A DNA stretch of 64,000 nucleotides from Klebsormidium nitens (Eukaryota > Plantae > Klebsormidiophyceae), in NCBI GenBank assembly GCA_000708835.1, contig DF236975.1, positions 124,001-188,000 of the forward strand. Direction: 5' to 3'. Under the pieces are notes generated by a model, which did not search any database, was not told where the DNA came from, and saw only the letters and a list, made by a program, of their open reading frames with translations. Within the stretch, counting starts at the first letter, position 1; each line of letters starts with the position of its first letter. The position numbers and the translations under genes are program-made. This document shows positions 1-64,000 of the stretch, piece by piece.

Positions 1-68
1 TGGGTATAAGCGTTTTGCTCAACTGGCCTCATTCTAAGATCCTCATTCGGAGTAGCAGGTTCATCATG

Positions 69-550
69 AACCTGAGCACCGACATGGCACTCCGCATTCC
101 GCGTGTGGGTGGTTGAGGATTTCTAGAGATCTCGTGTTAGAGATTACGAGGTGTCCAATGCTGTTATGGTTACATGATTTCACGTCAGCTGAGCTTCTCT
201 CGTAAGTAAGAAATTCTCAAACGAACTTGAGCGCCGACTTGGCGCTTCATATCGCGCTCGGGGCAGGCGATAGGCGGGGTTTTAGTGTTTCCCAATTCAA
301 AGGTTTTCACTGAAATTGCCTCGGGTTCCACTGAAATTGCCTCGTGTAACGAAGTCTTTTACGCGTGAACCTGAGCACAGACCCGGCACTCCGTGTCAAG
401 GTGGGCGGTGATTCGGGCTTCGAAAGCTTCGGATCGAAGGGGACTTTGCTTGTCTAACCCAACAGTTGCCGGTGATTTGATTTGAGTTTAGGTCCTGGTA
501 AACCAAACAAATTCATGTGAGTCTGAACAGAGACATGCGCTCCATACCGG
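69..550. repeat. Degenerate ~150-bp periodic repeat (3-4 copies of GAACCTGAGCACxGACxxGGCACTCC)
   Basis: Related motifs start at about 69, 223, 367 and (weaker) 519, spaced 144-154 bp. There is also a local tandem duplication CACTGAAATTGCCTCG x2 at about 308-345. Confidence 0.4.
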
Positions 551-2362
551 ACACGCGGCGAGCATTGTCAAAGGTTTAGGGCCTCGTCTCCAACGGTCGT
601 CCACCTGCTTATTGTAGCTATGCAAACTCAAGTGTTGAAATGGTCATACCTAATTACTAACAAGAAGCACAGAGAGGGATCAAATTCGCAGTATGTACGC
701 AAAGTACTCCACTTCACGGTCGGTCAGCCCCAAGTGAAACCGTGTTCTTCTGCCGTGCAGTACTTACGCAGAATGGCTCAGCCTTTCGACTCCCTGAGTG
801 TGGATACCGGGACACTTCTCAACGAGGCCGCCCTCCAACGGCCGCAGCCGATGGAGGTTGGATGACCGTCGGTTTTTTTGCGTTTAGTAAAAGTTAGGAG
901 GTTAGGAGAGTATGGTTAGGAGGTTAACTGAGTAAAAGAGCGGAAGGAAGGGGGGAGCCTCGAGGTCAGTTCTTGCAAGCTGCGTTCCGCTGGTCGGAAA
1001 GAGGTGATTTAGGAAGGTGAAACGAGCACCGTAGTGGTTCAGTCAGCATAGAGGTACATCAGAGCGTCAAAACGAGATCATGACCGACAATTGTGCGGAC
1101 ATTGGAGGTTTGAACAGAGGCATCAAAGATGCGACCAACGGGGTGCAAGTTTGACCGACTCGAGGGTCCGGTCTGTCTTGGTGTGCCATTGATTCATGTC
1201 TTCGTAGCGCTTACCGGACGCAGATTGCAGCCGGTATCTAGCATTCTCAGGCACGCGCAAGACCGCAGCCAAAGGAAAAGAATTTTCCCACCCGAACGCT
1301 GGTCTCGCTAGCATACGTCTCAGTGCATCAGACCATAAAAGGCGGTGGCAAGGAGCTACGTTTGGACTAAAGTAGCACACGAAGATTCGGTGGTAGCTAG
1401 GTGCTCATATCTCAAAACATTGATTTCCATGTATGTATGCCCCCTGTATGCCACGGAAGCCTATGGCCCGTGTGGCTACGGCGTTTTGAAAAAAGAACAT
1501 CATGTGCGTGATAGTCTGGAGAGGCCTGCGGGCATGTACGGAAATCCTACAGAGTCTGTCACTTCTTTCGCTTTGCAGGCTTAGCTGTTGCACGTCTGTC
1601 ATCTGTGTGCAGCAAGCGCAATCATGCAAGGCTTTGACAATGAGACTTGCGGTTGTGTGCAAACTTCGGTTGAATGTGCCGAAGCTAGACCCACTCGCGG
1701 CCGCCCGGGCGCCGCGGGCCCGCCGCTCGTCACCGGTTCCGACGAACGCGGGCGGCTGCGCCCCTGCACGATGAAACATTCTGGACATTCAAGCTGATTC
1801 GACTGCCAGATTACTCAATACCCCGGGCTTGGCATCCGCCTAGCCGGTACATACCGAAGCTGCGGCGGTAGCAATCGCAGGGCCGTTCATTGCTGTTGTT
1901 GAGTCCCTGAGGTACGTACTGGGACCTGTCTACCTGGCGACATTTCGGGGAGCCGGGGGGCCGGGCCGTGCTCAGTTGCATAATGTAACACAACACCTGG
2001 CCCCCCAAAGCGTTTCTCCTGAGCTGTTGTGTTGGTCAGCTTGTCTTCACCGGCCACTCAACCACCCGTGATGTCGCGAGAAAGGGCCCCCGGCTTGGAT
2101 TTTGTCTTCTTCTGAGCCCCCCTCAATATCATCGTAGATCACTCCGAGTCCGAAGCATTGTGCTGGTATAAATCTAATGCCATTGCTTTCTCCACAGCCA
2201 ACTGGGCAGCCAATTGGCATGTTTTGCAGGTTTTCAGAACTCCAGATGCTCGAGGCAGGCGTTTTCAAAGCAGCAGCATTGTGTGCATCTGTGTAGGGCA
2301 CCTTGCGATGGTTCTCTAGCGGTCAACTTTCCAGCTTTGTCTTTCAGGGGACGTCGGGCAGC

Positions 2363-5300
2363 ATGAGGAGCAAGGAGGATGACGAGCGGAATGTGTTTGA
2401 CTCTCAGGGCAAATTGGACCGCGACAGGCCGTCACCGAGAGGTTCTCTCAGCGATGCCTGGAAAAGTCGCGCCAAGGTGGCAGAGGGAATGCTGGGAAGC
2501 AGTGGTTTCAAAAAAGTGAACTCGGTAGCCCTGTGCTACCTTTTTGTGCTGCTGCTCATTGTCGGGCTGTCCTTTCAGCATCATATGTCACAGAGCTTGA
2601 AGCTCAGCAGGCTCGCACGGTCAAGGTAAGCACACCGCTATGGTTCTCAGGGGAGAAGTTTTTGTTACGTCCTTTACTTGTGTATATCCCTCATTATGTG
2701 ATATTGAAGGTCATGGCTCCTTCCTCACTGTGGTGACGCACTTTTGTGGAACTACCGGCAATGTGAACATTGATGACTGTTGAGAGGTCCATTGCATTCT
2801 GTACTTGCAGCTCCTTTGCCGAGCTTGTGATCTTGCAATCTCTGGGCCCGTTGCAGAATATCATGGACACCAGTGAAGCCAGTTCAGAGGTCCCATTCTG
2901 TAGCCCCTTCCAAGATTGTGGCATTACGTTTAGTTTCCTATCACACCAGGCGAATGTTTAGGATTGCCTCAATCAAGTGGTTGGAAACCTGGTTGATCAC
3001 CACTTCTTTCTTCGCCTGCAGCAAGCAATGGGAGAGCTTGTACTCACAGTCATTGGAGGAGATAATAGATTGGAAGAGAAAACTGGAGCAAGAGAAGAAG
3101 CTGGCAGCAGAGGTGATGCGCAGCACGTCTCAGTGCTTGAACTCTTGGGTGGTCGCAGTCCTAGTCGTATTGACACTCCCATCATTTTAAAGTGCTCGAC
3201 TGCTGCCCAGTGTTAGAATCGTTGGCCCGACAACCTGCCAACTCAGACGCATCAAAAGATATAACTTATGAGAAGAGTTGCAATGCCTCTGGAAATGTTC
3301 TGCAGTGGGTCAGTTGTACACAGGCATGCCCAATGCTGTGCAACCAGCCAAATGGTGGCACCTCTATACTCATATCACTTTCGGATGGGTGGTGGTTCAA
3401 GTGGTTTTACTGGGTTTACTGGTTTTACTGGTTTTCAATCCCTACACAATCAGATTATCCGCGAGCACTGATGGCTTGACCATCTCATATTGACACCGAT
3501 GTTGCCATCGCAGTTTGCCAAGAACGCCGACCTACTGGAAGGCACTCTCAAGCGGGTTAGGGAGGAGAAGAGTCGTCAAGAAGAGGTATTATGTATGAAC
3601 AACCTTATGTCTCCTTGACAATCCTTCTACATCGACCAAGAAAAAAGAACATTTTGCCTTGTCACCAGTCTACATGAGCATTCTTTTCTGATGCTGTTGC
3701 ACCACCGGTTGCAATGTGCAGGAAGACCGCATACTCCTGCCCCGCGGTAATCCCCTAGGCTGCCAAAAGCATCCCAAATCATGTCCCCTATGTTGCACAC
3801 TCCAATGCAAAGTGCAAGTTGAAAGCAAGTATGTCGGTGTTGGGCCGTCTCGCTCACAAGAATGTGCAATCATGCAGTGTCTCTGGATTGCAGGAAGCAG
3901 TGAAGCTGCAAGTGGACGTTGCCAGCAAGGACAAACTCAGGGAGCAACTTGAGCGCAAGCTCCAGTAAGTGCATCGCACAAATTCGAATCTCTCTTAGGC
4001 AGGCGATGATGATGGGTGTTCTGCGTTGGTCCAGACTTTGATTTTCCATTGCAAAGAGTATTTGCAGGCTACTGTTTGAACTTGAACGTTGTTGATGTTG
4101 CTGCAAAGGATGGCTTTTGGCGGAATGAAATCCTTTCCGAGAACTGGAGAGGGGTTGACAGTGTGCAAGAACTCTCAAAGAGGCCAAAGTGGTACTATTT
4201 TTTGGGAAGACTAGCCTGTACGAGTATTCACCAATTTTTGCAACTCCTGTTACTCCAATAAAATGAGCGGACTACTACCTGTCAGCAAGAGGCTTTTCAT
4301 TCTAACATACTTCTGGGATCGAAGGAAGATTGCCACACAAAAGCTTGACAAAAGAGCAGAATCCTAGAACCAAAGAAAATCTTAGACTAAAGTCCCTTCA
4401 TGGGACGTTCTGGAACCAAAGGAAGTTACCAAACGTGTTCACCCCCTATCTGCAGGGAGTCAGAGGACTTGTCGCAGACACGGCTCCAGGAGGTCCAGCA
4501 AGAGGTGCAGGTCAAGAAACTAGAGTCGGAGGCAATGCACCGCGAGCTGGAGGAGATGAAGCAGGCCGTCAAATACCATAAGGACACCATCGCAAGGCTG
4601 GTAAGCTTGCTTCCGTCTTAGCTTTGCTTGTCAATAGGTCCATTCAAACGAAACTGCGCACAGGTAGGCGAAGCAGGCTGTGATGATCCACCGCATTGCG
4701 GTTCAGCACCTTTGGAGCTCTTTAAAGATGTTGAGAAGACCCTTTTCTACTCATGCTGCCTTTTGCCTCCGTATTCCCTGATCTTCATGAAGAGAGCGGA
4801 AAAGGTGCGGACCATGTCATTCTGTATGCGCCACGACAACCTACTTTGCATCTCAAAACGCGCAAGGTGATCGGGGCCAGATGGAGGCATGTGGTTTCCG
4901 AAGCTTTCCAAAAGAAGTCGATCGACGTCGTTTCTTCGCACGGAACGCACTCTTACTCTTTTTTCGGGTCGAAAGATTCTCGAGTGTCGCTCACCTAAAA
5001 GCTGTCACTTTTTTTGTTTCATCGCCGGATTAAAGCTACAAAATGTGCTCGTACTAAGTCAAACAGTAGCAGAGATCTCTCCGTCGGATTCGAGTCTGTT
5101 CGTTGAGGTTTGAATGTTTCCCTCTCGTTTGCGGGTGCAGAACGCCGATAAGGAAGTGCTTGCAACGGGCCAGGTGAAAGCAGTGGCGGCTGCTGACGCG
5201 GCAAAGAATAAGACCGCAGCAATGGAGGTCGCCGTTCGGGAACTGCGGGACGAGCTTAAGAATGCAACCAGGCACAGCATCTATCTCGAGGAGCACGTAA

Positions 5301-7009
5301 GCTCTTTTTCTTTCTTTTACTTTACTTTTCGTTCTTTCCCGATCCAGGCGTTCCGTCTCAAGTCCTTGCTTGTCATTCTCACACACGCACTGCAGCTCTG
5401 CTTCAGACTCCTTTACGATACCCCATTTCATCAGCGAGTTTGATTAACTTTTTACAAAAGCACAAGCAGAAGCCAAGAAAGGACTGCAAAGCACGTGACG
5501 TCGTGAGAACCAAACACTCACAGCGGCTTCTTAGAACGCAATCCTGCGTATCCCCCATGCGAATGACAACCTTTGAGCATATGTGAGGTTGTAAAGCCTG
5601 TCTCCCTTCTCAAGCTGGATTCGAGCATTACTCAGCACAATGCGCCTAAGCGACATTAGTGATAACCGAGCGGATCTTCAAATCAATCGGTTCCACAGCT
5701 ATTTGCGTCAAACTTGCCACTTCATTCCAATCTTCGAGTTGTGGTCTGCAATCTCGAGCCGTCAGATGCCGTTTTGTTGTCGATCGAACGGTTCAAGAAC
5801 AGGATTAATGCTCCGAGGATTTGAAACTCATGGCAAACATGACCCAAACAGCTGCGATATGTTCAGCAGATTACGTCCCACGTCCAGTATAAAGCTGGCG
5901 AGCCTAGTAGTTTCTGGTCAACGCGGAACCTTCTGTCACCTTTTCCAGGTGACGTCGTTAACCGAGAAGAATAAAGTCCTGGAGACAGAGGCGCGCTCCA
6001 AGCTGGACTCGACCGCGAAGCGGATGCAAGACGAAGTCGACGCCGCGAACGCGAGAGTGGACGCGGCGCAGCAGGAGAAGCGCGCGCTGGAGGAGCGCGT
6101 CGCGCAGCTCGAGAGCAAGCTGGAGTGAGCAAAATTGTCTTGCAATCGCTTCCAACTCAAGGAAGAATGGCTCATTTCCCAGCGGCAACTGCTGACGTCA
6201 GCGTAAGATTCGGGAATGTTGCGTTGAAGCGCGTGGGCTTGAGAGGGTAATGTCTAGTTTGAAGGTCGCAAGGTGGACTTCCTTGACCGATTGCAAAGCT
6301 GGTGTCGCTACCCTCTATCAGTGGCGACGTCTTTTGAGGCATTAGTACTGCAAACGAAAGTACGAGACAGCAACTAAGCCGAACCGGCGCCCTGTCGTTC
6401 CGCTTCCATAAAGCAAACATCGACGCGTATGATTTGGGTCTGACTCGCACGCCTGAAGTCTGACCCTGGTAGTTAAGCATCTGATCATTTACATGACCAC
6501 ACTCGACTTTCCGTCCCTCCAGGCAGTCCCAGGCGCGCGTGACGGAACTAGAGGAGGCTGCAGACGCCGCCGAAAAGTCGCGGACGTCTGAGCGGGAGCG
6601 GCTGGAGTCCGAGATCCGTGACAAGGAGCAGCGGCTCCAGGAAACGGAAGCGGCGAAACGGAACGAGGAGGCGGAACGGGAGCGGAATGAGGAGGCGGAG
6701 CGGAAGCGGAGCGAGGAGGCAAAACGGAAACGGGAAGAAAAGGAAGAAGCAAAGAAGCGGCGGGAAGCGCAAGAGAAAGCAGATGCGGAGGATAGGGCGG
6801 CTGCAGAGGCCTCGGAGAAAGAGGAGGCTCAGAAACGGAACGCGGAAGAGAAGGCAGAAGCGGACGCGGCGATAGCGCGCAAGCAGGAGGCTGCGCGGAG
6901 AGCGGAAGCGGAACGGAAAGCGGCAGCGGAACAAGAGGCGGAGGATCAGCCAAACCCGGAGAAGCAAAAGGAGATGGTGCTGGAGGAGATTCGAAAGGTG
7001 AAGGCTTGA
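2363..7009 (+). CDS. Type II (signal-anchor) membrane protein with long coiled coil and charged EK/EA-rich tail, ~486 aa; golgin/GOLM-like architecture
   Basis: Phase-consistent exons 2363-2625, 3022-3112, 3514-3585, 3894-3964, 4456-4600, 5141-5296, 5949-6124, 6523-7009, all GT-AG. One hydrophobic segment (VALCYLFVLLLIVGLSF) is followed by heptad-rich sequence. Confidence 0.8.
3403..3435 (+). repeat. 9-bp minisatellite (GGTTTTACT) x3.7 in an intron
   Basis: Read directly: ggttttact gggtttact ggttttact ggtttt. Confidence 0.9.
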
Positions 7010-8334
7010 TATTGCGACTTGCTTGCAAACGGCTCCGATTGTAAGAAATTGCAAATACTAGATTGGCCGCATACCAACTGAAGTCTTTTCTGCCGAACGC
7101 AAGCTAAGAAGAGTCTTCGAACTTCGGACACAGCTGGAGCGCTTGACTTACTCTCCATGGCCCTTTGTCTTGCAAAAAAGGTTTTCCTTGTTTCCACCCA
7201 CTATTGCTGTCAGATGCGAAGAGTATGATGAGAACTGTTTCAATCAAAGGACTTTTTGCTCGCTGCAGAAACGGTTACTCGGTGTTGCGTCCCCTAAATC
7301 TCCTTGAAATGACCCAGCATTGATTTGACAAAAAGTGCGGAGGAGTTTAGGAACTGAGTCTTAGTGTTCACCGATCGGACTCGTGGCTCTTCGGTTTCGG
7401 ACCCATTGGTAGAGCGAGCTTTTATTAGTCTGTGAGGAGGTCACGACCTAATGCAGAAGAAGAATACCTGAGGAAGGGAGTTTACAGGAGTTAAGCTGCT
7501 TCTTTGCACACCTGAACGTCAATCCAACCGAAAAATTGGAGATCAGCTCTGCCATGCCGCAAAAGCTGGCGCATTCGAGGAGTGAGTTTCGCACCTCTTG
7601 CTCGTGCATGGCGCGTTTGAGAAGTGTTGACTAGAGTTAAGAAGACAGGTCCCTCCGTCCCTTGGTTCGCAGAGATCCTTTCTGAAAAGCTCCTCCGCTC
7701 GCAGGACTCTGAAACAGACGAGGGCGCAAGTGATGAGGGCGCTAACGAGGCTTTGTAGATTCAAATCTACACCGCTCTTGTCCCTCTTAGCACACCAAGA
7801 TATTCCGGACAAAGCATTAACTTATAGAGTCTTTACTTGAGGGTTACAAAGTCACTGTCAGTAGGTGCGTCACGTTTTTGAGCGAACAAAAGACTTTGAG
7901 CCATCTGAGACGCAGCTGCGGCTGCGGCTCACTTGGCGACGCTAATCTGGACGGTGTCTTTCCATATGATGCTCGAAGGGCGAAACGATAGTGTGTACAT
8001 CCCGTGTAGGACTAAACTCAAATTTTACGGACCATATTAAATGGGGGCCTTTGTGCTTGTCTTCTTTTATGCACCGGCCGGTCGTCACCATTGCACGACA
8101 AACTAATATCGGCTTCGGCAGCTGCATGTATTGTCACTAGCAGATGCAGTTGGGTGCCGTCACTTTCAGGGTGTACGCTGTGGCCGGTAGCATGATTAGG
8201 CCAAATCTCAAAACTCAGTGATACCGCAAAATCCTTTCTCGGGTCCGTTCTGCTCAGCAGACTTAGCATTGTGTATCTATGCAAGATGACGCGTGCAACT
8301 GATCGCCTAGGCGTGTCATGGCAGCCTCCCTTTT

Positions 8335-10476
8335 TTGTCGCGACAGCAGTTTGCAAGCAGCCCCCAATGGTTTGACGAAGATTGTAGGACTGCTCGGAGA
8401 AAGCTTCTGGACGTGTTGAAGTGTGAGGGCCCTTCTCACCTCAGTAGTCAGTTAAAGAAAGAGGTTCGGAGCATAGTGAGAAGAAAGAAGCGAGAGTTCA
8501 ATAAGTATCGCGCAGCAAAACTTGAAGACCAGATGCTGAACAGCCCAAGTAGATTTTGGAAGCAGTATCGCAAGCGCAGAAGGGGTCTCGGTAGTGATCA
8601 TGAGGCAGGTCTAGTCAGCCATTGCAAAGCTCTTTACGAGCAGTCTGGGGTGGATTGGGAGCCGCCTGGGGGAGCAACGAGGGGGCTTGAGTCCGGGGGT
8701 TTGCAAAGGAACGAGAGGGGGGCCAATTCGCGTCTTGAGGCGCAGCTTTCGGAGGCGGAGGTGAGGGCAGCTCTAAGAAGCTTGAAGAACGGGAAAAGTG
8801 CGGATCTTCAGGGTTTTACGGCAGAGCTGTTGAAAGCAGGGGAGGACGAGCTGGTCGGGGGGCTTGTTGGCGTCTTCAATAAGGTTTTTGAGGAGGGTGT
8901 CTTTCCAGCAAGTTGGAACGAGGGGGTCTTAGTTGCGATCTTCAAAAAGGGGTATCCCTCGGACTATGGCAACTACAGAACAGTAACAGTAGGCCCCGTT
9001 CTGGGCAAGCTGTATGCCATGGTCCTGAACCGGAGGATAACGGAGTGGGCAGAAAAGGGGTCGGTGCGGGCACAGGGGCAGGCAGGTTTCCGGCAGGGGT
9101 TCAGGGGGACGGATCACATGCTCGCGCTTCGGGTCCTGACGGAAAGGTGTGGGAGGGGCAGGAATCGGCATCTGTTTGCTTGTTTTGTAGACTTCAAGAA
9201 GGCCTTCGATGTGGTGCCTCGCCAAAAACTTTGGGCCCGCTTAAGTGAAATAGGGTTGGGAGGGAAGGTCCTCCGGAGTGTGCAGAGCATGTACGCTGGC
9301 GTGCGGTGCCGGGTGAGAGGTGAAGGGTGGATCTCGAAGGAGACTTTTGAGAGTAATCGGGGCGTGAAGCAAGGGTGCCCTCTAAGTCCCCTCTTGTTTG
9401 GGTTGTCCACAGACGGCTTAGAGGAGCTGATGCGTAGCAGCGCAGGGGACCCAACGCTAAAGGGGGTCGCAGTTCCTCTTCTCTCTTTTGCGGATGACGT
9501 GGTTCTTCTCTCAACTTGCGCGGAGGGTTTGCAGAAAAAGCTTGCGCTTCTTGAGAGATTTAGTGAGCAGAGCGGTCTCTCGGTCAACCTCCAGAAGACG
9601 CAGGTCATTGTCTTTGGAGGCCAACTCGGGGTTCAAAGGGTGAGGAACGAGTTTCTCTATGCGGGAGAGCGAGTTGAGATCGTCTCCAGCTACCGGGGTA
9701 TGGCCCAACGTGGGGTCGGAGACCAAGCAGAGAGAGTGCACCGGGTGTTCTTGCGGGGTTTGCTTCGAGTGAGAAAGTCGGCCCTTTCAAAGGCGGTTTT
9801 AGGCGAGTTCGGCCGTTTTCCACTGGTGATCAAACGATGGGAGCAGATCTTCAAGTTCGCTAAACGGGTTGAAAGCCTTCCATGTAATCGACTAGCGAAG
9901 CTGGCGTTTGAGGAGTCGAGGGAGATGTGGGCGGCCGGTAGCGGGGGCTGGTTCGCAGCGATAATGGAAAAAGCTCAAGAACTGGTGTCGGAAGGCCAGC
10001 TAGCGGGAGCTTATGACGTTGAACTCCTTCGCGAGCGTTCAGAACTTGCGTACATGCAGGATTTGAGAGAAGATTATGGCCGAAAATTCTGCACATACTT
10101 TGAGTGTGTTAAGCAAGGGTACACGTTTGAGCCCTACTTAGATGATCTAGCACATTCCCCGATTCTGTTTGCACTTGCACGTTTTAGGGTCGGCGCTCAT
10201 ACTCTAGCTATAGAAATTGGTTCGTGGCAAAGGATAGAGCGTAGTCAGAGGAGGTGCTTGGTATGCAATTCGGACAGTGTTGAAGACGAAGTCCACTTCG
10301 TCTTTGACTGTCCAGCATATGACGACTTAAGAGCAGCGTTTCAATTTTTGTTTGGAGACATAGGGCAGGATTTAAAAGCATTTTTGAACTTGCAGGACAA
10401 ATATCATGTAGGCCAGTTTCTTTACCTTAGCAACCAAAGGAGGGCTAGTATATTGCAAGGGTTGAGCAATAGATAG
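8335..10476 (+). pseudogene. LINE ORF2 remnant (RT plus zinc knuckle), lacking the endonuclease and apparently the KYLG thumb region
   Basis: The open frame starts in the post-endonuclease linker (QWFDEDCRTARRK). After VEIVSSY it jumps to AERVHRVFLRGLL without the expected KYLG segment. Confidence 0.8.
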
Positions 10477-10540
10477 ATTCGTCGACTAAGCCGATCGCGG
10501 CTCCGAACCGACGTTAATAAAACAATAATAATATAATAAA
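8335..10540 (+). mobile_element. 5'-truncated non-LTR retrotransposon (RTE/RTEX-like LINE) with 3' stem-loop and TAA-rich tail
   Basis: The 713-codon frame has RT motifs FVDFKKAFD, GVKQGCPLSPLLF and SFADD, and a C-terminal CCHC knuckle (CLVC...EDEVHFVFDC). No endonuclease domain lies upstream. Hairpin AGCCG-ATCG-CGGCT at 10489-10502 and AT-rich tail at 10514-10540. The exact clade is an inference. Confidence 0.92.
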
Positions 10541-10953
10541 TTCTCGATCGTCGGAGAAGTTTAGTACCATCAATGATTTGAAGCTTGAGCTGGCGGCCAT
10601 CCACACTGTCAGATTGCCTGCGCTTGGCATGCTCCATCTTGATTTTAATGATTGAGCATGCGTGTGGTAAAACTACAAATACAAATTTACGAAACCCCAT
10701 GGGCGGCGCCGCGCTTGCGTATATTGCATGATGACAGTGACAACCTTGCAAGTGCAAGGCGAATTTATGCCGCCAACAAGATCGAGGCCCACTAGGCGGC
10801 CGCCTGCTGTAGCTCACGTACTACTCGAAGCCTGTGCTTGAAGTTTACATCACGCACAACATGCATGGACCGTCTCGCGTCTGGGCCCTATTTTAGAATT
10901 CTGACGTTTAGTCAGCAAGCTACTCAGTGCAGTCAAACCTTGGTCAATTTGCG

Positions 10954-11009
10954 TTTTAGGGTTTTAGGGTTTTAGGGCCCTAAAACCCTAAAACCCTAAA
11001 ACCCTAAAA
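10954..11009. repeat. Interstitial head-to-head telomeric palindrome (TTTTAGGG)3(CCCTAAAA)4
   Basis: Read directly: three perfect TTTTAGGG units at 10954-10977, then four perfect CCCTAAAA units at 10978-11009. Confidence 0.97.
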
Positions 11010-14000
11010 AGCGCCCAAAAGAAGAGAGCAATCCCCGTGACTACCCACTTTTGCGACGAGTTAGTTACTGAGTCAGCGTAGTAAAAGAAGGCGACTGCGG
11101 TGGTGGAGAGCGGGAAGACGAAAGCCCACCACGCAAGCGAGAAGGTAATGCGCAGCACCAAGTGTGCGCGCGTGGCCTGCAAGGATGTGCGAAAGCATGA
11201 CGTCAGCTTTCCGTTCGGCACACGCAAGGCGGCGCTCGCGTAATCGGAAGTAACATATTTAAGGGATGTGTGCTGGACAGGTCTGAATGAAGTGGCTAGA
11301 TTCAAGAGGCTGGTTGGCGGGAAGCTCAAGAGTGCAGAACATCTCAATCACTGTAAAGAAGAGTTATGTCAGCCTACAAAAAAGGACGACATACAGACCC
11401 TGTTTTAGGAACCCAAAACACTTGAGTGAACTAATAGGACAAACCATAGGCGTATTCCGCTGATTGCACGTCCTTTCCAGCACCAAGGACCCAGTTGCTC
11501 ATTCACTCAGAGATACTCATTAAGAAAAAGCGGGGTTGGCTTAGTCTACCCGAGTAAAGCACGGCAGGGTCAGCTTAACCCACCAGAACCACGAAAAGCC
11601 CCAATGCGATGAATGCGAACCCTTTGGACAGGCTGTCGAAATGGCCGGGCCCCTGAATCTTTGACCAGGCTGTAGCCGCCATCGCGGGGGGGCTGATGAA
11701 CAGGAGGTATAGCGGGCCGAGGGGGGGAGGGAGGCGCTGCGATTCGCTCGGCCGCATGTAAACGGTGGTGAAAACGACCACCCAGTGAAGAATTCTGCAG
11801 ATATTGTGGACGCGGCTTTCGTTTATCTTCAACCGTTGAGGCGCGGAAAACTTTTTGCGAAATCCAGCGTACGATGGGAAAGACCCACCCGCTACTCTAG
11901 GAAGGAACCCCGGAGCATTTGCAGTTGACGGGACATCACTTTCCACGAAACAAAGCATTGCTTGAGTCTTATCCTCAACCATTGCTCGGGCTTCTTCATG
12001 CTTTTCTTCGGCCTTCTTCGATTGAGTTCGCTTGTAGTCTAGGCCAAAAGAAAAGGATCTGAGCAGGAATCCGGCACCCTTCTGTGGTCTAATGCCATAA
12101 ATTCTCGAATTGATGGACTTCGTGTCTTCAAGCTTTCTGCCCCAACCTTTGATCCAAAAAGAACGACGCAAGGAATGGTCATAGGGCTCTGCTGGAATCC
12201 TACGTTTCCAAATAACAACTCTAATGTTTGACGTGAGCCAGAAACTCGGAAGTTAAGTACCAGCCCAAGTGAGTGCTTCATAGCCTATACGTAAACGGCA
12301 AGAAAGAGCACAAGCCCAAATAAAGTGATTCATTGCCTAAACGTGGACGGTAAAAAAGACGCTTACCCGAACGAAAACATGAAGAGCGCGGGATCGCGCC
12401 ACCCCGCCCCCGCGAAAGCGAGCGCCGATGCGAAGTTGCCAACGTAAGCGATCTGCGCAATTAAGTTGATCAGCCTCGTCTTAGTGGCGCTTAGCAAAGA
12501 CGTTCCAACGTGTCAAAGCTTCACTCTTTGAGCAAAGTTCAGAGCGAGTCGAGAACCGTAGAACAGAAGGTTGACGAGTCTCTCAAGAACGGCGGCCCCC
12601 AACCTGAGTGGCTGCAGTAGCGGTCGCTCCGAGCCTGCCCTCGCACGCATAGATCCATCGACTGTACAGCAGAATCTCCCAGGCCAGAAGGGGGATTGTG
12701 AAGCCAAGCGCGACGCCCCAGTGTATCGTCTTTCCCGGCCCGTAGATGCGGTCGGTGATCTCCCCCGGGGCCCCCAAGCACAGCAGGAGAGCTGCCCACC
12801 AAGGGGCGATCAGAAAGTTGGTGCGGATCGGGCGAAACTCGAGACGAACCGCCTGCGGAGAGGGATCCCTTCGCGTCGTGCTTGGCTCCGAGTCGCGTCA
12901 CTTGAATATCTGCTTCGATTTTCTTGGGGTGAATTATATTGGTGGTCCCAAGAAGCGCTTCTGAGTGATGGTAGTGGATACATATTCCACACGACAGCCC
13001 CGTTCAAGTAAGTTTCTTGAAGTCGACCCAGGTACTTGAATCCCGTAGCTGTTAAAGCAGAAATTGAGCTCGAACATGTTCGGCGCTCTCACTCATGTTC
13101 AACCATATTCGATCCTGTTCGAGACGGTATATAGCTGAGACGACCAGATTTTAAGCAGGCATGTGGCTTGAATTGGCAGAATAGCCGACTTCCTGGCCAA
13201 AAACGGGACGGAAAAGAACTTCTATGTGATCCACATGGATACTATTTGCGGAAAAGATGTTTTAGCTGCTAAAGCTGAATACGAGTCGCACCTGAGGCCA
13301 GATGAGGAACTTAAGGAGGTACGTGACCGACGTGATCGGAAGGAGCACCACTCCGGCGCACCAGATCCCGAGCGGAATTCCGCTGGGGATGTGGAGGAAG
13401 CGAGTCGCCGGAAGGGTTGTGAGCTGCTGCCAAAGCACTGTCTGGCTGCCGATGCCTGAGCACAGGCAGGGACACTATTACAGACGCAATTAGAATCATC
13501 GTTGAGGGTGCTAATACGTTCCAAAAACCTCGGAGATAATTGACTGGAAGCAGGGAGACTACAACAGCAACTGTTTTTTGCTATAGCTATAGAAAGTGTG
13601 AATACTTGCGAGAGGACTATGACATCCCTTGGGGAGCTGCTATTCAAAATCATTGACCGCAGGAACGCACCAATAGAGAGAGCGCAACTGTGAACCGTGA
13701 TGCTCGGCGACCTCCAAGCCCGCTGTGCAGCGGGCCGGTCGCCTCAGTAGCTACCAGGTGGTCAAACCAGTGGCAATCGAGGGGCAATATTTGCAGTGTT
13801 GCAGACGTGGAAGAGGTCTTGTGGGCCAATCAAGTACTTACTAAAGATCGACGAAGATGGACGAACAGTCCGGGATTTCAATTGGCCCTTACCTAGATTC
13901 ATGCCGAAAGCCGTCACGCGGAAGCGCAGCAGGAATGGCATCTTCTTCGGCGGCTGCTTTCGTTCCTGTTCATCACATTCGCTCTATTAGACTGCATCCA

Positions 14001-14507
14001 GACCTTTGTTGAGCGCATTCAACAAAGAAACAAGAAAGGAAGTGAAGAATACTTGTTGCCTGTCCTGTAAGCGTTGGGGTGTGTCCTCAGGAGCCAGCAA
14101 AAGCACACCAGGAAAAGCTTGAGCCTTGTGGGACTGGAGAAGCACAAAAGGGTGACATGGAGCCAGCAGATGCCAGATGAAAAGACCGCCACGAAACTGG
14201 ACAAAGCACATCAAGCAGCCAATACAAAACTTCAGAAGTCTACAGCCTAAATGATATCAATCAGGTTTCTTTCATAGTTGAACCAAAGCAAAAATAGAAC
14301 TGGACCATAGAACTGGAATATGTAAAACCGCAGAGTAAAACAAGCAAAGGAAGTATCGTGTGCTTGCGGGCCCACCTGCGCCAACGTTCCTGTTTGAATG
14401 CTATCTATGTCCAGTGTGCTGGAAACGTGCAGTCCTTTCGTTTCTGCATCATCTGAGCGCTCCTTCTCGGTTGCAGAGTCACCGGTCCTATTGGCTCGGA
14501 TTCCCAT
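10988..14507 (-). CDS. SLAC1/SLAH: SLAC1/SLAH-family S-type anion channel, paralog A (~367 aa; C-terminally truncated in TM10, possible pseudogene)
   Basis: Exons 14507-14376, 13965-13893, 13455-13292, 12852-12604, 12452-12367, 11794-11584, 11176-10988, all phase-consistent. Motifs MPFLLRF, LGIGSQ, PIRTNFLIAPW, VGNF and FSLAWWAFVFP match the SLAC1 domain. The last codons and the stop come from the telomeric repeat. Confidence 0.9.
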
Positions 14508-15791
14508 TCTGGACGTCTTTGCTCACATACCAATCTTCCTCTCCTTGTCCGCAAATGTAAGCGCTACAAAGTAAGTTACAAAATACCCATCAAGCATTCA
14601 GGCCGCCGCGCATATGCATTCATGGAAGCGCGCAGGATGCTTCTCGAACACCGCTGCAAAGGTCCTGTTTCCGTATCTAGAAGGTATACAGTGCACTCTC
14701 GCAACAGCACAAACGGTTGGTTGCTCGTCTCATCGTCCTTCTTTCAAGTCATGCACGCTGTCACTGCGCTCCTCCGACAAAGCATGAGAAACCCACCATG
14801 ACTTGTAGGCATGTGCGGTTACTGATTTGCAGAGTTCGATTTGAATCTCACGCCCTTTCGATCAGCGTTAGGAATGGCCATCAATGCAACTAGAGCACAT
14901 AAGCTTACCATTCGTAGTACTTAAACACGCAAGGACCGGAGCTGTTGCATCCCCTGGCGCCATGGCGGCTCGCAATCGAGAAGCATGCATCTTCCAGCTC
15001 AACGAGTTTGCATGGCCGCTGGTGCACGGGGCGCTCGTGCGCGGCCGCGTTCTTCCGTACAGCGCGCGCGCGCGCGCCGAGCCATGCAGCTAGCTAGCCG
15101 ACTGGCGGTAGCGGCGCGGCCTGCACGCGAGCAACAAATGAAGCCGCGTCAGATCATGCACGCCCAATTGAGGAAAGCGTGCGCGCGCGTGCGTGCGCTG
15201 TTACATGCTTTTATAGAGCACCAATTAACTTTCTTACGTGATGTGGTCAGTATATCGTATAAGGACCATACGGTAGTAGTGTGGGAAGTTCACTGCACGT
15301 GACTGTACGACCTCGCATCTTTACTTCAAAAGTAGGCAATGACCTGCCCTTAGAAGTGACAACAGCCTCGTCTTCAGTTCTGCTAGATCCGGCCTGCCAT
15401 TTCTCACGAAAGGTTCACAGGGCGAGACTGCAATTTCCCAGATCGTTTTCTTGAGCTTATAGGAGTGGCGTCTAAATATGGCTGCAGTAATGTCATAGAT
15501 CATCGGAAAATACCATCATATTGCACATGCCGTTATAAGAAGGTTCGTGTCACTAGCACGGCGTCACCCATTTTGAGCAACCCGCAAATGAACCAGTCTT
15601 TTCGTTCTGCTCAATGCCGTCTAGCTCAATATTGTACATTTGCATCCACGATCAACTCGTTTTTCCTGGACTTCAACTCGTGTGCTCAAGTTCGCAGTCC
15701 TAGCTCGCGCATGATCTCATCTACAATACTCTTCCAAAAAGCTCTTGCACAGATAAACATTCTAAAAGCTAACCCGTTTTGAGACCCTGCT

Positions 15792-17046
15792 TCATTGTTC
15801 CTCCTCTAGAAGCGACTCAGTAACCTCATCGTCCGGGAACAAAGTCCCTATGCAGAGTTTCCCAAGGCTCACGCACGAGCTAACCAGAAACGCCGCAACT
15901 GACGTCGCCCAAAAGAAGAGCGCCAGCGCGCGCACGACCCATCGTTGCCACGTGTCCGGCATAGCGTCCGCATACAACATGAAACTGACGGCGACCGCCG
16001 CTGTTGGAAACACGAAGCCCCACCAGGCGAAGGAAAACGTCCAATGGAACATGATCTTCCCCCGGGCAGCCTGCAAGGGTTTACGATTTTAGGGCTTCAG
16101 GGTTTTGGGGTTTTGTTGAAGGGAAGGACACGTCATAAATTACAAGGCATACTGGAAGACGCCAACCCTTTCGTACATGATACCAGGGAGAGGTGATTCT
16201 GCCGTTCCGGCTGTCAGCACTTTCTCGTACCTTTCACGAGGGGTAAGCATTCGTGGACGAATGAACCCAAGTCCTTCCATTAGCTTTTCTTTCGACTTTA
16301 ATCGTGTTTTTTGATATGAACGATGGATCAGCTCAACTTCAGTCAGAACAACTCGTGCAACACTACGAAACAACAAGCGAGTAAACCGAACCTTCCGACG
16401 CAGGGCTTCAAGGTTGCCGCCGGTTGCTGAAACCACAAGCAGGTCTAACAGCAAGACCGAGGGCCACAGACTGAGCTTAATCTACAAGAATGTGGTCTTA
16501 TCCACCAAAATGAAACAGAGACCCAGCCCCGCAACGTCGAACTCTTTGAACAGGCTATCCATTCATGGAGCGGCCAGGCCTCTAGATCGAAGATGTCTCA
16601 ATAGCAACAAGCATCTAACCAAAAAATATGAACGCAATATCTCACCAGCACGAGCAACAAACCGAGCGCCGCGAACGTGAACCCTTTCGACAGGCTATTG
16701 AAGCGGCCAGGCCTCTGGATCGAAGCATTTTATACAGCCAAAAACAGCTAACCCAAAAATAAGGAGCGTTAACCCACCAGAACGAGAAACAAACCGAGCG
16801 ACGCGAACGTGAACCCTTTCGACAGGCGGTCAAACTCGCCGGGCCCCTGAATCTCCGCCCAGGCGGTTGCCACTACCGCCGGGGGGGCGATTAGCAGGAA
16901 GTAGAGCGGGGTGAGTGGCCGGGGGAGTTCCTGGGTTTTACCGGGACGCATGTACAGGGTGTTGAAAACGACGAGCCAATGGATGAGCCTGCGAGAAGAG
17001 GCGCGGAGATTGTTAGCGCCGGGTGAAGGAAGTGGCTTCTGGTCAC

Positions 17047-17086
<40 letters not shown>

Positions 17087-20000
17087 ATCATTTAGTATGT
17101 ATAGAGCTTGTACTTCATTGACTGTGTAAGACGTCTCGTTTCTAATATCACCGCGCGAAAGCAAAGCCTTTGTCCGAACCAGATCCGAATTGAAAGTGCG
17201 GTTCAGATCAAACTCAAACAGGTTCAAATCTAATTCGGACCCGCTTCAAGTATCGTCTTCCGACGATGTGCAGAATACAAACTGGTTTTCTTCGATCCGG
17301 CGAAGCTTTGAAGAAAGCGATCCAAGTGAAAGGGGGAGACGATAAGCTTACCCGACTGACAACATGAAGAGCGCTGGATCTGGCCAACCTGCGCGCGCAA
17401 ACGCGATCGCGGATATGAAGTTGCCTTTAAGCGCAATCTGCGATGATCACGATCAGAAGCGTAAAAACAAAATTCTCCAGTGAAGTTTCAGGAAAGACCG
17501 GTTTCGCAGTCCTTGCTTATCTCGGAATGCTGAAAGACAGCGGAAATCATACGCTCGGCCAGACACGAAGTCTAAATGTGCAGATTCAAACCCCGACGTC
17601 CGTCATAACACGTCTTTACCAAGCCTAAGGATGCAGAATCAACGTCCAAATTTTGTGAATCAGGCGTGAACATGTCTTTTCCAGCCGCTCTCGTCTCGTA
17701 CTCTTCAGTCGCAAACAAGAGCTTGAGGGTTGGTCTTTTGACAAACATCATCAAGCGGACCAGTTACTAAGACTCCCAGACGCAATAAGCTAAAGAATGA
17801 ACGAATTGGACATATATAGACATCCCAAACCGATAATCCGGTCACCTGACAAGCTGGATTCGCGGTTGTGGTCAGCCTATCCTCATAGCCATAAATCCAA
17901 TGGCTGTAACGCATAATCATCTCCGACGCGAGCAGGGGTATTGAGAAGGCGAGCGCGGCGCCCCAGTGGATCGATTTCCCCTCCCCGTAGATGCGGTCGG
18001 TGATCTCCCCCGGGGCCCCCAAGCACAGCAGAAGAGCCGCCCACCAAGGGGCGATCAGGAAGTTGGTGCGGATCGGGTGTTGGAACTCCCGGCGCACAGC
18101 CTGAAAAGAAGCGTCGCAGCGAGGGGAGTCCAGGTCTGGCCGTGGAAGAACTAAAAACTTGGCACCGGATTCGTCATCGGGACCGAAAATGAGTTTACCC
18201 TTGTTTGTATCTCCTTTTCTTACCCCACCTGTTCAACGATTCAAAGACCACAAGAGGAAGGACCGGGGGGGCCTCGGGGGGCACTAGCCCCGCCTGAATC
18301 TAGGTGTGAAAGGAAGAGCGGTGACTCGCACCGGGCAGTAAGTCCTCTCAAATTTAGAACCCGTTTTAGCCCAGCGCAGGGACGTCTCGGTGCAAATCTT
18401 GAAGACGGTTCTTCATCACTCCTTGCAGACTTTGACAAATGGGTTCGCGACCCCCGTCAATGGTTGCCGGCAGATGAGCGCCTCTGATTGGTGAGAGAAA
18501 GAGCTGCGCAATCGAAGTCGGGGCGGAAACGCTGGTGATATGACAAGGAGCGAAAGTGGTCGGCATTCTCAACCCGGCCAGGGGAAAACAGAGTGCTCAG
18601 GAATACAGACTTATTCAAAACTCTGCTCGGTCAGCTCGGGAGAAAGAACGGCGTTCCCTGCATGTTGCAACGACCAACGAGACAAATTTACTTACAACAC
18701 GTAACAGTCACCTGAACATGCACAAGAAAGCCCTACAAAAGCCACCCTGAGACTAGTAGGACCCCCTTCCCTGTTGAAGCAGCGGCAACAAAGCGGTGTT
18801 GATCACTTTGGCCCGTTTCGACAAGGTCAGAGAGGGGGAGACATCAGCAGATATCAAGAGAGTCCCGAACCCAAACACCCCGGCTCCTTTGAATGAATCC
18901 GCATCGAACGAAAGCGCCGTCGCAACACGTGTTTCAGCCGTTGCCAAATCGCACATGACCATCGAAATGCTAGCTGTGCTTACCTTGGGCCAGACGAGGA
19001 GCTTGAGCAGGTACGTGACTGGTATGACGAAGAGGAGCAGCACTCCCACGCACCAGACGGCGAGCGATATTCCGCTGGGGATTTGCAGGAAGCGCATCGC
19101 GGGGCTGGCCCCGATCTGCTGCCACAACAGCGCCTGGCTGCCGATGCCTAAAGAAGACGTAATTCCGGGGGTGGTGAAACAGGTTGCAACGGAGGGCTTT
19201 GAACGAGTCGAAGTAGGACGACAATGCTGGAAACGCGAATAGATGGAGGAACGAGAGCGGAAAGGGGAAAGGAAACGAGCGAAAAAGTAGGGTAACGAAT
19301 GTTCTAAAGATTTCGTAAGGAATTGCCTTCCGAGCAGCTTGAGACTTGCCTGTATGAGCTGCAGAGACGCTTCTAAAAGCGAAGGGAAGCCTGAACGATA
19401 CGACATTCGATCAGAGGATATGGCGTATATAGATTCAATCGAAATGAGAAAACCTCTGAAGCGGCAGAGAAACGTCTTTCAAGTAGAACGTCTGAACGAG
19501 AGTCCGTGAACCATTCTGCCTCAGATGCTGATAATGACGCACGCACACAAGACGTTCTACAGGCTTAAATCCATTATTTTAGAAGGAGCTCACAAGAGAA
19601 CGGCCGAGCCAAATAGTGTCGGAGTGCAGAAAAAGGATGCAGAGCGCCTACAAGGGATCTGCCCCACAGACGAGATTTTAGGCGGATGACAGAATGCATA
19701 TAAACCATTAGCTGCAGCTTCCTAGCTTGACAGTGTCCGCAATATGGAAACACGGACACAGAGAAGGGCATTCCAATTGTGCATTGAAAGACCATTTCTT
19801 GCAGAGTAATTGCTTTCATAACATATACATTTTTACCCCTGATTGATGGTACACCATGTTCTGGAACAGGAACTTTAAAGGATCCCAAAAGCACCACCCG
19901 AGCTTCATTGTGAGCAGACTTCTCAGCGCGTTAACCCACCAAGGACCGAGACCTTGCATAGTGATGCAAGATGATAGGCGTTAACGCAACCACTCACCCA

Positions 20001-20694
20001 AATTGATACCAAAGACTGTGGCCTTGAATCTGAGCAAGAACGGCGTCTTGAACTTTACCGATCGGTTCCCCTGCAAACTCTTCTGCAAAGCACAAACGTG
20101 TTAACGCGCTTCTGCAAAGCACGACTCTGCCTGCCACTTGAAAACGAGGGCCAAGAATCCTCAAGTCATGAGAATAGGCGGTTTTCAACCGGGTCTCCCA
20201 GGATGCCTCCACAGAAAACTTCACATTGTCAGTCAACCACTGCTCAGTAAGGGGTCAGTCCTAGTTGCTGCAATCATAACTACTGCGCATTGAAACTATT
20301 GAACCGGAAGTAGGATCTACATACTTCAGCCATGCATAGACTCTCGCAAATTGTTCCTTGGTATGAGCCCTGCTGTGACTTGCTGAGCGCCAATCGCAGA
20401 CTCCTAAACTGAGGATGGCGCACAGAGGGTGTCACTTTTACAATGCAAGAACAGCATCTGGCTAAAGACCTCCGTACCGCAAACATGGGCCAAAGTGGCC
20501 ATTTCATCCTGAAGATCTCATTTCAAAAGATGATGACCTGATGATGGCTCATGAGAGGCGCACTTTCGATTCTATAACCCACGCGCCTGATTGCTCTCCA
20601 GGTCCTTCTCAATGGGCACACTCCCCTCCCCATCACTTGTCCACCGGCCCCCCTCCGTTGCACTTCCAATGGAAGTCTCTCTTTCAGTCGTCAT
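15792..20694 (-). CDS. SLAC1/SLAH: SLAC1/SLAH-family S-type anion channel, paralog B (~391 aa, apparently intact)
   Basis: Exons 20694-20587 (tentative, needs a GC donor), 20070-19998, 19147-18984, 18100-17846, 17437-17352, 16988-16778, 16070-15792. Intron positions and phases are identical to paralog A. Motifs TPFLLRF, EFQHPIRTNF, TANP, FSFAWWGFVFP and TLFPDD. Confidence 0.92.
16500..16830 (-). repeat. Tandem 132-140 bp duplications of the SLAC-B exon 6 3' end plus donor site
   Basis: The true exon end at 16778 is followed by copies ending at 16646 and 16506. Each copy has an SKGF..GL-like segment followed by a GT donor. Confidence 0.85.
17051..17084. repeat. (AT)17 microsatellite in a SLAC-B intron
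   Basis: Read directly. Confidence 0.98.
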
Positions 20695-21499
20695 CGCTGC
20701 AGCTCCTCCTTTCCCGGGACCTTTACGCTCTTCAGTTTCTCCCCTTTCTGTATACAATCTCTGAAGTGACCTCGATTGTAGACATCAGGTGGGTCAGCTC
20801 AGTAGGATTTTGGCTCTGCTTGAGTGTTCAGCTCAGAAAGTAGGTGCAGTTTGAGAGTCACTAGCTGCAGACTCCACCAGTGCGCTCCACATTGCAGCCT
20901 TCGTGGGCAGTTCTTTGTTCCGCAACAACCTACTCCAGGTGTTGCAATCTGGCCCTCCGTTTGTTTTTGTTTCTGTTGAATATCAGATTCGCGCTCCCGG
21001 CCTGTGCGCCAGTTCAGGCAGTGGTTCACAACCCCAGCTTAGCTGCTTTTCCAGAACTCTGCTTCGCCGGACGCCTCGACACTAGATGAGCGCATTGATT
21101 AGACATCAACGAGTACAATGTACCTATACACTGTACAGTAAACATATATCCCGGATTGCGGGGAGTGTGCTGGCTGCATTCAATGCAGGGGCGTTTGGAG
21201 CAGTCCCAGTCTCAGTCCTTTCTTCTATCGCCAAAGTGTCTTGATTCAGAATGAGTACAGCTGGAAGCAAGACACTCAACACGAGATCCTGCCACGATCT
21301 TCCACTCTGAAGAATCGAGTATAATAGAAGCCTCAGAAGTACCTATGTGAAAAGGGTGTGAACACCAAAGCCTAAGGAAGAGACCTGGGGGAGTGCACGC
21401 TACAGGTCACTGCCACCTGGCACCGCATTAGCGCTCGATGTCACGGTGTTGCAAATTTATCGACGGTGACGGTTGACCGTGACTGTCGTTCGTGCGGCA

Positions 21500-21678
21500 G
21501 CGCCCGGGGGACATGTAGGATAGGTACTGGCAACCTTCGCTTGTGAATGAAGAGTCGCTTGAACTTAGATCTGAGTACCCCGGGCACACAAACTATAAAA
21601 CCTAACCCAAACATTTACGCGCTCCGCACCCGAACCCACCCTAACCACCAAAACCAACCCCACCCGTCCCCCGGGCGC
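21500..21678. mobile_element. MITE-like element with 13-bp terminal inverted repeats GCGCCCGGGGGAC / GTCCCCCGGGCGC
   Basis: Perfect inverted repeat at 21500-21512 and 21666-21678. The right half is homologous to ~30700-30750 and to 63670-63773 (reverse). No target-site duplication identified. Confidence 0.55.
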
Positions 21679-21739
21679 CTAGTTTCCGTCAGTTCAAGCG
21701 AACGTGGCCAAACTAGGTATAGTTATACTTGGGATAGTT

Positions 21740-21969
21740 NNNNNNNNNNNNNNNNNNNNNNNNNNNNNNNNNNNNNNNNNNNNNNNNNNNNNNNNNNNNN
21801 NNNNNNNNNNNNNNNNNNNNNNNNNNNNNNNNNNNNNNNNNNNNNNNNNNNNNNNNNNNNNNNNNNNNNNNNNNNNNNNNNNNNNNNNNNNNNNNNNNNN
21901 NNNNNNNNNNNNNNNNNNNNNNNNNNNNNNNNNNNNNNNNNNNNNNNNNNNNNNNNNNNNNNNNNNNNN
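21740..21969. other. Assembly gap (230 N)
   Basis: Run of N. Confidence 1.
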
Positions 21970-22120
21970 AGTCTGCGTCATTCTATAGGTCAGGAGAACC
22001 AACAGAGGGTTGCTAGCTTTGTTAGAGAGGCGTTTAGGACTCGAGACTACATTCAGACCTTGTCTCATGAGCCACCCATGGCTCCTACGGGACTATAAAA
22101 TAAATTGATTGATTGATTGA
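21970..22120 (+). mobile_element. 3' end of a second RTE/RTEX-like LINE with stem-loop and (TTGA)n tail
   Basis: The frame SLRHSIGQENQQRVASFVREAFRTR resembles the extreme C-terminus of the 8.3-10.5 kb LINE. Hairpin GAGCCA-CCCA-TGGCTC at 22069-22084, then aaaataaattgattgattgattga. Confidence 0.65.
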
Positions 22121-23390
22121 GGTACATGAAGGCACCAGGCTTTCATGCAGCTCGGCAAGGGCGCGCGGCCGGGCGGCGCAAGTGAAAGTACTAGGTGCGG
22201 CCGCGTGAAGCGCTTCGCGTAGATCGACGGTCAGCATGAACACGAGTCTGCGGACTTTGAAAGCAGTTGGGGACGTTTCAGCTTGGCTGGCAGCCAGACA
22301 AGCCTGTCCAGCGTCCAGAGCAGTCTGGAGTGCTTCAAGTCCCCCCCGGGCTCGAAAAGACTAGTGCCTGGCTCTGGCAGGCCGCGCCGTAGCACGCTTT
22401 GAAACCGTCCATTTCCGCCGCTGCAGATAATCGACCGTCAAGGCCAGCTCGCAAACCTGAATGTACCGAATTCAGGGGGGTTGGAGGACGGGGGATTACG
22501 CGCTTCTGCTCATCGAAATTGCAGCACGGGCAGGAGCGGCATCTGCTGCTTTCTCTACAGGCTCTAGAGTTTTAAGTGGAAGAGAGCTTGGCAGCTGCTG
22601 CGTTGCTGGAGGCGAGCTTTTGATCAAGCGGTGCAGCAATATCTGCTGGCAGCTTGCCGCAATTGGATAAAGCTCTCGGTGGTAAGCTGTGTCCTTTGCT
22701 TTTCAGCAACAGTCTGCGGCTCTTGTCAATTAAATGGCAATGCTGACACTTGGAGTTGTTTCAATTGTTGCAAGTGGACGCTCATGTTCATTGCAACTGA
22801 TTCTGCCGTGCAACTGACGTGTTTTTCACCAGATTTCGAGTCCCCTGCCTACCTCTCAGTAGTCGGAAGTCGTTGGTCGAACACCTGCTTGCCTAGGCCA
22901 GCATGCATTAGCTCTCTGCATGGAGAATGCTGTTTGACTGTTGGCTGGTTTGGTAGATTAAGCAAGAGCGGTCTGCCCTTGATCAGGCTCTGTGGGCTTA
23001 TACAAATTGACCGCCGTTGTTCCTAGATGTCTTCTTTTGGAAGATGGCCCATCTAGCATGGGCGTGAGCACATTTTCTGCAGAAGTGATGATACTGAAAT
23101 CGGCATTGCAAACGGTGACTTTTGACATAAGCTAAAGGTTCTGGTTGACGCACTAGCTATGGCCTCCGGCTTTGACCACCATGAAGCCCGCTTCAAAAAG
23201 GGGGCGCTAGACATGATGTGATTCTTTTTTTTGAGATAGGCACAGAAAACATGCAGCGCCCGTACGCAAGGGCGCTGGTCAGCACGCCGGACATATGCTA
23301 CCCCTCTGCCATACATTGGTTGACGCTGATTGCCCCAGGCAGTTTGTACGTGCATTTGACTTCTTCAATAATACTGCAGATCACCCAATC

Positions 23391-26300
23391 ATGGCAGTTT
23401 GGACGGAGTACCTGGCTTTGGCGGTCGCCATTGCGATCCCCGTCGGAGGCGGGTTCCTAGGGTCACTCTTTAACGGGAGCCCAGACGGTGAGAGTCATTG
23501 TGCTTCTGAACACAGGACTGCCCCTTCTCTGTACTTTCAGATTTTTTGCTACAAAGTCAATCAAAAAGTTGTGCACAATCAGATTCTTTGTCTACCGCTA
23601 GTTGCAAGTCCAAACAGTCTCGGCGCCCTGCAATTTGATCAGCCCTATATTCCTTTCCTGCTCCAGAAGTGTGTCGCTCCATACCTACTGCAAATTCTGC
23701 CTAAGTTGGCTCACTCCCGCTTCTTCTTTTGAAGTTTTTCGTTCTTGTGAGCGTTTTTGAAGTTTTTCGTTCTTATGCCCGCTCACAGCAGTGGCCACTG
23801 GCCAATTTGCTTGCATTTTCCAGATGCCCCGCACAACTCAAACGTCCATCTTTCGAACTCGCAAAAGGCAAAGATCATCTGGAATTGAAATACTGCATTC
23901 TGGGACTTGCCTACAACCATATTTCTGTAGACTCGTCTGGGCTTACTTGTTGTTGTTCTGGTCTGCAGATTGGTACAAGCACCTAGACAAGCCCTCTTGG
24001 ACACCCCCGGTGAGTGCGACATCGAAGTTTCATCGACCTTCGCAAGGATCTCAAAGAGTGAACATTGGTTTTTGGTCCTCTGGGTTTGGAATGGGACGGA
24101 TTGAAGCATCAGCGGTTGAAAAAGCTGACTTGGAAACAGTGCTGGGGACAATTTCCCTCTACGCTGCGCGGCAAGGGCGGATGAAGAGAGCGGGCCGCGG
24201 CGGGCCATGCGTTTTTGGTTCTTTAGGAGTCAATGCAGTGGTTTCTAAAGGTTGTTGCTTTCGAAAGCAGTAACTCCAAGAATTGATGGGGGCTTAACGA
24301 TGCAGAGAACTTACAAAGCTTTTGGTATTGTCTGTCCGTTGGCGAGAGCGAACCCCTCCTTTCAACGTGCTCAAGCGCCCCCCCCTTTGCGTGCAGGGTT
24401 GGGTGTTCCCCGTTATGTGGACCACCTTGTACCTCTTGATGGGCATTGCCTCGTGGCTCGTGTATAAGAAAGGAGGTGAGCAATCGACTTTCGCCCTAGT
24501 TTTGAATCACCAGACAGTTCCCCCCGTCTCTTCCTTCTAACGATGCCTCTGAGGTTGCAGTCAGTTTGTCCGCAGGTCGTTCTTTCGCCAGCAGACCTCT
24601 GAGCGTTGATAGAAGCTTGTAGGCATGCCTTCAGCGACTGGACAACCTGATTAACCTACGACTCCGGTACGGCAAAAAATTCACAGTTAGATGAAGGAGT
24701 TGAAACAACGATTGCTTCGTGATGTTAGGGCCAGCTGACAGGATTCTACTAGGTGCACCAAAGTGGATCTAAGTGCTGGTAGTTTGAAACTCATAGAGTG
24801 CCTTCTCCTAAAGCTTGGCGGGTGTTCCTTCTACCTCGCAGGTTTGTTCTGCTAAATTGGTTGTTGGTCCTTTCCCTGTCAGGTTTTCAGGCGCAATCAC
24901 TCCCTCTGGGCGTCTACGCGCTGCAGCTTCTACTGAACTTCTCCTGGACTCCCCTCTTCTTCGGACTTCACCGAATGGTAAGCCGCGTTCTCGATTTACC
25001 CATCTTCGGAAATCTAGACCGTTATATTTGACCTACAAAAACTGGTCTGTTGAGAGATTGTCGCGCCAAGCATACACCTTGAGGCTCCGTCGTCTGTTTG
25101 GTGCGTTAAAGGGAGCGCTTCTCTCTAGAGGGTGGGCTCGTTTTGTCAGAATTCGTGGTTGGAGAGCGGCGACTCAGTTTCACCTCCCTAAAACCCCTAC
25201 GTCTAGAAACTTCTTCGCGTGCGGAATTGACGTCATTCCGTCGCAGCAACTCGGGCCGCTGTTTCGCTTCGCTGCACAGCCGTGATCCGTACGTCAAAGT
25301 GCGAGTCTTCTGGTCCAGTGTTGGACTTAGGTACTCAGCGGATGATCAGCAATCCTCAGTGGACTCCACAAAGCTCGTGATGATGTCATCTCCCGCGTGC
25401 GCAAGGGGTCCTGGACAGTAGGGAGCTCAGCGAAGCTCGATTCGAGTCCACGTATTGCTTTCTACGGGTTTGACAGGCAATGATCAGAAGGGTCCAGAAG
25501 TCTACCTCAGCGTGCTAGCTTCACGGAAAGGGTCGCTGGAACGATCAATGAACGCAGACGGCGCAAGCCTCAGGGGAATAGAAATTTGGCCGAAGTAATT
25601 TTTGGTCCCCGACTTGTCATACTGTGTCTGTCCGGAAGTCTCTCGTTCGAGCTCAACGGATCAGGTCGCCGTTTTGAAAGTACAGAGCAAGACTTCGCTG
25701 ACCGCCACTGACGTTCTATGGAAAGTATCTTGCTCATGTTTGACGGCACCCTGCAGGACATCGCCTTTGCTGAGATCATCGCACTGTGGCTGTCGATCGC
25801 TGCGACGATCTACCTGTTCCACAGCGTGGATCCGACGGCGGGTTATCTGTTGACCCCGTACATTGCGTGGTGAGTATTATCACTTTCCTTTGAGCACTCT
25901 CTTAGTAGCGACAAGCCCACGGATGTTTTGAACCAGGGATAATGCGTAGAAGTCTTGTTGCATTTGCCTGAGCACCCTCTAGCGACAAGCTGGTGGATGG
26001 TTCGGAAAAGGGGGTTTCAATCCAGCAGATTGCTTGAAGTTTCTATAAGGCCCGACAAAAGCCGGCCTAAGGTTTGCGATCGAGATTCGAATTCGACGAA
26101 AGAACATTGATTCCTCAGACTGCGTGCTGAGGTCACGTCGTCGTTTCTGACCTTATTCTACTTCAATTGTGGGGAGTATCCGGCGGCTGCTTCTGATTCA
26201 AAGTGACGAAGTCAATCCGGCGACCAAGTTGGCCCTTGCCAAAGGGCCTCCGTAAGCATCTCGCGGGAACGGAAACGACTTCGTCTGCTTGACCGGTTGA

Positions 26301-26699
26301 AAGCGGCATTTGATATGAGACATTCAATTGACTCTACCTTCGACGAGACGAGAGCTATTTGAGATAGCGATACGAGTTCTGTCGGAGGTGAGAAAAGCCA
26401 CTTTAAGGGTTCCCTTTTCCATTCGGAAAATGCCGAAGACGATTCAATCACAAATCTACTGTCATCGTCGATTTGGGGCGGGACAAGCCAGGCCTACGCG
26501 TTCGCCTTCTTCTCTGCTCGAGATTCGCCCTTATCCGGACGTTCTGTTGGCGATTTTAATACACGGCATGCGCGCGCTTATCTTTTGCAGGGTCACCGTC
26601 GCTGCCGCCCTCAATTGGACGATTTGGTCCATGAACCCGGGAATGAATGGAGTCGCCACGTCCGACCCTGCGTTCCGTGGCTTTGTATCTTCAAGCTAG
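23391..26699 (+). CDS. TSPO: TspO/MBR translocator protein, 177 aa
   Basis: Exons 23391-23487, 23969-24009, 24397-24475, 24883-24977, 25757-25869, 26591-26699, phase-consistent. Hallmark motifs [39 protein letters not shown] and LLTPYIAW. Confidence 0.97.
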
Positions 26700-26839
26700 T
26701 CCTACTAGAATCTTGTGATTATCCGTCTCTTGTGCAAAAGAGCAGTCTGCTCACATTGAATAGACACTCTGGCAACTTGGACCGAGAGCGGCTAGTTGTG
26801 CGCATCTTGCACTGCACCAGGACCTTAGGACGACTGCTT

Positions 26840-27660
26840 GTAGACCTTTGAAGCGGGCATGCATCGGGTTCTGATAAGAGCACTTGGTGCAGCTGTGCCG
26901 CGGCCGTACCTGTGGTCAACTGGCAGTACGTTTCAATCTACTCTTATATGACCATTCGGCGGCAGTTTGCAAATGTTAAGAGGTTGCCAGTTTGCCGCTC
27001 CTTCAATGTCTTAGTCGAAGGGACGGCGTGGGGTCCTTACTAATTGTGCCCACATGCATGCCTCTTTCAAGGCACGGTGCAAGAACATGCGAGGTATAGC
27101 CGCCACTGTGTGCACAGCTGGGCGGCCTCGACTTTCCAGCATTATTTGTAGTGCGCGGCGCTGCTGATCGACGGTAGCAGCCAGTGCAACCGTCAGTCTT
27201 ACGTGGCATACTATATCAGTAAAGCGGTTGACGTCACCGTACAGGATGCGCTCCTTTATTGCAATTGGCGCCGCGCGCGTATGTCAGATTAAGCATGCCT
27301 TTGATCTTCCTGACTATGCTGGGTTCAATTCTACTTGAGGCCACGCGAATGTTGTCCACAAACCTTATGTCGCAATTCAACAAATCCATTCGACCCGCGG
27401 TTATCAAATTGTCCAGTTCCACGCCAGCCATGGCCGACATGGCAAACTGAAAAGGGTACTTCGGCAACAGTACATTAATGATACGGTTTGGGCTTTCGAG
27501 CGCAGCAGAATATAGATCTCAGTGCCGTATCGGCGCGGCATAGTGCGGGCACAGGTTGGACGCGCTCCCTTATAACTGGCCTTGCGCGACGCCAATGATT
27601 TGCATGCGCATTGAATCTGGGTTTGGCGGCCCTTATGAATTTGAAGCAGACTGAATTTCA
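26840..27660 (-). mobile_element. Degenerate RT/RNase H fossil resembling TATE/VIPER tyrosine-recombinase retroelements
   Basis: Across frameshifts the minus strand reads FSLLQIHKGR..., ALRSIFCC, FQFAMSAMAGV...DIRFVDNIRVASS, RFTDIVCHVRLTVAL and KLPPNG...PDAC. This order follows the recalled kinetoplastid TATE/VIPER RT (SAIAGV...VWIDNIRIAGS...FLGVQFDH..AVSL...NLPP...TDAS). Not verified by search. Confidence 0.5.
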
Positions 27661-28529
27661 AATAGTGGATCGAAATCAAGAAGATTGACGAAGTACGTAC
27701 TATCCACTGGGCTTCTACGTTCTCAACTTCACTGAACGTACACCCTAAAGTTTCTGTCTGGCAGTGGATCGGAGCTTCGCGCTTCCGGTATTCGATCGGA
27801 TCCGGCGGACTTCGCCTACGCTGAACGGAACGGGACAAGCCTTGCTGCTCGCGAAAGCAACACCGTACGATGGATGCTCATAAAGTGATCGAATGGCCAC
27901 GTTTCAGCGGGAGGAAGCCTCTCCGGACACCAGTCACCAGCAGCCAATGTACGAATCATGGCATGATCCACGCATTCGTCCGCAGAATTGACGAATCATC
28001 CTCCTCCATCGTCATTGCTCCACAGACAGGCTGCAACAGGTGAGCTGTATGACGGCGCGAGCGCTTGCCATTGGTGATCAATGCGACTCGAAACCCGTTC
28101 GCCGCGGACCTCGAGAAGGGTTTTGAACAAACACCGCGGGTTTCCGATTTGGGCTTTGTTCAAAAGCTTGGAACCAGGTTGGCCGAACAGCAAACTTTGA
28201 GCTTGAGCTTCTAAAGTGGTAGCCTGTAGGATTGAAAAAGTGTGTGGGTGAAGCTAGGCGCAGGATAGTCATGTAAGAGAAACGCTTAGAGAAACGCTCC
28301 AGCGCTAAAGAACCTGAGCAACTCAATGATGTCGTCACGCAGATTAAAAGTTCTACTAGAGAAGGACTAAAGCAGCAGGTTGGCATGTACTCACACAGCA
28401 CCATTTGAATTGCACACTGTACTTGAACAAAAGAAGCCAAGATTCTACGCTGGAAACTCTGCCACTTCCTACTAGAAACGCTTGGTATGCATATAGAGAT
28501 TGCAAAAAGGATCAAGCTGTCAGGACACC

Positions 28530-30417
28530 ATGGCAGATTCTAGAGATGCCGCTCTGGCTTGCGGGGAGGATAGATTGGTCGGGTTGGAGGAGGTCGTTCG
28601 CGAGTGCCCCCAGATTTTGAGGATGCTGACGTGGCTCGAAGACTTTGCCAGACTTTCTGCCGTCAGCAAGTTCTTCCACCACGCATGCAAGAGGCCGGAG
28701 CTCTACAGGTACGCAGGATAAAAAAGGGCTTCCCTGAAACATACCAGAAAGAAGCGCTTCGTAAGAGCTGCCTCCGAGCTCATGCTTGTTGCCAACTTTT
28801 GCTTCCTTGACATTCAATGAGTTGATCCAGTTTAGGTGTTTACAGCGGTTGTTGGCATCATTGTTCAGTGGATCATGTCAACTGAATCAGGTCAGCAAAG
28901 TTGTGTGCATTGGTCTGGTTGGGATCGGAACGGTCCATTCCAGTCCTGTTTATATGCGGATCAGATATACCAACTGCCCACAGAATGATCTCACTTCGAG
29001 TGCGGAGTTCTAGTAGAGACTAAATGCTGCCGAACCATTCGGGTGACAGGGGCAGAAAATCAAGGTCTGTCTTTGACCAGAACGGTTCAAACGATTCTGA
29101 GGTTCTGTGCTTCTATGCCACTTGAAATGAAACCGCCGCGGCGTAAAAAAGACAGCTTCTATCGTGAGAATGAGTGCGACTCGTCTTCTGGGCTGAAAAT
29201 TCTTGACGCCCCCTCTGAACGTACTGTGGAGGCAGTCTGAGTTTCTGTAGATCTGGCTACCTATCAAGCATTCAGAATCCTTTTCGATTTTCTAGCCGCG
29301 ACTCGACTCCCTTTTAGAAATGCTTGAAGTGAGCGTTTACAAATTTCGCGTGCCTTCCACGTACAACGATCAGAAAGCGACTGCGTCTCTGTGGCGATGT
29401 TGGCGGCACGTGACTTCTGGGCGACCAGACACGACTTGCTCAGCCTTTAGGTCGCCAGAAAGGCACTCAAGTCGCAACGGCATCCTAGAACGTCAGACCG
29501 CTTCGCTGAAAAAGCTGATCCGAATCGTTTCCTTTTCCAGGACGGTCCAAATGGAGGAGCGCATCTTTAGACGGCCACTGCTCTGGCTGGCTGAACGCTG
29601 CAGCCAAACCCGGACTCTGAAAATTCTTCGGAGCTGCCGCTGCGCCGAACTCATAGCAACCGGAAAGTGCATTCTCGGCGACGCTCTTGCCGACTTCCGA
29701 AAAGCTTACTGGATCATGTCCGTCGTGCAAGAGGTCTCCGAGGCGAGGGCGGAAGCTCTAGAAACTCTTCTGAAACTCTGCGGTTCTTACTTAGAGAACT
29801 TGACAGTGAGCTACGAGTTCCCTCTGTTTCCTAATAGCCAACGGTTGGAGGGCTACTTCGGAAGGGGTCCCAACTACGGCGGTCAACCCGACAGACTCTT
29901 CCGTATCGTCAGCCGAAATTGCCCGCACTTGCAAAGTTTGGAGGTTCCAGCTAGGAGCAAAGACTTTGCGGATCCGGGCAGGCACGAGGCGTTCCTGCGG
30001 CGGAATTCCCTCTCCCGCTTCGTTATGAAAGCGTGTCCGTTTCTCGTTCGTTTCGAGGAACCGGTTGCTTCGGACGTCAGAGAACTAAGCCGGGGCTGTC
30101 CTGATCTCCGGAGTATTCACACCCCGTACTTGAGCCTTCTACGCCCGGACAGCAGGAACTACCCCCCCGGGGAAACTTTCACCAACTTGAAGCGGCTGGT
30201 TCTAGACATGTATCCTGGTCTTTGGGACGCAGCAGACCCCACGCAGAGCCCGGTCTTTCGCGAGTGCTTCGCCAGTGCCTCCGTGGAGGTGAGCCGGTGT
30301 AAATACTTCCGACGATTGCGTTGCCAGTACTGCTACGTCACGGAGCCTGAATATGCCCGGGATTCGCGTTGCGAGTGCTTCGCCAGCGACTCCGCAGAGG
30401 TGAGCTGGTGTGACTAA
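28530..30417 (+). CDS. F-box/LRR-like protein, 351 aa
   Basis: Exons 28530-28708 and 29541-30417, phase 2. F-box-like N-terminus (LEDFARLSAVSKFFHHACKRPELYR) and Cys-containing LRR-like units (NCPHLQSLEV, GCPDLRSI, FTNLKRLVL). Confidence 0.75.
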
Positions 30418-30606
30418 GAGCGGAATTGGCGTTGGGCGTGCTTCGCAAGCAATTCCGTGGAGGTGAGCGGGTGTGAATAAGTCCAGGTTCTCCGTTTCGA
30501 GTGCTTCGCCAGCGACTCCGTGGAGGTGAGCAAGTGTGAATAAGCTCGAATTTTGCATTGCGAGTGCTTCGCCAGCGACTCCGTAGAGGTGGGCCGGTGT
30601 GAATAA
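30262..30606 (+). repeat. Five copies of a unit encoding ECFASDSVEVSxC; the last four have a 63-bp in-frame period and each ends in TAA
   Basis: Copies start at 30262, 30373, 30436, 30499 and 30562. In-frame TAA codons at 30415, 30478, 30541 and 30604. Confidence 0.95.
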
Positions 30607-30699
30607 GGCCGGGTTTTGCATGGGTCAGGCCTACGTTACGGTAGTACCCCCGCTCTCAAGAACTGAAATGTTGAATCCAGAAAGAGTGTGCTGCGCCGT

Positions 30700-30751
30700 C
30701 CGTACTGGCCCCCTACTGGCCCTAAACCCAACCCCACCCGTCCCCCGGGCC
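30700..30751 (+). repeat. Partial copy (right end) of the CCCGGGGGAC-ended repeat family
   Basis: CCAACCCCACCCGTCCCCCGGGC is identical to the motif at ~21654-21676. Confidence 0.6.
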
Positions 30752-30952
30752 GTGACTACTCAACGTAGTTTCTACTAAACATTAAAAGATACTTGCTTCG
30801 TGTGACCTTCTTGCTACGGAACGAGGAACCACTCGCGAGATCCGTTACTGTCTTCCCAAAGGATGTCACGGTTCCCTCGTAAGCAGAAAACAATCGCATT
30901 GCAGCCAGGTCTCGCTGAACTTTTGGGCTATGTAGCGAAAGTCCATCTTAGC

Positions 30953-31242
30953 AGTTACTCAAAGACGCGTACCTTCCTCTTCTGCAGGAAGTAGTTCTCC
31001 TCATCGATGGCGTTCACGGGATCCTTTTCTCGGAGATAGAAGTTCTATGGCTGCCGGATATGTTTCCCACCCTCCGCAGGGTTCAAATCGGGTACCATCC
31101 TCCCAGTACATGGGACCCGAACTACGACGAATACGTCGCGGAAAAGAGGGACTATTGGCAAATGATCCAGGAAATGATTTCGGAGCTAAGGCGGGAGAAA
31201 AACTTTGAGGAGATTTGCCTCGAGATTGTTCAGCCGTTCTAG
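30953..31242 (+). pseudogene. Orphan LRR-like coding fragment, possibly a broken F-box/LRR paralog
   Basis: Open frame QLLKDAYLPLLQEVVLLIDG...MFPTLRRVQIGY...EEICLEIVQPF* has LRR-like LPxLxEVxL and FPxLRRVQI units. No complete gene model. Confidence 0.35.
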
Positions 31243-31400
31243 ACGGTATGTTGTTCGGACATCGTAGGTGATGCCAGGGGCCGTTGCAGCCGTCGAAAAT
31301 CCTTACCATGATGAAGCTAAACGCTCTTGAAAGCCTGAGTATGCCAGGGCTCGATACCCCGACAACGTTTCCTTTTAAGAGTCGAACCCCAATGAGGGCT

Positions 31401-31528
31401 GAAGCAGTGCTTATTGCTCAACATATGTTTTTGATTATTTGTGTGTGGGGCTCACGAGAAAGAAAGATACGGGCGGCTTATCAATTTCTTTCATGTACAT
31501 TGTTTGGATCTGTTTTTATGCTGCTGAT
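31401..31528 (+). pseudogene. nad4: NUMT: fragment of mitochondrial nad4
   Basis: AT-rich island translating to EAVLIAQHMFLIICVWGSRERKIRAAYQFLSCTLFGSVFMLL, matching the conserved Nad4 segment [40 protein letters not shown]. Confidence 0.9.
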
Positions 31529-32667
31529 AGTATGCAGGTATCTGACTCTCTTACTTTCTGTGAGTGCATAAAATTTTGAATATCAACAGTCACGATGTGA
31601 AGCGGATGTGATACGGATTCATGCCACTGAATACGACTGCGAGTCCCCAGGGGGTATTACCAAAGTTGCAAGCTTGCGCGCCAGCGCGCTACTGTAGATG
31701 GCAACGGCCGATGGGCGGCAAGTCGCGGTCGAAACGCGCCAGCGGGCCCGGCGGCGTACGTTCGTAGCACTACAAATTCATGGCCTGCAGGCTTCTGAAC
31801 ACCCAATCAAGGCCGGCCGGGCGCCTAGGAAGTACGGGTCGGGCGGCCGCGCATGTGCGTCCACTCCGACAAGTCTAATCGTAAGCCAGATCTGCAAATT
31901 AAGCGGCGTGTGCACGTACCCGGCGTAATGCGCATGCAAACCGGGCGCTGGGCTGGATGTCAAACATGGGCGTATACGGTGTGTGCCATGTGGTCGCCCT
32001 ATAGGCTGATTGACATCATGTCTCATGTGTACGTGCATTCTGGCGAGTGACTACCAAGAAGTGCTCATCATGAAGAGGCTGCAATCTGCACAGTCGTGGT
32101 CCCTACGGCCATTTTGCCGGCACTCAGGCCACGTATCTGTTCGCCAGGCGGCATAAAAGCCGACCCTTGGCAGGCACAGACATTAATTCGGGATTCGCGC
32201 TGAGCCGGGCCAGTTTATAAGTTAATCTGCCCTTGATACCGTGTGATACTTGAGCAATGACCAGCATTCATTGTGACCGGCGCGAACCTCTTAGGCTCCA
32301 ACCAGCACATGCAATCACGCCCTGAAAACGCGTACCGCCCATGTCCGGCAAGTGTGCGATGGACTTGGCGAGCTCATGATATCATGCAAAGGTCTGTTGC
32401 GTGCGTGAAAATGACATGCGTTGAGGCGCAGCAGAGCACCTTCAACCTGCTTCGCACTTTCGAACGATCCTCCCCATTTACCCACTGACATGGCAGCAAA
32501 GGATGCGAGCGTTGACCTTGAGTGGAAACCGTAGAACGGGAGCTTTTCAGAGGAGTCAAGCAACCTGGTCAATAACTTGGGCAGCGATGAAACGACCGGT
32601 AACTGCTTGGACAACATGTGACTTGGTAATGCTAAGACGTGACCGGGCAGCCCAACAATGCTGGTCC

Positions 32668-35600
32668 TTAGTCGCCTTCATCATCGTTCTTGTAGGCCAC
32701 CATAGCATCAACTTGATGCACCTGCAAAGGGTTAATGGCAAAAGACTCGGAATCGATGTGCGCTAGCTCTGGTCCTGCCGACTGGCCTCAGAACTAATGA
32801 CTTTTTTGGGAAAGGAAGAAATCTTGGCTCAAAGCCTGATTCAGGATCAGAAAACCGATCAGTCTGGTCCGAGAGCGCGTCTCGGACCGCACCACACGTT
32901 TCGAAGGCTTGATAACACGAGAAGGCGGAACTACATGCGAGCGTGCAGCCGTTCCCGCATCAAAGTCACCAAGTCCCGGCAGGCAGAGTTTTGCAAGGCC
33001 TTGCGCAGCTGAAACGGAACGTGCTGGTCTTCCCGAGTACGCTGCCATCCTTCCAAAAAGTCTTCGACACTATTCACATGACCAAACAAGGACTTCAATC
33101 CGGCTCCCATCTGCTTCTACCTTAACTCCGTGCACCTGAGATAGCAGGACTGCTGAACCTTTTTTCTGGTTTTACCACCTGGTCGGGAAGAGGCTAGATT
33201 ACGTTGCCGCTCACCTTGGTGCTAAAGGACCGCAGCTTGACTTCCGCGGACTTGTTTATCAAACGTGCGTCACTTTCTTCCCATGTTGACGGCACCGCTG
33301 AGTCGGCGGCTGTGTATGCTAACAAGTCGAATGTACCTACAGGAAGGTTGCTGCGGTCTATTTTCGGCGGAAAGTCAGTCTCAACCATCTCAAGAGAGCC
33401 ATTGGAATACTGGGGACCGGCTGATTGTGGATGCCGCTTAGCCATAAACGAGAATGGTTGTATCGCACCAATAAGCTTTTGCCCCGCCTTGACATCTGTA
33501 TAACAAACTGCTTATTCTAGACGGAGCGGTCATAGTTGGACGGATCTCAACGAAGCAGCTGGATCTTCACAAGGTGCCGGGTCAGAGCAACGGTAAAAAG
33601 CAATCGTGCTAGCGGAATCAACTCAATTTACAAGGAAAAAGCAAAAAGGCTTCTTCTCACAATCGTGGACTTACATGTCTCGTCGAGGAGAGGCAGGAAG
33701 GTGATGCTCGCCGTAATCTGCCTGACGATTGCCTGGATCTCGCTCATAATCTCCTTGTCGGACTTCTCTCGAGTCGTCCTGAGGTGAGAGAGGGGACAGC
33801 GCACTCGTTACAAAAGCAGCATTGGTGACAGTTGTCACAAGCTCAGTACCGCAATGAACTTTCCCACCGACGACTTCTGAGATCGGCTGACAGTACCCGC
33901 ACCGTATTTGCAATTGTCCGATATTGACCATCTTAAAATTGAATTCGGAGAGCACGACACAATGTTTGCGATGAGTGATTGGACGCCGTGAGACTGTTCA
34001 AAGATATCATAAGAGGATACAGACAGAAGTTCTGCAAAAATTGAAGAGCTTCATGGCCATCAACGCGTCTGATGCAGAAACTCAGACTTGTAGACTTTGA
34101 GCATCTTTAGTAGACAAAACGGAAGACGACAGAACGTGGACTCCCGAGCCGACGCAGGACTCAGGCTGTAGTTTTCTCAGATTGGACGGTCTGGATTGAT
34201 CGGATCCACTAATAATGACCATCAACTGGAGGGGTTAGAGTGCAGGGGAGTCCCTAGGGAGTCCGCCAAGAGTCCCTGTTCTCTGTCCTTTCGTTGAGAC
34301 GAAAACCCACTTACAAGACCCATGTTGTGTCAATCAAGATCATACTGTTGCGTTGACCTAGTGAAAACGAGTTGTTCCTTGTTTTCTTCTTGATCAGCAT
34401 CAAGACCATGATGAAATCTGACCTATCTCTGACCTATTTCCTGACCTATCTCGGGTATACACCCCTAGGTAAAATCAAGCTGTCAAGTCACTCGGTTCGC
34501 AACACCAGGGCTGAATGTTGGCAGCCAGGCGATAGCTATAGCATACTACAGATGCTTATGTTGCACAAAGCGTGGTGGATAAGTGGGATGCCTACCCTGT
34601 TTGCACTGACTCCTTGTCCGTTTCGATGTTGAAGGCCCAGCGCTCCAGGACCTCCTTGGTGGCCACGCTTGCGACCACCAGGACCAGTTTCTGCAACTTG
34701 CCTGTCAGCAGCCATTCTGCAGCAATGCAAAAACCAGACATGCTTGAGTCAGACGAGGGAATGAGGATGGGGTCAGTTAGGTGTCAGAAGCAGGAAGCAG
34801 AGAGAGGAATCTGAAAGACAAGGGGGAAAACAGTTGCTTGTGGTGTCATGAAACACGGACGCCCGATTTGAATTGAGTAATGCTTGTGACGGGACTAAGC
34901 TAAACTTGCCAACAGATTGTTAAGGTAGCTGGAGCAGACATGTCAGGGCAAGCATCACTTTGAGTGGAGCCATGTCCGCTTCTGAGGAATTGAAGCCCAA
35001 CGAAAGAGATGGCGGGAACAGTGGAGGCCTTGACATTGGAGATTGACTTCCGTGACCGAAACAACCAATATCTGGATCATTGAAGAAGAATCAACAAGAG
35101 ATGTGACGCCACGTGCCTGGCAGAAGTCACGGGGCTTGCCTGATATTTGCGAAAGCACCTGCTTAAGGTAGTCCCGCACCCTCTCATCTGTACATACGAG
35201 CATGGACAAGCCATACTTCTTGACCCTGGTGAAGTTCTCCTCGGGGTAGATACCCCGCTGGTACAGTATACTGCAAAAGCAAGCGTCATCAAAGCGGACA
35301 AAGTTCCATAAGGGTTCCTCAAATGTATGAGACCAGTCTGCTAGTAAGTACCCAAGCCAGTTTTTCAGAGTATGTCAGGTTAGAGCATCGCCAGTACTGG
35401 CCAAACCCCTTACTGTCTGTGCATTCGTTCAAGCCTCCTCAGACTCTAGCCAACTTGCCAGATGCTTTAACACTAAACCAGAAGAAAGACCTTCATGACA
35501 TGGTTGACCTCCATCGACCTGCGCCTAACTCTTGAACACTAGGATTGAAGCATTGTGTACAAAGTTGTCCGAGCTTCCGACTTTCCCTCTCCGGATCCTT

Positions 35601-36020
35601 CAAGGCTTATGCGTGGCTTGCCGCCTTACCTGTCTACAGCATAGCCTGTTGCAAGAGAAAAGATGACGGTCAGAATGTGATGAGTTTATCTGCTTATCAC
35701 CCACTGCAATTGACTAATGCTCCTTTCAAACATCTCAAATGCCAATCAACCGCAGTAGGAAGATCCACAAGATGCGTCCTTTCCTATCATCTGCCGGCAA
35801 TTGCTTCGGCTTGTTTTGACAGTGTTAAAACGAACTGCATTCAAATGCAGCACTTTGGAAGTACCAAGAAACAGATGTGGCAGTTAGTCGACCTTGGTAG
35901 GCACATGTCCCATTGGAGGATGATCTTGACAATTTAAATCTGCTCACCAAAGAACTCCGTGACAATCGCTGTTGAGCCCTTGAGAGTGATTGTCTCCCTT
36001 GTTGCCCCCGCTGTTGCCAT
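32668..36020 (-). CDS. MAD2: Mitotic spindle checkpoint protein MAD2 (HORMA domain), 206 aa
   Basis: Exons 36020-35948, 35645-35630, 35270-35140 (GC donor), 34716-34596, 33778-33675, 33336-33215, 32721-32668. Motifs ITLKGSTAIVTEFF, ILYQRGIYPEENF, VLERWAFNIE, IQAIVRQITASITFLP and WEESDARLI. Confidence 0.97.
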
Positions 36021-37090
36021 AACCATGCCGGGCAGGGTCAATCAGCTGCACGGACCAGTTTTGTTAGCTACTTTCTCTGCAGACGTTGCCGCTGTGTGCA
36101 CCCACGTTGGGACAGCTCCTCAGTATCAGACTCACCACCCAGTGCATCAAAAAAACCTTGCTTCGAGCACCCCTCTGCTTATAATACTAATAGACGTGAT
36201 CTATCCGACAGCTGGACCAACGCCTGCCAACGCCTCTTTTTCTCTGCAGCGGAATCAGGCGTTGCTGTGTGTGGGAGAAGCTTGAGACTCAAGTCTCAGA
36301 GTCAGTCTCAGAGCCGGAGTCGGGCAAGATTTTCAACAGCGGCCAGCTGTCGGCCAGCCAGATTGAATGGAATGTCGCTTGAACTTGAAGTTGCGGGGTA
36401 CTGTTTCTTGTTGAGAGGTTTTCTCCTCTTGCGAATCAAATCGCATCGTAGCCCTCAATGAGCCTGAAGATGTCCATCGCAGGGTCTGGACTCCTTGGCG
36501 CAAAAATGCTTAAATTGAGCAGTCTTGAGAACAGGGCATATTCAGCCCCTTGGGAAGTTGCATTCGGGTTGACTCAGGAGTCAGCAGCGACTGCAGATCA
36601 GTGCATGTCCAAACATCAAAGCAAGCAATTAAATGATACACTGACTGACACTGACAGAAACATTGTCATAGTAACATAGTAAGATTGAAGTATGGCTGCC
36701 ATGCCTGTGACCTGCCATTGTTGGCATTGTCATTGTTGGCATTGACCGAGACAACTTGTTGATATGCAGACCAGGCGCAGTGCCTCGCTGCTCAGCAACG
36801 CTCTAAACTTTCAGCTTCTTTGCTGACATTGAGAGCTCTGTGTTTCTTTCAGCGAGGGGCGTAGGGAGACATACCGGGTCTTACAGTGGCTTGCTTGCAG
36901 ACACAGACAGCTTATTACTTGATTGTGGCGTCTCATCTCGCTGAAACGCATTGGACGCCTAAGAAAGTATTGGTAGTGATCTCCAGTGGTATTTTGGCAG
37001 AGGATTCAGAGGTAGTTGTGTTTACAGACGCGGCAAATCATCTGGCCTCTTTCCATCTAAAGCAGCTGGCATCTCCAAACGGCAGCCAGA
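36021..37090. promoter_or_regulatory. Putative shared/bidirectional promoter region of MAD2 and the AKTIP-like gene
   Basis: Two divergently oriented start codons about 1.07 kb apart. Inferred from geometry only. Confidence 0.4.
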
Positions 37091-39850
37091 ATGCAGATGG
37101 AATCAAGGCTACCTCCGACTGCATCCACCTCAGGGAGGCTAACTGAGCCCCGTCTGCAGTCTCAGCATGGGCGAGAAGCTGTACTTCTCATTGAATAGTA
37201 GGTGCATCAAGTTAGTCACTACTCTTTTGCTGCATTTATAGTAGCTCAACTCCGCTGGTAGAGGAAAGGAGAAGAGACAGGATGCCTGCACTCCCGACTC
37301 TTCTTACGCTCATCGGTGGTCCAGGAACTACTTGGAGCACCAATTTAAGCACTGACCTTTCAACAATGAACTCGAGTCTTGACCATTACTTCCGGCAGTC
37401 ATTCATACAACAATCCTACCCTTGTCACCCAAAAGAACTGCTTCCAGGTTGCCTCAGATGCCAGCAAGCAACTGTTGTTAGAGGATTGAAGGTATGTATA
37501 CAAAGGTTTGCCCTTATCTACTGCAGTAGGAACCTGAAGTACCATGCACCCCCGGGTGTCTATGTCATGCCATCATTTGAGAGTTTACAAGGTGAGATGT
37601 TACACTCTCCTCAATCGGTGCTCTTCCAATGGTCACACACTCCTCCATCCTCCATGCTCCATCATGCTCTGCAGCTTGCTCTCTATTGCCAATACGAACA
37701 GTCCGGTCCATTGTAGCCCAGCCATAGCTCGTCCTTCTCATGCAAGCGCTTGAAGTGTCTGCGCCGAGACAACCTCATCAAGGCAGAACTGATTGAGACG
37801 ACGACAGTGTAGAAGCTCTATCTCTTCACAAACAATCTTTCTGAGAATTGTTATCAAACCCGATGTTCTAATGATGATTTGGTCGGATTCCAAACAATGG
37901 TTTCCATGTGCAGCCTGGGAAGGTGCTGTGTTTGTGAGGCAAGGCCTGTACAAAGGAGGGATTTTCAAATTCACAATAAGAATACCAGACGGGTACCCGA
38001 AGGAGTGGCCTAGTGTCAGATTTACGACCCCACTGCTTCACCCACAAGTAGACTCGCAAGGGTTTCTGAACTTGACACTACTGCTGCAGGGTCAGACGCT
38101 TGTCCAAGTGAGTGTCTCCCTGTCCTGAGTGTTGCAACCGATATTCCGAGAGTCCTCAGCTTCACACCTTGCGCGTTGGTCAAACCTGTTTTGCCAGATT
38201 ATGATCAGCTTGAAGACTACCATCTGAGTTGTCCGCAATTGCTCACCACCTGCGTCATCAATGAATCTGCCTTTTGAAGCATTCAGGGCCTCCATCAGAA
38301 AATCAGACTTGCTAACCAAAGACTTGCTAACCCGAGCAGTACACAGAGCAACTGCAGGGGTTTGGGCTTTGAATATGAAGAATCGATTATGAGAGTGTTC
38401 ATGAAACTTATAAGTGTCCACCAATTCATGTTTCTGCCATTTCGATGCAGGGATACATCGTCTCTCTCCTGAAGTACATACACGATGTCTTCCATAGTAT
38501 TGTTACAGAGTCGCCCGCCAACCCATATGCTGCTGTCATGTAAGGCATTCGACTAGTTTTTGGACAGATCCCCACCTTGAATCCCTCCTCCACTTTGTTC
38601 TTGCCCCTTCCCAAACATTGGCAGAATGTTATTTTTTGATTGAAAATTCTGCACGAATGTAAGGGAAAGAAAGTGTTGCCCCTTAAGAAAGGCCACCTGA
38701 AGGTACAATAAATTGAAACCTCCAGTTCGATTGAATTTAAGTGATATGAGCTGGCAAGTGCCAGGTTCTGAATCGACAGGCATTAAGGTCGGCCCAGGCA
38801 TCCACTTTCATCGACCAGGTTTTTTATTGTGCAAATTCGACTTTGGAGCGTGAAATTCTGGTCAGCAAATCCACTTTGCTTGGACACATAAGACGACCCT
38901 CTTTCGAGAAAGGCTGACTCTGACCAGCGTTGCAGGTACAAAGACGCCCGGCGGCAGTTCGCGCAGCAAGCAGAGGACTGTGCTTCGAAATCCAGCAGCG
39001 CTGCGCTGCAGACAAGACCTGGGGCCAGGTCAGGACTCAATTCGAGCAATACTTTCTTTCCGAGTTTGCGTGTTATGGCAGCACTATGAGTTCCGAAAAG
39101 CATCTGCATGAGATCCTGCTGACGCCACGCCTGGAAAAAGACAAAAATTCGATCGAAATGCTTTGCACATCAGCGCGATCGAATGCAGCACAGGAAACAA
39201 GGAGGATCTTTGCCGTCTTTTAAGTCAGAGTCGTCACTTACAGAATTCTCCTAGCGGGAATTTTCTAGATCGGTCTGTGTTTCGAGGGAATTCGATTCTG
39301 CAGGCTATCATTCGTTGCATAGCCTGTTTGAGGCTCCCTTTTCAGATCTGGGAAACAAACTAATGGTGTAAACAACCTCCCAACACATCTTCCATATGCC
39401 CTTTACGCTAGACCAGATGCGCACTCGACTGCCATACTTTAAATTTTAACATGTGTCATGTGAACGAAAGCACAGTAGTCGAAGAATGAGAAGAATAGTT
39501 ACACGTAGCAGTCGGTGTCTTACACGACCGCGCCCGACAATGATTGGCTTTCAGGACGGGCTCCCCATTTTGCCTTGAAACGGAAGCTTGTCGCGCTTTG
39601 AGCTCAATTCGTATCGTCGACGCTTGCAAAGAGATCCAGCAAGGTGACTTCTGATTGCCTTACGAGGTTCTTGATGTGTCTTCTCGCCCATGACAATTAC
39701 ATTTGGATACTCAAGTTGTTAGATACAGGTATATTGACAGCATTCTCGATTTTAAAACCCAAATCTATCTGTCTGTGCAGTCTGCGGTTTCAAGAATTCA
39801 ACCTCGAGCATCAAGAGGCCTTGGAGGACATCTTGCAGCGACAGATTTGA
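37091..39850 (+). CDS. AKTIP: AKTIP/FTS/crossbronx-like ubiquitin E2 variant lacking the catalytic Cys
   Basis: Exons 37091-37197, 37527-37591, 37914-38107, [one or more unresolved], 38936-39028, 39781-39850. Motifs LLIEY, APPGVYVMPS, WEGAVFVRQGLYKGGIFKF and HPQVDSQGFLNL (Asn where E2 enzymes have Cys). Confidence 0.85.
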
Positions 39851-41796
39851 GGACCATCGAGCTGACTGCAATAATCGAAGACTCTTTATCTAGGATGTAA
39901 AATGCGGGCGTTTGTGTACCATGCTGTTTGACCATGTAGTATCCTCCCCACCTCCCTGACCTTTTGAGCGAAGGTCCTCCCATCCAACTGCCGAAGTCAT
40001 ATCATTGGCCATGCGTGATGGGTGCGTGATCCTATCGTTTGAATACTAGGCATGACTTGTAAAAGTATTATCACTCCCTCTTTTAACACTTCAATCAACC
40101 ACTAATTTTCCATTGTTTGTAAGGTGTTTAGCGGACTGTCGGATGGTGCCGTGCCAACCTTTGCTTCGTCATACTTGTTGCATTGAACCACGAGGCAGCT
40201 GAAAATGATTACGGATGCCACTTGGCACGAAATTATTGTGCGCCTGTCGCACGTGCTAATATAATAATAGCGGATTTGTATCGCTAGAATTCAACCCTCG
40301 ATTGGGACTAACACGATAGAACCAGAGTCTCGAGTACTCGCATGCAAATGCTGTTCCTAATACCTATCCTCCGCTCGAACGGGTCGGCCAATCATAGATT
40401 CGCGCGCGCCAGGTTTAAAAGCTGGCGGTAACGTCACAGTATACTACGAACGGGCCTACAGGTACTCAAGCACTTTGTCAAGCACTTTGAAAATTTCCCG
40501 GGTAAATCCACGGTAGATCCGATGCGCATCTTAAAATCCGGCATGCGAAGCAGTCCGCCGGCTCGAGCCGGAGGTCAGCGGAACAAACATTCCATTTACC
40601 AAATTGGCGGTCAATATTCCGCCACGTATACCAAAAAGTGCATTTTGTATATAGTCATGCACACGAGCGGACTGCGCATTTCCGGCGGAACCTCAAAACG
40701 TGCGAAATTGCAATTTGCCTCGCCGCGTAACAGATCCCCGAGGCGTCGGGGACTTCTGGAAGGTCACGGGACTTGCCTTTCCCACCCCTGACGTCCATCT
40801 ATCAGCCGTTCGATCCTGCCAACGAACGATCGAACGGTATCGATCCGCTTGTATGTCGATTTGGGGTGGGGATCCGGAATGCGGCGCGAACAAACAGCGG
40901 AATTTTTGGAATTTAGTCATATCCACGCGTCAGATTCGAAGATTCTGACCTGGCGCTGAAGATTCATCCCTTGCGAACCTTGCTGGTTGGCAACAGCCAA
41001 TGGCTGGGCAGCCATGCGCCATCCTCCCGCCCCAACTGTTTAGGGAATGGTGTCCCTTCTTCCTTGACGTGCTTTCATTCCTGGAAAGTGGTCAACGGAA
41101 GCAGCGCTCATCTTTCGCCACCAGCTGTGGTGGCATCCGAGAATTCTTTGTTGATTGCATCGGGGATTAGAAAGGCGCACGTGTCTTGGGGAAAGGCTTT
41201 GGGCGGCCGGTTTGGGTAGGTGGGGAGCTGGTGGAAGAAGGAAGGATCGTAGCAGTCAAGATTGAAACGCACCGGGTGGGAATGGTTGGCAGGCGGGTGT
41301 GAGCGGATGTTTGACAAGTAGACTTTGGCGTAGCTGTGGTGCTCAATCAGCACTCATCTGTGAGAATTTGACAGAGGAGGTCGAAGCTTGAAGTTTTTTA
41401 GGACGTCAGCTGTGCACTTGGTGACCCGTCGAGGGTAGAGCTTGATTTCCAAGTATTGATACAGAAGCTGGGTGCGCATTCAGGGTTCCTGCTTGCAAGG
41501 GTTTCAAGGCTTTGCAGGGGCCTCTTGAGTACAATGCTCAGCCATCTTAGCTGAGGCAACAGTCCACCATTACCTGTCCTTTGATCCCAGCGACTTGTTG
41601 AATAAGGAGTCTTTAGACGACTGTACAGCGAGCTTTGGTGTAGGCTCATCATTTGGTTTCTTTTCGCTAGTCAATGGCAATAATGCACGCAGAGGCATAG
41701 TTCATATCGGCTCGTTACAACGCAATAACGGTTCCTTACGCATCTTGGTCACCCTCCTAGATGCCACCCTTTCGAGAGACCTCGGCCACCTTCCAG

Positions 41797-44700
41797 ATGG
41801 CCAGTGCCGTCCCCTGGAAAAGCGAGGGCATTGCCATTCCTGCATCCAATTCCTTGCGGATTACCAGGAAGGTGGAGTGGGAGGCTGGGGAAGAAGCTCA
41901 TGAGCCTGAGTTGGAGGATGCTCTATCCGCCAACTCGAGCGGCAGCAGCCCCAGAAGAATTGGGGATCCTGCGGTGGGGTCTCTTCCGAAGCGTGCGCGG
42001 TTGGCGTGCAAGGACCGCGTAGGGAAGCTGGTTATCTCAGGAAGTGTTCCCAACCAGGGTTTCATGCACTTGGCGAGGTCAGCACCGGCGCCAGTGATCG
42101 GCGCCGCCGTTTCCGCTCAGTTCAGCAGCAGTCCGTTTGCCAGGCTGACTCTCCAGCCGGGGTCGGTGTCAAATGGAGCCAGTTTGCACCGCCTGAGAGG
42201 AGTCCCTGCTCACAGTGTGGACAGGACGCTTGTTAGCGAAGAAGGGAAGGAGCCGTTGGACCGAGAGCCAGGGTACTCTTCCAAGTCGTCGGACGACGGG
42301 TTTAGGGCGGGGTTCAGCGTGGATCCTGACATGGAGTCTGATGCTGAGAGCAGCTTCTGGCCGGCAGAGCGGATGGAAGGGGTGTATAAGCCAAGCAATG
42401 GGGTGGCAACGGAGAAGAGTTTGGTTGCGGTCCTCGACCAAGGGACAGAATTGAAAGAAGAAGCGTCGGTGGATGAGAGGACGGATGTCATTGGACGCAT
42501 GTCTGAGGTAAGGGCTGCTTCAGAGTGCACGGCTTGAACTTTCGTGTGCCGCGTTCGGGGTGTAGATTCTGCCCCGATCAACATAATTGCCTGCAGCAAG
42601 AAAGGCCTGTAGAAAAACTCCTATGGGATTTTAGGTTACAGTCCACAAAGCATTGTTTAATTACAGCCTGTCATGGAAATGGTGGCAGGGAATATTGGAT
42701 TCATTGTCTTTCAGATGTATGTGTTCTGGTTAGACTTCAGTTTGATTGTCTGGTTGAAAGTAATCTGGATGTGTCCTGCTCCTCTGAGTATGGCACTTTT
42801 TCTCGGAGTGAAGTGTCTGATTTCAGCTAAGCCCGCTTTTCCATGTGATCCTTTTTAGTTATGGTAATGGATTCTTGGTCATGCCAGGCTTTGTGGTTAA
42901 GCCCTTGCTTACATGCCGGACTTTCTTGTATTTGTGCTCTTCTCTTATAGTATCTGCTTGCATGCTTTGTTCTTGCCTTCTTTCTGTGGCAATGCGAGCA
43001 ACTTTCTCTTTCTATCAAAGCTTATAGATACAGGCGCAAGATCAGCATGTTCGGTTGCCTTTCTCGCTGCATAAATTTCATGTCTGCAACATTGTCTGCA
43101 TTTAATTTCCTGTATGTTGTGGTGCGTCTACCCTTACGTGGCTGTCGCAAATCCAATCTCCTCACATGTTGTCTAACGTCTCTATACAATGTTGTTCTTG
43201 CCAGCCCCGTTGTACTTCTTCTCATGTAGATGGAGCTCTTTCCTTTCCCTCGCCATCGCAACAAATGAAGCCTTTCTTCTCCTTTCCACCTGTAGGGCCT
43301 CTCCTGATTGTTTGGGACCATCTGTCAGTTCCTGATACCCCCAGTTCTGTGATGTAGCATATCGTATCCGGTGCAATAGTCTGTGTAACATAGAGCTTTC
43401 ATTCGCACCTTCCAGGTTCTCGGTTATGCATTCATTCTCCGTGTCCGAATCTGTCGGGCCTTGTTTCTTGCAGGCCGCAAGTGAAGCTTCCTTCCGCCCC
43501 TCCGTGCTCTACTTCGCCGTCCTGGCCATGGACCTCTGCCTGGCAACGATGTGGCGCCCCCTGGGCCAGAAGAACGTCAACCGCGCGCGGGGACTTGGCT
43601 TCACCTGCCTATATCTTGCCGCCGCTCAGCTGGGGGCCCCCATCCCCCTGGAAAAGTTCTGTTCGCTTTCGGCGGTACAGGAGAGCTGGGTTGGGGCGCC
43701 GATGATCCGGCAGCAGCAGCAGGAGGTGATGAGTTTGTTGGACGTGGGGGGGCAGGCGAGCGGGCTGGACGTGGGAGAGCTGTGGGGGAAGCTAGTGCGC
43801 GCTACCGGAAAGGCATCGGAGGTGAGCATAGCTCTTTGTGTCTCGGGTGGCTGTGTTTGTAGTATTATTTCAATCAAACATTCGGGGTTAAAATAGTGTT
43901 TGGCTAGGCATCACTTGGTCAAGTGGGATGATTTGATATCAGGTGATTATGGAGTGAATTAAGGATTGTCGATAATGGTGGGCTCTGTGCAGAAGTTAGT
44001 GGGTTTGAATCGCAGAGAAGTTGGCAGATCCTGATTGCCCTGTGATCAAGGCAACGGCAATTGGGCCTACCACCTCAACTTTCCGAGTAATTGTTTGTCA
44101 CCTTCCTATGGTAACACTGGCTTTCACATAGATTGGAGTGTCTCCTCCTGAAGAGGAGGGGTTCTGGGTTCATGTTTGCCCTGGCAGATCGAGCATTGGA
44201 CACTCGTCTAAGGTTCTCTGTGTGTGTGCAGGCTGTGTATATGGCGGAGTTTGTGTCGCTTCTGGCGGGGTCCGAGTATTCGGTGGACCATTTCACCATG
44301 GATATGATTACCTTCTCGTCTGACATCCTGGATGCGTCGGGCGACACAACTGTCAAGAGTCAAGCGAAGGTGAGTCAAACTCTCAGCCCAAGACTTGCTT
44401 TGGGTCGGAAGGTGAAGGGAAGTGTTCAACAGAGAAGCAATGGAACTTGCTGTTACTTGTTGCGTCATTTTTTTGTGGTAGCAAGACTGTTAAGAGCGAT
44501 TTGCGCTGACTATGGCATTGACCCGACTTTTGTTGTATTTGAACAGAGGGAGGTTGCTAGATGCTCATTAAAAACTACTCAATTTGCCCCCTTTCCAGAA
44601 GCAACGAATGGCTCTGGCTAAAGCTCCTCTCTGATTGGCCCGTCTGGGCGTCTTTTGGGTGCCGACGCTTGCCTGTCAGGTAGCCCCCACTCATCGGGAC

Positions 44701-44919
44701 TTTCTCTGCTCGTGTCAGGTCTTGGCAGACGTTCTGTGCCCGGAGGTTCCTTGCCCGAAGCCTGCAACAACGGAGCAGAAGGACAGCCTAAGCGGCGGGT
44801 TTGTTTTTGGAGCCGTTCTCCCCGCCCTCAAGAGCCCCTCGAAGCCGCACTGCCGTGCCCAGGCGGGGCCGGTTACCGCATTCAAAAGCGGGTCTCAAAG
44901 GCTGGTTAAGTGGAGGTAG
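41797..44919 (+). CDS. Divergent cyclin-box protein with a long disordered N-terminus, ~465 aa (an upstream exon is possible)
   Basis: Exons 41797-42507, 43474-43821, 44232-44369, 44719-44919, all phase 0. Cyclin-fold pattern RTDVIGRMSE...LYFAVLAMDLCL...LGFTCLYLAA...IRQQQQEVMSLL, then AVYMAEFVSLL. Confidence 0.6.
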
Positions 44920-45719
44920 TTACTTAACCGCAACGGGGGGGCCGCAGACTCTCTGCTTTTGAGGGGCGAATTGCCGCCTCGAAAGGAGTTCTTGCATCAC
45001 TCGTGAGGGGGTGTTTGAGCGAGCGAGGGTGTGTCCGAATGAGGCCAATAAGTAGTCATAGGGAGCTGCAACGTGCGAGCGGGGCGTCCTGATCGGTGGT
45101 GTTTGAGACGGGGAGTCGTTTGTGTACATACGTGGTGCGCGGTCGGTGTGAAGCGGGCAGTGGCGAAGAACAGGCTGGCAGTCGTGTTGCTAGTTGTACT
45201 CTAGGTCTTAAGAAAATGGAGACGAGACGTTTCTTTCCACGGCTACTAGTTGTATCAGCTACATGGTGCCTCCGAGGTTCGTAATGAGAAGCCGTGGCCC
45301 CACGTCTGTAGCGAGGACCGGCTGCCAAGGTGTAAATTAGTAGTATCAAACCTGGACCCTAGCATAGGTGGTCCCAATCCTGCCTTGGGGCCTGAGGAGC
45401 CCTTGAAAGATCCTGATTCTGTTGACGATCTCAAATTGAAACATTCTTTGATGAAACAAGAACTGAAGACTCCAGTCAGTAATCACTTATCTGTCGCTGC
45501 TTCACAAGAGCTTTTAAGCTTTACAGTCCTCTTCAAAGAATGCAGTTTGTTGCAACAGTTGCTCCTGCAACCACTCCTTCTCGCTGTAAACCATGCGTAT
45601 CCTTCTTCAAAGATCAAGGGTGTGGTTGCCGGCTAGCTATCACTTGCATCATATCGCTTTGAACTATTTCATGACTTGTGTGGGGTCCGTGAATCAATTG
45701 ATTGATTTGGTTATCTACG

Positions 45720-46140
45720 CTTAATCACAGGCGCCGGCCCTCAATGGCTGTAGGTCTGTCATGTGATTGGTGCGTGCACCATGATGTGCATAGGCCCGAC
45801 CATCGCGCGGCACATACCTGCATAATAGGCTATCATTGGTGCTAATCATCAAGCTGCCGCCGTATTTGCGATGTTCCTTGTGACGTACCAAGATGAATGC
45901 GTCCGCCAATCGACAACTAATACATTACCGCCGCCCTATTTCTTAGTGCGAGTAAGTGACGCCGCCTGGCGTGCATATGGACGTTATCAATGTAAGAGGG
46001 CTTGGTACTGACCGCGGTAATTATAGTATCATTGTAGCTGCAGCGTGCCCGTCGTACGTCTAGGTACGTACTTGCTTTGATGCATGAGCCTGGAGATCCG
46101 TCCTTCCTCCTCGTGGTCGGAGCCGGCGGTAGGTGATCCA
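45720..46140 (-). mobile_element. Second degenerate TATE/VIPER-like RT fossil
   Basis: Minus strand reads KASTYL...IITAVS...SYIDNVHMHARR...AFILVRHKEHR, collinear with the 27-kb fossil (LITAGR...FVDNIRVASSR). Weak and unverified. Confidence 0.35.
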
Positions 46141-47029
46141 TTCAAGCTATCCGTTCCGACAAGCTATAAGCCTGAAAGTGCTCGGAACAGAATGTGGTAC
46201 TGCATGCAACCGTCATATCAATTTATGTCTGTCGTCTGTACTTCCTATTACAGCGTTCCTCACTCCTACGATCCTGGGCTGTTTAGGTAGGGCTGTACTC
46301 AAAATTGTACTGTTGCTCGATCAGTGCATGACTGCTGCTACCCGTATAGTACGGTACTGTCAACTTTTGATGGGTCATCCGAAAATATTTCAACAAAGAA
46401 TGTCGGTCCAGTCCAAGTTTGTCTCGGAGTCGAATCCGTGCTGAAGCCTATTTATGTACTACTCTCTCTACATGCAATAAGGACCTGATTCTCTGCGTTA
46501 GCGGACCAGAGTCGCTTCGTTTCTCACACGTAGTAACAAGCCAGTCTAGTCATGATTCATGCAGTCTCAACATCAACTCTCCGCACGTCTTTGGCAGCTG
46601 ATTGGGCTGTTGCAGTTCATGGCGGCTCCCGATTTCTGTCTAGTCTACAAAATTGTTGGCGGAATCTCATGTACGGGCCGCCGTTTCACCTGCTCTAAGT
46701 AGTCTCTAGCGCTGCCTGCCAAAATAACACCCGCTGTCGCGCGCAGGTCGACTGTCTTTGCAACGCCTGTGACGGCCACTTTTGACGGTCGCGCGATCTG
46801 ATTTCTCGGACTAATCTCGAACACTTTCCAACCCACACCTTCACCAGAGCCAGAGGCGAAGGTGACGCACAGGTCGCCGCATTTAATGCTCGGTACCAAA
46901 ATCCGGGCGGTGTCTTTCGAAGCCAATCTTCCTTTCCCAATTGTTCTCCCGAGCCCAGTGGAGCAACTCATATACCGCTCCCCCAATAGTTTTTCGCAGC
47001 CCCTTCTCAGCAACATCAACCTTATCCCG

Positions 47030-47280
47030 AGCGCTCCTTCCCTTGGCAACCCGGCCCCTTCTCCGTTTCCCCCGGGCACTCCATCTCATCTTTTCCCTGG
47101 TAACCCGACCCCATTTCTCTTCACCCGGGCAGTCATCTCCGTCCCTCGATCAAAGCCAACGCTCGTCTCACCCGAACGACATTTTCCCCGGGCACTCATC
47201 CTCTTCTTTCCCTTGGTAACCGAACCCCCTCTCCCTTCACCCGGGCAGATAACCCAAGCTACCGCTCTATTCACCCGGGC
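47030..47280. repeat. Degenerate tandem repeat (TTCCCTGGTAACC..CCC..TTCACCCGGGCA) around and downstream of the histidine-kinase stop codon
   Basis: Related units at about 47038, 47094 and 47207, plus a partial unit at 47268-47280 that overlaps the TGA. Confidence 0.6.
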
Positions 47281-50200
47281 GAGATTTCGGACGACTGCTC
47301 CGTGAGCACCGCGCGCATCGTCTCCGCCAGCTTGACCCGCTCGAGCGGTTTCGTCAGATACCTGGCAAAGTCGTCGAAGAAAAAGATCGTCTAAAATCAG
47401 CCGAGCCGGGAAAGTGGAGAGATCATATCCTCAAATGACCCGCTGTTTAACGTACCTGATAATGCTTCATCTGTTACAGTTGGGCGCGAATTGCGGCTTG
47501 CATCTGCCACTTGCGATTGGAGCACAGGCCCAATTGCGAGAGCGCAGTTGCTAGGACGCTCTAGGAAGTTCGGGGCACGTTTGGGACTTCCTCGCACCAG
47601 GTACCAAGCAAATTCGCGTGCTATTCACACACAATAAATCATGGCAGGTATGGAGCAATCCTTTACGGAGGTCACAAATCTAGGTCCCACAATATTCAGA
47701 AGCACTTTGACCCTCACTTCGCGGTTGTTCTGCCGCCTTCTTCAGACGGTAAACCGGTCTTTGGAAACCGGACGTCTGAAAAGTTCTTATACAGCGTCTG
47801 ATGCGGACGTGCCGAGTCGTCCGTCCTATGCGGATTCCTAGTGCAAGAACTGCTCACTGAAACAAGGCCGTCGGTTCACAAAACACATTCCAATAAGCGG
47901 AACGGAAAAGGAACGGTTCCGTCAGGTACGTACCGGTCCATCCCCGCCTCCAGACACTTGGCCTCATCTTCCGCCATCGCGTGCGCGGTGAGGGCGAAAA
48001 TGGGCAGCCGCCGCCCGGCCGCGCGGGCGGCCTCCGCGCGCCGTATCGCGCGCACGGCCGCGTAGCCGTCCATGACGGGCATCTGAGAAGGGGTTTGCAG
48101 GGTTTAATGGACGGTTCGGATAATCGTAAGAAGTGCTCGTGTGCGACATTATAAGAATCGCGACCAGAGAGAATTTCTCAGGAGTTCCCAAGGCATCGGA
48201 TTGTAACTTGGACATCCATTGTCTTGCGAGCTTGATCCGTTTGTCCAAGGATGAACATCCGTTGAGAGGTTGAGGGCTAAAATTGTGACTCGGAGCATGA
48301 TTGTCTGGCTGAGATCGAAGTGAGCTTCTTGTGATCTCGGACCGCTCCTGTCTGCTTTACATTGTTGAATTGTGGGTTGTTGAAGTGTTGAACTATTGGT
48401 GAATGGTTGAAGTCTAAAATTCCCCGTTGGCTTGACCGTCCAGAAAGGGTCCAGAAAGCAGCCAGCGAATGGACGTTGAACGAACTTACTCCGGGTTCCG
48501 CGAGGCTCGGACCTCAGTCGTTCTTGGGCTCCAAAATTGGTCGCTTGGAAAGGACTGGTGGATTGAGACTGAGAAGACAAACAATCCAAAACGCCGAAAG
48601 CTGCCAATATTCTTTCCTTAGCCTTCCACTGCTTAGTGATCCTTGAATCGGCACATGTTCACCACAAGCAGCTCATTCAAACGTACGATTGCACGATGTC
48701 CAAGACGGTACGCAATGAGGGGACCCAATAAGCGGGCAATAAGCCTAAGCCTTCTCTTAAGGCGACTTGAGACGTTGAGCGTCGCTCAACGGACAACCGA
48801 TCGCACCAAACAATTTTCTTTGATTGCAAGCAAAGTAACTTGAAAATTCCAGAGCCCCGAAGCCCCGTGCGAAGTAAGAACAGCCGCGGAAACGACGTCA
48901 AAAACTCTCCGGTGTTCGAATCGCGAAGACCTTCACTCCACACGCTGACGTCATCGGGCGCACCTGGCAGTCCATCAGCACGAGATCGAACGGCCGGCTG
49001 ACGTCACCGGCCGCCTCTACTCCTTCCGCCGACTCCCCGAAGTTCGCCGCCAGCACCGCGCCCACCGCCTGCCGCCCGTTCTCGACTGACGTCACGCTCG
49101 CGCACATCTTCGTCAGCACGGCCTTCGCGAGCTGACGCAACACGGGCGTATCTTCCGCGACGAGGACCCGGTAGTTGGCTGCGCAGAACTGTACCATGAC
49201 CGGGTTGGAGTGTACCGGGGTTCCCTGGGGCGACTCTCTAGGCGAGAATGACTCAGAGATTTGTAGCCGGGGGAAGTCTAAAGATCTTGGGGGCGTTTCG
49301 ACCCGGGGGACCTCCTCGGGGATCGAGATCGACAGCTGCGCAATGTTGGCGGGCTTGGCGCATCTGAGCTCTCGCCGTCGAGGGGGGTCGCTGACGTCAG
49401 CGGAAAATGTTCCCCAGAGCGCCTGCAGCCGGCTGACGTAGACCGGCTTCTGCATGACGTCAGCGAAGCTCGCATCGCGCAGCAAGCGGCGCACGATCGC
49501 GGGCGTCTCGGAACCCAGAAGCCATACGAGATGGGGAACCTTAACCGGCCCGTTTTCCTCGTTAGCGCTAACCGGGGGAGATAAACCGGGGGCTTCCTCC
49601 GTACTTTCGCAGCTTAACGGGTCCTCGACGCTGCTTGGGTTTCCGGTCTTCCGTTCAACAGCCGCTTCGATTTCGCCCATAAGCGAGCGCACCTCGCCCA
49701 ATAAGCGCTCGACCATCTCCGCGTCACTAAGCGCGCAGGGCATCAGCGCGACGTCGAAGAGAACTAGATCGAAGAACCGGTCGCCCGCGTCCTTGGCCGG
49801 TTTCGCCGGGCTGGGTTCCGCTTCCGAGATCCTGGCGGATTCGGTGCTGCTGACGGAAGTCGTGCTGGAGCGCTTGAAGATGTCGAGGCTCCTCCGGAAG
49901 GCCGAGCTGCTGCGTTTCTTCGGCGATTCACTCGCCGCTTCCCCGCTGTTTTCCAGCACCAGCTGAGACTGGGCGCGTGGCGACGTGGGGGGGGTCCCCC
50001 GCCTCCTTTTCGTCCCCCCCTCGCGGTCGTCTCCTCCCACGCTGCGCCCGCTGCTGCTTCTCGATTCCGTCGGTTCGGACCCCCCCGAAACGTGTCCCCG
50101 CCCATGTCTCAAATGCGCGAGCGCTTGGCCCCAGCTCTGAACTGCGATAACCGCAGCCCCCCGGTCGCGGAAGAAGCGCGCTGCGATTTGTTCGTTCATG

Positions 50201-53200
50201 CGCCCCTTGATCGCGAGCAGAACGCGCGAGCGCACCGCGGGCGCACTGGGTTTCGGGGGTTCCGCAACCGGAAGCGGAACGAGACCCCGGGGCCCCCACG
50301 CAAGGCTGCCACGTGTCACGCTCATGCTCCGGTAGAAGGCCTCCAGGCTGGCCATCATCTCGCCACGTGGCGTCGTCACAGACCTCGTGAGCGCGCGCAC
50401 TCTCGTTGGCGTCTCGTGGGCGCCAGGGGCGCTGGCTCTCGAAAGCGTTAACGGCACCGTTGCCGGAACGGATTCCGGTTCCGCCGCCTTGCCCTGCAGG
50501 CGCCGGAGCATCGCCAGCGCCTCGAGGGTCAGCGCGCCCGCGCGCAGCTCCGCGCGCGCGCCCCCGAGCGGGCTCATGCGCCGCTCGATCCGGTGCGCGC
50601 GCGCGCGGCGCTCGATGACGTCATCGCCCAGCTTGGCCACCTCAGGCCGGTCGAGGTCCAGGTAGTTGAGCGTCTGGGTGCGGCTCGACCGCCGGTACTT
50701 ACCGGGCACTTGGAAGGAGGTCTCCCGCAGGTTGAGCACCAGCGGAACTCCGCTCGGGGGGCCTGGCGAAGCGGCCGGAACAGTGTGCTGAATGGGCTCG
50801 AGCGCTTTCTGCGAAGATTCAAAAAGCATTTTCTTGAAGGGGTCCGAATCGTTGGGTCGGATTTTGGTTTCGAGTGACTCGTTGAGAAGAGGGGAAACGC
50901 AAGCATTTTTGAAATGTTCCGGGATCAGAAGGTGAGTGTTTGGACGTGCCCACTGATCCGCTTAGGTTTTGCGTGAGAACAACCGGATGAGAGGTGCCCG
51001 GCTCTACTCGTACCAACGTTCCATCTCCTTTGGCTGATATCTTATCCCGCTTGGAGAAATGGACAACAGACACATCCTTTCTTGACTGTCGCGACCTCCC
51101 AGTCGGTCACCTTCTTCTAATGAACCGCCAAGGAGTCCCGCCAATATAATCAACACCCTAGTATCATTCCCGCGCGCGTGGGAGCGAAATAGACTACTCG
51201 CCTAGTGCGTCCAATCAAGAATATTGATCCTCCCCCCAAAAGAGTCAGTATTGAAAAAGTTTCAGAGCATGGGCTTCAGAGTTGCAGGAATAGAAGCTCT
51301 TATTGACAATGTTACCTTGAGCAACAAATCCAAAAACAATCCGTGAACGATACTTGAAGGATTCCCGGTAGAAACTCACCAGGTCCTGTCCCTGCAGGCA
51401 GAGCCGCACCCGGAAGAGCGCCCCTGGCGTGTCCTTCTCTTCGATCTTAATCGTCCCGCCCATCAGCTCAACCAGCGACTTAACGATGGTTAGCCCTAAC
51501 CCGGTCCCGCCGTACAGCCGGGTCGTGCTTTGGTCCGCTTGGACGAACGACTCGAAGACTGACAAAGCACGGTTCTTCGGAATGCCTGAACACAAGCGAA
51601 GTCAGATTTAAGACTTACGGGGAGCGGTTTCATGTAGGGACTTGAGTTTGATTTACCCAGGTTCTCTAGAACAACCGTCTCACCGGTTTGTCTCCATTCT
51701 TCCCTACCGGAAGAGTGTGATTAGAAAGGCCAACTTAAGATGAAGTGCAAGGTTTGCATTATGATCGGCCTTGACCAGAAAAGCTAGTGAGATCAATGCA
51801 CCTTCTATCTACGTGGACAAAGCGTCTGTTAATATTAACCAGGTAACGCCTGAGCGGTTCGATATTCGAGTTTCGTTTGGGGCCGCAAAAGTAAAACTGC
51901 AGCACCGGATCTCATCCTTCTATCGACATCAAGCCGTTCAATATCCGGAATCCGTTCGACAACAGAGGCTCAGAGAGGTGCACTTTCTCAGTGTGCGATT
52001 GCTTCGAGTCTCCTTTCTAATCGTGCGCTTGCTTCGAGCTTACCGCATCCAGAGTCTTCGATTTCGAAAATTGCCCACCCGATCCGCGAAGGATCGGAGC
52101 GGCAGCGCAGGAGCACATAGCCCTCCTGCACGCGACAAGCGCTTATGTGTAAGGAAAAAAGGATCTACTGTTCAAGCATTGAACGAGGCAAACGAGATAC
52201 GAGACGAGAAGAAGAGAGGTCCCAATTACTGCTTTGAGAGTTAGTTGCGAAGCCTCAATGTCGCCATGAAACATCGCAGAAACAGAATTACCCAACAGCT
52301 TCGATGAGCGAGTTTGTCAAAAGATGAAGTCTGAGATCCTTGATTCCGGTTCTTCAGGTCGGTTCTAGGTCAGGGAAAAAGAAGAAGTGACTTCAATTCG
52401 GAAGCGCTCAATCAGCATGCACGCTCAATCATATTGGCGTCAGAGATCAGGATATACCCGCGGAGCAGCCTCCAGAAAAGGTTCAGAATGAAAATTTTCA
52501 CACCGGTCACGCACCGAGGTAAACTTGATTGCATTGTTGATCAGATTGGTAAAGATCTGCCGCACACGCGCGGGGTCCCCAGTGACGATGCGCCCGAAGA
52601 TCCCGTCTGCAGAAAGTCGAGAAGAATCAGAACGCAGGAGTTGACATTCAACTATGTTGCTTCTTAATGATCTCACAGGCGAATCCTGTCTTTTCCATGG
52701 GGAAACGAATGCACAGAGCAATCAGAAGGCGTTCCCGTCCGAGGAGATACTCAAGAGCCGAAAGCTTGCAGAAACAGACTTTTCACGCTTACAATTGAGT
52801 CCAGGACGCTACGGCCACGATACAGCGGAAGAGAGAGGGATCACAATTGAAAACGAGTGCTGCAAGAATTCGCAATTGTAACGTAGAATCAGTAGATTTC
52901 AGCATGTAAAAGCGGCTCTTACCGGGCAAGTCTAGCGCCAGCTCGACGCCCTTTTTGGCGCTTTGGACGCTCATTATGTCGACCAGATTCTCCAGCAGAC
53001 CCACCAAGTCGAACTCCGTCGTCTCCAGAGTCATTTTTCCGGCCTCGATCTGCGCCAACAGAGACAGCCCCAGTCAGAAACCACGCTCCGCAGCCGGCGG
53101 GATGTTTCGATGTTGATGAGGGCAGGACTCAACTGTGGCCCTCTGAATCTTAACAATGGCAGCAATCGCCTTCAAACCTCCTGACAACCTCAATGTGCGG

Positions 53201-56200
53201 AACGGCTCGAGGGCGTCACCGCCCCCGCAAAATCGATTGCTGGAACAATCGGCCCAGAAACCCATCCTCTTTTCACTACCACAAGCGTGCATTCTGACCG
53301 TCTTCTGTCGGAAGATAAATTGACAGGACCTGGCTGACTTTCAAGAAGTTTGATGTGGAGAAAGCTTGACTCTGGAGTTCGACGCAGCATATCCTACCGA
53401 GTTCGAAAAAGAAGGCTTTTCTCCGAAAAGCAAAAGCAAAAGCAAAAGTCCGCGTCCTAGAGACAACTGCCCATCGCGTCTCCACGAATGCGGCCTTCTC
53501 AGATAAGTTGCGAGCAAGATCTCTATGAAACGCTTGTTGGGCAACTCTAATTTTGTGGCTCGGACAAGTGAGTGCCGCAGCTTGGAAATTGTCCTGTCTT
53601 TTTGAGCTGCTTGCTTTACAAGTCAAGAAACCTCCTGATCATATCCATTCAAGGCGGACATTGAAAACTTCACATTCCTTTCTTGCTGTCAACAAGAGGG
53701 CGCGCTGTGTGATAGTCACTGATCTGAGAGTTCGACGGTTCGTTCCTTCGAACTTTCAAAAACCGGCCGAGTAAAACAATGCTTCGGCGACGTACTTTGG
53801 AGATGTCCAGGAGATCGTTCAGCAGCCCCAGCAGGCCCGACGCGCATTCGCGGATCTGCGTGACGTTGCCGCGCTGCGGTGACGTCAGGTCGTCGTCCAG
53901 GAGCAGGTCGAGGAGGCCGATGATGCTGGCCATGGGGCTGCGCAGCTCGTGACTGCAAAGGGGGGGAGGAAACAGCCGGAGAGTTGGGGGGCGGGGGGGG
54001 AGAAAAGTGCGTAATCGACAGCGAGGACGGAAGAGGATAAGAGGATACTGGGTGGTTGAAAGTTCAGGATAGAAGAGGGAAATGAGTTCCACGACGTCTT
54101 CCTTAAAGGATGGAAGCGAGAGTGAGAAAGAGCCTGAAGAAGGAGCGAAAAGAGAAAGCAATGGTGCTTGCTCGAGAAGGGTCGGCCATTTGCAAGTCAA
54201 AGGAGCGATCATCTAGAAGATCTTTCCGTTAAGCCTTGATAAGGGCAGAGTTTCTGGTGTTTTGCGAGGTACGAATGCCTCTGGTTTCGTCTGGTGTCGA
54301 CCGTCTCAATCAAGCGCCGCCGCTGATCGCGCGCGCTGTTGGGGATGCAAAGGGCTGCAGAACTTGCGATAGTGTCACAAAGGACCAGAGGAGCGTAGTG
54401 CGCTCACGCGATCCGAGCGGGTATAGAAATAAGCCCACAGCTTATCACTGTATTCTTCGGTTGGATGTTAGCATACGATATGGGCGGTTTGCTCACCTCA
54501 TATTCGCCAGGAACCTCGACTTGGTTTCGTTCCGCGCCTCGGCCTTCTGCGTCGCTTGCAGTTGCAAAATCAGCTCCCGTTTCAACTTGATCTCCTCGCT
54601 AACCGGACTGGTTAGCAGCAAAACCAAGAAACACCCGATGATCCCGATCCCCCCGCTTCCGGAGATAACCGTCGCGATGGTTAGCGTAAACTTCCGGTCG
54701 ATAGCACCCATTACGCTGCTTCGGGGAACCAGCATAACAATGGTGAAGTTAAGCTCGCCGGTCATGATCAACTCCGTGTCCATGAAGTACGTCACCCCCT
54801 CGATCATGACGTCACGCGACGAGTTCACCGCGGCCGCGGCGTCGAGCGCGCCCAGGTAGCGCGCGCTCGCGCGGATCGTGGGGTTGCTGGAGTCCGACGC
54901 GAGGATGACGCTGCTGACGTTTGATTGGTAGCCCACGTAGCCGTCGGATGACGCAATCAGCGTCGCGCCGTTGGTTATGTACATGGTTCCTTTCAACAGA
55001 TCCAGCCCCGCTAAGAACCGACTGATGAAGGTTAACTCCATGGTTATGGTAACCACCCCCTTTTCCCCGGTTCCAATATTGTGCGACGCGATGAGAGTTG
55101 GGGCCCCCGTCGCGACCGCGTTGAAAAGCGTCACGCCGCGACCTGTCGGCGAATTTTGCGCGTTCAGATAATAAGGCTTCTCGCGGCAGTCGTTAACGGT
55201 CGGGAAAATCGTTGGCGGCCGCTTCGGCTGCCACGTGTTTACGTCGAGCTCCTCCTGATACGTGACAGGCGGCACGTGCGGGGGTGACGTGGCGTTGCTG
55301 AAGATCGCCTGGTAACGCGTCGTGTTGCTCCCCGTATCGGTCGTTATGTAGTCGTACCGATATATGCCGCTGGCAGCGCATACGCCCGCCCCGGTTATGG
55401 AGTCCCAGTTGAGGAGCCACGTGCCTACGATCTCGTTATCCTGCGGAAGCAAGGGGCGGCTGACCTTTTAGAACGGCGTACTTACGGGATCAAACGGACA
55501 ACCTTTAAGAAATAACGGAAACGAACAGCAGACTATGGTATGAAACACGGTCTGCGCATGAGCAGAAAGTTTTCAACCGAGGAAACGTCTGTAATCGATC
55601 GGGGGAGATCAACGTCGAAACTTTTCTAGACCGCCACGTCCACGAACGTGGAGTTTTCGGACAATAGGTTATGTTGCGAAGCGACAGTGACTCTCGTCTC
55701 AGAAACAACGATCCCGTGCGCCTTTGAAAGTCGTGAACGGGTGATGCAGAATGCAGATTCGGCTCTGAACGAGATGTTTCCAAAAAAACAGCATTCGGCG
55801 GTGCCGAGATTTTACCGCTTTCTGCATGCTAAAAGTCTGCCGAAAAACGTGACCGCACAGAATTGTAATCGTTTCCCTTCGATCAGCCCGAACCGATCCT
55901 CAGCTCCACAGCGTACCGAGTATTTTGGTTCTACCAGTGGAATCCACTTAGCTGAGGTTGAACCTTAAAGCATTGTCACGGGAACTAACCGTCCGGGTTA
56001 GCGTCGTATAATCTTCCGGGCTCATTAGCCACCAGCGGTCCATAGCGCGGGAGAACGACCCCGAGCTCTGGTTCTGGGTGGCCAGCAAGTTAAGAACCTG
56101 GTCAGCCGCCCGGTTAAGCAGCTCCCGGCGTAACCCGTAGCCCAGAATGTTGACCGTGTCGACGGATGACGTCCGCACGAAGACGAACGTCAGCAGAGTG

Positions 56201-57530
56201 GCGGCCGTGACGAAAACGGTCAGCAGAAACTGCGCGCACGAAAGGGGCAGCCCGGGTTTGGTGGGCGAAGCAAGAGGCGATCTTGCACCTTTCTTTTTTG
56301 CCGCTTCACCGATCTTTGGTATATGCGTTGGCAGCCCCGAAAGCTGATGTGAGTGTTCGATCCGCAGAAAGACGAGAGAAGTACGGCAGATAAAACTAAC
56401 GGTCGTGGCTTGCCAATTTAAATCTTTGCCCGTTCCCAGGTCTCGTGTTGGAAGGGGCAAACTCTGAAAGCAGGACGAGCTTGGAAAGGCCGAAGGGCGC
56501 CTTCGTGAAAGGGCGGCCTGTCGTCAGATTGGAGTTCAAGTCTTTCCGAACTTACATGAGAGTTCTCCCAAAGTATTCATTTCAAATAAGGGACATTGGG
56601 ATTGAGTAGCAATCTCATTGCCACAAAAAGTAGGGCTTCTCCTCCTCCGGCTAGGGCCGAAGCAAGACGTCCTCTTAAGATTTTAAATTCACGCCGAGGT
56701 GGGCAGTTGACGTGTGGTCCGATGCAGATATAACGTGGCGCTGACGTAGAGAAAACGAAGCCAACGAAACTGCAAGTAGGAACTGGCGCTCTCGGCATGC
56801 TGCAAAATATTGCTGAGCTCAGCTGCAATCTGGAAGGCGACTGGAGAGCTCTTCCAACGTAATGAAACCCATCGCCGGGATCGATGTGGTCACCCCTGGA
56901 TACCCGCCATCTTCCAACAAACATAGCGCCAGGGCTTGTAGCTGAAGTGCATTTCAACCCAGTGTGCTGTCAATCCGTAATCTGCGACCCTGCTTCTCAT
57001 CAAGCCTTAAGTTACAGTCTGCGAAAGTTGGGGCGGGATTGTGCGCTGTCCTTCTAGCAGCCGCTTCTCAAAAAGTGTCTGATTCACATTTGACTTTGCG
57101 CAGCGCCTCTGGGTGGCTGCAAGTAACTGGTTTAGCAGGGGTGCGGGCCAATGATCCTGATTCAACCCAGGGCTTAGCTTCGAAACGATTTTAAAAGCCG
57201 TACCTTCCCCAACAGGGACCGCGTCGCCTTTCAACCTCACAGGAAAAAACGCCTTACCAGCCAAACTGTCGCGCAGACCGTCTTATTGCCAAACAAGGGC
57301 GGCTAGATTTTGCGGTTCTCAGGTCCAATCCGCCTGAGGAACGAACTGCGGAGCAGAGTGACGTCACTCACCATCGTCGCCAGCCGCGTGAGCAGCACGT
57401 TGTAGCTGGCGGGATACGCCTGCTCCGCCACCGCTTTCTCGTCCTCTTCCCGGTCCCCCCACGGCTCCCGCTGTTTCTCCACCCCCCGGGGCCACATTCT
57501 CCAGCGCCACGTGCGCTTCCGCTCCGCCAT
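47271..57530 (-). CDS. AHK1: Hybrid sensor histidine kinase, AHK1(/CKI1)-like: 2 TM, extracellular sensor, HisKA, HATPase, degenerate receiver, receiver
   Basis: Exons 57530(or 57644)-57372, 56229-55990, ~55440-54497, 53952-53796, 53049-52923, 52606-52515, 52125-52044, 51585-51380, ~50808-48964, 48082-47934, 47361-47271. H-box [14 protein letters not shown]-box [10 protein letters not shown]-boxes EDSGCGI and GGTGLGL, receiver AED...DCQMPVMDG...[12 protein letters not shown] and IGC..L.LT..VS.E.KL..ELI.QL resemble Arabidopsis AHK1. Confidence 0.9.
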
Positions 57531-59528
57531 GCCCCGCTCCGCTACCAGGCACTTCTTGTGGGGGTACGGGCAGAGGACACAGTTACGCAGGCAGCCCTTG
57601 ACTCCCGCGGCGGGGTTCTCCCTCAGGTCGAATTGCACAGGCATCTTGTTGCTATAGAAGGGCCTAGTCTAGTTCTATCTAAGCGGTCTATGTGGAGATC
57701 GCGCATGCTGCCAACGGTATGCGCGCACCTGGAATGGGAGACTAGTTAATGTCTAGTATGTGAGATCGGGCCCACTAGTCCACGAGCTGTCTTCTGAGGG
57801 GTACTTTTGCATACCCTTTCCCTCCTTGGTGCTTCTAAATCTCTCTCTAAAGATTAGTCTTGTGCAATGCAGAGTTATACTGGACTCTTCAGAAGTCGAC
57901 GGCGGTCCGCCCTACGTCAATGTCCCGACTCGCTTCATGTCAGCACCTCATCTTCTCAAGTCAACAACATTGCTTCGTACTTCTCTTTCTGTGCGCGATT
58001 CACGCCCCTCTTCTTCTCTCATCCTTTGCCTTCACTGTGTCCCAATTGCTAGGCGGATCTGATCTTGTAATTCTGATTGCAATGCGACTACTTTTCGTGC
58101 TTTCTCACCCTCTGATCAACGCGTCCTTGGTGTCTTGACCTCAATCTCAATGAGACTGTGATGATTATTTACAATTGTCAAGCGCAGAAGACCTCACTCG
58201 AACCGAGTTTAGCATTTACTCAGTAGGAGTCACACTTCCCAGAAAGAGAACCCCAATTAAGCAGAAGTCACCTGGGGCACTTCGTGGTTGAAATTGAGGC
58301 CTACTTATTCCAATTGTACCTGTTCTGTACGTAATTTTGCCCGGCGGTTGACATTCATTGCAGTGCCAGCAGGCTATCATGATTGTCGAGTCGACAATGA
58401 TGACCTATATTTCCGTGCAAATTTTGTGCAATGTTAAAGCTGTACGTGCATTTGCAATTGGACTCTGACGTGGCAAAGAGTCGTCTGGCTCTGCACATAC
58501 GTCGGCAGCTTTAACTAGGGATAATTCCTCTTCTAAAGTGCCAGCCTGGCAGATTTTAGACCACTTCAGAAACTGCTGTAAACGGTGCACTTGCAGACCA
58601 CTTAGCATTTGTTACAGTGGATCGCTGGATCCAGCCGGCTCGGTCCTCTCAGCTGCCGCGGGAACAAACGGCAGTCAATTAAGGTGGCCGGATGCAGCAA
58701 AGAACTTTAAGTCAGCGTCAGCAATTGGCCGCCGCACATTGCATGGTGGAGCTGACGGTTTCAAGAGACGTCTAGCCTAGTCTTTTCGGACAGTTGCAAC
58801 GAAGCGCGACGAACACAAGCTTCGGCCGGCGTGCCAGTCAGCCGAAGCGACGTGAGAAGAGTTCTGGGAAGACACGTGGCTTCCAGGAAAAGGTCCTCAC
58901 ACTCTGAGCTCAAGCTAGAGGTTCGAAGAAGCATTGTAAGTCTCGCTTTTCTGGTACCTACATATACCTACCTAGGTCGTAAGTATTTATAAGCCTAGCT
59001 ACATAGGTAGCTAGGAAATCTTTGCCCTTTAATGGCAGCCTCAGAGTCATGGGACGAGGTGCCACTGTTTTCTAGCAAAATCTGCAGAATAATACAGTGG
59101 TCTGTTTCCACTAAGAACTGCTAAGAACCCCTAACAAGCGCGCGCATACTCCCATCTGACGATCGATGAGCAAACCGTCAAACATCGTACGGTCAAGACT
59201 TTGAAAGGGTCTACTTGAGAAGGCGGCTCTCCTATTTGCAGATCACCGTGAAACTGAGGCGCAGCGTGTGTGAGTTCTCATCAAAGGAACCCCCAACACC
59301 TTTCCCGCCAGATGTGTAAAGCAAGGGTCGCTTTGTGAACGTGTGCACATATTATAACTTGATAATAAGTACTAAAGTAGGAACTTGAAGCTCTAGGTTC
59401 CAGCTACCTACTAAGTTATGTATAGGTACTTGTCGCTCCATTGCAGAAAGGTGGCGCTGGTGTCACAACACTTGTCTCTATATTTGAAATCCTACTTCAG
59501 CAGCAGTGGGAGGATAATACCACCCACC

Positions 59529-61837
59529 ATGGCAGGCCGAATGGGGCCCAACTCTGTCTCCTACATCCAGCCAGCTCGAAAACTTCGGTGGCAAGAAGTG
59601 TTTCAAGCCCCAGCGGGCAAGCATTATTCTGGCTCCTCTGGTATAGGCATAAATTCCTTGGTGGCCTATGAAATGAGGCCTGATACTCTGCTAGGGATAG
59701 CGGAGGTGAATGACGTTGAGAAGCTCAACTCAAGGAAGAACTGGATTGTGGGAGCCCTGGAGCCCTTTTCCAGGAGTAAGGCTGCCGAGAAGGAGTGGAA
59801 GGTAGGCGTTTGAAAAAATGTGGTGGTAGCCCCAGCTAGAGCGCGACACTCTGGGGATTCCCAACCTGCTGGTTGGAACATAAAGGTTGTAAAATGAAGG
59901 TTTATGCTGATTCCCAGCTTTAGAGAATCCACCAATGCCAGTCAACATTTTTAGCATCCGTCCATCTGCTATAGATTAAAGACCCACTCACAAAGGTGGT
60001 CAAAGTTTGGCCTCATACACACGGGTGACCTGTGCTGCTATGCTCCCATTGTTAAAGTGCGCAACCCTTAACTCTCTCCCGGATGAACAGCCTTTGCCCC
60101 AGCTGAGTCTTCTCGTGGCTTCTTTTTCCCCGGAGGTTCAGACTCTTCTCTCCAGGATTCAGAACGATGGAACTCGAACACGCCAAGTCCAGTAAATGCT
60201 TGTAGTTCTCCAGGATGTTGAGTGTTCCAGGCAGTACTCAAACTGAGTCAAACTGATTCCTTTTTCCAGGCTGTGACGCACGCCCTGTTTGGGGACCAGA
60301 ACTTTGCTCAACTCGACTTCAAGGCAAACTATTTTATCCGAGGAAATGCCGTCCCCTTCCCCACGGAAGCTTTTGTCAAGCGGGCCGGCGGAAGCGCCAC
60401 CGATGAGGTCCGGCTGCTGGTGCTATGCCCAGAGAGAGGAAAGAACGGTTGGCCAAACTGGGTGGCTACAACAGAGGAGCTCATGAAGGTGACTACCTAC
60501 CCATCCCTAGTTAAGGAGGATTCACAATGATTGGGTCTGCTGCGGCCTTCATCTCGTGACTTTCAAGGACCAGGATCTCTGCTTGCAACCTTGAAGCATC
60601 CACCGTTGCCTACTTGTGCCGAGTCGCCTTCTTCGATCTGCGCTTCGCTATGTAAACATGATCTCAACAGCCCAGTGTCAGTCAGTAGCCAACTTCTTCT
60701 GGACATGTCCATCCTCCCTCATTTCTGGTGGTTTCTAATCTTCATCTTAACCCTCAGTCAGACAGATATTGATCTGGTCATTCCTGAAAGTCAGCATACC
60801 CAGCTTAACGGGTAACGACATACCGCACAGTTAATGTCTAGATGAGCCTCATTGGGCTTAATAGCCTTTTTGCATCTGAATCATACCCGTAGAAACACAG
60901 TAACCCAAACTCCAATATTAGAACTGCCCGCTATCCAGATTTCAGAACCACCGGCGCATTCGATGACTTGGATCGGGCTTTCAGCACTGGATGCTTACAA
61001 TGGCACCTCAAGCAGTTCTCATGACCGTTCTGTTGGTCTTTTCGACTCCGGAACAGGGCTTGTCAGACAGTCGACTGTCTTGTCATCGTGAGAACTGTGC
61101 AGCAATGTGAGTGCGTTCGGAACTTGATTTTGCAGGAGGAAATGTTTGACGAAGTTTTCCAGTCGGGTCAACTGATGCCCGACGCGGCAACGAAGTCCGG
61201 AACCAGCCGATGGCCCTACACTGCGGCAGCGGTTATCTTTACTGAAACCACCGGTGCGAGCCAGAAACCACCAGGCAAGTCTGCCGGGCCCGGAAGCACC
61301 GAGAAAGTGGGCGGTAGCTCGAAACGAAAACTGCACATCGTGAACATACTGTTTGATACGACGAAACTGCCCATGGACAAAGGTACCCAGATTGCAGAGG
61401 GCTTGTACCAGATCCTGCACGGATTCCTGGCGTTTGCCGCACGGGGGGCAGACCAACCGGGCAGTCCAGGCGACCAAAACCGCCCGGTAAAAGCGGGCGG
61501 GGAACCCAAACCGGAAACACAAACCGGGAAAGCTGCCAGTCGAATACAAGTCGATCTTCCCGAGTTTCTTGTCTCGGGAAGTTGGCCCGAGGAGTGGAGA
61601 CGGGAGATGAGGATAGCGGTCGATGCGCTCGGATTCGTGAAAGGGAATTTCGGTTGGGTACATCAGTTGAAGGCGTGTTCGCAGTGCGGGGCGTGGGATC
61701 GGAAGGTGCAGGCGTGCAGCGCGTGCAGTCGGGTAAAGTATTGCTCGCAAGCGTGCCAGAGAGCGGCGTGGAACAACGGACACAAGCAGGAGTGTAAGGA
61801 GTTCCGGGCTTCGAAGGAGTCGTCGGAAGCATCATAA
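59529..61837 (+). CDS. Protein with a C-terminal MYND zinc finger, ~397 aa
   Basis: Exons 59529-59801, 60270-60488, 61136-61837, phase 0. CSQCGAWDRKVQACSACSRVKYCSQACQRAAWNNGHKQEC is a canonical zf-MYND. A probable 5' UTR intron lies upstream (donor ~58936, acceptor ~59446). Confidence 0.85.
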
Positions 61838-63669
61838 AATTGCTAGGAAGTGCAGGTGGAGTCTAGATGGTGACCATGTACATAAGCGCCTACGAATGAA
61901 GGACGTGTTGGCAAGTCTACGGACGGCCGGTCGGCATGAACGCGTGTCGATGATCAAGTCATGAAGTGCGCTGTCATCTTTGAAGCATGTGCGCAAGGTG
62001 GATGGGATATCTAGCTAGGGTGATCCGAACTGAAGTGCTGTATGCAACCTGTTCACATTATGTTTGGACAGTGACATGAACTTTAACTAGGAAGTCGATA
62101 GCGCCCGCGCCGAAATCATACTAGCAGGGGACGGTTCCGTCGAATGTTTTTCAGGTTTTATATGACTAGCTTGCCGTGCAATAATAGCCTCAGAAGTGCA
62201 ACGCATGCGCCTTTCAAATTCTGTGGTTCAACGGTTCCGCAAGAATTCCATGAGCGGGAAAACTCAAGTTGAATGCAGCTCGCGCAGTATATGAGTCTGG
62301 CCGGAGTCACCGTTTGCTCGCGGATGCTGCGCGTGCGCCGGCGGGCCCGCTGCCCGTTGAATGTAATGTGATGGTCACTATAAAAAGTCCGGTGCGCTGG
62401 ATCGAAACGTGCACGGCCTGCCCGGCGGCCCTGCCCCATGGGCCACATTCCCGCGCGATCCTGTTCAACATTGGCTACACCGGGCCCACTGGACATGGCT
62501 GGCGGTAAACACGTTCAACAGGTGCGGCTGTTCAATGCCGCTGGCTTGCGCCTGATTGAAAAATGGTCTATGCTAGCTCCCGGGCCTGGCATGCATGCAA
62601 TCTGTACAACTCATCTCAAGCCTTCTTTACAATGTTTGCACTTAAAATTGTTGCCTGGTTTTGATCGAACTATTGCCAAACATGCAGTTAGCATGTATGA
62701 CCGTCCTCTTTCACCTGCTAATCCAGTAACTCGGTGAATAAGATGTGCTTCTGTGTCCGGCACTGATCGCATATATCATATGCGGCCGTCGGAATCTTGT
62801 TCGGCAAGTGACCACCGTCCGTCCAGGTATTGCAGCTATTCTTCCTATATTGAAACTCAATAGGACCGTCTAAAGCCCTTGTGTCTAGATTGGACTGCAA
62901 CGCAGGTGTTGATCCTCGGCACGGGACGATCCTAGCATTCTATACTTGGACTATATATTGGTCGGCTCTTTGGGTCCTTGTATTCTCCAATCACCATGTG
63001 TGCGTTTTGTCTGAAGAGAAGGAGAGGAAGCAGTCAGTTAATTTTTCACGTCAAAGAGGTCTTTGAAAACTTGACAAAGGCAGCCCCTCTTCTGAATGGT
63101 TAGACATCGCAGGTAAAAATCACCTTCAACGGTAATCCACCCGCGACACTTCCGGATCCATCAGACGGACTCTGCTCTACGACATTATTAACTGAACAGG
63201 GTCAAAAACACGTAACGATTTAGCTGACGACTACCCCATGTGACCGCACTTCGACGCGTACGCAGAAGCTTGAGCGCCTTGCAGGGACGTTGTGTTGATT
63301 GAAGATGCGCTATGAACGCAAGAGGTCTCAGTCCCGCTTTTCATAAACCCGCCAATTTCCATGTACTGTCCTTTCCTAAGCACACTCTCATCTTGTGGAC
63401 CTCGAGTCTTCGAGTTAGAATGGGCACATCTCCTTTCAGAGAACAGTTTTGCTTAGCGAAGCCACTCGGCAAGACAAAGACACCCGGACGACACCACCGG
63501 GGAGTTGGACAACGACAGCCAAGTCTCAGTTTCTGACTGCCTTGAGAGCTTGGTGACCTAGTGACGTACTAGATTCCCGCCACCAGGACCTTAGGGGTAG
63601 CGCTTGCTGATCAATTGAGAGGTATCTCAAATGCATGTTTACTAAGGGTCATGCTGACGAAGGGAAGTG

Positions 63670-63773
63670 CCCGGAAGACGGGTGGGGTGCTTTGGGTGTT
63701 CAGGTTGAGGAGTCAGGACAGTTGCGGAGCATTTGATCTCTAGGTTTAGGCTTTTGATTCTACTTTCCCCCGG
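63670..63773 (-). repeat. Third copy (reverse orientation) of the CCCGGGGGAC-ended repeat family
   Basis: The reverse complement aligns with 21590-21676 (AAAAxCCTAAxCC...GCTCCGCA...ACCCCACCCGTCxxCCGGGC). Confidence 0.6.
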
Positions 63774-64000
63774 ACCACGACACCAGTCAATGTGTCCTCA
63801 GCCAACTTGAAATCGAGAAGTATCCGATTGGATACCAGCGGCGACAGACGTCCATGCTTAGGCAATATGCATTTCCGAACCATGCTTATCGCAAGGAGCC
63901 CGCCGGCGACCCGACGCGTGGAGCTTCTGAATGCCGCCTTTGACCCTCACCTGGCAAGCTTGAGTCCCGAGCGGAGGGCCCAGTCAATCAGCTTTGGGTA

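Follow-up and report, generated by a model that had tools for sequence, protein, structure and literature searches.

Head-to-head telomeric repeats in the last exon of a SLAC1-family gene of Klebsormidium nitens, a putative double-strand break repair scar extended by telomerase on both sides

Short ITSs inserted by telomerase at double-strand breaks have been described in primates, rodents and horse (PMC7215372). The K. nitens locus analysed here resembles them in its exact units, its collinear flanks, its empty orthologous locus, the presence of a deletion and the absence of a target-site duplication, whereas such ITSs are normally one-directional and non-coding and the K. nitens scar consists of facing arrays of an 8-nt unit within a coding exon of a streptophyte alga. 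Head-to-head TERC-ITS are known from mouse lemur (two loci) and Xenopus laevis (one locus), where a second telomerase was proposed to act at the opposite side of the break (PMC8537989). They share with the K. nitens scar two facing stretches at a repaired break, and the same mechanism is favoured here, but the mouse lemur and Xenopus loci carry a retro-copied fragment of the telomerase RNA and no such fragment was recognisable in K. nitens, where an Rfam scan of positions 10300-11300 returned only sub-threshold miRNA-hairpin matches. The human 2q13-type fusion ITS is likewise head-to-head with the G-strands inward, although it unites two ancestral chromosome ends, whereas the K. nitens flanks belong to one locus and the arrays have only 3 and 4 units.

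In survivors of Chlamydomonas telomerase mutants, broken ends are capped by telomere sequence (PMC10620057). As in such chromosome healing, the K. nitens repeats stand straight on a non-telomeric break with an overlap of 0-1 nt and a T/G-rich seed nearby, but healing leaves a terminal telomere, whereas in K. nitens both ends would have been extended and then rejoined, leaving the repeats internal. Endonuclease-independent insertion of LINE-1 at dysfunctional telomeres was reportedly observed by Morrish et al. in 2007, and the K. nitens locus is similar in having a 5'-truncated, endonuclease-less LINE that runs sense-strand-first toward C-strand repeats; it differs in that the LINE tail is separated from the C-strand repeats by 410 bp and three G-strand units.

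To our knowledge, only a few two-sided cases have been proposed, all of them in vertebrates. The K. nitens scar offers a clean natural case, polarised by an outgroup, in which telomerase-type repeats on both ends of one break appear to have been sealed in, and it lies in the plant lineage with a breakpoint defined to the base on the gene side. We consider that the palindrome is probably (at roughly 60%) a real, lineage-specific scar of double-strand break repair in the last exon of a SLAC1-family gene, formed by two-sided telomerase extension followed by rejoining.

Structure of the palindrome and its support in read-derived contigs

The window, i.e. the whole 64-kb stretch of DNA analysed, belongs to scaffold DF236975.1 of assembly GCA_000708835.1 (Klebsormidium nitens NIES-2285), and contains two telomeric arrays:

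10954..10977, plus strand: left array (TTTTAGGG)3, on the left flank, whose 3' end reads ...AATTTGCG, as seen in the sequence and in the X1 contig
10978..11009, minus strand: right array (TTTTAGGG)4 (CCCTAAAA x4 on the plus strand), directly on gene-derived ...TTTTGGGCGCT

The original prediction of a perfect palindrome of facing telomeric repeats, in head-to-head geometry with the G-strands inward, agreed with the sequence. Positions 10954-11009 (56 bp) read (TTTTAGGG)3(CCCTAAAA)4 with zero mismatches, in the plus-strand context gcg-(TTTTAGGG)3-(CCCTAAAA)4-agcgccc, and the G-strands of both arrays point toward a GGG|CCC centre. Each array contains an integer number of TTTTAGGG units that run 5'->3' toward the centre, from T1 on the flank side to G8, and on the left as on the right these telomerase-type repeats meet the bordering non-telomeric sequence directly, with no extra non-telomeric filler base. 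An 8-nt repeat of the TTTTAGGG type is the product of the K. nitens telomerase (PMC3622300). A 16-mer scan of the 64 kb yielded five overlapping matches versus 0.01 expected, a number that none of 100 shuffles equalled, and the palindrome is the sole array of its kind in the window. As to whether it might be the terminus of a transposon family, the 64 kb hold no other copy and no target-site duplication was seen.

An assembly or library artefact, such as a misjoin of telomere-ended contigs or a chimeric read, is very unlikely. The assembly has no gap at the junction, the single N run of the window being located at 21740-21969, and a 927-nt Logan contig built from DNA run X1 by an independent assembler covers positions 10066-10992 with 0 differences and with the junction words at normal single-copy depth. 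This contig joins the unique left flank to the array and extends 15 nt past the GGG|CCC centre, and in a second X1 contig (10984-11413) 26 nt or more of the array run on into the right flank. The first contig stops at 10992 because a k=31 graph must end within a palindrome, and the largest span by one contig is shorter than the full 56 bp because such a graph cannot cross the 32-nt C-strand array; for the same reason, the count of four units rests on the published assembly. The absence of a k=31 contig over all 56 bp would favour an artefact, as would the origin of the DNA runs and the assembly from one sample. Nevertheless, the published assembly combined 454 and Illumina reads in Newbler (PMC4052687), and reads of such length should, by our reckoning, cross 56 bp. 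Moreover, the left array inverts after only three units and hence is not a real telomere, and contigs of another organism (see below) back the order in which the flanks are joined, with the homology to the orthologue ending exactly at the repeat. An assembly chimera, the doubt raised by the original prediction itself, was accordingly discarded, since the synteny of the relative opposes it.

The truncated channel gene and the intact locus of a related alga

The features on the gene side of the scar, together with those that anchor the locus, are the following:

10988..14507, minus strand: paralog A of the SLAC1 family (SLAC1/TehA anion channels), CDS of 367 aa (P0001), C-terminally truncated (annotation; Pfam SLAC1)
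11010..11175, minus strand: gene-derived portion of the last exon of A, in which homology to paralog B and to the orthologue of the relative extends no further than 11010-11012
10988..10990, minus strand: TAG stop of paralog A, every base telomeric (frame reading and annotated end of P0001)
15792..16076, minus strand: ORF (open to 16076) over the last exon of paralog B, the intact tandem copy that serves as internal comparator, ending ...TLFPDDEVTESLLEEEQ
2363-7758: convergent neighbour gene, annotated range (L002 16750-22145)
7654..8061, plus strand: left synteny anchor, a conserved stretch after the neighbour gene (L001 2429-2847 vs 8061-7654, 67%)

The annotated product P0001 (L002 10001-13520, i.e. 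window 14507-10988) contains PF03595, and the last-exon ORF of A matched this Pfam model with E = 4e-07 and 29.9 bits (cut-off, 27.9). The exons of A are conserved with those of B and contain no internal stop codon. Transcription and splicing of paralog A persist despite the truncation: a spliced RNA contig (11012-11175/11583-11717; X6 record 29) spans the intron at 11176-11582. Read on the minus strand, ...ALFFWA is followed in frame by CTT TTT AGG GTT TTA GGG TTT TAG, i.e. LFRVLGF and a stop, in agreement with the C-terminus of P0001 (...FFWALFRVLGF). The telomeric array thus encodes FRVLGF and the TAG, with the L codon at the border, and every base of the stop codon comes from the repeat, as originally proposed. 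When G-strand repeats are read through in this way, a TAG becomes unavoidable within three units (24 nt). The predicted new tail is seven residues long and mostly hydrophobic.

Paralog B, in contrast, continues beyond the cut point as ...FFWA-TSVAAFLVSSC...TLFPDD, as had been anticipated, and it aligns to residues 438-508 of AtSLAC1. In that alignment the cut lies about one-third along TM10 and precedes the conserved TLFP[DN]D, which places it within this helix as originally proposed. Paralog A, which ends seven residues past FFWA, lacks a complete TM10 and the TLFP[DN]D motif that is kept in B, in both orthologues of the relative and in AtSLAC1. What is lost are the remaining 42 codons with their stop codon, 127 bp of CDS or more, including about two-thirds of TM10 and the TLFP[ED]D motif; the missing tail was found nowhere in the window, and no TLFP[DN]D-like remnant lies to the left of the scar.

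The ancestral state was revealed by a related alga (SRR23617307) represented by two contigs, L001 and L003. The orthologue of A on L001 (P0002) is 87% identical and intact, ending ...FFWA-LATVAF...TLFPEDEV..., and it is the intact allele for which the original prediction had suggested a search. On L003 the 3' part of B is followed by the 5' part of A, and on L001 the 3' part of A by the neighbour gene. To the left as to the right of the scar, the order and orientation B / A / convergent neighbour are thus the same in the relative as in the window; the synteny break that had also been suspected was not seen there. By blastn, L001 979-1150 matched window 11181-11010 (87%) and L001 3608-4025 matched window 6945-6531 (79%), and the left anchor at 7654-8061 probably includes the 3' UTR of the neighbour gene. 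The homology of A to its orthologue stops at 11010, adjoining the repeat, and a three-way alignment located the gene-side breakpoint at GGGCGCT|TTTTAGGG in K. nitens vs GGGCGCT|CGCGACGG in the relative. No telomeric units are present in L001 979-2847, where the exon is intact. A word search with P0002 for further relatives returned P0002 alone, and the raw ORFs, looked up by exact match, had no record in public assemblies.

Because order and orientation are collinear in L003/L001, this comparison of sequences showed that both flanks of the scar derive from one ancestral locus, and the intact orthologue, the collinearity and the homology ending at the repeat indicate that the scar is derived and local. 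It is also recent, since the 56 bp of the palindrome have accumulated 0 changes while A and its orthologue differ by a dS of 0.39 (dN/dS, 0.19). Introns and intergenic DNA of K. nitens and the relative no longer align; neutral DNA is too diverged to provide a comparator for the left breakpoint, and the loss of 127 bp is a minimum that refers to coding sequence only.

These observations bear on the headline claim of the original prediction, a fusion of two independent telomere-capped ends, whether of two chromosomes or of two distant healed breaks. The geometry is that of the human 2q13 fusion ITSs (PMC7215372, PMC8537989), but the relative has both flanks in collinear order at one locus, and neither flank shows subtelomeric repeats or repeat families. 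Such a fusion is therefore hardly credible. Klebsormidium is, moreover, vegetatively haploid, and loss of the acentric part would probably have been lethal. The second option of that prediction, insertion of telomeric DNA during break repair, holds.

The left flank and the neighbouring LINE

Between the palindrome and the left synteny anchor, two further features were recognised:

10544..10953, no strand assigned: left flank, single-copy, 410 bp, with no coding or homology detected; not the missing end of A
8335..10543, plus strand: 5'-truncated non-LTR retrotransposon with an RT ORF at 8335-10476 (Pfam RVT_1) and an A/T-rich tail to about 10543

The frame that crosses the scar stays open for 33 codons and is in phase over 60 nt (the 56 telomeric bases plus two flank bases per side). 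A reading in which the left flank continues the exon of A was, however, rejected: the flank contains no TLFP[ED]D and has no significant similarity to B or the orthologue, and the divergence needed would far exceed that allowed by a perfect, young palindrome. No RNA contigs map to 10544-10953, the Smith-Waterman score of the left flank against the sequence of the relative was at the level of shuffled sequence, and positions 10400-10953 showed no homology to the rest of the window, the sequence downstream of B included.

Relatives of the LINE align from 8338 onward, and the full-length ones possess an APE endonuclease domain, which the present copy lacks. Only the portion 10467-10520 recurs elsewhere in the genome reads, and no convincing target-site duplication was found around the element. 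Most simply, the LINE is probably an independent insertion 0.4 kb from the scar.

A composite event involving the LINE was also considered. The gene-side end would have been healed by telomerase with (TTTTAGGG)4, and its 3' end would then either have served as the primer for endonuclease-independent reverse transcription of a read-through RNA, derived from a LINE near a chromosome end and ending in G-strand repeats in a TERRA-like transcript, or have been ligated to broken-off terminal DNA consisting of the truncated LINE, the 410 bp and a short telomere; in both variants the far end would join the left break end. The 5' truncation, the missing endonuclease part and the lack of a target-site duplication are consistent with such an event, and so is the absence of the LINE, the 410 bp and the palindrome from the locus of the relative, although the 410 bp would be expected not to align in any case, given that the introns likewise fail to do so. 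Moreover, the LINE points with its sense strand toward the C-strand repeats, the orientation predicted by telomere-primed reverse transcription, and this counts against two-sided extension. On the other hand, the A/T-rich tail of the LINE itself ends at about 10543, 410 bp short of the repeats. The DNA reads provide one 9-kb contig at single-copy depth and no second copy of either the 410 bp or the LINE copy, so a recent source copy is missing. The 410 bp are also unlike GCCAAAAAC..., a sequence that adjoins the repeats in several other telomere-repeat contigs and is taken for subtelomeric. As more steps would be needed as well, we regard the composite event as unlikely.

Two-sided extension and its possible consequences

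According to the mechanism that we favour, a double-strand break in the last exon of A, accompanied by some loss of DNA, would have left two 3' ends that telomerase extended, adding three units to the left top strand and four units to the right bottom strand. Arrays so short would be unable to cap an end, and fill-in of the ends, followed by blunt ligation through end joining, would then have produced the GGG|CCC centre. The repeat unit equals the telomerase product of the species, and both arrays consist of whole T1-G8 units. Just before the point of addition, both 3' ends bear a T-run plus G seed (TTTG-CG and TTTTGGG-CGCT), with a chance of about 0.05 or less each, although these seeds were spotted post hoc. 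Hallmarks of end joining are found at the scar, namely the missing CDS and the lack of a target-site duplication, and the vicinity of both borders has in common only a 3-nt GCG that is out of register. Two details fit less well. With an Arabidopsis-type template, a round of synthesis ends in ...TTTTAG; if this also applies to the K. nitens telomerase, the GGG|CCC centre would require trimming. In addition, the right junction contains five T, where four would be predicted if the terminal T aligned strictly to the template.

Plant break repair commonly involves filler capture and templated insertion, and the palindrome might accordingly be a pre-existing head-to-head telomeric fragment captured during end joining, left by an older telomere fusion or of extrachromosomal telomeric origin, or else the product of pol-theta-type copying from telomeric DNA or RNA, in both cases with telomerase inactive on the ends. 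The complex ITS loci with inverted pieces found in horse (PMC7215372) and the other interstitial telomere-like blocks in the K. nitens genome would be in agreement with this origin. Nevertheless, both arrays start at T1 and end at G8, which has a chance of about 1/64 if fragments are broken at random and is the natural outcome of repeat-by-repeat synthesis, and the lack of any non-telomeric filler base points in the same direction; this origin therefore appears quite improbable.

For users of the genome, the 367-aa P0001 ends in telomere-encoded residues and is devoid of a conserved part of the SLAC1 fold. The locus also illustrates how a broken gene can acquire a stop codon and a membrane-compatible tail at once from a telomere unit, and, as streptophyte algae of this kind can be transformed, it yields a prediction that induced breaks could test. 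It is a tentative and rather doubtful suggestion that two-sided telomerase extension of internal breaks is a recurrent repair outcome in Klebsormidium, leaving head-to-head palindromes that remodel genes; in that case, the G-strand units would impose a stop within 24 nt and a hydrophobic tail of the LFRVLGF type. With the same reserve, the 24-bp hairpin may set the 3' end of the mRNA of A, since no RNA was seen beyond it. A telomere-like core of a different type, joined tail-to-tail, is absent from the 64-kb window and present elsewhere in the genome.

The facing telomeric arrays and the truncated channel gene

As anticipated by the original prediction, inspection of positions 10954-11009 revealed a perfect palindrome of three and four facing telomeric units, with zero mismatches, at the end of the first of two SLAC1-family anion-channel genes.

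Features of the scar and the adjacent genes
10954-10977, perfect G-strand array, (TTTTAGGG)3
10978-11009, perfect C-strand array, (CCCTAAAA)4
10988-14507, minus strand, paralog A, SLAC1-family, in tandem with paralog B
From 15792 upward, minus strand, paralog B, SLAC1-family, in tandem with paralog A

The bases bordering the scar are ...aatttgcg (left) and agcgccc... (right), and the scar itself is predicted to fold into a 24-bp perfect hairpin, for which Rfam returned nothing above threshold and only sub-threshold matches to miRNA-like hairpins. The two-unit 16-mer was found five times in the 64 kb, always within the scar (0.01 matches expected; as many in 0 of 100 shuffles), and neither TRF nor unit counts detected further telomeric arrays in the window. 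The sole run of Ns lies at 21740-21969, which rules out a scaffold join at the scar. A 927-nt Logan contig from K. nitens DNA run X1 spans 10066-10992 with zero differences: it passes from the unique left flank through exactly three G-strand units and the GGG/CCC centre, enters the inverted array for 15 nt, and ends where the following 31-mer would be the reverse complement of the one before it. A further X1 contig (10984-11413) ties the exon to C-strand repeats over at least 26 nt. These DNA runs derive from the same sample as the assembly, and a k=31 graph is unable to cross a 32-nt pure repeat, so that no contig extends over the entire scar; the 454 and Illumina reads from which the published assembly was built with Newbler (PMC4052687) would span the 56 bp.

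The annotated product of paralog A is P0001, a 367-aa protein on scaffold DF236975.1 of GCA_000708835.1. Its minus-strand frame reads ...VVTGIALFFWA followed by LFRVLGF and TAG, which agrees with the proposal that the repeat supplies the stop codon, and this tail is telomeric from the third base of the L codon onward. Homology ceases past FFWA, about one third into TM10, confirming the predicted cut within this helix. The TM10 remnant plus the mostly hydrophobic tail amount to about 18-19 residues, and the protein has lost its cytosolic tail along with the conserved TLFP[ED]D, whereas paralog B aligns to residues 438-508 of Arabidopsis SLAC1, including the conserved TLFP[DN]D after TM10. The remaining conserved exons of paralog A are all open. 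Since the 8-nt unit provides a TAG in every reading frame within three G-strand units, genes broken and extended in this way close almost at once.

An RNA contig (record 29 of RNA run X6) connects 11012-11175 with 11583-11717 over a GT..AG intron, and therefore the truncated paralog A is transcribed and spliced. No RNA contigs were found within 10465-10978, and the mRNA would now terminate at or near the scar hairpin. At other loci, several RNA contigs (374-580 nt) from runs X5 and X6 carry C-strand telomeric units flanked on either side by unique sequence, e.g. ...AACAAGCCCAAAACGCTAAAACCCTAAAAA, indicating that telomere-repeat-containing transcripts exist in K. nitens.

Comparison with a related alga

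A HMMER search with the last exon of paralog A retrieved P0001 and P0002, a 99-aa fragment that is 87% identical and continues ...FFWA-LATVAFVIDSLGTIWKFCKGTLFPEDEVTKALVEGDERDGDN. The latter originates from a 4-kb Logan contig, L001, of a related alga (run SRR23617307).

Matches of L001 to the window
L001 180-397, window 11798-11581, 89%, penultimate exon of paralog A
L001 979-1150, window 11181-11010, 87%, last exon of paralog A, reaching the repeat
L001 2429-2847, window 8061-7654, 67%, conserved stretch beyond the neighbour gene
L001 3608-4025, window 6945-6531, 79%, convergent neighbour gene

No match to the window was observed for L001 1150-2429. Another contig of this run, L003, carries the orthologue of paralog B and then the 5' exons of paralog A, and the two contigs therefore place B, A and the neighbour gene in the relative in the same order and orientation as in the window. 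This arrangement rejects an assembly chimera. A fusion of unrelated ends was likewise rejected, since the flanks are collinear in the relative as one locus; the telomere-to-telomere fusion originally predicted was thus not borne out, and the synteny break that might have accompanied it is absent. The intact allele that was to be sought in related strains has a counterpart in the relative: the orthologue there runs past FFWA and has zero telomeric units at the scar site. A three-way alignment located the gene-side breakpoint just past GGGCGCT, beyond which K. nitens reads TTTTAGGG... and the relative CGCGACGG.... On the sequences compared, the truncation of paralog A is established as derived in the K. 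nitens lineage.

Beyond FFWA the orthologue has 42 codons and a stop, and these are absent from the window, where a motif and tblastn scan finds the copy of paralog B alone. An in-phase open frame of 33 codons runs through the left flank, which was rejected as the old exon because it bears no relationship to the expected tail. The two algae show zero alignment in their introns and intergenic DNA; the 410-bp flank (10544-10953) and 8062-8334 may therefore be native or acquired, and the deletion may extend beyond the missing codons. Paralog A and its orthologue differ with a dS of 0.39 and a dN/dS of 0.19 (127 codons), and the dS of the last exon of paralog B is 0.69. The 56 bp of the scar contain 0 changes, when roughly 10-20 would be expected if it were neutral and as old as the species split, and hence it dates to the recent part of the K. 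nitens lineage.

The annotation of the convergent neighbour gene ends at 7758, yet conservation with the relative continues for about 300 nt more at 67% (7654-8061 versus L001 2429-2847), in contrast to the unalignable introns and intergenic DNA; this stretch is probably an unannotated exon or a 3' UTR under constraint. The TM9-TM10 loop of paralog A (11060-11090) reads ADSVTNSSQKW, and that of its orthologue ADSIHDTWQKW; paralog B and its orthologue have ADAMPDTWQRW and ADALPDTWQRW, respectively. These clustered changes, confined to the truncated copy, possibly reflect relaxed constraint.

Origin of the facing arrays

Telomerase makes the 8-nt TTTTAGGG-type repeat in K. nitens and in other members of the genus except K. 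subtilissimum, for which the product is TTTTAGG (PMC3622300). On both sides of the scar, telomerase-type units lie directly on non-telomeric DNA, and each array consists of whole units running from T1 at the flank to G8 at the centre, 5' to 3' inward. Telomerase may have acted as the polymerase of these repeats: the two 3' ends of a single break would have been extended and then blunt-ligated, which would account for the whole-unit inward arrays. Arrays of 24-32 nt would fail to cap, and the ends would be united by end joining. If captured or trimmed telomeric filler were the source instead, the observed register would be expected by coincidence in roughly 1 case in 64. At both 3' ends, a T-run and G seed stands a few bases before the addition point (TTTG-CG and TTTTGGG-CGCT); each seed has a background frequency of ≤0.05 and was noticed post hoc.

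Short interstitial telomeric sequences (ITSs) inserted at breaks in one direction are well documented (PMC7215372). A second telomerase acting across the break has been proposed for ITSs arranged head-to-head in mouse lemur (two loci) and Xenopus (one locus) (PMC8537989), and such two-sided action is the idea favoured here for K. nitens. The scar is a short ITS at a repaired break, in the rarer head-to-head form, and it is noteworthy for its clean outgroup evidence, its plant-lineage host and its coding consequence.

The neighbouring LINE and other repeats

A non-LTR element lies to the left of the scar.

8335-10476, reverse transcriptase (RT) ORF of a 5'-truncated non-LTR element (LINE) of an APE-type family

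The LINE is called 5'-truncated because its relatives align only from 8338 on. Its RT ORF is recorded as a K. nitens protein, and the element (8335-10543) retains a 713-codon open RT frame, with about 75 residues present in its relatives missing between 9696 and 9712. The sole stretch common to other genomic copies is 10467-10520, and the A/T-rich tail extends to about 10543. This copy is unique among the reads and transcribed, a 1.4-kb RNA contig (X5 record 16) matching it exactly. Identity to its paralogs in K. nitens reaches only 67-73%, and the family is therefore low-copy and diverse. The LINE is oriented toward the C-strand repeats, as expected under telomere-primed reverse transcription. 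Its tail, however, lies 410 bp plus three G-strand units away from those repeats, and a source copy is absent; this reading is retained as a rival to the preferred two-sided extension of a break.

Elsewhere in the genome, a contig of DNA run X2 contains a tail-to-tail block, (CCCTAAAA)n - TGAGGTCAGGGGGGGGTTTAGGG - (TTTTAGGG)n, opposite in orientation to the scar, and no such telomere-like block occurs within the 64 kb. Immediately behind (CCCTAAAA)n, several X1 and X2 contigs have a common sequence that starts GCCAAAAAC(T/C)TGCC...CGAAATCA and may represent a subtelomeric repeat family in K. nitens. Near its penultimate exon (16503-16860), paralog B harbors a 132-bp tandem duplication (16569-16827) plus decayed extra copies, in which the exon's 3' portion (..IQGPG.FDSLSKGF..LVLV) and its splice junction recur; paralog A and the relative have single copies of this region. 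Finally, positions 30261-30662 form a tandem array of 4-5 copies of a 63-bp unit with 70-79% identity.
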